DNA of 64,000 nucleotides from Gammaproteobacteria bacterium. Lineage in GTDB: Bacteria > Pseudomonadota > Gammaproteobacteria > JAJFKG01. The notes below the pieces were generated by a model. The model did not search any database. It was given only the letters and a program-made list of their open reading frames with translations, and was not told where the DNA came from. A program made the translations under genes and the position numbers. The stretch is taken from contig OZ220716.1 of the NCBI GenBank assembly GCA_965116795.1, positions 970,503 to 1,034,502 on the forward strand, given 5' to 3'. Below are positions 1-64,000 of the stretch, piece by piece; the stretch's first letter is position 1, and each line of letters begins with the position of its first letter.

Positions 1-14957: not shown

Positions 14958-17900
14958 GTGTTTGATAATGGCACCAAGATAATGTCTAAAATCATCAATA
15001 TAACAATTAATCCCTCTAAATTTAAAATTCTTAGTGAGCTAGAAAAATCATTGTTTACGGATTTGCTAAAAGAGCAGTCATTGTTGGAAAAAGATTCAGA
15101 TAAAAATATTTATAGCGACAGGGTTTATTTTATATCAAAGGAAGATATTACGTATCAGATACGACTAAGCACATCTCTTTTTCATTATGCAAGCCCTAGC
15201 AAGTCAACAAATATTGATCGCTGGTTATGTATACATGATTTCGAAGAACAATTTAATCAGCAGTATTCTTATTTTGCATTAAGAGCAAATGGGTCACTTG
15301 AATATAAATTAAATACTAGTCTGCGTGGTAATAAAAATGTTTCTGTAACGAGACAAAAGGGACGTTTTAGTGGCTATTATAGTACACAATATTTAGAAAG
15401 AGACGCTAGATTTTTAACAAGAGTAAGACCTCAAGCTAAAATAGCAAAACCTTATTTAACAGCATCAATTGCAGTTCAGCCAGGGTTTGGTTTAAATTTG
15501 CAAGAATACTTAAGTATAGATTCTGTGCTTAAGCATGATGATAAAAAATCATCTTCTTTTGATAGAGATGCTCTAACGGTACTAGGATTAATTTGGCGAG
15601 CAGCGGCAGAACTTAATTGGTTGTTTGAAGAACATAAAATTCTGCACAATGATATTAAACTCGAAAATATGGGATATGATTATGTAAATGACAGATTTGG
15701 TTTTTTTGATTTTGACTTATCTACAACGATTTTAGATGGTCGGGAAGTTCGCGCGGGCAGTAGAAGTACAAGGGCGCCAGAAGTTATAAATGAGGGAGAA
15801 GGAAACAGTATAAAAAGTGATATTTACAGTCTTGCTGCTACCATAGAAATGATAGTTAGATATGACACACTTGAAGATGAACATAAAAAAATAATTATGC
15901 CTGTAATAAAAAAAATGCGTTCTTATAATGCTGCTGATAGACCTAATAATTGTAACGAATTAATGCATATGTGCGAGTTCATTTCTGCTTATGAAATACT
16001 TTTTTTCAATAAAAAAGATTATGATGATTTATCATATGGTACAAAAATGGCTGCAAAAAAATATATTACTAAAGCAGTAGATTCAATTGTAGAGAGAGAT
16101 GCCACCGTTAGAAGTGAAGATAAAGAGCAAGTTTCTTTACTTTTTGTGAATGACATTATGCAAAACGCACGAAAGTATAGAGGTTTGTTTGTCGATAAAC
16201 CTGACTTTCCGACTGATGATCAAGAAAGAAATGAAGCTATTTTAGAGAAAAATATTAAACTTCTTTATAAAGCACGTATAGTGGAAATAAAAAAAGAGCT
16301 GCAGGATATAAAAAAAATGGCAGTTCTGATTTATGCAGATTTATCTAATTTAACAGCTGAAGAAGCTGTTAATCAATTCGATTTTTACTCTGTGATTGGT
16401 CGGGTTAGTCAAGATGGTGAACCATTAACTAATGTTCTTTATAAGTACGATCAATTCATGTTAATTGAGAGAGTTATTGCAGCTATTAAAATAATAGATA
16501 ATGCGTCATTATCGGAAAATGAAAAAATAAAGCTATTACATGATTTGATAGAGAAGATCTCAAATACAACATTTGCAGCATGTCAAAAAAAATTATCAAC
16601 TAATCAGCAACAGCCAATTACATTTAAGTTTGTGAATGAATTGCATCATGTTAATAGAGGAAGTTATGTGCACTTCTTGAGCAAACAAGAAACAGCATTA
16701 TCTGCTGCAGTTTGCAAAATTATTGCTAATCATATTGATAAAAATTCTTGTCACTTTGAAGTTTTAATACAAGAGTTATCTGATAAAGAAACAAAGAATA
16801 GAAATGAAGTAAGTAAGCAGAATGATATTGCTCACATAGATATGATATCTTCTAATCGGAATTACAAACAGATAAATTTGAATGATTTAATAAATCCAAA
16901 TAAATTAGATAATTTTTATAAATGGATGGGAGTTGATGATTTCACTGCTGAGCAAAGAGATGATGTTTTTGCAATATTTAAAAGTAAATTTTACGAGTGG
17001 GTAAACAATATAGATGATTTTTGCGAATTAATTATCACTTCTGGTTTGACTGTTGAACAACAAGGTAGCATTTTTGAGATATTTAAGGATAAGTTTTCCG
17101 ATTGGGTAACCAATGTAAATGATTTTGTCGAATTGTACGCTATTCGTAATTTAACTGATGAACAACGCAGTGATATTTTTAAGTTGTTCAAAGATAAATT
17201 TTCCGACTGGGTAACCAATGTAAATGATTTTGGCCGATTGATTACTGTTCGTGATTTAACTGACAAACAACGCAGTGATATTTTTAAGTTGTTCAAAGAT
17301 AAATTTTCCGACTGGGTAACCAATGTAAATAATTTTAACAGATTAATTGCTATTTATGATTATTTACCTGATGAACAACGCAGTGATATTTTTGAGTTAT
17401 TCAAGGATAAATTTTCCGACTGGGTAACTAATGTAAATGATTTTGACCGATTGATTGCCATTCATTATTTAACTGATGAACAACGCAGTGATATTTTTAA
17501 GTTGTTCAAAGATAAATTTTCCGACTGGGTAACTAATGTAAAGGATTTTGGCCGATTGATTACTGTTCGTGATTTAACTGACAAACAACGCAGTGATATT
17601 TTTAAGTTGTTCAAAGATAAATTTTCCGACTGGGTAACCAATGTAAATAATTTTAACAGATTAATTACTATTTATGATTTACCTGATGAACAACGCAGTG
17701 ATATTTTTAAGTTGTTCAAAGATAAATTTTCCGACTGGGTAACCAATGTAAATGATTTTGGCCGATTGATTACTGTTCGTGATTTAACTGACAAACAACG
17801 CAGTGATATTTTTAAGTTGTTCAAAGATAAATTTTCCGACTGGGTAACCGATATAAATGATTTTGGCCGATTGATTGCTATTCGTGATTTAACTGACGAA

Positions 17901-19082
17901 CAACGCAGTGATATTTTTGAGTTATTCAAGGATAAATTTTCTGAATGGGTAACCAATGTAAATAATTTTGACAGATTGATTGCTATTCATTATTTAACTG
18001 ATGAACAACGCAGTAATATTTTTGACGTGCTTAAAGATAAACTTACCAACTTGACAAGCACAGCAAATGGTTTTGATGAATTGCTTACTATGCCTTATTT
18101 AACGAGCAAACAACGAAGTTACATTTTTGAATTTCTTAAAAATAAATTTTCTGAAATTGCAACCGAATACAGTATTTTTTATAACTTGATCAAGTTAGAT
18201 TTAACAAAAGAGCAACGCAATAACCTTATTGGAAATATAAAAGAAAAGATTCCAAATTTAATAGATACTTTTCAAAAAGCTAAAAGATTTATGTCTTTAT
18301 TGTCTCAGCTTGTGGAAGAAGAAGAATTAGATGAGCAACAAGCAAATGAAGTTTTTACGGAACTTAAAAATAAGCTTCCAAATTTAGTTGATGATCCTAA
18401 AAAATTTCGTGAGCTAATGAAAGCTTCATTTTTAGATGAGCAACAAAAAAGTGAGATTTTTGCAATACTCAAAGACGAACTTCCAAGTTTTACCAATCAC
18501 TTAAATGATTTCTATGATATTATATTTAATTCGGGATTAGCTGAGCACCAGCAAGAAGAGTGCATTGCTGTTTTTAAAGAATCATTGCCAAGTTATGTTA
18601 GCAATAAAGATGACTTTATCAGTATAATGGAAAGGTTTAATAATCATCCTTGTAAGTCAAAAATTTTTGACGTTTTAAAAAATCAATTGTCAAATTATAC
18701 AGAAGCCTCGTCAGACCTTGCTGCATTAATGAGTGCAGATTGCTTGTCTGAATATAAATCGGAAATTGTTATAGCAAAGTTATCTAGTACGGTGTATGGC
18801 TTTGTTAATACGTTGTCTTCAGTCCCTGGATTGGCGGCGCAAGCATTGGGCGACTTTATTCATGTAATAGCTGATTGTGTAAGTCAGCCTGCTCATTTTG
18901 TGGGAAGTTTTTTTTCTCGTACTTCTAGTAGACGTGCCGAAACATCTTCACCTGTTGTGAACAGCAAGCAAGCAGAGCAACAGGCAAGATTGTTGCCAGA
19001 TGATGAAGGTACAAATTCTGATACATCAGATTCAGATAATGATAAGCCATCAAGACCAAATCATTCACCGACGTCAGACTGA
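14958..19082 (+). CDS. Eukaryotic-like protein kinase fused to a 35-aa helical tandem-repeat array; putative secreted effector
   Basis: HNDIKLEN catalytic loop, DFD, TRAPE, SDIYSLA and DRP motifs; about 17-18 repeats; acidic low-complexity tail; AT-rich. Start could be ATG 14982. Confidence 0.85.
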   Translation: MFDNGTKIMSKIINITINPSKFKILSELEKSLFTDLLKEQSLLEKDSDKNIYSDRVYFISKEDITYQIRLSTSLFHYASPSKSTNIDRWLCIHDFEEQFNQQYSYFALRANGSLEYKLNTSLRGNKNVSVTRQKGRFSGYYSTQYLERDARFLTRVRPQAKIAKPYLTASIAVQPGFGLNLQEYLSIDSVLKHDDKKSSSFDRDALTVLGLIWRAAAELNWLFEEHKILHNDIKLENMGYDYVNDRFGFFDFDLSTTILDGREVRAGSRSTRAPEVINEGEGNSIKSDIYSLAATIEMIVRYDTLEDEHKKIIMPVIKKMRSYNAADRPNNCNELMHMCEFISAYEILFFNKKDYDDLSYGTKMAAKKYITKAVDSIVERDATVRSEDKEQVSLLFVNDIMQNARKYRGLFVDKPDFPTDDQERNEAILEKNIKLLYKARIVEIKKELQDIKKMAVLIYADLSNLTAEEAVNQFDFYSVIGRVSQDGEPLTNVLYKYDQFMLIERVIAAIKIIDNASLSENEKIKLLHDLIEKISNTTFAACQKKLSTNQQQPITFKFVNELHHVNRGSYVHFLSKQETALSAAVCKIIANHIDKNSCHFEVLIQELSDKETKNRNEVSKQNDIAHIDMISSNRNYKQINLNDLINPNKLDNFYKWMGVDDFTAEQRDDVFAIFKSKFYEWVNNIDDFCELIITSGLTVEQQGSIFEIFKDKFSDWVTNVNDFVELYAIRNLTDEQRSDIFKLFKDKFSDWVTNVNDFGRLITVRDLTDKQRSDIFKLFKDKFSDWVTNVNNFNRLIAIYDYLPDEQRSDIFELFKDKFSDWVTNVNDFDRLIAIHYLTDEQRSDIFKLFKDKFSDWVTNVKDFGRLITVRDLTDKQRSDIFKLFKDKFSDWVTNVNNFNRLITIYDLPDEQRSDIFKLFKDKFSDWVTNVNDFGRLITVRDLTDKQRSDIFKLFKDKFSDWVTDINDFGRLIAIRDLTDEQRSDIFELFKDKFSEWVTNVNNFDRLIAIHYLTDEQRSNIFDVLKDKLTNLTSTANGFDELLTMPYLTSKQRSYIFEFLKNKFSEIATEYSIFYNLIKLDLTKEQRNNLIGNIKEKIPNLIDTFQKAKRFMSLLSQLVEEEELDEQQANEVFTELKNKLPNLVDDPKKFRELMKASFLDEQQKSEIFAILKDELPSFTNHLNDFYDIIFNSGLAEHQQEECIAVFKESLPSYVSNKDDFISIMERFNNHPCKSKIFDVLKNQLSNYTEASSDLAALMSADCLSEYKSEIVIAKLSSTVYGFVNTLSSVPGLAAQALGDFIHVIADCVSQPAHFVGSFFSRTSSRRAETSSPVVNSKQAEQQARLLPDDEGTNSDTSDSDNDKPSRPNHSPTSD
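16941..18770 (+). repeat. Intragenic 105-bp (35-aa) tandem repeat: 8 near-identical core units at 17151-17993 plus degenerate flanking units
   Basis: CAACGCAGT recurs at 17163, 17268, 17376, 17481, 17586, 17691, 17796, 17901, 18006; consensus LTDEQRSDIFKLFKDKFSDWVTNVNDFGRLITVRD. Confidence 0.97.
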
Positions 19083-19107
19083 TGAAGGTGAAATAGAAAG
19101 TTAGTAC

Positions 19108-19492
19108 CCTGGGAAGAAGCTCAATCGTATTATGATGGTTGAGTCAGTGCGTGAAATGTCAGATAAAACCACGACAGATAGACGGTTTTATATTACCTCA
19201 TCAGCTGTTTCAATCCAGACATTATTAACCGCTTCGCATAAGCATTGGGGAGTTGAGAATGCATTGCATTGCATTGGATATTGGATGTGACTTTTAGAGA
19301 GGATGAATCGCGGATCAGAAAAGGAGCTTCACCAGAAAACTATGCCATTTTTCGTCACATTGCATTGAACATTCTCAGAAAAGATACTTCCATTGACGCT
19401 AGTATTAAACGAAAATGCCATATGGCCGCTCTTGATGATAACGTTAGAACAAGGCTGATCAAAAATGGGTTGATTTAGATGCGGTTACCCTG
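19108..19492 (+). mobile_element. ISAs1-family transposase remnant (3' part and right end)
   Basis: RRFYITS...HWGVENALH / WILDVTFREDESRIR motifs split by an extra GCATT unit; ends GATGCGGTTACCCTG like an ISAs1 right IR. Confidence 0.88.
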
Positions 19493-19687
19493 GCTGATAA
19501 GCAGTAATAAATGATCGAACCCTTTTTTTGCTGCAGAATTTACTGGTGCAATTCTAATGTAATTCTAAATCTATATAAACCCACTCAAATTACTAGCAGA
19601 TAATTTGAGTGGGGTAGAAAATATACAAGGGGTTATCAGATTGATGAGATATCGGAGTATTTCTACTAGTGATATAACGTTGATATT

Positions 19688-20014
19688 TCACTGCCCCAAA
19701 GACAAAACTTGTTTTAATGATTCATCAAGTATGCTCATATCATCTATGGATAGGCAGCCAGCGTGGTTTTTTAAGCGAGTTTTATCGATAGCACGAATTT
19801 GATCGCAAATAGCAATTGCTTGTTGATTGAGACAAGTGACGTTGACGGTGAGTGGTGGTTTTGATTTGGCTACGGTAGATAATGGCACGACTACAACGGT
19901 ACGCCGGGCTTGATTAATTGGGGTTGCTCCTACTAATACACATGGTCTCAGTTTCATAATTTCAGCACCAATGGTTGGATTCAGGTCAACCCAATAAATG
20001 TCACCACGATTCAT
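19688..20014 (-). CDS. PemK/MazF-family toxin endoribonuclease
   Basis: MNRGDIYWVDLNPTIGAEIMKLRPCVLV, VVPLST, DQIRAIDKTRL. Confidence 0.95.
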   Translation of the reverse strand: MNRGDIYWVDLNPTIGAEIMKLRPCVLVGATPINQARRTVVVVPLSTVAKSKPPLTVNVTCLNQQAIAICDQIRAIDKTRLKNHAGCLSIDDMSILDESLKQVLSLGQ

Positions 20015-20237
20015 CTTTTTTTAAGCCATCACTGATTGTTGGATCCCAGTCCTGCATTTCGTCATTGAGAGCATCATCGTTTTCAACATCATTGGCACAT
20101 TGATATAACGCGCGTTCGCGCTTAGTTATCTCTTTCTCCAACAGGCGTACAATGACTTTGCTACGTTGGCGTGCTGGGATGGCTGCTTTCATTCTCATGG
20201 CTAACTCATCTGGCATAGAAATAAGGACTTTTTTCAT
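20001..20237 (-). CDS. Cognate antitoxin, ribbon-helix-helix-like
   Basis: 78 aa, MKKVLISMPDEL N-terminus, acidic C-terminus (EMQDWDPTISDGL), overlaps the toxin start. Confidence 0.85.
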   Translation of the reverse strand: MKKVLISMPDELAMRMKAAIPARQRSKVIVRLLEKEITKRERALYQCANDVENDDALNDEMQDWDPTISDGLKKDESW

Positions 20238-20260
20238 AAAAATTACCTGGCTATAAGATA

Positions 20261-20289
20261 AGTATATTATATATCCTATATAATATCAA
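20261..20289 (-). promoter_or_regulatory. TA promoter with operator palindrome
   Basis: Minus-strand TTGATA-17 bp-TATACT; inverted repeat ATATTATATA-tcc-TATATAATAT at 20264-20286 overlaps it. Confidence 0.75.
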
Positions 20290-20599
20290 CACTTAAGTTG
20301 TCTGTGATCGCTCTGTTATTGAATGACTCAGTGTTTACCAATTTCAACCTAATTTGAAATCAGAGATAAGACTTATAAGCGGGTTTTTATTGACGGCGAG
20401 TAAATTTATCGTAGCTAATGCTGTTGCTTAGGGTATATTCATTCGATTCTAGCCTACTCAACATCATGCTGAAGTAGTCAATGTTAAATTAGGTTTAAAA
20501 AATGAGAGAAAATGAATACCTCATCAAGCCTGCCAATTAAGGCTACTCTCGCCTCAGCAAATCTCTTTGAAATTACGCCAATTTAATCGGTTTTATTCC

Positions 20600-20635
20600 T
20601 TGACTTTCGATTTCCTTTTCATCAAAATGTCGTGC
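20600..20635 (+). promoter_or_regulatory. tRNA-tuf operon promoter
   Basis: TTGACT-17 bp-CAAAAT followed by GC-rich GTCGTGC just before tRNA-Tyr. Confidence 0.65.
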
Positions 20636-20643
20636 TTTATTTT

Positions 20644-20728
20644 GGAGGGGTTCCCGAGCGGTCAAAGGGATCAGACTGTAAATCTGACGGCTCAGCCTTC
20701 GCAGGTTCGAATCCTGCCCCCTCCACCA
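20644..20728 (+). tRNA. tRNA-Tyr(GTA)
   Basis: Cloverleaf with long variable arm, anticodon loop CTGTAAA, encoded CCA. Confidence 0.97.
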
Positions 20729-20761
20729 CGGGTGTTGGGGGTGGCGAACTCGAACGGTTGT

Positions 20762-20835
<74 letters not shown>

Positions 20836-20861
20836 GTGAGCCACTGGGCTTACGTGAGTGT

Positions 20862-20937
<76 letters not shown>

Positions 20938-21072
20938 TTTGCTGCAACCCACGATGGGCAGTGTGAGATTTTTTTATTGTTAAGGTATCGATGGCAATAG
21001 ACTCAACGTGTTTATATAAGTAACAGATACGTTTGCGTCACATTAAGTTAAGTTTCGAAAGAGGAGAGTGTC

Positions 21073-22263
21073 ATGCCAGAAGCATTTAAGCGAGACAAGC
21101 CGCATGTAAATGTAGGAACGATCGGTCACGTTGATCACGGTAAGACGACGTTAACGGCGGCGATCACGAAGGTGATGTCGGAGCAGTCTGGAGAAGGTGA
21201 AGCGAAGGCATTTGACCAAATTGATAATGCGCCGGAAGAAAAGGCACGAGGTATCACGATTGCGACGTCGCACGTTGAATACAATTCAGAGGCGCGTCAC
21301 TATGCCCACGTAGACTGCCCAGGACACGCGGATTATGTGAAGAACATGATTACCGGTGCAGCGCAGATGGATGGCGCGATATTGGTGGTATCAGCGGCGG
21401 ATGGTCCGATGCCGCAGACCCGGGAACATATTTTATTAGCGCGCCAGGTGGGTGTGCCGTACATTGTGGTGTTCATGAATAAAGTGGACATGGTAGATGA
21501 TGAAGAATTATTAGAATTGGTTGAAATGGAAATTCGCGACTTGTTATCGAGTTATGAGTTTCCAGGAGATGATACGCCGATTGTTAAAGGCTCAGCGCTG
21601 AAGGCATTGGAAGGTGATACGAGTGCGATTGGTAAAGAAGCGATTATTCAGTTAGTGAAGACGATGGATGAGTATATCCAAGAGCCGGAGCGTCCGGTAG
21701 ACCAGCCATTTTTGTTACCGATAGAAGATGTGTTTTCGATAGCCGGACGCGGGACGGTGGTGACGGGCCGTGTAGAGCGCGGGATAGTCAAGGTTGGTGA
21801 AGAAGTTGAGATAGTTGGGATACGAGATACGCAGAAGACGACGTGTACGGGTGTTGAGATGTTCCGTAAGTTATTAGATGAAGGGCGTGCTGGCGATAAC
21901 GTAGGTGTGTTATTGCGCGGATTGAAGCGCGAAGAAGTAGAGCGCGGTCAAGTGTTAGCGAAGCCGGGTTCGATTACGCCGCATACGAAGTTTGAAGCGG
22001 AAGTATATGTGTTATCGAAGGAAGAGGGAGGGCGTCATACGCCGTTTTTCAAGGGGTATCGCCCGCAGTTTTATTTCCGTACGACGGATGTGACCGGGGA
22101 AGTGATATTACCCGAGGGCGTTGAGATGGTGATGCCAGGGGATAACATCAAGATGAATGTAACATTGATCGCGCCGATTGCGATGGAAGATGGGGTACGG
22201 TTTGCTATCCGCGAGGGTGGTCGTACGGTGGGGGCCGGTGTCGTCTCCAAAATTGTTGAATAA
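21073..22263 (+). CDS. tuf: Elongation factor Tu, tRNA-linked copy
   Basis: [18 protein letters not shown] motifs. Confidence 0.99.
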
Positions 22264-22340
22264 GTCGCATAACATTAGGTAATTGTTGCCCATCTTGTGG
22301 GGTATTCATGAGATGGGCGTTTGTGTTTATATAGGTTAAT

Positions 22341-22416
22341 AGGCCAGTAGCTCAATTGGCAGAGCGGCGGTCTCCAAAACCGCAGGTTGGGGGTTCGATT
22401 CCCTCCTGGCCTGCCA
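22341..22416 (+). tRNA. tRNA-Trp(CCA)
   Basis: AGGCCAG/CTGGCCT stem, anticodon loop CTCCAAA, between tuf and secE. Confidence 0.97.
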
Positions 22417-22432
22417 CGAAGTGTGGATTAAG

Positions 22433-22798
22433 ATGACAGATAGTCAACGAACAACATCTCATGCTGATAAATTAAAATGGCTAGGTGTATTTACCTTAAT
22501 CACGATCGGTGTGTTGGCTAATCAATATTACAGTACGTATGCGTTTTCATTACGTTTAATTGGCTGGATAGTGTTAGCAGCGGTAGCAATAGGACTGGTT
22601 GCTACTACGGCAAAAGGTGAAAAAGCGCGTGCTTTTTCACGAGAAGCGCGCATTGAAATGCGCAAAGTGGTGTGGCCAACGCGTCAAGAGACTATTCAAA
22701 CAACAATGATTGTTATGGTGATGGTGTTTATCGTTGCCTTATTTTTATGGGGTTTAGACTCATTATTACTCATAATAGCACGTTGGTTAATGGGCTAG
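22433..22798 (+). CDS. secE: Preprotein translocase subunit SecE
   Basis: EMRKVVWPTRQET motif, three TM helices; ATG 22433 preferred. Confidence 0.96.
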   Translation: MTDSQRTTSHADKLKWLGVFTLITIGVLANQYYSTYAFSLRLIGWIVLAAVAIGLVATTAKGEKARAFSREARIEMRKVVWPTRQETIQTTMIVMVMVFIVALFLWGLDSLLLIIARWLMG

Positions 22799-22813
22799 TA
22801 CATAGGGGTTTTC

Positions 22814-23365
22814 ATGTCAGAGATTGAAGTGACAAAGCGCTGGTATGTCGTGCATGCCTACTCGAGTAATGAATCCAAAGTCAAGGAACAAATCTTAGAA
22901 ACGGTTGAACGTAACCGTGTTCGCGATAAGTTTGGCAAAATTTTAGTGCCAACCGAAGAAGTTGTGGAAATGCGTTCTGGGCAAAAGCGTAAAAGCCAAC
23001 GCAAGTTTTTCCCAGGTTATGTATTAGTGGAAATGGTGTTGGATGATGAGACTTGGTATCTCATTAAGAACCTCCCGGGCGTGCTGGGTTTTATTGGGGG
23101 TGCGCCTGGTAGTAAACCAGTACCACTTAGCTCGAAAGAAATGAGTAATATCTTAGAACAGTTAGAAGCAACCGTTGATAAGCCGCGGCCTAAAGTGTTG
23201 TTTGAAGCTGGTGAAGTGGTACGTGTGGCTGATGGTCCATTTGCTGACTTTAGTGGTGTTGTTGAAGAAGTGAATTATGAAAAAAGTCGTTTACGGGTAG
23301 CAGTATTGATTTTTGGGCGTTCTACTCCGGTAGAACTTGAATTTAGTCAAGTGGAGAAAACATAA
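22814..23365 (+). CDS. nusG: Transcription antitermination factor NusG
   Basis: [19 protein letters not shown] domain, [10 protein letters not shown]. Confidence 0.98.
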
Positions 23366-23469
23366 CATTGCATTAATTGCTATGGCCCGTAGTGATTAAT
23401 AACAATGTTCCACAAGGGGAGCTTATTCCTAGAGAGTAGGTGCTAGTACCCAAAGAGGAGAAAACAAAT

Positions 23470-23904
23470 ATGGCAAAGCAAATCACTGGCCTAATTAAAT
23501 TACAAGTGCCAGCTACGCAAGCAAATCCAAGTCCACCGGTTGGTCCTGCATTGGGTCAACATGGTGTAAATATTATGGACTTTTGTAAAGCGTTTAATGC
23601 ACAAACGCAATCATTTCAGCCGGGATCACCGGTACCTGTTGAAATTACCGTATTTAACGATCGCAGTTTTACCTTTATCGTTAAAACACCACCGGCATCG
23701 TACATGATTAAGCAAGAATTGAAATTAAAGTCGGGTAGTGGCACACCTAATACAGTGAAAGTCGGTAAATTAAACCGTGCACAATTAGAGAAAATTGCCA
23801 ATGCAAAAGAACCTGATATAACCGCGGCAGACTTAAATGCAGCCGTGCGCACTATTGCTGGTACAGCACGCAGCATGGGTGTTGATACTGAGGGGGTTGA
23901 GTAA
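23470..23904 (+). CDS. rplK: 50S ribosomal protein L11
   Basis: [13 protein letters not shown]; ATG 23470 after GAGGAG; L1-binding leader-like GGGGAGC...ACCC at about 23416-23451. Confidence 0.98.
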
Positions 23905-24608
23905 TGGCAGCGACGACATTATCTAAAAAAAGACGAGTAGCGCGTGAAAAAATTCCTGAAGGCAGTGTGTACAGTTTAACTGATGCATTGACACTAATCG
24001 TTAACGAATTGCCGAAAGCAAAGTTTACTGAAACAGTTGAAATCAGTGTTAATTTAGGTGTGGATTCACGTAAATCTGATCAAGTCGTGCGTGGTGCAAT
24101 TGTGTTACCACACGGTACTGGTAAATCAGCGCGTGTTGCCGTGTTTACTCAAGGGGCTAATGTTGATGCTGCCAAAGCAGCGGGTGCTGATATTGTCGGC
24201 ATGGATGAATTAGCTGCAAAAGTAAAAGCCGGTGAAATGGATTTTGATGTAGTGATTGCTAGCCCAGATGCGATGCGTGTAGTTGGGCAGTTAGGGCAAA
24301 TTTTAGGGCCACGTGGATTAATGCCAAACCCAAAAGTGGGTACGGTTACGCCAGATGTAGCCAATGCGGTTAAAAATGCTAAAGCCGGACAGGTGCGTTA
24401 CCGTACCGATAAAAACGGCATTATTCATTGCAGTGTGGGCAAAGTAAACTTTAGCCCGACGCAATTAGCAGACAATGTAAATGCACTGATCGGTGCGTTA
24501 AAGAAAGCAAAACCGAGTAGTGCAAAAGGTATATTTATTAAAAAAGTCACATTATCTAGCACCATGGGTCCGGGCTTGGTAATCGATACTGCATCGATCA
24601 GTGACTAA
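23904..24608 (+). CDS. rplA: 50S ribosomal protein L1
   Basis: [23 protein letters not shown]. Confidence 0.99.
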
Positions 24609-24647
24609 AACGACTTTGGTCGGTCATGTGATCTGTGATCATGTGTC

Positions 24648-24795
24648 CGTCGAAGACCGTAGGTGTTTGTGATGTCACAAACTTAATAGAATGGTCTGAA
24701 CTGCTCCTCAACTTGAGAAGTACTTCAGTTGTCGGCCTACGCAGACGGTGAACCGAGAGATATCAATTTTTTATGATGATCAGGATCACCAAAGA
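24648..24795 (+). promoter_or_regulatory. L10 (rplJ) leader RNA
   Basis: GAAGACCGTAGG...ACTTAAT...CCTACGCAGACGG motif upstream of rplJ. Confidence 0.85.
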
Positions 24796-24847
24796 TAGAC
24801 CAGGTTAATACGTTTTTGTATTGACCAATGGGAAGGAGGTAACCTCA

Positions 24848-25378
24848 GTGGCATTAAGGCTAGAAGATAAGAAAGCAATTGTTGCTGAAGTTGCAGACGT
24901 TGCTGCCAAAGCATTATCAGCTGTGGCGGCAGACTACCGTGGTATTAGTGTTAGCGACATGACAAAGCTGCGCGCAACGGCACGCACTAATGGTGTGTAT
25001 TTGCGGGTGGTACGTAATACGTTAGCGCGGCGTGCTGTAACAGGAACGGATTTCGAGTGCATGCAAGATGGGTTAGTTGGCCCATTGGTGTTGGCATTTT
25101 CTATTGATGATCCGGGTGCATCTGCCCGCTTATTGAAAGATTTTGCTAAAGAGTGCAATGCATTAGAAGTTAAGATGTTGTCAGTGAGTGGTAAAGTGTT
25201 ACCAGCAACTGACATCGATGTGTTAGCTAAATTACCGACATATGAGCAGGCAATTAGTCAGTTAATGTCAGTGATGCAAGCACCGATCAGCAAGTTTGTT
25301 CGTATCTTAGCAGCACCACATACTAAGTTGGTGCGCACGGTAGCTGCAATTCGCGATCAAAAGCAAACAAGTAATTAA
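24848..25378 (+). CDS. rplJ: 50S ribosomal protein L10
   Basis: GTG start after GGAGGT; [15 protein letters not shown]. Confidence 0.98.
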
Positions 25379-25411
25379 GTTAAATCAATTTAAACGTTAG
25401 GAGTCAATACA

Positions 25412-25786
25412 ATGGCCGTTTCCAAAGATGATATTTTAGAAAGCATTGCAAATATGAGTGTAATGGACGTGGTGGAGTTAATTGAAGCCATGGAAGAAAA
25501 ATTCGGTGTAACTGCTGCTGCACCGGTTGCTGTTGCTGCCGCACCTGCGGGTGGTGACGCTGCTGCTGAAGAGCAAACCGAGTTTACCGTTGTTCTGAAA
25601 AGTTTCGGTAGCAACAAAGTAGCGGTAATTAAAGCCGTACGCGGTATTACTGGGCTTGGTTTGAAAGAAGCGAAAGACTTAGTTGAAAGTGCACCATCAC
25701 CGTTGAAAGAAGGTGTATCAAAAGACGAATCTGATGAGCTAAAAAAGCAGCTTGAAGAAGCTGGTGCAGAAGTTGAGGTTAAATAA
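25412..25786 (+). CDS. rplL: 50S ribosomal protein L7/L12
   Basis: EEKFGV, Ala-rich hinge, [12 protein letters not shown]. Confidence 0.99.
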
Positions 25787-25826
25787 CCTTGACGATTGTT
25801 AGTTAATCGCATCGTGTTTATTGAAT

Positions 25827-25860
25827 AAATCCCAATAGCGTTAGCTGTTGGGATTTGTTG
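25827..25860 (+). terminator. rplL-rpoB attenuator-like hairpin
   Basis: AAATCCCAATAGC-loop-GCTGTTGGGATTT. Confidence 0.6.
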
Positions 25861-25904
25861 CTGTGAATTTTATTGATTGAAGTAAGAAACATCGAGGTAC
25901 ACTG

Positions 25905-28900
25905 ATGGAATACTCCTACACTGAGAAAAAACGCATCCGCAAAGACTTTGGTAAGCAACCGTTTGCATTGCGGATGGATGCACCTTATTTATTGAATATT
26001 CAATTAAATTCTTACCATCAATTTTTGTATTCTAAATCTACTGATATCGGTTTGGATGCAGCGTTTAAAAGTGTATTTCCGATTGCTAGTTATTCAGGCA
26101 CAGCTGAATTACATTACGTTCAGTATTCACTTGGTGAAGTGGCTTTTGATGTGCGTGAATGTCGTTTGCGTGGTCTAACCTATGCAGCACCGCTGCGAGT
26201 AAAAGTACGTTTAGTCATTTACGATAAAGAATCATCAGACAAATCTATTAAAGATGTTAAAGAACAAGAAGTGTATATGGGTGAGATGCCATTGATGACT
26301 GAAAATGGCACATTTGTAATTAATGGAACTGAACGGGTTGTTGTGTCACAGTTACATCGTTCACCTGGTGTATTCTTCGATCACGATCGCGGCAAAACGC
26401 ATTCGTCAGGTAAATTACTCTATTCTGCACGGGTGATCCCTTACCGTGGTTCTTGGCTAGATTTTGAATTTGATCCAAAAGATTGTGTGTTTGTGCGTAT
26501 TGATCGTCGTCGTAAATTACCGGCAACAATTTTACTACGTTCATTGGGGTATAGCACGGAAGAAATATTAGCAATGTTTTTTGATACGACGACCTATCGT
26601 TTCAAGAAAGATACGATCATGATGGATTTAATTCCTGACAGGATCCGTGGCGAGATTGCCCAATTTAACGTGTTGGATAACAAAGGTGAGGTTATTGTTG
26701 AAGAAGGGCGTCGGATCACCGCGCGTCACGTGCGTGAATTAGAAAAACGCAAAGTAAAAGCATTACAAGTGCCATTAGACTATTTGGTTGGCAAAGTGTT
26801 GGCAGGAGCAATCATCGATGATGAAACTGGTGAAGTGGTTGCTGAAGCCAATAGTGAAATGACTGAAGAATTATATCAAGCATTAGTTAAAGCCGGTGCT
26901 ACTGAAATTCATACGATTTATACCAATGAGTTAGATAAAGGTTCGTATATTTCCGATACCTTACGTATTGATCCAACCAGTAGTCAATTAGAAGCCCTTG
27001 TTGAAATTTATCGGATGATGCGTCCTGGTGAGCCGCCGACTAAAGATGCAGCAGAAGGGTTATTTAACAATTTATTCTTTTCCGCAGATCGTTACGATTT
27101 ATCTGCAGTCGGTCGGATGAAGTTTAATCGTCGTTTAGGCCGTGATGAATTAATTGGTTCGGGTGTGTTGGGCAACGATGATGTTGTTGATGTGTTACGT
27201 GTGTTGATCAACATTCGTGATGGATTAGGCGAAGTTGATGATATCGATCACTTAGGTAACCGTCGTGTTCGCAGTGTTGGTGAAATGACAGAAAATCAAT
27301 TTCGTGTTGGTTTGATTCGGGTTGAACGTGCAGTTAAAGAGCGTTTAAGTTTAGCTGAGTCTGAAAACTTAATGCCGCAAGATTTAATTAATGCAAAACC
27401 AGTATCAGCAGCGATTAAAGAGTTTTTTGGCTCTAGCCAATTGTCACAATTTATGGATCAAAACAATCCATTGTCTGAGGTTACCCATAAACGTCGGATT
27501 TCTGCATTAGGTCCTGGTGGATTAACCCGCGAACGTGCTGGCTTTGAAGTACGTGACGTACATACCACACATTATGGTCGAGTATGCCCGATTGAAACAC
27601 CTGAAGGACCAAACATTGGTTTGATTAATTCATTAGCTGTGTATGCGCGCACCAACGAGTTTGGTTTTTTAGAAAGTCCTTATCGTAAAGTTGTTAAAAA
27701 CAAAGTAACCGATGACATTGTGTTTTTGTCGGCAATTGAAGAAGGCGAATACGTGATTGCTCAGGCGAATGCAACGTTGGATGACAAACTTAATTTGGTT
27801 GATGACTTAGTCGCATGTCGTTATCGCAATGAATTTAGTTTAACCATTGCAGATAAAGTGCAATTCATGGATGTGTCACCAAAACAGATTGTGTCGGTAG
27901 CGGCGTCATTGATCCCATTCTTAGAGCACGACGATGCTAACCGTGCATTAATGGGATCAAACATGCAACGTCAAGCGGTACCTACCTTACGTGCAGAAAA
28001 ACCATTAGTTGGAACCGGAATGGAATTAACCGTTGCCAGAGATTCAGGGGTAACTGCGGTAGCGCGTCGTGGTGGTGTAGTTGATTTAGTCGATGCAGCA
28101 CGGATTGTAGTGCGTGTAAATGACAGTGAAACGGTACCCGGCGAAGCAGGTGTTGATATTTATAACTTGATTAAATATACCCGTTCTAATCAAAACACCT
28201 GTGTTAACCAACGTCCGTTAGTGAATGTAGGTGATGTGATTGCCAAAGGCGATGTGTTAGCTGACGGTCCATCGACTGATTTAGGTGAGTTAGCCTTAGG
28301 GCAAAACTTACTGGTCGCATTTATGCCGTGGAATGGTTACAACTTTGAAGATTCAATTCTGATTTCAGAACGCTTAGTTGAAGAAGATCGCTTTACTACC
28401 ATTCACATCGAAGAATTATCTTGTATTGCGCGTGATACCAAATTGGGATCAGAAGAAGTTACGTCTGATATTCCAAATGTAGGTGAAAGTGCATTGGGTA
28501 AATTGGATAATTCAGGGATTGTGTATGTTGGTGCTGAAGTTAATGCAGGTGATATTTTAGTTGGGAAGGTGACACCAAAAGGAGAAACCCAATTAACCCC
28601 AGAAGAAAAATTATTGCGTGCTATTTTCGGCGAGAAAGCATCTGATGTGAAAGATACCTCATTGCGTGTGCCAACTGGCATGTCAGGCACCGTGCTAGAT
28701 GTGCAAGTGTTTACGCGTGATGGTGTGGAAAAAGATGCGCGCGCATTAGAAATTGAAGAAATGGAAGTTGAAAAGGCGCGTAAAGACTTTGGCGATGAAT
28801 TGCGTATTTGTGAAGATGATGTGTATGCCAGGGTCAGTCGTTTGTTACTGAATAAAGTGGCTAATGGTGGTCCGGAAGGTTTGAAAAAAGGTGATAAGAT

Positions 28901-29972
28901 CACGCAAACGTATTTAGATAGTATTACCCGTGAAAAATGGTTTGATATTCGTTTAGGTGATGACAAAGCAAACCAACAATTAGAGCAAGCAGGCAAACAA
29001 TTAGCGCAATTTAAACAAGAGTTTGATGAAAAGTTTGCAGCAAAACGTAAGAAGCTAACCCAAGGCGATGATTTGGCACCGGGTGTGTTAAAAATCGCAA
29101 AAGTATATTTAGCGGTGAAACGCCGCATCCAACCAGGGGATAAAATGGCAGGACGTCACGGTAATAAAGGGGTGATCTCTACCATTGTGCCTGTTGAAGA
29201 TATGCCATATCTCGAAGATGGTACACCGGTTGATATCGTGCTCAATCCATTAGGGGTGCCGTCACGGATGAACGTCGGGCAAGTATTAGAAACCCATTTA
29301 GGATGGGCAGCTAAAGGGCTTGGACACAAAATCGCGAACATGTTGGAACAGCAAGAGTCAGTGGCAAACTTGCGTAGTTTCTTAGGGAAGATTTATCACA
29401 GTCATGGCTGTAAAAAAGCGGATTTAGATACGTTAAGCGATGCAGAAATCATTGCGTTATGTCGCAATTTGCGTCAAGGCGTACCAATGGCAACACCGGT
29501 ATTTGATGGTGCCAGTGAAGCGGAAATTAAATCCATGCTTGAATTGGCAGACTTACCTCAAAATGGACAGACACAATTATATGATGGCCGTACTGGTAAT
29601 CCGTTTGAACGACCAACAACGGTTGGTTATATGTACATGCTGAAATTAAATCACTTGATCGATGACAAAATGCACGCACGTTCTACCGGTTCATATAGCC
29701 TTGTGACTCAACAACCGCTAGGTGGTAAAGCACAATTTGGTGGTCAACGTTTCGGTGAAATGGAGGTATGGGCATTAGAAGCATACGGTGCTTCGTATAC
29801 CTTGCAAGAAATGTTAACGGTTAAATCCGATGATGTTAGCGGACGTACCAAGATGTATAAAAATATTGTTGACAGTGATCACCGTATGGATCCGGGTATG
29901 CCGGAATCATTTAACGTGTTGGTGAAAGAGATCCGTTCGCTGGGGATCGATATTGAGTTAGACGGCGAATAA
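25905..29972 (+). CDS. rpoB: RNA polymerase beta subunit
   Basis: [39 protein letters not shown]. Confidence 0.99.
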
Positions 29973-30022
29973 ATTTATTCATGTGTAAAGTGTTTAACAG
30001 TAACTAAACTGGGAGAAAAACC

Positions 30023-33000
30023 TTGAAAGATTTGCTCAACATGATGCATAAACAAAAGCAGGTTGATGAATTCGACGTGATCCGCATTAGCTTAGCGTCA
30101 CCAGAGATGATCCGGTCATGGTCATTTGGTGAAGTTAAAAAGCCAGAAACGATCAATTACCGTACCTTTAAACCTGAACGTGATGGATTATTCTGCTCAA
30201 AAACGTTTGGACCGATTAAAGATTACGAATGTCTATGTGGTAAATACAAACGCATGAAGCACCGTGGTGTGGTGTGTGAGAAGTGCGGTGTTGAAGTAAC
30301 GTTAGCCAAAGTGCGTCGTGAACGGATGGGACACATTGAATTAGCCAGCCCAGTTGCACATATCTGGTTCTTAAAATCATTACCATCGCGGATTGGATTG
30401 TTACTCGACATGACATTGCGTGATATTGAACGTATTTTATATTTTGAAGCCTATGTCGTCGTTGACCCAGGGATGACACCGCTTGAAAAAGGGCAATTGT
30501 TGTCGGATGAAGGTTATTACAATGCGATGGAAGAATATGGCGAAGAATTCCATGCATTGATGGGTGCTGAAGCTATCCAAAAATTATTAGCTGAACTCGA
30601 CTTGGAAGAAGAGTTGCAGCAGTTGTACAACGACATGAACAACACCAAGTCAGAAACCAAACTGAAGAAATTGGCGAAACGGGTTAAATTGATTGAATCA
30701 TTTGTTCAGTCAGGTAATAAGCCAACGTGGATGATCATGACCGTGTTGCCAGTGTTGCCGCCAGACTTGCGTCCATTGGTGCCATTAGATGGTGGTCGTT
30801 TTGCGACATCCGATCTAAATGATTTATACCGCCGAGTGATCAATCGTAATAATCGTTTGAAACGCTTACTTGATTTAAATGCACCGGATATCATCGTGCG
30901 TAATGAAAAACGGATGTTACAAGAAGCGGTGGATGCATTATTGGATAATGGTCGTCGTGGTCGTGCGATCACTGGTTCTAACAAACGCCCATTAAAATCG
31001 CTAGCTGACATGATTAAAGGAAAACAAGGGCGTTTTCGGCAAAACTTATTGGGTAAACGGGTTGATTATTCCGGGCGTTCAGTGATTGTGGTTGGACCTA
31101 CATTGCGTTTACATCAATGTGGATTGCCAAAAAAAATGGCACTTGAATTGTTTAAACCATTTATTTTTTCTAAGTTAGAATTGCGTGGTTTAGCAACGAC
31201 AATTAAGGCAGCTAAGAAATTAGTTGAAAATGAAGGGCCTGAAGTGTGGGATATCTTAGAAGAAGTTATCCGTGAACACCCAGTGTTACTAAACCGTGCA
31301 CCGACCTTGCACCGTTTGGGGATCCAGGCATTTGAGCCAGTATTAATTGAAGGTAAAGCCATTCAATTGCATCCATTAGTGTGTAGTGCGTATAACGCTG
31401 ACTTTGATGGTGACCAAATGGCAGTACACGTTCCATTGACGGTTGAAGCGCAGTTAGAGGCACGTGCGTTAATGATGTCAACCAATAATATATTGTCACC
31501 TGCTAACGGTGAACCGATTATTGTGCCATCACAAGACGTAGTATTAGGCATTTATCACATGACGCGTGAATGTGTGAATGCGCGTGGTGAAGGTATGATA
31601 TTTTCGACATTACAAGAAGTACATCGTGCTTATGAAACCGGCGTGGTTGCCTTGCAAGCCAAAGTCAAAGTGCGCTTAACCGCTGAGCAAATTGGTTTTG
31701 CGATTAGTAAACTAGGTGATGATGACGAGGATGAGAGTGGTTCTAGTGATAGTGCACCACAACTTGCACCGGGCACAACAGCGTTGGTTGATACCACAGT
31801 GGGTCGTGCATTATTGCGTGAAGTATTACCACAAGAATTACCGTATCACTTAATCAACGATACCTTAAATAAAAAGGTAATTTCACAACTAATCAATGAG
31901 TGTTATCGTCGGGTCGGGTTAAAGGCAACGGTTATTTTTGCTGATAAATTGATGTATACCGGTTTTTCATTTGCCACACGTTCTGGGATTTCAATTGGCG
32001 TAGATGATTTGATCATCCCAGAAGAGAAAACTAATATCATTAGCAAATCAGAAACAGAAGTTAAAGAAATTGAAGCGCAATACTTATCAGGATTACTGAC
32101 CTTTGGTGAACGTTACAATAAAGTAGTTGACGTATGGGCGCGTACCAATACGCAAGTAGCAAAAGCGATGATGGAGAAGATTGCGACTGAACCAGTGAAG
32201 GATCGTGATGGGCAAGTAGTCGAGCAAGCATCGTTTAATTCAATTTACATGATGGCTGACTCTGGTGCCCGTGGCTCCGCCGATCAGATTCGCCAATTAG
32301 CAGGGATGCGTGGTTTGATGACCAAACCAGATGGTTCGATTATTGAAACACCGATTACTGCTAATTTCCGTGAAGGGTTAGATGTATCGCAATACTTTAT
32401 TTCAACCCACGGTGCGCGTAAAGGTTTGGCTGATACGGCGTTGAAAACGGCTAACTCTGGTTATTTAACTCGACGTTTAGTTGACGTGTCACAAGATGTG
32501 GTGATCACAGAGCATGATTGTGGTGCTACACAAGGATTAGTGATTACGCCACACATTGAAGGTGGTGATGTTGTTGAACCATTACGTGAACGTGTATTGG
32601 GACGTATTTTAGCTGCTGATGTTATTGCACCAGACTCAGATGAAGTCGTTGCACCGGCTGGTACATTGTTAGATGAACAGTGGGTGAATCTATTGGAACG
32701 TAAGAGTGTTGACTCAGTCAAAGTGCGTTCGCCGATTAATTGTTCAATCCGTCATGGGATTTGTGCGTTATGTTACGGGCGCGATTTGGCACGTGGGCAT
32801 CAAGTGAATGTGGGTGAAGCCGTTGGGGTGATTGCTGCACAATCCATTGGTGAACCAGGTACTCAGCTAACCATGCGTACCTTCCACATTGGGGGAGCAG
32901 CGTCACGTACCAGTGCTGAAAACAGTGTGCAGGTTAAATCAAGTGGTAAGATCAAATTAAATAATGTGAAGTCGCTGAAGAATTCCGACGGTAACTTAGT

Positions 33001-34324
33001 AGTGATTTCACGTTCGGGTGAATTAACCATGTTGGATATGCGTGGCCGAGAACGTGAACGTTATAAATTACCTTACGGTGCGGTGTTAACTGTAGCAGAT
33101 AATTCAAAAGTAAATGCATCTGAAGTAGTTGCGACTTGGGATCCACATACTCATCCAATTATTAGTGAGGTGGCTGGTAAAGTGAAGTTTGTTGACATGG
33201 TTGAAGGAGTTAGTATGAACCGTCAAGTCGATGATGTTACCGGTTTATCTAATATTGTGATTACGGATACTAAACAACGCAGTAGTGCCAAAGATGTACG
33301 TCCAATGATTAAATTGGTCGACAGCAAAGGTAAGGATGTCTTTTTACCAGGTACTAATATGCCAGCGCATTATTTCTTACAAGCCAATTCAATTGTCAGC
33401 TTAGAAGATAATGACAAAATTGCAGTTGGTGATGTGATTGCACGTATTCCACAAGAAGGATTAAAAACACGTGATATTACTGGTGGTTTGCCGCGGGTAG
33501 CGGATTTATTCGAAGCACGCCGCCCGAAAGAATCGTCTATTTTGGCGGAAATTTCTGGTATGGTGAGTTTTGGTAAAGAAACCAAAGGTAAACGGCGTTT
33601 AGTTATTAATGGTGATGATGGTGAGACATTTGAAGAATTAATTCCAAAATGGCGCCATGTGTCTGTGTTTGAAGGTGAGCATGTCGAGAAAGGTGATGTG
33701 GTTGCTGATGGTGCGCCGAATCCGCATGATATTTTACGCTTGTTAGGTGTTAGTGCATTAGCTAGCTACATTATTAATGAAATTCAAGATGTGTACCGCC
33801 TACAAGGGGTGAAGATCAATGATAAACACATCGAAGTGATCGTGCGTCAAATGTTGCGTAAGTGTCAAATTACCAATTCAGGTGAAACCAACTTACTGCA
33901 AGGTGAACAAGCGGATATGTTCCATGTGCAAGAAATCAATCGCCAAGCGCAAGCGCAAAACAAACAGCCTGCACAATTTGAACGTGTGTTATTAGGCATC
34001 ACAAAAGCATCGCTGGCAACCGAATCATTTATGTCAGCAGCTTCGTTCCAAGATACAACACGGGTACTAACCGAAGCAGCAGTTTGTGGCAAAACAGATG
34101 AGTTACGCGGCTTGAAAGAAAATATTATTGTTGGACGTTTGATTCCAGCAGGGACTGGGTGGGCGTACCACAATCAACGCCGTCGTAAAGCTGCTGCCAG
34201 TGAAGATGTGCTTGAGGATGGCGCAACAACGGGTCCGACGGCTAGTGAAGTCGAACAGGCATTGAGTGAAGCGTTGAGCTCCTCAGGGTCGTCTGAAGAA
34301 GAACGTCAAGGCGATCATAGCTAA
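30023..34324 (+). CDS. rpoC: RNA polymerase beta' subunit
   Basis: NADFDGD active site, zinc-finger cysteines; TTG start. Confidence 0.99.
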
Positions 34325-34367
34325 AGGCAGTATATCAGTCGGTCTTGCAAGGCATTGGCACACTTGC

Positions 34368-34405
34368 TTGACATTGATTAGTAGGCTATTTAGAATCGCG
34401 CCTCC
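34368..34405 (+). promoter_or_regulatory. str operon promoter
   Basis: TTGACA-17 bp-TAGAAT with GC-rich discriminator CGCGCCTCC. Confidence 0.85.
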
Positions 34406-34461
34406 TGTGGTTTTGGCTGCAGTGCGGTTTATTTACTTTTTAATAGGGGCAACAATAGGTT

Positions 34462-34836
34462 ATGCCAACGATTAATCAGCTGGTTCGCAAAGGGCGCAAG
34501 GCCGTCAATAAGGTGACCAATGTGCCGGCGTTGAACCAATGCCCACAAAAACGTGGGGTATGTACTCGGGTGTATACGACAACCCCGAAAAAGCCAAATT
34601 CAGCGTTGCGTAAAGTAGCGCGGGTGCGCTTAACCAATGCGATGGAAGTAACCACTTACATCGGTGGGGAAGGGCATAACTTGCAAGAGCACTCTGTGGT
34701 GTTGATCCGTGGGGGGCGTGTAAAAGATTTACCAGGTGTGCGTTATCACACTGTGCGCGGTAGCTTGGATACCTCCGGCGTTGCCGACAGACGGCGTGGA
34801 CGTTCTAAGTACGGAACGAAAAAGCCGAAAGAATAA
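34462..34836 (+). CDS. rpsL: 30S ribosomal protein S12
   Basis: [20 protein letters not shown]. Confidence 0.99.
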
Positions 34837-34885
34837 ACAAAATTACTCGCTACATAACAGTACGAGTGTTAGGAAGAGATGACAT

Positions 34886-35419
34886 ATGCCAAGAAGAAAG
34901 CAAGCACCAAAACGTCAGATCTTGCCAGATCCGTTATTTGGCAGTGATTTATTGGCTAAGTTTATTAACCACATTATGAATGATGGCAAAAAGTCAGTTG
35001 CTGAAAAGATTATTTATGACAGCATTGACATCATTGCTGAAAAAACAGGTGGAGCAGCGGCGGCTAAAGCGGATAATGATGATGGCAGTAGTGGTGCCAC
35101 TGGTATTCAGCAACGTGCCATTGAAGTCATTAAGCAAGCCATTTCCAATGTGCAACCGCAAGCAGAAGTCAAATCACGTCGTGTTGGTGGCTCAACGTAT
35201 CAAGTACCAATGGAAGTGCGTGCTGAGCGCAGTTTAACCTTAGCAATGCGTTGGTTAGTCGAAGCAGCAAAAAAACGCAGCAGTGAAAAAACCATGGCAA
35301 GTCGCTTAGCAGCTGAATTGTTAGATGCGTCAGACAATCGTGGCACTGCAATTAAAAAACGTGAAGATATGCACCGGATGGCTGAGGCTAACCGTGCATT
35401 TGCCCATTACCGTTGGTAA
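34886..35419 (+). CDS. rpsG: 30S ribosomal protein S7 with an internal low-complexity insertion
   Basis: [24 protein letters not shown]. Confidence 0.99.
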
Positions 35420-35444
35420 AGATAATTAATAAGGAAGTCTCATT

Positions 35445-37550
35445 GTGAGTACAGCTAGAACAACCCCCATCGATCGTTACCGTAATATCGGGATCATGGC
35501 ACATATTGATGCTGGTAAAACCACGACTACAGAACGTGTGTTGTACTACACCGGTGTGTCACACAAGATTGGTGAAGTGCATGATGGTGCGGCGGTCATG
35601 GATTGGATGGAGCAAGAACAAGAGCGCGGGATCACGATTACCTCAGCAGCGACTCGCTGTTATTGGTCGGGGATGGAAGGCCAGTTTGAACAACATCGGG
35701 TCAATATTATTGATACCCCTGGACACGTTGACTTTACCATTGAAGTGGAACGCTCATTACGCGTATTAGATAGTGCAGTTGCCGTGTTATGTGCTGTCGG
35801 TGGTGTTGAACCACAAACTGAAACTGTATGGCGTCAAGCGAATAAGTATACAGTGCCACGCATGGTATTTGTGAATAAAATGGATCGTGCTGGTGCAGAC
35901 TTTTTCCGAGTGGTCAACCAAGTTAAAGAACGCTTAGCTGCGGTACCGGTACCGATGCAAATGCCCATCGGTGCAGAAGATAACTTTGAAGGTGTAATTG
36001 ATTTAGTATGCATGAAAGCGATTTATTGGGATGATTCATCCAAAGGGATGAAGTTTGAATTACGTGACATCCCAGAGAACTTACAAGCGCAAGCGAATGA
36101 ATGGCATGAAAAATTAGTTGAGATTGCTGCAGAAGCAAATGAAGCGCTAATGGATAAATACCTTGAAAATGGTGATTTAGACATTGATGAAATTAAACAA
36201 GCCATTCGTCAACGGATGATTGCCAATGAAATTATCCCAATGTTGTGTGGTTCTGCCTTTAAAAATAAAGGGGTGCAAACCTTATTAGATGCAGTTATAG
36301 AATACTGCCCATCTCCAGTCGATGTGCCACCGATTGAAGGCATCTTAGATGATGCTAACGAAACCAAAGCGGTGCGTAAATCTGATGATAATGAACCGTT
36401 TGCTGCATTGGCATTTAAGATTGCAACTGACCCATTTGTAGGGACGCTAACCTATTTCCGAGTGTATTCCGGTGTATTGCGTTCAGGCGACACATTATAT
36501 AACCCAGTGAAAAGCAAGCGTGAGCGCATTGGACGTATTTTACAAATGCATTCAAATTCACGTGAAGAAATTAAAGAAGTACGCGCAGGTGATATTGCAG
36601 CTGCGATTGGTTTGAAACAAACAACTACCGGTGATACCTTATGTAGTCTAAACAATGTAATCACCTTAGAGCGCATGGAATTCCCAGAGCCGGTTATCTT
36701 TGTTGCGGTTGAACCTAAAACCAAAGCTGATCAAGAAAAAATGGGGATTGCACTAGGTAAGTTAGCCGCTGAAGATCCGTCATTTCAAGTGAGTACCGAT
36801 GAAGAATCTGGGCAGACCATTATTGCCGGTATGGGTGAATTACATTTAGAAATCATTGTTGACCGGATGAAGCGTGAATTTAGTGTGGAAGCCAATGTTG
36901 GTAAGCCGCAAGTTGCTTATCGTGAAACCATTCGTGCTACGGTCGAGCAAGAAGGAAAGTTTGTTCGTCAAAGTGGTGGGCGTGGTCAATATGGTCACGT
37001 ATGGTTGCGTCTAGAACCACGTGAATCGGGTGAAGGTTACGAGTTTGAAAATAAAATCGTTGGTGGTGTGGTGCCGCGTGAATACATTTCATCGGTTGAT
37101 AAAGGTGTGCGCGAGCAAATGGAAAACGGGGTAATTGCTGGTTACCCAGTTGTTGATGTCAAAGTCACCTTATATGATGGGTCTTACCACGATGTTGATT
37201 CGAGTGAGATGGCATTTAAAATTGCTGGTTCGATGGGTTTTAAAGAAGGTGCGCGTAAAGCAACCCCAGTGTTATTAGAACCGATTATGCAAGTGGAAGT
37301 AGTCAGCCCTGAAGAATACATGGGTGATGTGATGGGTGATTTAAATCGCCGCCGCGGGATTTTACAAGGTATGGAAGACATTCCAGCGGGTAAATCGATT
37401 CGTGCAGAAGTGCCATTAGCAGAAATGTTTGGTTATGCCACCGATTTGCGTTCACTAACTCAAGGGCGTGCAACGTATACCATGGAGTTTAGTCGCTACA
37501 ATGAAGCCCCGGCTAATGTAGCAAAAGATATTATTGATAGTCGTAAGTAG
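35445..37550 (+). CDS. fusA: Elongation factor G
   Basis: [24 protein letters not shown]. Confidence 0.99.
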
Positions 37551-37582
37551 CTAACGGTTCGAGAATATAAGAGGAGAGTGTC

Positions 37583-38773
37583 ATGCCAGAAGCATTTAAG
37601 CGAGACAAGCCGCATGTAAATGTAGGAACGATCGGTCACGTTGATCACGGTAAGACGACGTTAACGGCGGCGATCACGAAGGTGATGTCGGAGCAGTCTG
37701 GAGAAGGTGAAGCGAAGGCATTTGACCAAATTGATAATGCGCCGGAAGAAAAGGCACGAGGTATCACGATTGCGACGTCGCACGTTGAATACAATTCAGA
37801 GGCGCGTCACTATGCCCACGTAGACTGCCCAGGACACGCGGATTATGTGAAGAACATGATTACCGGTGCAGCGCAGATGGATGGCGCGATATTGGTGGTA
37901 TCAGCGGCGGATGGTCCGATGCCGCAGACCCGGGAACATATTTTATTAGCGCGCCAGGTGGGTGTGCCGTACATTGTGGTGTTCATGAATAAAGTGGACA
38001 TGGTAGATGATGAAGAATTATTAGAATTGGTTGAAATGGAAATTCGCGACTTGTTATCGAGTTATGAGTTTCCAGGAGATGATACGCCGATTGTTAAAGG
38101 CTCAGCGCTGAAGGCATTGGAAGGTGATACGAGTGCGATTGGTAAAGAAGCGATTATTCAGTTAGTGAAGACGATGGATGAGTATATCCAAGAGCCGGAG
38201 CGTCCGGTAGACCAGCCATTTTTGTTACCGATAGAAGATGTGTTTTCGATAGCCGGACGCGGGACGGTGGTGACGGGCCGTGTAGAGCGCGGGATAGTCA
38301 AGGTTGGTGAAGAAGTTGAGATAGTTGGGATACGAGATACGCAGAAGACGACGTGTACGGGTGTTGAGATGTTCCGTAAGTTATTAGATGAAGGGCGTGC
38401 TGGCGATAACGTAGGTGTGTTATTGCGCGGATTGAAGCGCGAAGAAGTAGAGCGCGGTCAAGTGTTAGCGAAGCCGGGTTCGATTACGCCGCATACGAAG
38501 TTTGAAGCGGAAGTATATGTGTTATCGAAGGAAGAGGGAGGGCGTCATACGCCGTTTTTCAAGGGGTATCGCCCGCAGTTTTATTTCCGTACGACGGATG
38601 TGACCGGGGAAGTGATATTACCCGAGGGCGTTGAGATGGTGATGCCAGGGGATAACATCAAGATGAATGTAACATTGATCGCGCCGATTGCGATGGAAGA
38701 TGGGGTACGGTTTGCTATCCGCGAGGGTGGTCGTACGGTGGGGGCCGGTGTCGTCTCCAAAATTGTTGAATAA
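37583..38773 (+). CDS. tuf: Elongation factor Tu, str-operon copy
   Basis: Protein identical to 21073-22263. Confidence 0.99.
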
Positions 38774-38795
38774 GTTGAGACGGTGAGATAAGACG

Positions 38796-39149
38796 ATGAA
38801 TACAGCAGCTAAAAAACAAGTTATTGCTAAACGTCAACGGATCCGTATCCAGTTGCATGCATTTGATCATCGTCTGATTGATTTGGCGACCCATGAGATT
38901 GTGGAAACGGCTAAGCGTACCGGCGCACAAGTGCGTGGTCCGATCCCGTTACCAACCAAAATTGAAAAATACACGATATTGATTTCGCCACATGTGAATA
39001 AAGATGCGCGTGATCAATATGAAATCCGTCAGTACAAACGTTTGGTGGATATTATCGATCCGACTGATAAGACAGTGGATGCATTGATGCGTTTGGATTT
39101 GGCCGCTGGTGTGGATGTGCGGATTAGTTTAGATAGTTTAGAACAATAG
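38796..39149 (+). CDS. rpsJ: 30S ribosomal protein S10
   Basis: [20 protein letters not shown]. Confidence 0.98.
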
Positions 39150-39196
39150 AGTATTAAGTAGCATGGCGTTGGCCATGTCAATTGGAGAAAAAGATA

Positions 39197-39874
39197 ATGG
39201 CAATCGGGCTAGTAGGACGTAAAGTAGGCATGACCCGCGTCTTTACTGATGCTGGTGAATCAGTTGCAGTGACGGTATTACATGTGGAACCTAACCACGT
39301 TACCCAAATTAAAACCATCGATAATGATGGCTATGATGCATTGCAAGTGACCACCGGTACACGTTCGCCTAATCGCGTTAATAAACCAATGGCTGGACAC
39401 CTACAACAATCTGGTGTTGCATGTGGTCGCGGTCTTTGGGAATTTCGGTTAACACCAGCAGAGCTTGGACGCATTGAAGAAAGCCAAGACGATGCAATTA
39501 AACTAGGAAGTGCATTAACAGTAGATAATGTGTTTAGTGTTGGCCAATTGTTGGATGTAACTGCAGTAAGTAAAGGGAAGGGGTTTGCTGGTGTGATCAA
39601 GCGCCATAACTTTGCTACACAAGATGCCAGTCACGGTAACTCATTGGCACACCGTGCGCCAGGTTCGACCGGACAAAACCAAACACCAGGGCGTGTGTTT
39701 AAAGGTAAGAAGATGGCAGGGCAATTAGGTAACGTGCAAGTTAGCATACAAAATCTAGCAGTAGTGCAGATTGATAACGAACGTAACTTGTTATTAGTAA
39801 AAGGTGCGGTACCGGGTGCGCCGGGTGGTTATGTTATTATCGCACCAACGGTTAAGGCTAAAGCAGCCGCTTAA
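39197..39874 (+). CDS. rplC: 50S ribosomal protein L3
   Basis: [27 protein letters not shown]; ATG 39197. Confidence 0.98.
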
Positions 39875-39919
39875 CGTCATGTAGTAATTTGATAGTATTT
39901 TTGTGACGAGGAGATCAAC

Positions 39920-40546
39920 ATGGAACTTAACATAGCAGTTCCTGGAAAAAAAACGAAGTCGGGCAAAGTCAGTGTCTCAGATGCGATTTTTGCGCAATCG
40001 TTTAATCAAAGCTTGATTCATCAAGTGGTCACTGCGTATTTAGCCGGTAGTCGTGCGGGTACACGTAGTCAGAAAAATCGTTCGGCTGTTAGTGGCGGTG
40101 GTAAAAAACCGTGGCGACAAAAAGGAACGGGTAATGCGCGTGCTGGTACTATTCGCAGCCCATTGTGGCGTGGTGGTGGTGTTACATTCGCCGCTAAGCG
40201 ACAAGACCATTCACAAAAAGTGAATAAAAAAATGTTTCGTCAGGCAATGCGTAGCATTTTATCTGAATTGGTGCGTCAACAGCGATTAGTAGTTGTTAAC
40301 ACGTTAGATATTACTGAGCCGAAAACCAAACTGATGGTTAAGTTGCTCGACGGTTTACAGTTACGTGATACAACAACATTGTTTGTCACGGAAACGTTAA
40401 ATGAAAATGCGTATTTAGCCATGCGTAATCTACATCAAGTTGCTATGGTAGATGTAATGGAAGTTAACCCAGTGAATTTGATTCGCTATGACAACATCGT
40501 GATGACTGAAGCAGCGATTAATGCATTAACAGAGAGATTGCAATGA
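39920..40546 (+). CDS. rplD: 50S ribosomal protein L4
   Basis: [14 protein letters not shown]. Confidence 0.98.
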
Positions 40547-40845
40547 ATACCGACCGTTTAATGACAATTTTGCACGCACCGCATGTTTCTGAAAAAGCAA
40601 CCATTGCTGCGGATACGAATCGTGCCTATGCATTTCGGGTGCAACCAGATGCGACTAAACGTGAGGTCAAACAAGCGGTAGAGTTAATGTTTGATGTCAA
40701 AGTTGCTACGGTTAATGTATTAAAACAAGTTGGTAAACAAAAACGTTTTGGTAAACGCATGGGTCGCCAGAGTGGGTATAAGAAAGCATATGTCACGTTA
40801 GTGGAAGGTAATGAAATTCACTTTGGTGATGAAGGGGGCAAATAA
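40543..40845 (+). CDS. rplW: 50S ribosomal protein L23
   Basis: PHVSEKA, KKAYVTL. Confidence 0.98.
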
Positions 40846-40848
40846 GCA

Positions 40849-41685
40849 ATGGCACAGATGGTAAAAGCAAAACCAACATCAGCTGGGCGTCGATTTGTTG
40901 TTAGCGTTCGTAATGACGAGCTTTATAAAGGTCGGCCATATGCACCCTTGACGAGTAAATTATCGAAGACGGGTGGGCGCAATAACATGGGGCGGATCAC
41001 CACGCGTCACCATGGTGGTGGTCATAAGCGTTTGTACCGTCAAATTGATTTTAAACGTAATGATAAAGATGGGATCGTCGCAACCGTAGAGCGGATTGAA
41101 TATGATCCTAATCGCAGTGCCAATATTGCATTGTTGCTATATGCTGATGGTGAACGTCGTTATATTATTGCACCCGATGGTGTTAAAGTTGGTCATCAGT
41201 TGCAATCAGGTACACAAGTACCAATTAAAGCAGGTAACTGCTTACCGTTAAATCGGATCCCAGTGGGTACGGTGATCCACTGTATTGAGCTCAAACCACA
41301 AAAAGGTGCGCAAATGGCACGTAGTGCTGGTGCAGCAGTGCAATTGGTAGCACGTGAAGGCGTGCATGCAACATTACGTTTGCGTTCAGGTGAAATGCGT
41401 AAAGTGTTGGCTGATTGTCGCGCCACAATTGGTAGTGTTAGCAATAGTGAACATAATTTGCGTTCACTGGGTAAAGCAGGTGCAAGTCGCTGGCGCGGTC
41501 GTCGTCCAACGGTACGTGGTGTGGTGATGAATCCAGTTGATCACCCGCATGGTGGTGGTGAAGGGCGTAGTTCCGGTGGACGGCATCCAGTAACCCCATG
41601 GGGTGTGTCTACCAAAGGGCATAAGACACGTAAAAATAAGCGTACAGATAATATGATCGTGCGCAGACGTAGTAAGAAGAAATAG
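40849..41685 (+). CDS. rplB: 50S ribosomal protein L2
   Basis: [21 protein letters not shown]. Confidence 0.99.
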
Positions 41686-41697
41686 AGGAATAACGAC

Positions 41698-41973
41698 GTG
41701 GCACGTTCAGTAAAGAAAGGACCATTTGTTGATTTGCATTTGCAACGCAAAGTGGAAGAGGCGCAACGGACGAATAGTCGAAAACCGATTAAGACATGGT
41801 CGCGTCGCTCAACAATTACGCCTGATATGATGGGATTGAATATTGCGGTGCACAATGGTCGGCAACACGTGCCAATATTGCTGACTGAAAATATGGTTGG
41901 GCATAAGCTTGGTGAATTTGCTCCAACTCGTACGTTTAAAGGGCACCCTGCAGATAAGAAAGCGGGTAAGTAG
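41698..41973 (+). CDS. rpsS: 30S ribosomal protein S19
   Basis: [18 protein letters not shown]. Confidence 0.99.
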
Positions 41974-41993
41974 CAGGAAAATATTAGAGGTTA

Positions 41994-42341
41994 ATGATCA
42001 TGAATACAGTATCAGCAACATTACGCTTTGTTCGCTTGTCAGCGCAAAAGGCGCGCCTAGTGGCTGATCAAATTCGTGGTTTACCGGTGGATAAAGCCGT
42101 GGAGTTGTTAATGTACAGTCCAAAACGGCCAGCTAAAGTCATTAAAAAAGTATTGGATTCAGCGATTGCGAATGCAGAGCATAACAATAGTCTGGACATT
42201 GATGAATTAACAGTGAGACGGATCATGGTTGATCAAGGGCCTAATTACAAACGTATTCGCCCACGCGCAAAAGGACGGGCATGTCGTATTTTAAAACCAA
42301 CGAGTCATATTACTGTTGAAGTTGGGGTAATAGAGGAGTAA
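41994..42341 (+). CDS. rplV: 50S ribosomal protein L22
   Basis: [26 protein letters not shown]. Confidence 0.98.
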
Positions 42342-42345
42342 CTGA

Positions 42346-43041
42346 ATGGGTCAGAAAGTACACCCAACGGGTATGCGGTTAGGGATCATTCGTGATTGGT
42401 CATCCAAGTGGTATGCCAGTAAACGCGATTTTCCCAAGATCCTAAATGAAGATATTAGAGTGCGTCGTCACATTGAAAAGGTGTTGGCACAAGCATTGGT
42501 TAGCCATGTGCAAATTGAGCGTCCAGCACGCAATGCCAAGATCACGATTTATGCAGCGCGTCCAGGGGTGGTTATTGGTAAAAAAGGTAGTGATGTTGAA
42601 CGGTTGCGCGCAACGGTGAGCAATATGATGGGTGTGCCGGTTCACATTGATATTAAAGAAGTACGCAAGCCAGAATTAAACGCAACCTTAGTGGCAATCA
42701 GTATTGCACAACAATTGGAGCGTCGAGTGATGTTTCGTCGTGCAATGAAACGTGCGGTGAGTAGTGCAATGCGCTTGGGTGCTGAGGGCATCAAAATTAA
42801 TGTTGCTGGTCGTTTAGGTGGTGCTGAGATCGCGCGTAATGAATGGTACCGTGAAGGGCGTGTACCGTTACACACGTTCCGTGCGGATATCGATTATGGC
42901 GTTGCCAGAGCACAAACGACATATGGGGTGATTGGGGTTAAAGTATGGATCTTTAAAGGTGAGATCGTGAGCCCTAGTCAAAAAGAAGACCGTCAACAGG
43001 GTAGTGGTGATGTAGCATCAACCACTGAGACGGCAGTGTAA
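42346..43041 (+). CDS. rpsC: 30S ribosomal protein S3
   Basis: MGQKVHP, GRVPLHT. Confidence 0.99.
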
Positions 43042-43053
43042 TTGAGGTGAAAC

Positions 43054-43467
43054 ATGCTGCAACCAAAGCGCACTAAATTTAGAAAACAGCAAAAAGGGCG
43101 TAATCGTGGCTTAGCACAGCGCGGTAGTAAAGTCAGTTTTGGTGATTTTGGCTTGAAAGCCACAGGGCGTGGGCGGTTAACGTCACGTCAAATCGAAGCA
43201 GCGCGTCGCGCAATTTCGCGTGCGGTAAAGCGTGGTGGAAAAGTATGGATTCGGGTATTTCCCGATAAACCAATTACTAAAAAACCATTAGAAGTGCGTC
43301 AAGGGAAAGGTAAGGGTAGTGTCGAGTATTGGGTTGCATTAATCCAGCCTGGGCGTGTGTTATTTGAATTAGAGGGTGTACCTGAAGAGTTAGCACGTGA
43401 TGCTTTTGAAAAAGCAGCGTCTAAATTACCGTTTAAAACCCTCTTTGTATCGCGGACGGTGATGTAA
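43054..43467 (+). CDS. rplP: 50S ribosomal protein L16
   Basis: [20 protein letters not shown]. Confidence 0.99.
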
Positions 43468-43673
43468 TGAAAGCAGTTGAGTTACGTAAAAAATCGTTAA
43501 CGGAGTTGCAACAAGAATTACGTGAATTGTTGCGTGAACAATTTAACTTAAAAATGCAGCGTGGTGCTGGGCATGCAACGCGTACTCATTTATTTAAAGA
43601 AGTACGATGTAATATTGCTCGGGTAAAAACACTGATGCATGAGCAACAAACGGCAAAAGGTGGTGAGCAATAA
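43467..43673 (+). CDS. rpmC: 50S ribosomal protein L29
   Basis: MKAVELR, IARVKT; operon position. Confidence 0.97.
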
Positions 43674-43948
43674 TGGCGGAAGTAGAACAAAAGCAGCGTA
43701 CAGTTACCGGTATCGTTGTTAGCGATGCCATGGATAAAACAATTGTGGTGCGTGTTGAGCGTCGAGTAAAACATCCATTGTATGGTAAAGTGATACGTCG
43801 CTTTAGTAAATTGCATGCACATGATGAAGACAATCAATGTCGTTTAGGTGATACCGTTGCTGTGTGTGCATCGCGCCCACTGTCAAAGAAAAAACGTTGG
43901 TGTTTAGTTGAGATTAAACAACGTCAGTTTGCCGGAGAACAGCCATGA
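43673..43948 (+). CDS. rpsQ: 30S ribosomal protein S17
   Basis: [23 protein letters not shown]. Confidence 0.98.
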
Positions 43949-44310
43949 TTCAAATGGGAAGCAAATTGGCAATAGCCGACAACAGTGGTGCACGTGCGGT
44001 CGAATGCATTAAAGTACTGGGCGGTTCTAAGCGTCGTTATGCTGCTGTGGGTGATGTGATTAAAGTCTCAGTAAAAGAAGCGATCCCACGCAGCAAAGTG
44101 AAAAAAGGCGATGTGGTTAATGCTGTGGTGGTACGTACTAAAAAAGGTGTGCGCCGTCAGGACGGTTCGTTAATTCGTTTTGATGGTAATGCAGCTGTAT
44201 TACTGAATGCACAATTGCAGCCGATTGGTACTCGGATCTTTGGTCCGGTTACTCGTGAATTGCGTGAACGTTTCATGCGAATTATTTCATTGGCGCCAGA
44301 GGTCTTATAG
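43945..44310 (+). CDS. rplN: 50S ribosomal protein L14
   Basis: [21 protein letters not shown]. Confidence 0.99.
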
Positions 44311-44327
44311 GTTTATTAAGCGAGTTT

Positions 44328-44684
44328 ATGATGGCAAAGGCAGATTCAAAAAAAATAGCACGCAATAAATACCGCATCAAAAAAAATGATGAAGTGGTAG
44401 TGATTGCAGGGCGTTCTAAAGGTGTGCAGGGTAAAGTATTACGCATGTGCCCAGATGAACGTGTGTATGTGGAAGGGGCGAATATGGTGACTAAACACGT
44501 GCGTCCTAATCCAAACATTGGTGAAGCAGGTGGACGTAAGCAGCAAGAAGCACCTCTACACATTTCTAATGTAGCGATATTCAACCCGAAGACTAAAAAA
44601 GCCGATCGGGTTGGTTATAAATATTTAGCTGATGGTAAAAAAGTACGGGTATTTTGCTCGACTAAAGAAGAAATTGATCTCTGA
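44328..44684 (+). CDS. rplX: 50S ribosomal protein L24
   Basis: KOW motif DEVVVIAG, EAPLHISNVA. Confidence 0.98.
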   Translation: MMAKADSKKIARNKYRIKKNDEVVVIAGRSKGVQGKVLRMCPDERVYVEGANMVTKHVRPNPNIGEAGGRKQQEAPLHISNVAIFNPKTKKADRVGYKYLADGKKVRVFCSTKEEIDL

Positions 44685-44702
44685 TATAGGTGATAAGCAG
44701 TC

Positions 44703-45248
44703 ATGATACGCTTTGAAGAGTTATACAAAACACAAATACACCAGAAATTAATGCAACAGTTTGGCATGAATGCAATGCAAGTGCCGCGCATTGAAAAAAT
44801 CACTTTGAATATGGGATTGGGTGAAGCGGCTGCAGATAAGAAAATCATTCAAGCAGCAGTTGGTGATATGACAGCGATTGCTGGGCAAAAGCCAGTGGTT
44901 ACTGTGGCGCGTAAATCAATTGCTGGGTTTAAAATTCGTGATGGGTGGCCTATTGGTTGTAAAGTAACATTACGTGGCAAGCGCATGTATGAATTTTTAG
45001 AGCGCTTGGTGTGCATTGCTATTCCACGGGTGCGTGATTTTCGTGGACTTGGCCCAAAATCATTTGATGGCCGTGGTAATTACAGTTTAGGTATCAATGA
45101 ACAGATCGTGTTTCCTGAAATTGATTATGACACGATTGATACGATTCGTGGATTAGATATCACGATCACCACCACTGCCAACACCAACGAACATGCCAAA
45201 GCATTATTAGCTGGTTTTGATTTTCCGTTTAAGAAAGAGGGTAATTGA
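44703..45248 (+). CDS. rplE: 50S ribosomal protein L5
   Basis: KITLNMG, FDGRGNY. Confidence 0.99.
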
Positions 45249-45250
45249 TA

Positions 45251-45550
45251 ATGGCGAAAAAATCAGTCATTGCACGCAATCAACAACGTCGCGCTACTGT
45301 TGCAAAGTATGCTGACAGACGTGCTGAGTTAAAAAAGCAAGCACGTTCATTAGATCCGGAAGTGCGTATGGCTGCAATAGCGAAGTTACAAGCATTACCA
45401 CGCAATGCAAGTCCGGTTAGGTTGCGTAATCGTTGTGAAGAAACTGGGCGTGGGCGTGGTGTTTACCGTCGCTTTAATTTAAGTCGTCATAAGTTACGCG
45501 AGTTTGCTATGAAAGGGCAAATTCCAGGTTTACGTAAATCAAGTTGGTAA
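45251..45550 (+). CDS. rpsN: 30S ribosomal protein S14, long form lacking the zinc ribbon
   Basis: [27 protein letters not shown]. Confidence 0.98.
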
Positions 45551-45575
45551 AAGATTGATGAGGATGAAATAGAGT

Positions 45576-45974
45576 ATGAGCATGCAAGATCCTATCGCCG
45601 ATATGTTAATTCGCATCAAGAATGCGCAGGCGGTATTCAAGCAACATGTCAGCATGCCAGCATCTAATGTAAAGCAGGCAATTGCGGCTGTGTTGATGCA
45701 AGAAGGTTATGTCAACGATGTTGACTTAGTTGATGATGTTGAGGGTAAATCGCAATTGCGTATCACCTTAAAATACCACCAAGGTAAAGGTGTTATTTGG
45801 CAATTGAAACGGATTAGTCGACCAGGATTACGTATTTATAAAACGTGTAAACAGTTACCACGGGTAATGGGTGGTTTAGGTGTGGCGATTATTTCCACCT
45901 CGCAGGGAGTAATGGCTGATCACAAAGCACGCCAATGTGGCTTGGGTGGTGAAGTGCTTGTTGAAGTCAAATAG
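45576..45974 (+). CDS. rpsH: 30S ribosomal protein S8
   Basis: [16 protein letters not shown]. Confidence 0.99.
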
Positions 45975-46002
45975 CCTGAAGATGAATTAGGAGACAGATA
46001 GT

Positions 46003-46539
46003 ATGTCATTACGTGTTGCAAACAAGCCGATTCAAGTGCCAACGGGCGTTGACGTTAATGTCAACGGTCAGCAACTTGATATTAAAGGCAGCAAAGGCGC
46101 ACTGACTCATGTATTACACGATGCAGTGAATATCACTCATCAAGATGGTGTGTTGCAATTGTCGGCGAGTAATAACCAGCCAGACAACATTGCGTTGACG
46201 GGCACCATGCGTGCCTTAATCAATAATATTGTGATTGGGGTCAGTCAGGGTTTTGAACGCAAACTTGAATTAAAAGGGGTAGGTTACCGCGCACAAGTGC
46301 AAGGTAAGAACTTGAATTTAACTGTTGGTTTTTCGCATCCGGTTGTTTTCCCGGTGCCTGAGGGAATTACCATTGAAACACCCAGTCAAACTGAGATTGT
46401 GGTCAAAGGTGCAGATAAGCAATTGGTGGGGCAAGTGACGGCTAATATTCGCCGTATTCGTCCACCTGATGCGTATAAAGGTAAAGGCATTCGTTATGCC
46501 GATGAACGAATTAGTTTGAAAGAAACTAAGAAAAAATAA
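46003..46539 (+). CDS. rplF: 50S ribosomal protein L6
   Basis: [14 protein letters not shown]. Confidence 0.99.
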
Positions 46540-46542
46540 CGC

Positions 46543-46614
46543 TATACTCAACGCATTTTGAATTTAGGCGAGGCGTAGCCAACAAAGACCTAAATTTAAA
46601 ACGTGAAGAGTATA
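46543..46614. repeat. Short (72-bp) ERIC-like palindromic element between rplF and rplR
   Basis: TATACTC...GAGTATA termini, long hairpin; looks like an internally deleted version of 11158-11320. Confidence 0.8.
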
Positions 46615-46677
46615 TTCTTGGTGGTTTCATCAGGGTTGTTATTTGGGTATTAAAACAATTTAAGTTGAGTAAAGCAG

Positions 46678-47028
46678 ATGAATTTACGTAAACAATCACG
46701 CCTACGCCGCGCTAAGCGTAGCCGCAAAAAGATGCAAGAGTTGTGCGCAACACGATTATCAGTGCACCGCACACCAAAGCATATCTATGCACAAATGATC
46801 GATGCCAGCGGTAAAGTGGTTGCTGCTGCATCCAGTATTGAAAAAGAAATGGCGCAGCAAGGTTATACCGGCAATGTAGCTATGGCAAAACGCGTAGGTG
46901 AAGCTGTTGCTAAGCGTGCTAAGCAAGCCGGTGTTGAACGAGTCGCGTTTGATCGTTCTGGGTTTAAGTACCATGGTCGTGTTAAAGCGTTGGCAGACGC
47001 TGCACGTGAAGGTGGTATTGAGTTTTAA
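46678..47028 (+). CDS. rplR: 50S ribosomal protein L18
   Basis: [17 protein letters not shown]. Confidence 0.99.
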
Positions 47029-47042
47029 TAAAGGGTAATAGC

Positions 47043-47594
47043 ATGGCAACATACGATCAATCAACAAGTAGTGATGGCTTAATTGAAAAATTAGTAGCAG
47101 TTAACCGTACCGCAAAAGTGGTTAAAGGTGGGCGCATCTTTGGTTTTACTGCAACAGTAGTTGTTGGTGATGGTAAAGGACGTATTGGTTATGGTCGTGG
47201 TAAAGCACGCGAAGTCCCCCCAGCAATTCAAAAAGCATTAGAGCAAGCACGTCGTGACATGACCAGTGTCGCTTTAAAAGGATCGACATTGCATTATGCG
47301 ATAACCGCTAACCATGGCGCTTCTAAAGTATTTATGCAACCTGCTACCGAGGGTACTGGAATTATTGCAGGTGGTGCGATGCGTGCAGTGTTTGAAGTAT
47401 TAGGCGTGCACAATGTGTTAGCTAAGTGTTTTGGTTCAACCAATCCAATGAATGTTGTGTTGGCAACAATTAAGGGGTTAAGACAAATTGCCGCCCCTGA
47501 AGCGATTGCTGAAAAACGCGGCAAACCGATTCATGCATTGTGGCATGGTACTAAGAAGCAATCTAAAGATACTGATCAGGCAGCAGCGGAGTAA
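47043..47594 (+). CDS. rpsE: 30S ribosomal protein S5
   Basis: [15 protein letters not shown]. Confidence 0.99.
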
Positions 47595-47599
47595 ATGCC

Positions 47600-47797
47600 A
47601 TGGCAGCAGGTAAAACAAATAAACAGTTATCAGTGACATTAGTCAAAAGTCCGATTGGTGCATTGCCACGGCATCGTGATTGTGTACGTGGTTTGGGTCT
47701 GCGTCGATTACACCATACGGTGACGTTAGTGGATACGCCTGCCGTGCGTGGGATGATCAATCATGTTAATCATCTAGTAACGGTTGAGGAAGGGTAG
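47600..47797 (+). CDS. rpmD: 50S ribosomal protein L30
   Basis: KSPIG, GLGLRR, RGMI. Confidence 0.97.
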
Positions 47798-47799
47798 TT

Positions 47800-48234
47800 A
47801 TGCGACTTAATACATTACAACCAGCAACAGGTGCCAAGCAGGTGGCAAAACGTCGTGGACGTGGTATCGGATCTGGCTTAGGTAAAACCGGTGGCCGTGG
47901 TCATAAAGGACAAAAATCACGTTCAGGTGGTTATCATAAAGTTGGGTTCGAAGGTGGGCAAATGCCATTACAACGCCGTTTACCAAAGTTTGGTTTTAAT
48001 TCTTGGCGTAAACGGGTGACCGCTGAAATTCGCTTAAGTGATATTGAAGCAATGCAAGCTAACGAGATCACATTAGCATCATTGAATGTTGCAGGGGTTA
48101 TTAGTAGTAATATGCGCTTTGCCAAAGTTATTCTCTCAGGCGAGTTAACCCGCACAGTGACAGTGCGAGGATTACGTGTCACTAAAGGTGCGCGTCAAGC
48201 AATTGCCAAAGCCGGAGGCAAGGTCGAAGACTAA
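47800..48234 (+). CDS. rplO: 50S ribosomal protein L15
   Basis: [16 protein letters not shown]. Confidence 0.99.
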
Positions 48235-49562
48235 TGGTACGTGCAGCTGCAACCACAATGATGCCTCAAGTGAAAGGCGGGCTTGGCGAATTAAAACGCC
48301 GAATACTCGTTGTATTATTAGCTATTGTGGTTTTTCGCATTGGTGCACACATTACGATTCCTGGATTGGATCCACAACGATTAGCCGATCTGTTTTCACG
48401 ACAAGCTAGTGGTATTATTGGTTTATTTAACTTATTTTCTGGTGGTGCACTAGGACGGTTAAGTGTCTTTGCATTGGGTGTGATGCCTTATATTACTGCT
48501 TCAATCATTATGCAATTGTTAAGTGCAGTGATGCCGCAGTTAGAACAATTGAAAAAAGAAGGCGAAGCAGGTCGTCGTAAGATCAATCAGTACACGCGTT
48601 ATGGCACGTTGGTATTATCGATATTCCAAGCATTTGGTATGGCAAAGTTGTTAGCCACATCAGGCGCTGCACTGCAACCTGGCTTTACCTATTACTTCAC
48701 GTCAACGGTCACCTTAGCAACCGGTTGTTTATTTTTGATGTGGTTAGGTGAGCAAGTGACTGAGCGCGGTGTTGGTAATGGGATTTCAATTATTATTTTC
48801 GCCGGTATTGTGTCGGGTTTTCCTGGTGCGATTGGTAATGTCCTTGAGCAAGTACGTGAAGGGCAAATGTCAATGTTGGTACTGTTAGTGGTGATTGCAT
48901 TGATATTAGCGGTGACGGGTTTTGTAGTATTTATGGAACGTGGGCAGCGTCGGATCACAGTGAATTATGCCAGACGTCAACAAGGGCGACGTATGTATGC
49001 TGCGCAAAGTAGTCATTTGCCATTAAAGGTAAATATGGCTGGGGTTATCCCACCAATCTTTGCATCTAGCATTATTTTATTCCCAGCAACCTTAGCTAAC
49101 TTTTTTGGGCAAGGTACTGGGGCAAGTTGGCTAAACCAAGTCAGTGCAATGTTAGGCTATGGCCAGCCGTTATATATTTTAATTTTGGCAGTGGGTATTG
49201 TGTTTTTCTGTTTTTTTTATACGGCATTGGTGTTTAATCCACGCGATACTGCAGATAATTTAAAAAAATCAGGTGCATTTATTCCAGGATACCGTCCTGG
49301 GGAGCAAACGGCGAAATACATCGATGATGTCATGACACGGTTAACATTAGTTGGCGCAATGTATTTGGTTGCCGTATCATTGTTACCGGAGTTTATGTCG
49401 CAAGTGTGGGGTGTTCCTTTTTATTTTGGTGGGACATCATTGTTGATTGTCGTCGTCGTCGTAATGGACTTTATGGCGCAAGTACAAGCCCATCTAATGT
49501 CACATCAATATGAATCGTTGATGCGCAAACAAGGTGGTAAAAGCGGCGGCTTGCTGCGTTAG
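48234..49562 (+). CDS. secY: Preprotein translocase subunit SecY
   Basis: [29 protein letters not shown]. Confidence 0.99.
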
Positions 49563-49618
49563 ATGAATGGGTTTTAACGAAGCCTACAATTCAAGGGCGT
49601 AGAGTATTAGGTAGGAAA

Positions 49619-49732
49619 ATGAAAGTAAGAGCTTCAGTCAAAAAAATTTGCCGCAACTGCAAAATCATCAAGCGCAATGGGGTTGTGCGGGTGATTTGCA
49701 AAGAGAAGCGGCATAAGCAACGCCAAGGTTAA
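49619..49732 (+). CDS. rpmJ: 50S ribosomal protein L36, zinc-binding form; not in the ORF track
   Basis: Hand translation [37 protein letters not shown]. Confidence 0.97.
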
Positions 49733-49739
49733 GTTATCG

Positions 49740-49768
49740 TTGATTTTTGATGTCAACAACGTTATCCT
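49740..49768 (+). promoter_or_regulatory. Probable alpha-operon promoter
   Basis: TTGATT-17 bp-TATCCT between rpmJ and rpsM. Confidence 0.5.
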
Positions 49769-49820
49769 TGACGTCTTTTTTAGGCAGTTTATTGAACAAT
49801 TAACCCAAGGGGGCTAGATA

Positions 49821-50171
49821 ATGGCACGTATTGCAGGTGTCAATATTCCTGATCAAAAGCATGTAGTGATTTCACTGACCTACATCTATGGCATTGGTCG
49901 TCCAACCGCGCAAGCGATTTGTGCTGGTGCTGGGATTAATCCAACGACTAAAGTGCGTGATTTAGCGGAAGATGTGTTGGATAAAATTCGCAGTGAAATC
50001 ACCAAGTTAAAAGTTGAAGGTGATTTGCGTCGAGAAGTTGGGATGCATATTAAACGGTTGATGGATTTAGGCTGTTATCGTGGTTTGCGTCATCGTCGCA
50101 ATTTACCGGTGCGTGGCCAACGTACGCGTAGTAATGCAAGAACGCGACGTAGTCGGCGCAAACGTAGCTAA
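49821..50171 (+). CDS. rpsM: 30S ribosomal protein S13
   Basis: [15 protein letters not shown]. Confidence 0.99.
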
Positions 50172-50194
50172 CGTATAAATGATGAGTGGAAAAT

Positions 50195-50593
50195 ATGGCA
50201 CAAGTGAAAGGTAAAGTAAAAACACGTAAAAAAGCAAAACGCGTCGTTACTGATGGCATTGTTCATGTGTTTGCATCATTTAATAATACGATCATTACTA
50301 TTACTGATCGGCTTGGTAATACCTTAGCATGGTCAAGTGCAGCGAAGTGTGGGTTTAAAGGGTCACGTAAAAGTACACCGTTTGCTGCACAGATTGCCGC
50401 ACAAGAAGCCAGTAAAGTTGCGATAGAAACCTATGGGTTAAAAAGTGTTGAGGTTAAAGTCAAAGGGCCTGGTTCTGGCCGTGAGTCATCAGTGCGTGCA
50501 TTAGATGCCGCTGGGTTGAAGGTGATTGATATGGAAGATGTCACACCGATACCATTTAATGGTTGTCGTCCACCAAAAAAACGACGTGTATAA
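50195..50593 (+). CDS. rpsK: 30S ribosomal protein S11
   Basis: [24 protein letters not shown]; ATG 50195. Confidence 0.98.
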
Positions 50594-50613
50594 TAACTAG
50601 CCTAGGAGTAAAC

Positions 50614-51234
50614 ATGGCAAGGTATTTAGGTTCAAAATGTAAATGGGCGCGTCGCGAAGGCATTGACCTTGATTCTAAGAGTGGGATCCGTGCATTAGAT
50701 TCCAAATGTAAATTAACCACAAAGCCAGGACAACATGGGTTACGTGGTGGACGTAACACAGACTATGGTACCCAGTTGCGAGCCAAGCAAACCATTCGTC
50801 GTTATTACGATGTATTGGAACGTCAATTTCGTAATTACTTTAAAAAAGCAGTTAAGCGAGTCGGATCAACAGGGGAAAACTTGCTATCACTGTTGGAATC
50901 ACGTCTTGATAATGTCGTGTATCGCATGGGGTTTGCTTCAACACGTTCGGAAGCTAGACAACTAGTCTCACATAAAGCGATTTTGGTGAACGGTCGTTGT
51001 GTGAATATTCCATCGTATCATGTCAGTATTGATGATGTGATTGCAGTTCGGGAAAAATCAAGAAAACAATTGCGTATCCAAGCGGCACTTGAGATGGCCG
51101 GTGAGCGTGGTTTTCCTGAGTGGATGCAAGTTGATGAAAAGAAAATGGAAGGAGTCTTTAAGCGTTGTCCAGACCGAGATGATTTACCATCTTGGATGAA
51201 TGAACAACTGGTTGTGGAATTATATTCTAAATAA
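50614..51234 (+). CDS. rpsD: 30S ribosomal protein S4
   Basis: MARYLG start after AGGAG; [11 protein letters not shown]. Confidence 0.98.
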
Positions 51235-51298
51235 CACAGTATTTATATTGTGTTATTGTGTTGCAGCATTGTAATAGTGTAACTAGTTGATTGTTCAG

Positions 51299-51333
51299 AT
51301 CCCAGATAGCCGTTCCACGGCTTCTGGGATAAC
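51299..51333. repeat. REP-like hairpin in an enlarged rpsD-rpoA spacer
   Basis: ATCCCAGA-TAGCCG-ttcca-CGGCT-TCTGGGAT. Confidence 0.5.
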
Positions 51334-51514
51334 GCCTCAACGCACAGAGGCTCTATTAAGTTGTTTTTGAATGAAAATTTATTTAGCCTTGTTAGAAAAG
51401 TCGAACATGGCGTTAGTTTGGTAACAGTATATTTTAGTTGAATGTTAGTGATTGGAATTCACTGGATGATGTCAATACGTAACAACCTCAACAATTAATA
51501 ACGGAGAAGCGTTT

Positions 51515-52522
51515 ATGCCGGTTAATGTAACTGAATTTTTGATCCCACGTGAAATAGATGTGCAGATGGTTAATCCGTATCGTGCCAAGATTACCTTAGA
51601 GCCGTTAGAGCGTGGTTTTGGTCACACCTTGGGTAATGCATTGCGTCGTATTTTATTATCATCAATGCGCGGTGGTGCGATTACCAAAGTCAATATCGCT
51701 GGTGCATTACATGAATTCTGTACATTAGAAGGCGTGCGTGAAGATGTGATTGATATTTTGCTAAACCTAAAAGGGGTGGCGATTAGATTACATGATCGCA
51801 ATGAAGCAACGTTAACCTTAACTAAGCAAGGCGCTGGCGTAGTTACTGCGGCTGATATTCAATTAGATCATGGCGTCGAGATCACTAATCCAGACCACGT
51901 TATTGCTCATTTGGGAGATGGTGGTCAACTGGATATGACAATGAAAATAGAAGTGGGTTGTGGCTATGTGCCCGCAACATTACGTAAGCAACCTGTGTCG
52001 GAAGATGGGTTGATGATAGAAGACGAGCATACGATTGGTTGGTTGCAACTGGATGCATCGTTTAGTCCAGTGCGTCGCGTTAGCTATGTCGTTGAGAGTG
52101 CACGGGTAGAAAATCGTACTGACTTAGACAAATTAATTATTGATTTAGAAACCGACGGTACGCTCGAGCCTGAAGAAGCAATTCGTCGTTCTGCTACGAT
52201 TTTACAACAACAGTTATCGGTCTTTGTTGATTTAAGTGGCCAGTCTACGGAAAGTGCTGTGCATGAAGAGCAAAGCGTTGATCCAGTATTGTTACGTTCA
52301 GTAGATGATTTAGAATTAACAGTGCGTTCAGCCAATTGCTTAAAAGCAGAGAATATTCATTTCATTGGTGATTTAGTTCAGCATACTGAAAATGAGTTAC
52401 TGAAAACGCCCAATTTAGGTAAAAAATCGTTAACTGAAATTAAAGATGTGTTAGCGTCACATTCACTGATGTTGGGGATGAAATTAGAAAATTGGCCACC
52501 AGCTCACTTACAAAAAAATTAG
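51515..52522 (+). CDS. rpoA: RNA polymerase alpha subunit
   Basis: [27 protein letters not shown]. Confidence 0.99.
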
Positions 52523-52548
52523 TTATTAGCAATTAAAGGGTTAACATT

Positions 52549-52935
52549 ATGCGCCATCGCAATACCGGTCGCAAATTAAATCGAACATCGAGTCATCGCC
52601 AAGCCATGTTTCATAACATGGCAAAATCGTTGTTTAAGCATGAATTGATTAAAACAACATTGCCAAAAGCAAAGGATTTGCGTGCCGTTGCAGAACGGTT
52701 GATTACCTTAGCGAAGACTGATTCAGTCGCTAATCGTCGTCTAGCATTTGCTAGACTGCGTGACAAAGCGATTATCGGCAAGTTGTTTACTGATTTAGGC
52801 CCGCACTATTTGACGCGTCCTGGTGGTTATTTGCGAATTTTAAAGTGTGGCCATCGTCCTAATGACAGTACACCAATGGCGTATGTACAGTTAGTTGATC
52901 GCGAAACAGATCAAACTAGCGATAGTGCTGAATAA
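52549..52935 (+). CDS. rplQ: 50S ribosomal protein L17
   Basis: [20 protein letters not shown]. Confidence 0.99.
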
Positions 52936-53000
52936 GCCAATTTCAAGTATTTTTTATAACTACTCAGCCGATCTTACCTTACCAAAAATGTCAGCTTTGA

Positions 53001-53999
53001 GTGGAGGCAATAGTGGAAACGTTACAACAACGCTTTATTTGCCTACTACCGAAACGCTTAGGTGATTTGATTTTTTGCACCCCTGCTATTGCTTTATTAC
53101 ATGAATTAATGCCAGGTGTAACAATTGATGTGTTCTGTGGATCGGCGTTGGCAAAACAAGTCTTAGCTAGAAACTCAGCTATTAATAATATTTATATTGC
53201 TGCAAAGCCAAGTGCAGTAAAACGTTGGACACAGCGTTACGATAAGATATTTTGTTTGAATGATGAAAAATTCACTAGAAAGGTTGCCCACTATATAGGT
53301 GCACCTTGCTATATCGCGCATGCCACATCAACACGAAAACATCATAGTCAATTACCAACCAATGCGGTTGCTCAAGCGTTATTAGACCATACTAATGTGG
53401 TTGATAAGCGTTATTGCCTTTATCCAAATGATGATGATCATCAACATGTTGCTAATTTATTGCGACAACATCATATTGATGTTAATCGAAAGCCTACCCT
53501 GATTGGTTTTCAAATTGGATGTAGTAGAACATTAAAATATAGTAGTCGCTGGTGGGTATCGCGTTCTAAGCTTTTCCCGCGTAAATTTTGGGATATTCAG
53601 CGTTTTTACGCGCTTGCTCAAGCTATTCATGACATTGATGATTCGATTCGGATTATATTAACTGGCACTGAGAGTGAACGCAAAGTATTACAATCGATGT
53701 TAGCATTACCAAACGTAGTTGATTTGTTAGGCAAGACTACGGTATTAGAGACAACAGCATTAATGTCATATTTGTCGTTGTTTATTACTATTGATACTGG
53801 ACCACTGCATATTGCAGCAGCAACTGATGTGCCCCTTGTTGCTCTATTGGGGGCGACATCTCCTGGAGAAACTGGCCATTTTCCAATGCGTGACAATATT
53901 ACTGTATTTGATACAGACTCGATGGGTGACATTAGCGTTGAGGATGTTTTGCAAGCAGCCATGTCGTTATTGCAATTACCACTGTCACAAAGTGTGTAG
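53001..53999 (+). CDS. Glycosyltransferase family 9 (LPS heptosyltransferase-like)
   Basis: RLGDLIFCTP, DLLGKTT, IDTGPLHIAAA motifs. Confidence 0.92.
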   Translation: MEAIVETLQQRFICLLPKRLGDLIFCTPAIALLHELMPGVTIDVFCGSALAKQVLARNSAINNIYIAAKPSAVKRWTQRYDKIFCLNDEKFTRKVAHYIGAPCYIAHATSTRKHHSQLPTNAVAQALLDHTNVVDKRYCLYPNDDDHQHVANLLRQHHIDVNRKPTLIGFQIGCSRTLKYSSRWWVSRSKLFPRKFWDIQRFYALAQAIHDIDDSIRIILTGTESERKVLQSMLALPNVVDLLGKTTVLETTALMSYLSLFITIDTGPLHIAAATDVPLVALLGATSPGETGHFPMRDNITVFDTDSMGDISVEDVLQAAMSLLQLPLSQSV

Positions 54000-54012
54000 T
54001 GTTTTTAAACAT

Positions 54013-55206
54013 TTATAATGCTTTAGACAAGCGCCAATAGATTAGCAAACTGATCCCAGCAAAGAGTACCAATAGAGTACCCATTGGGATTTGGTTGTGT
54101 TCCGGCACAAATAACACCAAAACCAAACACAATGTAACGATAAGCAATCGTATTCCCCCTAATAAAGCAGCGGCCATGCCTGTGCCTACATTAAGACTGC
54201 TAAAGGTAATGCTGCTCGCCGCTGGCATGATCAACCCGATCCCTGCACTGTTAACGCTGGTTGGCAAAATTAACACCCATATATTGAGAATGTCGCACAA
54301 TCCAATTGCCAATAAGCTAACACTGCCCAGCAAACACGATAGTAATCCAGCAAATACCAATTTACTGGGTGTTTGTGATGTGCTGAAGTAATTTACTGAA
54401 AATGCACCCACTATAAATCCAATCGCATTGGCAATATAAACAAAGCCATTTTGTGCGGGGGATAAACCGAGAACTAATTGATATAAGAAGGGACTCATTA
54501 ATAAATAGGTTAAGCCAATTGCAAGACAAGTACCGGATAACAAGGTGCTGTGTAGGAAAGTGCGATTGCGAATAAGGCTACAATAAGCGGTTAGCATAGT
54601 GTTTAGGCTTAGTTGAGTTAAGCGTTTTTCTTTAGGTAATGTTTCTGGCAAACCGTATGCGAGTGATATTAACAATATCACTGCCCACATACTTAAAAAA
54701 ATAAATGTCCAACGCCAGCCCAATGTTTGTTGAATAACACCGCCTAACACGGGTGCCAGTGCCGGTGAAATGTTAATTGCCATCGATAAATAAGAGAATG
54801 ATTTTAATAATTTAATGCCACTGAATCGATCACGCAACACCACGCGTGCAGTGATGATTCCCGCACCGCTACCAAAGGCACCAACAAAACGCGCAATCAT
54901 TAAATGAGTGAGTGATGTTGCGCATGCAGCAAACACATTACCCATTAAACAAATGCTTGCGCCGATAAACACAATAGTTCGCCGCCCAAAGCGATCACTA
55001 AGTGGGCCATATACAAATTGTGATAAGCCAATACCTAATGAATATACCAGTACAATGGCTTGGATGTGATCTGCATCAGTGTTGAAGTGATACATGATAC
55101 TCGGCAATGCCGGATTAATTAAATCGATAGAAAAAAATGACAGTGTGATGAAAAAACATACGAGAAAAATAATGCGAGCATCGGATGTGGAGGTGTTAGT
55201 TGGCAT
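54013..55206 (-). CDS. MFS drug:H+ antiporter, Bcr/CflA-like
   Basis: Motif A GPLSDRFGRR, PALP, APVLGG..GWRW, LPET. Confidence 0.92.
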   Translation of the reverse strand: MPTNTSTSDARIIFLVCFFITLSFFSIDLINPALPSIMYHFNTDADHIQAIVLVYSLGIGLSQFVYGPLSDRFGRRTIVFIGASICLMGNVFAACATSLTHLMIARFVGAFGSGAGIITARVVLRDRFSGIKLLKSFSYLSMAINISPALAPVLGGVIQQTLGWRWTFIFLSMWAVILLISLAYGLPETLPKEKRLTQLSLNTMLTAYCSLIRNRTFLHSTLLSGTCLAIGLTYLLMSPFLYQLVLGLSPAQNGFVYIANAIGFIVGAFSVNYFSTSQTPSKLVFAGLLSCLLGSVSLLAIGLCDILNIWVLILPTSVNSAGIGLIMPAASSITFSSLNVGTGMAAALLGGIRLLIVTLCLVLVLFVPEHNQIPMGTLLVLFAGISLLIYWRLSKAL

Positions 55207-55330
55207 GGGTATTCTCAGTATATTGGTATCAGGGCGCTACATTGTTTTTATTAATCAGTAGGATATCGTAACATAGCTAACTTAATTAGTGTGATGCTCT
55301 GAGTTAGATATTGGTGTATTGATCGATTCT

Positions 55331-55339
55331 TGATATAAT
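55331..55339 (+). promoter_or_regulatory. rnpB extended -10 promoter
   Basis: TGaTATAAT about 6 nt upstream of the rnpB 5' end. Confidence 0.7.
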
Positions 55340-55344
55340 TTGCG

Positions 55345-55840
55345 CCAGCTAGCCAGACAGTCGCTGTGTAATATTTTTTACATGGAGGAAAGTCCGGGCT
55401 CCATAGGACAACGTGCCAGGTAACGCCTGGGCGATGTGTGATAAGCGCATTGACGGAAAGTGCCACAGAAAAGATACCGCCAGTTTAGAGCACGCCGTCA
55501 AGTTAAGATTTTTGCTGTAAAGACAAGGCAAAAATACCGAGGAAAGCGGAGTTTATTTATTATAAATGAGCATTTTCGAGGTGTTTTTAACGCTGTATTT
55601 ACACAAAAAGATAATTTGACGGCGTGCTCTAGTGGTAAGGGTGAAAAGGTGCGGCAAGAGCGCACCGCGCTGTTGGTAACAACAGTGGCAGGGTAAACCC
55701 CACGGGGAGCAAGACCAAATAGGAACTCGTTGTAAAGTGGTCCGCTTAAGAGTTCGGGTAGGTTGCTTGAGGTGTATGGTGACATACATCCTAGATAAAT
55801 GACTGTCCACGACAGAACCCGGCTTATCGGCTAGCTATCC
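55345..55840 (+). ncRNA. rnpB: RNase P RNA (type A) with a large P12 insertion
   Basis: GAGGAAAGTCCGGGC, GGAAAGTGCCACAGAAA, GGTAAACCCC, ACAGAACCCGGCTTA; P1 AGCTAGCC/GGCTAGCT. Confidence 0.97.
55486..55631. mobile_element. 146-bp RPE/ERIC-like MITE inside rnpB P12
   Basis: Perfect 16-bp TIR TAGAGCACGCCGTCAA / TTGACGGCGTGCTCTA, TA at both ends, core shared with the ITS element. Confidence 0.85.
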
Positions 55841-56301
55841 TCTAATTTGTGCCCGGCTTCGCTTACAGCTACGCCGAGGCAAGCCCGATAAGAAACTATA
55901 GTCGATAGTATGCAAACACATAACACATTACCGTCTTTCTGAATCAACAGATAGCACTATTATAACCAATCATTTTTCATTAATTGTATTAACCAATTGT
56001 TCAAATAGTTAATAAAAATGTGTTATTGATCGCATGACAGTGATGTATGGTATAAATAGTTAATCATATGTTGTGCCCGTCAGGTAATGTTAATACAGAA
56101 TAGATAAAAATTTGTCAGCTTACGTTTTATATTTTCTAAGGGTATCATTTTATTTAATATTATTTAGGATTAGAGATAATTAAATAAATATGTTAGCATC
56201 GCGAAAAGTTGGTGTTTAATAAATATAACATTATTATTAACATTTTTAACGCCAATAAAAATTAATAACTAAACAAGATAATAAATATAGGAGCAAGGGT
56301 T

Positions 56302-58320
56302 ATGGATCCTGGTAATAGAGAAGGTGGTACAAAACAAGGTTTAACAAAACGTCGAACTACTGATGGGCAGTCTTCTAGACCGTTTACACAAGGTAGTGTT
56401 AATCCTAGCCAAAGACAACTTACTTTTACTGGCCCCATTATTGCTTCTTCATCATCTTCGTCCTCGTCAGCGAGTTCTACAGCTATTAGTCTACTTTTAA
56501 ATAAGCCCAATGAACCCCGGCATCAAGATAGTAGTGTTGTCTTGCATGAAGAATCCAATCAACTAGTTCTAGATAAACCAATTCAAGAAATACTACTTAA
56601 AACTATAAATGAATTACGCGATGACATTACTAGTATGAAGCTTGAGCCACTCCAGGAAAGCGAACTGTTAAGAGTGGTAAATGATACTGCGGCCAAAGTG
56701 CGTAACACTACTAAGAAGACAGCAGAATTTAGTGAACAAGCATCACCTAGTACTCAAACTGAAGACAGTAATCAGTTGTCTAGTAAGACAGGGGGGCTAG
56801 TAGAAGTACGTGCAATGATTGAAGGATTAAATGAGCTTCTACGCAAATTCAAAACTTATACTACTCACTCCACTTCTCAATATTTCTTATCTTATATTTT
56901 CGGAGCAGGCCAACAAAATCAAGTATTCCAAGCAAAGCTGAAAGCTTATCTTAACTCATTACATATTATTATCCATGCAGGCTCCGAGCAAAAACAGGCA
57001 TTAGACTTTGAGAGAAAACAGTTACTAGATCAGTCGACGAATTCTTCGTACGATGTTGAACGGTACGAGCAACAAAGTCAGCTCTTAATAGCAAAAGACC
57101 AGCTAATATTAGAGCAAGCACAACAAATAACAGAATTACAAAGAAAACTTACAGAATCAAACAGGGAAAATGAACATTTAAGATTACAACAGGGCAAGAA
57201 GTCAGAAATTATTTTCGCTGATGTACGAAAAAATCCATATACAACTATTGAGTTTCCGACTGCGCTTATCCCCGAATCTAAACTGTATATACTCTATAAT
57301 GGCTCTTATTCAAAAGAGAGTATTAATTCATGGTTAAGTTATTTTTTATCTCCTGAGAAATATTTACTGTTTCAAGCAAGCATGGCATATCGCTCAGAAT
57401 TGGCTACGATGATGTCCGCAAGTAATGTAGATAAAAGTAATCCGGTCAATGGCTCTGAAGCTAAAAAAGCCTGGGTAGCTAGAGCTGAGTTACATAACTT
57501 ACTGGCTTTTTCACTGAATTGTTTACTCTTTGATGATACGGTTGGTGAGATCATTGAACGTGCTAAAGGCCACCCATACACTCGGCAAGCATACGAACTG
57601 TATAAGGGAAATGAGAGTTATAATTATAATGGCGAAGATGAGAGTAAGAAGGGAGCTGTTGCTTATCAATATTGTCAGCAGGATGAGCAGCAAGGCAAAG
57701 TACATCACCTTAGATTCGCTCAGTTAAATGAGATGTCTGATGGTTTAGTACCTTTTAGTCCTGGTCAAGATGAAGATGCTGCGACATCAGGTTTTCCAGG
57801 TGAGGAATTTCTTACTAAGAAGGTATTCGAAGTGTTACCGGAGCAGTGCGAGCAGCAGTTTGAAACCTTACACGATGGCTGTAGTGAAGAAAATAAGCAA
57901 TTTTTAAAAAGATTATTTGCAGGACAGGATGTTGAATCAGTGACTCATTTTGTGCGCTATCGACAAGAGACTTTGTCACAGCAGGTAGCTCACTCTGGTG
58001 GTTTTAAAACTGTTTCAGAAGTTTATCAAGAAGTGTATCAACAACGTTTTGCTTGGCAGAGATCGTCCGGTTTAGAAAAGATATTATCACGTAATGGTTT
58101 TTCTCACTTTATTGCTCAGCAATCAGATGGAAGAGTGTTTAAAAAACTTGAGTTGGATACTCGAGTTTGCCAAGATAATTTTGAAACAACGTATTTGATG
58201 TGGGTTGATGGTTTTAACCCAAAGCCACAAATAGAGAAGACAAAGCTAGAGATGAAAGAGGAAGAGGTATCTTCCAGTGAGGACAAGAGTATGAGTAGTG
58301 TATCTCTAGGTCATGGGTAA
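56302..58320 (+). CDS. Orphan coiled-coil protein, putative secreted effector
   Basis: 672 aa, Ser-rich disordered N-terminus, heptad region (QQITELQRKLTESNRENEHLRL), Glu-rich C-terminus (EMKEEEVSSSED), AT-rich upstream region. Confidence 0.7.
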   Translation: MDPGNREGGTKQGLTKRRTTDGQSSRPFTQGSVNPSQRQLTFTGPIIASSSSSSSSASSTAISLLLNKPNEPRHQDSSVVLHEESNQLVLDKPIQEILLKTINELRDDITSMKLEPLQESELLRVVNDTAAKVRNTTKKTAEFSEQASPSTQTEDSNQLSSKTGGLVEVRAMIEGLNELLRKFKTYTTHSTSQYFLSYIFGAGQQNQVFQAKLKAYLNSLHIIIHAGSEQKQALDFERKQLLDQSTNSSYDVERYEQQSQLLIAKDQLILEQAQQITELQRKLTESNRENEHLRLQQGKKSEIIFADVRKNPYTTIEFPTALIPESKLYILYNGSYSKESINSWLSYFLSPEKYLLFQASMAYRSELATMMSASNVDKSNPVNGSEAKKAWVARAELHNLLAFSLNCLLFDDTVGEIIERAKGHPYTRQAYELYKGNESYNYNGEDESKKGAVAYQYCQQDEQQGKVHHLRFAQLNEMSDGLVPFSPGQDEDAATSGFPGEEFLTKKVFEVLPEQCEQQFETLHDGCSEENKQFLKRLFAGQDVESVTHFVRYRQETLSQQVAHSGGFKTVSEVYQEVYQQRFAWQRSSGLEKILSRNGFSHFIAQQSDGRVFKKLELDTRVCQDNFETTYLMWVDGFNPKPQIEKTKLEMKEEEVSSSEDKSMSSVSLGHG

Positions 58321-58380
58321 GATGATAGAAATAGTGAGTTGTATCTACAACTATAATAGAACATAAGCTATTATTTCCTG

Positions 58381-58448
58381 CCGTCATTCTGGAAAGCATG
58401 TGGAACATGCGAGCTTGTCCTTGAGTAGTCAAGGATCCAGAATCCAGT
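58381..58448. repeat. REP/RPE-like palindrome
   Basis: CGTCATTCTGGA...TCCAGAATCCAG enclosing hairpins GCATGT/ACATGC and TCCTTGA/TCAAGGA. Confidence 0.5.
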
Positions 58449-58546
58449 CTTTAAGAATGTAAAAAAGCAGAAGAAAAGTAGATATACCACATCATAGCTG
58501 ATGCTGTGTCGCTAGTATGATGAAAAGCCTTTAATTTTTTGGGTGC

Positions 58547-58576
58547 AAAAAAAGGGGATCATCTGATCCCCTTTTT
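58547..58576. terminator. Bidirectional intrinsic terminator
   Basis: AAAAAAAGGGGATCA-tc-TGATCCCCTTTTT between convergent genes. Confidence 0.85.
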
Positions 58577-58602
58577 AATATTAAGTAAATATAACTATAC
58601 AA

Positions 58603-59271
58603 TTAGAATGTATATTTAAGACCACCAGACACTAACAAACGTGTATGGTAAGCAAAATCATTACGGTTACTTAATGGTGTCATTGCATTTACTTGACTGT
58701 TAATAGCAATGTGGTTAGTAAGATTATATTCAACACCACCACCGTATGCTGCAGCAAACGCAGAGTGAGTTTCAGTATCTTTTTTACCGGTAAAATTAGA
58801 TTTCCCTCTCAGGGTTTCTGTCATAATACCAGGTCCTGCTTTTACGAAAACACCTAATATGCCAGCTTTAGTAGAGCGACCACTATTAACTAAACGTACT
58901 GGTAAGGTAAGACGGCCGGCTAAGTCAAATCCCCAGTTGTTTCGAGATCTAATCTTAGCGGACTTAACACCAGCAACTTTATAATTGAGTTTATCGCGGC
59001 TAAATAATGTTGCTCCTAGTTCTGCAGCAAGATATTGGTTGAATGCATAACCTAGATTAACATTCATACCAAAACCAGATTGTTTATCGTTTGAATCAGA
59101 TCCCTTAGCATGTGTAACTTTCTTTCCTATCTTTTCTGCCCCATTTGCATTGCTAGCACTGTAACTATACCCTGGGTTAAGTTCGATATAAGAATTAGCA
59201 TGAGCGGTACTCATACCAGTGATTAATCCGAGTAAGGTAAACGGAATAAGAAAACGACTGCATTTGTACAT
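58603..59271 (-). CDS. Outer-membrane beta-barrel protein (OmpA-like transmembrane domain)
   Basis: ATG 59271 after GGAGGA; signal peptide ending TAHA; LGYAFNQYLAAELG; C-terminal GLKYTF beta-signal. Confidence 0.88.
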   Translation of the reverse strand: MYKCSRFLIPFTLLGLITGMSTAHANSYIELNPGYSYSASNANGAEKIGKKVTHAKGSDSNDKQSGFGMNVNLGYAFNQYLAAELGATLFSRDKLNYKVAGVKSAKIRSRNNWGFDLAGRLTLPVRLVNSGRSTKAGILGVFVKAGPGIMTETLRGKSNFTGKKDTETHSAFAAAYGGGVEYNLTNHIAINSQVNAMTPLSNRNDFAYHTRLLVSGGLKYTF

Positions 59272-59526
59272 AAATCCTCCTATTTTTGTATATGTGCAAA
59301 TAATTAGACTGCGCAACCATACAACGAAGGGAGTTGGGTTGTCTAATGTAATGCTTGACATATCAGCCTCGATTTTTTTAAGAAGAATAATTTTTTATCC
59401 TACACTATCAAATAGATAAATGATTATGATTATTGACGTGTTATTCTCATAATATTTTGTCCTCGAAATGTCCAAGCATTATTAATCACACTGGTTAAAT
59501 CCACTGTGTTTTTCCCATTAATCCCC

Positions 59527-59590
59527 TTGCAAAACCTTATTTTCCTGCCTATAGTGTCTCCAAGTGGAACAAAGTGGGAAAGAGTGGGAC
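59527..59590 (+). promoter_or_regulatory. dcw promoter with MraZ boxes
   Basis: TTGCAA-17 bp-TATAGT, then GTGG(G) direct repeats with 10-bp period at 59564, 59574, 59584. Confidence 0.85.
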
Positions 59591-59609
59591 TCTTTGATAA
59601 AAAAATAAT

Positions 59610-60068
59610 ATGTTTCGTGGGATCTCTGCTTTAAATTTAGACGCTAAAGGACGCTTGGCGATGCCAACGCGTTACCGTGATCAATTACCTGATGGTCAGT
59701 TGGTTGTTACCATTGATACTGACGAAACCTGTCTATTGATCTATCCCGTCCAAGTATGGGACACGATCGAACACAAGATTGAAGCCTTACCCAGTCTTGA
59801 CCCACGCAGTCGTCGCTTGCAACGTTTATTAATCGGTCATGCTACAGATGTTGAGTTAGATGGCAATGGTCGGATTTTATTACCGGGTTTATTACGCGAA
59901 TACATGTTACTCAATGATAGTCACAAAGCCGTGACATTAGTTGGGCAAGGTAGCAAGTTTGAATTATGGGATGCGCAGCACTGGCAGGGTAGACGTGAAG
60001 CGTGGTTGCATGCAGATGGTACTGACACAACACCGTTATCTGATTTACTACAGCAATTGTCGTTGTAG
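59610..60068 (+). CDS. mraZ: Division/cell-wall cluster repressor MraZ
   Basis: MFRG..LDAKGRL, LDGNGRILLP. Confidence 0.98.
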   Translation: MFRGISALNLDAKGRLAMPTRYRDQLPDGQLVVTIDTDETCLLIYPVQVWDTIEHKIEALPSLDPRSRRLQRLLIGHATDVELDGNGRILLPGLLREYMLLNDSHKAVTLVGQGSKFELWDAQHWQGRREAWLHADGTDTTPLSDLLQQLSL

Positions 60069-61024
60069 TGGTCAGGGTGAATAACGGTGTACCAGTAACA
60101 GTGCCATCTGTGCACCAAAGTGTGTTGCTTACCGAAGCAATCACAGCATTAGCTATTAAAGCAAACGGTTATTATGTTGACGCGACGTTTGGGCGTGGTG
60201 GTCATAGTCATGCGATATTGTCGTTACTTAACAGCAATGGACGTTTGTTAATAATCGATAAAGATGCATCAGCTATCGCACATGCCAAACAGTGTTTTGC
60301 TGAGGATAAACGCGTCGTCATTCGACAGGGATCATTTGCTCAATTACACGACTGGGTAAGTGAAATCGGATCGGGTGTTGACGGTGTGTTATTTGATTTA
60401 GGGGTGTCGTCTCCGCAATTAGATGAAGCGACACGAGGATTTAGTTTTCAAAAAGATGGGGCGTTGGATATGCGCATGGACCATCATCATGGACAAACGG
60501 CTGCACAGTGGTTAGCAGTTGCATCAGCTGATGAAATTGCAGATGTGTTAATCCGTTATGGTGAAGAGCGCTATGCAAAACGCATTGCTAATGCGATTGT
60601 TAATATGCGCGTGCAAATACCAGTTACTCGCACCACACAATTAGCTGAAATCATTAGCAAGGCTAGTCCGCGTCGTGAACGGCATAAACATCCGGCAACC
60701 CGTAGTTTTCAAGCAATTCGTATTCACATTAATAATGAATTAACTGAATTGGAAGTGGGGTTAGCACACGCTGTTAACGTACTAAATAAAGGCGGGCGCT
60801 TAGCCGTTATTAGTTTTCATTCGTTGGAAGATAGGATCACGAAACAATTTATTAAACAACGCACAACGCCAAAGCCAATCCCACGTGGCTTGCCAATACG
60901 TGGTGTTGATGATAGTCATATTATTTTGTGGCGTTGTGGCAAAGCAATTAAACCCAGTAGCGCTGAAGTGGCAATTAATCCACGTGCACGCAGTGCTATT
61001 TTACGTGTGGCGGAGAAAATATAA
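60068..61024 (+). CDS. rsmH: 16S rRNA m4C1402 methyltransferase
   Basis: DATFGRGGHS, DLGVSSPQLD, HPATRSFQAIRI, ISFHSLED. Confidence 0.98.
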   Translation: MVRVNNGVPVTVPSVHQSVLLTEAITALAIKANGYYVDATFGRGGHSHAILSLLNSNGRLLIIDKDASAIAHAKQCFAEDKRVVIRQGSFAQLHDWVSEIGSGVDGVLFDLGVSSPQLDEATRGFSFQKDGALDMRMDHHHGQTAAQWLAVASADEIADVLIRYGEERYAKRIANAIVNMRVQIPVTRTTQLAEIISKASPRRERHKHPATRSFQAIRIHINNELTELEVGLAHAVNVLNKGGRLAVISFHSLEDRITKQFIKQRTTPKPIPRGLPIRGVDDSHIILWRCGKAIKPSSAEVAINPRARSAILRVAEKI

Positions 61025-61356
61025 TGAATTCAACAGCACGTGCATTAGCACAAGCCAGCTTTTCAATGGAAGGTGCATTACCGTTTTTAACTTCACGTCG
61101 GTTTTGGTTAATCAGTTTATTAGCCATCATCGTATTATTTTCTGGATTGGCTTTAGTGTATACCAAAGATGCCAACCGACGTGCGTTTATTCAGCAGCAA
61201 CAGTTAGAACGTGATCGTGATAATTTACACATTGAATGGGGACAATTGCTATTAGAAGAAAGTAGTTGGTCAACAGCGCGTATTCAACGGATAGCCCAAG
61301 ATACACTCGCTATGCAAGTACCTGCAACACAGCAAGTGATCGTGGTGCATCCGTGA
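61024..61356 (+). CDS. ftsL: Cell division protein FtsL
   Basis: TM helix plus coiled coil, EWGQLLLE; position between rsmH and ftsI. Confidence 0.93.
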   Translation: MNSTARALAQASFSMEGALPFLTSRRFWLISLLAIIVLFSGLALVYTKDANRRAFIQQQQLERDRDNLHIEWGQLLLEESSWSTARIQRIAQDTLAMQVPATQQVIVVHP

Positions 61357-63047
61357 AAAGTGGTGTAGATAACTCTGTATCTCCATGGCGCTATCGATTT
61401 ATCTTATTGTTATTATTTCTAATTAGTGCCAGTTTAGTGTGGCGTTTAGTCTACTTAACCTTAATTGATCAATCCTTCTTACGTAACCAAGGTAATGCAC
61501 GTACATTACGTATGTTTAGACTCCCAGCATACCGTGGGATTATTACTGATCGACAGGGTGAACCGTTAGCAGTTAGCACACCGGTTAAATCAGTTTGGAT
61601 CAATCCAAAAACATTTTCAGCAACACCTAAACAATTACATCAATTAAGTAACTTGTTGTCAATGTCAATGACTGAGCTTAAGAAACGTATTCCTAATTCA
61701 TCAACCACTCATGTCGAATTTGTTTATTTAAAACGACACATTCAACCTGCGATTGCAGCTAACGTGGATAAGCTTGCTGTTCCTGGCATACATTTACAGC
61801 AAGAATTTCGTCGTTATTATCCAGAAGGTGAAGTAACTGCGCAATTAGTTGGATTTACTAATATCGATGATCGTGGACAAGAAGGCATGGAACTGGCGTA
61901 TGATAGTTGGTTGCGTGGCGAAGCAGGTAAAAAACGTGTATTAGTGGATAGGTTAGGTCAAGCAGTGAGTGATCTTGGCATCGTAAAAGAAGTGCGTCCT
62001 GGACACGATTTAGTATTAAGTGTCGATAAGCGTTTGCAATACCTTGCTTACCGTGAGCTAAAAGAAGCAGTTGTTAAGTATAAAGCAGAATCCGGATCAG
62101 TGGTGATATTACAACCGCAAACGGGTGAAGTGTTAGCAATGGCAAATTACCCGTCGTTTAATCCGAATAAACGGTTTCGTCGTGGTGATGGCAGTCAGCG
62201 TAATCGTGCAGTAACCGACTTATTTGAACCGGGTTCAACTATGAAAGCGTTTAGTATTGCTAATGCGTTGGCAAGTGGTCGTTATCAACCGGATACAAAA
62301 ATTTCTGTATCGCCTGGCAAGATGAAGATAGGGCGTAATATAGTTAAAGATCCACACGGTGACTTGGGTACGATCGATTTGACTACTATATTAAGCCGCT
62401 CAAGTAATGTTGGGGTAGCAAAATTAACATTATCATTGCCATCGGATAGTTTACCTAACTTGTTATATAAAGCAGGCATTAGTCATAAAACAAATTCTGG
62501 CTTTCCAGGAGAAAGCAGTGGCACCATGCAATCGCTTAAGCCATGGCAGCGTTTTAGTTTGGCAACACAGGCATTTGGTTATGCCTTCTCAGTCACCAAT
62601 TTACAATTAGCACAAGCGTATTCAATTTTTGCAACCGGTGGTTTGAAATACCCAGTGACCTTATTGCGTGCTGAACAAGCGCCGCAAGGTGAGCAGGTAT
62701 TAACAAAACAAGTAGCCGATACGATGCTAACTATGTTAGAGTCCGACGTCACGTCATATGGGACTAGACGTGTTGGGGTGAAGGGTTATCGCGTTGCAGG
62801 CAAAACCGGCACAACACGTATGTTAGGGCCTAATGGTTATCAAATCGATCATCATATTGCATCGTTCGCAGGCATTGCACCGGTGAGTCATCCACAATTT
62901 GTGATTTCAGTGGTTGTTAAAGATCCCAAAGGTTTTCGCTATTACGGTGGGCAAATAGCTGCGCCATTGTTTTCACGGATTTTAACTGGGGCACTGCGGA
63001 TTGCAGCAGCGTCGCCTGATCAACAAAAAGTAGCAAGTTCATCATGA
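61353..63047 (+). CDS. ftsI: Peptidoglycan D,D-transpeptidase FtsI (PBP3)
   Basis: RGIITDR, EPGSTMK (SxxK), SSN, KTGT; GTG 61353 overlaps the ftsL stop. Confidence 0.96.
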   Translation: MKSGVDNSVSPWRYRFILLLLFLISASLVWRLVYLTLIDQSFLRNQGNARTLRMFRLPAYRGIITDRQGEPLAVSTPVKSVWINPKTFSATPKQLHQLSNLLSMSMTELKKRIPNSSTTHVEFVYLKRHIQPAIAANVDKLAVPGIHLQQEFRRYYPEGEVTAQLVGFTNIDDRGQEGMELAYDSWLRGEAGKKRVLVDRLGQAVSDLGIVKEVRPGHDLVLSVDKRLQYLAYRELKEAVVKYKAESGSVVILQPQTGEVLAMANYPSFNPNKRFRRGDGSQRNRAVTDLFEPGSTMKAFSIANALASGRYQPDTKISVSPGKMKIGRNIVKDPHGDLGTIDLTTILSRSSNVGVAKLTLSLPSDSLPNLLYKAGISHKTNSGFPGESSGTMQSLKPWQRFSLATQAFGYAFSVTNLQLAQAYSIFATGGLKYPVTLLRAEQAPQGEQVLTKQVADTMLTMLESDVTSYGTRRVGVKGYRVAGKTGTTRMLGPNGYQIDHHIASFAGIAPVSHPQFVISVVVKDPKGFRYYGGQIAAPLFSRILTGALRIAAASPDQQKVASSS

Positions 63048-64000
63048 CGATAAACAGTAAAACACATTTAACAACATTATTAGCTGATAGTGTTAATGTG
63101 GCGAACATTCCTGATTGTGTGATCACAGGGTTAACCTTAGATAGCCGTCATGTCACACAAGGTGATCTGTTTTTTGCATATGCAGGTGGTAAAACAGATG
63201 GTCGACACTATATTGATGAAGCCTTAGGACATGGTGCAGCTGCTGTTATCTGTGAGGCAAGCGATGCGGTTGTGTACGTTGATGTTCGCCAGTTAGGTGG
63301 ACGTCACATACCGATTATCACTATACCCGATTTGGTACAACAAGTTGGTTACATTGCAGCACGATTTTATGGTTACCCAGCACGGACCTTACCTATTTTT
63401 GGGGTGACGGGCACCAATGGGAAAACCTCAATTACTCACTTAATTGCACAAGCCTACGATTATTTTCATAAACGGTGCGCGGTTGTTGGCACGATAGGGT
63501 ATGGTTTTTTAGATCAATTAACATCACAGTCATTAACAACCCCGAATCCGATTGGCGTGCAGCAACGGTTAGCACAATTGTGTCAGCAAGGGGCAGATGC
63601 AATCGCCATGGAAATTTCATCGCATGCGTTATCACAGTACCGTGCCAATGGTGTTGAATTAGATACGGCGATATTTACTAATTTAACCCGTGATCATTTG
63701 AATTACCATCACACGATTGAAGCGTATGCCAATGCAAAAAAACGCTTATTCGATTTGCCACTAAATAATAAAGTAATCAATTTAGATGATCCAATTGGAA
63801 GAGATTGGTTAACAGTGTTTGCAAACGGTCCTAATGTGTATGCGTATAGTGCTACTGATCAAACCCATCCCACGTTACCTACCATTAATGCCACTCAGAT
63901 TAGCGTTCATCAACACGGATTGACCATTACTGTGCGTACCCCGTGGGGTGATGGTGTGTTGCGTACCCAATTATTAGGCCGTTTTAATGTGAGTAATTTA
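63044..64000 (+). CDS. murE: UDP-MurNAc-tripeptide ligase MurE; runs off the window
   Basis: Hand translation: LDSR..GDLFFA, GVTGTNGKTS, LTTP, MEISSHAL, FTNLTRDHL. Confidence 0.95.
   Translation, partial: MTINSKTHLTTLLADSVNVANIPDCVITGLTLDSRHVTQGDLFFAYAGGKTDGRHYIDEALGHGAAAVICEASDAVVYVDVRQLGGRHIPIITIPDLVQQVGYIAARFYGYPARTLPIFGVTGTNGKTSITHLIAQAYDYFHKRCAVVGTIGYGFLDQLTSQSLTTPNPIGVQQRLAQLCQQGADAIAMEISSHALSQYRANGVELDTAIFTNLTRDHLNYHHTIEAYANAKKRLFDLPLNNKVINLDDPIGRDWLTVFANGPNVYAYSATDQTHPTLPTINATQISVHQHGLTITVRTPWGDGVLRTQLLGRFNVSNL

What the first reader, a model, noticed from the sequence alone, without database searches (positions are those of the whole stretch)
55486..55631. 146-bp palindromic MITE inserted in the P12 loop of RNase P RNA
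Seen: rnpB is about 495 nt, against 377 nt in E. coli. The excess is one element with a perfect 16-bp TIR and TA at both ends. Removing it with one TA restores a compact P12 hairpin, ACCGC-cagttta-GTGGT. The net insertion is 144 bp (48 codons) and is stop-free in one plus-strand frame (ORF 55460-55696) and almost so on the minus strand, so it could also sit in-frame in proteins. Known: Rickettsia palindromic elements insert into coding and structured RNA genes, and P12 is a length-variable helix. Inference: an independent gammaproteobacterial case of a coding-compatible palindrome living in an essential ribozyme.
Basis: partly seen in the sequence, partly recalled or inferred. Interest (0 to 1): 0.72.

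Follow-up and report, generated by a model that had tools for sequence, protein, structure and literature searches.

The report
Jumping hairpin lodged in RNase P
This bacterium's only gene for the tRNA-trimming ribozyme RNase P carries a 146-base palindrome in the tip of an outer helix; it is likely a harmless miniature transposon of a kind already known from Rickettsia, and related hairpins sit in the same gene in at least four other bacterial lineages.

Summary
Real. The single rnpB gene (55345-55842, 498 nt) carries a 146-bp TA-bounded palindrome in the P12 tip (16-bp perfect TIR, folding z -10.7), seen unchanged in other sequencing runs; relatives have a short P12. Its ends occur nowhere else in the genome and match no transposase, but its central hairpin (covarying, strand-specific) is shared by about 75 palindromes here and by 57 of 400 genomes of the class. 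One 47-copy sibling family has the ends of a resident IS630, which points to TA-targeting MITEs. Same-core elements entered rnpB separately in four other lineages (P12) and twice more in one of them (P3, P16/17), all in one orientation. 'Coding-compatible' is weak for this copy (1 of 6 frames open, chance 0.18), though a sibling sits in frame in dsbA. Best reading: an RPE-1-like MITE, tolerated because it folds on itself; retention or excision from the RNA is untested. Precedent exists (Rickettsia RPE in M1 RNA; excised P12 expansion in Thermodesulfatator). The scan earlier noted a different repeat in P12 of another genome. New member of a known kind; the recurrence and the IS630 link add interest.

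The parts
55345..55842 (+). rnpB, RNase P RNA class A, 498 nt; single copy in the genome
   Evidence: RF00010, 311 bits; one match in G000
55476..55485 (+). 5' strand of the native P12 base
   Evidence: Rfam alignment; fold
55486..55631 (+). 146-bp TA-bounded palindromic element in the P12 tip; 36% GC against 51% for the rest of the gene
55486..55501 (+). left 16-bp terminal inverted repeat, starting with TA; unique in the genome
55520..55599 (+). about 80-bp inner module conserved at 72-94% in many genomes of the class, with purine-rich internal loops
   Evidence: 57 of 400 genomes; alignment A1; model R1 77 bits
55546..55572 (+). core hairpin (8 pairs around a 3x2 purine loop), shared by the whole repeat superfamily
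55616..55631 (-). right 16-bp terminal inverted repeat, ending in TA
55632..55640 (+). 3' strand of the native P12 base
55460..55696 (+). 78-codon open frame over the element; likely incidental
   Evidence: no NCBIfam match; chance 0.175
11158..11320 (+). sibling element (family F, IS630-type ends) in the 16S-23S spacer
11538..11617 (+). second sibling element (core module) in the 16S-23S spacer
   Evidence: R1 50 bits
46543..46614 (+). 72-bp collapsed family-F copy that has lost the core

Best explanation
The only RNase P RNA gene of this genome carries a 146-bp TA-bounded palindrome in the tip of helix P12, and its central hairpin is shared with about 75 other palindromes in the genome; it is likely a miniature transposon (MITE) of the RPE-1-like kind, likely put into a TA by an IS630-type transposase no longer present, and likely tolerated because it is predicted to fold on itself and merely lengthen P12. 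Shown: position, ends, fold, repeat superfamily, short P12 in relatives, IS630 ends on a sibling family, recurrence in other lineages. Inferred: the transposase for this copy, the 2-bp TA duplication, an active ribozyme and a near-neutral effect. Not known: whether the hairpin stays in the mature RNA or is cut out; its 20-pair uninterrupted basal helix and an intact rnc gene make trimming by RNase III plausible.
For: Anatomy. Repeat superfamily: 28 core matches in G000 against 0, 1 and 0 in three shuffles; 28 matches with model R1; 47 further elements of family F, 34 with a core variant, 36 with TA at both ends. IS630 link: family F's left end is identical at 24 of 26 positions to an end of a TA-flanked IS630 in G000 (NF033545 199 bits). 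Empty-type P12 in G001 and G002 and in the other 25 of 27 relatives' loci that could be read. Self-contained fold: 57 expected pairs within the insert, 0.08 to the rest of the RNA. Host genes intact: one rnpB, rnpA and rnc present. Tolerance over time: in family f131, 9 of 31 genomes carry a long decaying copy in P12 and 2 more a collapsed remnant, across three genera. Literature: RPE in Rickettsia M1 RNA and a 146-bp TA-ended RPE (PMC2229807, passages); P12 sometimes dispensable (PMC2858038, passages).
Against: This copy's ends match no IS in G000 (5 of 26 positions to the IS630 end) and no inverted pair in 400 other genomes. No exact empty allele, so the TA duplication is not proven. No transposase was found inside the ends of the nearest subfamily either (33 stretches from 5 genomes). 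The RPE1 protein profile finds nothing in G000 or in 5 other carriers. The strand-specific fold and the 7-of-7 orientation are not explained by a plain DDE MITE model. No RNA data for this organism.
Confidence: 0.75

Rival explanations
1. The insertion is a MITE, but the RNA does not keep it: the long helix is cut out after transcription (RNase III or E), giving a two-piece RNase P RNA, as shown for the P12 expansion of Thermodesulfatator indicus.
For: 20-pair uninterrupted helix; rnc present; A/U-rich insert, 36% GC; in T. indicus about 70 nt of P12 are excised in the host and in E. coli (PMC9945441, passages).
Against: No RNA run of this organism was available; decayed copies in f131 fold poorly (-36.7 kcal/mol for L039) yet persist, so cutting is not evidently needed. 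Compatible with the best explanation as to origin.
Confidence: 0.35
2. The central hairpin, not the ends, is the working part: a strand-specific RNA or single-stranded-DNA motif that is bound or processed by a protein and is favoured in stable RNAs, so insertions in rnpB are targeted or selected in one orientation.
For: Core conserved across phyla while ends differ; 4 of 8 pairs with compensatory changes, 0 of 500 shuffles as high for pairing and covariation; arm mismatches in the core-forward strand G-T 48 vs A-C 15 and A-G 56 vs C-T 2 in fetched loci, G-T 42 vs A-C 7 in G000, G-T 47 vs A-C 14 in family F; 7 of 7 separate rnpB insertions core-forward (two-sided binomial 0.016); also core-forward in two 16S-23S spacer copies, a 23S-5S spacer and a tRNA cluster.
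Against: Copies are related, so the mismatch counts are not independent. Next to protein genes both orientations are common (20 of 28 face an opposing gene; 33 of 47 a co-oriented one); one copy lies reversed before a tRNA (L122). Coreless collapsed copies survive, in P12 too, and the core decays in f131. A reversed insert is still predicted to fold on itself, 17 kcal/mol less stably.
Confidence: 0.2
3. P12 simply grew by local duplication and slippage, and the hairpin is not a mobile element.
For: P12 is length-variable (9 to about 100 nt without any core in L045, L047, L109); the ends are unique in the genome.
Against: The inner 80 bp match intergenic repeats in 57 of 400 genomes and 27 other places in G000; sharp TA-bounded ends; GC content unlike the host gene.
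Confidence: 0.03

Closest known systems
Rickettsia palindromic elements, RPE-1 (Ogata et al. 2000, 2002; seen only through the reviews PMC2229807 and PMC10969869, passages; the 2002 paper is not held)
   Same: 105-146-bp stem-loop palindromes, one of 146 bp with TA at both ends; inserted in M1 (RNase P) RNA and tmRNA genes; in-frame insertions in proteins (here one sibling in dsbA). The centre of the RPE1 profile TIGR01045 maps onto the same hairpin core in one bridging genome.
   Different: Other host class; different ends; this copy is single and fails the RPE1 profile; in-frame copies are rare here (1 of about 75) against nearly half in R. conorii. That the Rickettsia insertion lies in P12 is recalled, not read.
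IS630-mobilised TA-targeting MITEs (RUP of Streptococcus pneumoniae; ERIC and Correia/NEMIS as TA-ended kin), PMC2229807
   Same: Short non-coding element, TIR, TA at both ends, long stem-loop; sibling family F shares ends with a resident IS630.
   Different: The rnpB copy has no partner IS; the superfamily is united by an inner hairpin carried between several unrelated end types.
P12 expansion segment of Thermodesulfatator indicus RNase P RNA (PMC9945441, abstract and passages)
   Same: Long A/U-rich extension of P12 in a functional type A RNA.
   Different: No mobile-element origin in the passages read; excision shown there, untested here.
STRR repeats in cyanobacterial rnpB (Vioque 1997; recalled, not read)
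   Same: Repeat DNA tolerated in P12.
   Different: Tandem heptamers, not a TIR-bounded palindrome.

Membership tests
Bacterial RNase P RNA class A | Full-length match to RF00010 above the gathering score | tested here: met
   311 bits, model 1-367
MITE (non-autonomous TIR element) | Short, no transposase, terminal inverted repeats, stable stem-loop | tested here: met
   146 bp, 16-bp perfect TIR, z -10.7; no protein family
MITE (non-autonomous TIR element) | Target-site duplication shown by an empty allele | tested here: inconclusive
   TA at both ends, but G001 and G002 P12 are too diverged to align as the empty site; no precise-skip joint in 4 runs
MITE (non-autonomous TIR element) | Several copies in the genome | tested here: inconclusive
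   One copy with these ends; about 75 with the shared core or sibling ends
MITE (non-autonomous TIR element) | Autonomous IS with matching ends | tested here: not met
   None for this copy; met for sibling family F, IS630, 24 of 26
RPE-1 | Match to the RPE1 domain profile TIGR01045 above cut-off | tested here: not met
   0 in G000, 0 of 5 carriers, 0 of 33 open frames
RPE-1 | Nucleotide homology to a Rickettsia RPE-1 | tested here: inconclusive
   No Rickettsia copy could be fetched; indirect: the single sub-cut-off RPE1 hit in 401 genomes (22 bits, profile 17-35) coincides with an R1 hit of 37 bits
RPE-1 | In-frame insertions inside protein genes | tested here: inconclusive
   0 of 28 core copies inside a real gene; 1 of 47 family-F copies in frame in dsbA, no empty allele
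RPE-1 | Insertion in structured RNA genes | tested here: met
   rnpB here and in other lineages
REP / RAYT | 20-40-nt palindromes flanking a Y1 transposase | tested here: not met
   146 bp; three of the 7 Y1_Tnp copies were inspected and are plain IS copies without the core, the other four form a 570-bp IS
Excised P12 expansion segment | Fragmented RNA in vivo | not testable with these tools
   No RNA run of the organism among 24 listed
Known Rfam family | Core matches a curated RNA family | tested here: not met
   None in the window at gathering; only chance-level hits in 10 loci at E up to 1

The most novel reading that the evidence does not exclude
RPE-1 is one branch of a cross-phylum superfamily defined by a strand-specific hairpin module that rides between the ends of different TA-targeting insertion sequences (IS630 shown for one family here, which would name the long-missing mobiliser of such elements). 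RNase P RNA is a recurrent, orientation-specific sink for it (P12 in five lineages, P3 and P16/17 once each; one gene holds three), because the hairpin has an RNA-level activity, such as directing its own removal or binding a host protein.
Probability: 0.2. Interest if true: 0.72.

Novelty: new member of a known kind. Interest (0 to 1): 0.45.

Why it matters
The single insertion repeats what is known from Rickettsia. The added value is comparative: the same hairpin module entered the same essential ribozyme at least seven times in unrelated lineages, always the same way round, and one lineage shows the whole course from full element to decay and collapse. A sibling family ties the module to IS630 ends, which makes the open question of how RPE-like elements move testable. 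It also gives natural long-P12 RNase P variants for asking whether such helices are kept or cut out.

Tried and rejected
Second copies with the same TIR: none in G000 up to 2 mismatches in 16 or 6-7 in 26; in 401 genomes 56 have a match at 1 mismatch, about as many as the backwards control, none as an inverted pair outside G000, and the five inspected lie in coding-like sequence. Autonomous IS for the nearest subfamily: none in 33 stretches from 5 genomes. Plasmids: 2 records match only the inner 80 bp; L034 and L040 queries gave nothing useful. Genome scan: of 10 hits I dropped 5 (L033, L035, L037 have a normal P12; L032, L036 are not rnpB). Metagenome scan: 3 of 3 were chance. Long P12s without the core: L045, L047, L109; L180 looks like a degenerate relative of L031 and was not counted. 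The rnpB tree of f131 was too weak to use; the AnmK tree (28 of 30 loci, L060 and L073 lacked the gene, L127 not included) interleaves long and short P12 but was not put to a clade test, so one old gain with losses and repeated gains stay open. Promoter and terminator scans are at chance level. Runs with small word shares and the skipping joints belong to other organisms and were not used; excision in RNA or DNA therefore stays untested. Papers: Ogata 2002 not held; searches found no report of this superfamily in rnpB outside Rickettsia or of an RPE-IS630 link, but most subscription papers are not searched; PMC5896051 (Coxiella QMITEs, term search) had nothing on rnpB, RPE or IS630; PMC1779305 passages gave only general RPE background. 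No supplements were read.

Full report
Observation. Rfam places a class A RNase P RNA at 55345-55842 (498 nt, 311 bits) with the surplus in the P12 loop. It is the only copy in a closed 2.45-Mb genome, and rnpA is present. The surplus is 55486-55631: 146 bp, TA at both ends, a perfect 16-bp inverted repeat, folding as one hairpin at z -10.7, 36% GC against 51% for the rest of the gene. Contigs of other runs carry it unchanged (X3 whole, X7 across the left junction), so it is not an assembly error. The genus and family relatives G001 and G002 have short P12 helices, as do all 27 relatives' loci that could be read out of 30; 3 of 138 full-length genes in a class sample exceed 450 nt. The class is Gammaproteobacteria: a Rickettsiella record (L039) has the same P12 as L066, whose genome is listed as same class.

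What it is. The ends are unique in the genome. The middle is not. A 27-nt hairpin core occurs 28 times in G000 against 0-1 in shuffles, in several subfamilies with different, mostly TA-bounded ends. The inner 80 bp match 57 of 400 genomes of the class at 72-94%, never with this copy's outer arms (two candidates scored per genome, so a floor). In 36 aligned copies the core has 8 pairs, 99.7% of cells paired and 4 pairs with compensatory changes, above 500 of 500 shuffles and all slid controls (the structure was derived from this alignment and the rows are related). It matches no Rfam family. Mismatches in the arms favour G-T over A-C and A-G over C-T in one strand, and that strand folds better in 26 of 28 and 43 of 47 copies, so the fold has a preferred strand; in rnpB that strand is the RNA.

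Link to a transposase. A TA-flanked IS630 lies at G000:C1:1315253-1316452 (its reading frame is in pieces). Its ends led to a further family, F: 47 elements, 34 with a core variant, 36 with TA at both ends, whose left end equals the IS630 end at 24 of 26 positions. The P12 element of the Rickettsiella family has the same end type (16-19 of 26). So core-bearing palindromes are, at least in part, IS630-type MITEs. The rnpB copy itself shares only 5 of 26 positions with that end and matches none of the IS ends examined; its mobiliser is inferred to be another TA-targeting transposase that has since gone. No partner was found in 400 other genomes.

Recurrence in RNase P RNA. One scan of 185,579 genomes with a pattern that allowed both orientations gave 10 hits, 5 of them true P12 insertions with the same core: L031 (labelled gammaproteobacterial MAG, atypical rnpB), L034 (Fibrobacterales), L038 (Mariprofundaceae), L039 (Rickettsiella), L040 (Aquirickettsiella). 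Their ends differ, except the last two, and their sampled relatives lack the core in the rnpB loci (3 hits in 90 loci, the three known ones). Four of these five genomes hold further core copies (8, 51, 4 and 21 matches; 1 in the Fibrobacterales genome). In the Rickettsiella family, 9 of 31 genomes have a long, partly decayed copy and 2 a collapsed remnant, over three genera. One of them, L127, carries two more core elements, in P3 and at P16/17. Counting the family's P12 element once, that is 7 separate insertions, all core-forward (two-sided binomial 0.016). The exact-match pattern misses decayed cores, so this is a floor. Next to protein genes both orientations occur.

Coding compatibility. 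One of six frames across this copy is open, which shuffles give 17.5% of the time; no frame matches NCBIfam and the RPE1 profile is silent in G000. None of the 28 core copies lies inside a real gene. One family-F copy (128 bp, net 42 codons) does sit in frame at the start of the dsbA signal peptide; relatives' DsbA begins with a plain signal peptide, but no empty allele is at hand. So the property exists in the superfamily but is rare here.

How it likely works. Shown: the insert is predicted to pair almost only with itself (57 pairs inside, 0.08 outside) and to stack on the native P12 base. Known: P12 lacks the universally conserved residues and is sometimes dispensable (PMC2858038, passages). 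Inferred: a transposase dropped the element into a TA in the P12 loop, one of the few places in this essential gene where a self-closing hairpin does little harm, and it was kept by drift; later fates are decay and collapse, as in the Rickettsiella family and in the 59-72-bp coreless F copies. Whether the mature RNA keeps the helix is open: a 20-pair helix and an intact rnc allow cutting, as shown for T. indicus (PMC9945441), but no RNA run of this organism exists among 24 listed.

Comparison. It works like a Rickettsia palindromic element: same size, TA ends, insertion in M1 RNA (PMC2229807). Membership of RPE-1 is not shown: the profile test fails. The only RPE1 hit in 401 genomes, below cut-off, falls exactly on an R1 core match, which suggests common descent of the core. 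As a MITE it meets the anatomy but lacks an empty allele and a partner IS. An earlier scan note (e1-9851809, unchecked) reports another hairpin repeat in P12 elsewhere; L181 shows a REP-like repeat in P12 too, so P12 collects several repeat kinds.

Verdict. Observation confirmed, interpretation partly supported. New member of a known kind; interest 0.45, owed to the recurrence, the one-way orientation and the IS630 link rather than to this copy alone.

Noticed in passing
window 11158-11320 and 11538-11617: The 16S-23S spacer of the only rRNA operon holds two elements of the same superfamily, both core-forward, and no tRNA was detected in it.
   Followed up: partly
G000:C1:1315253-1316452 and 47 sites genome-wide (one at window 46543-46614): A 47-copy MITE family with the ends of a resident IS630; full 126-128-bp forms, longer forms with small hairpins nested inside, and coreless 59-72-bp forms. 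33 of 47 have a co-oriented gene on their 3' side, often within 10-90 bp, and may supply a ribosome-binding site.
   Followed up: partly
G000:C1:528972-529099 (L248): A family-F copy inserted in frame (42 codons) at about codon 4 of dsbA, in the signal-peptide region.
   Followed up: partly
L127 (G187:C1:589465-590605): One rnpB gene with three elements: full copies in P3 and at P16/17 and a coreless remnant in P12; Rfam misplaces its 5' end because of the P3 insert.
   Followed up: partly
window 55851-55886: A 36-nt REP-like hairpin right after rnpB, with 20 BLAST matches in the genome; a similar repeat lies inside P12 of L181.
   Followed up: partly
L117 (23S-5S spacer), L112 (between tRNA genes), L122 (before a tRNA gene): Core-bearing elements flush with stable-RNA genes in the relatives G002 and G001.
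   Followed up: partly
G000:C1:1720848, 2359683, 1612302: Core copies interrupted by a short second hairpin placed inside or just after the core.
   Followed up: no
L045 (G083) and L109 (G214): Long P12 helices (about 130 and 85 nt) without the core; L109 is built of short tandem repeats.
   Followed up: no
G000:C1 about 95-147 kb, 316-367 kb and 1.06-1.54 Mb: Many 70-90% identical multi-kilobase repeats, which look like a family of integrated elements or prophages, plus at least six multi-copy IS types.
   Followed up: no
window 56302-58320 and 54013-55206: rnpB is flanked by a 672-aa ORF with no NCBIfam match and by a Bcr/CflA-type MFS transporter gene.
   Followed up: partly
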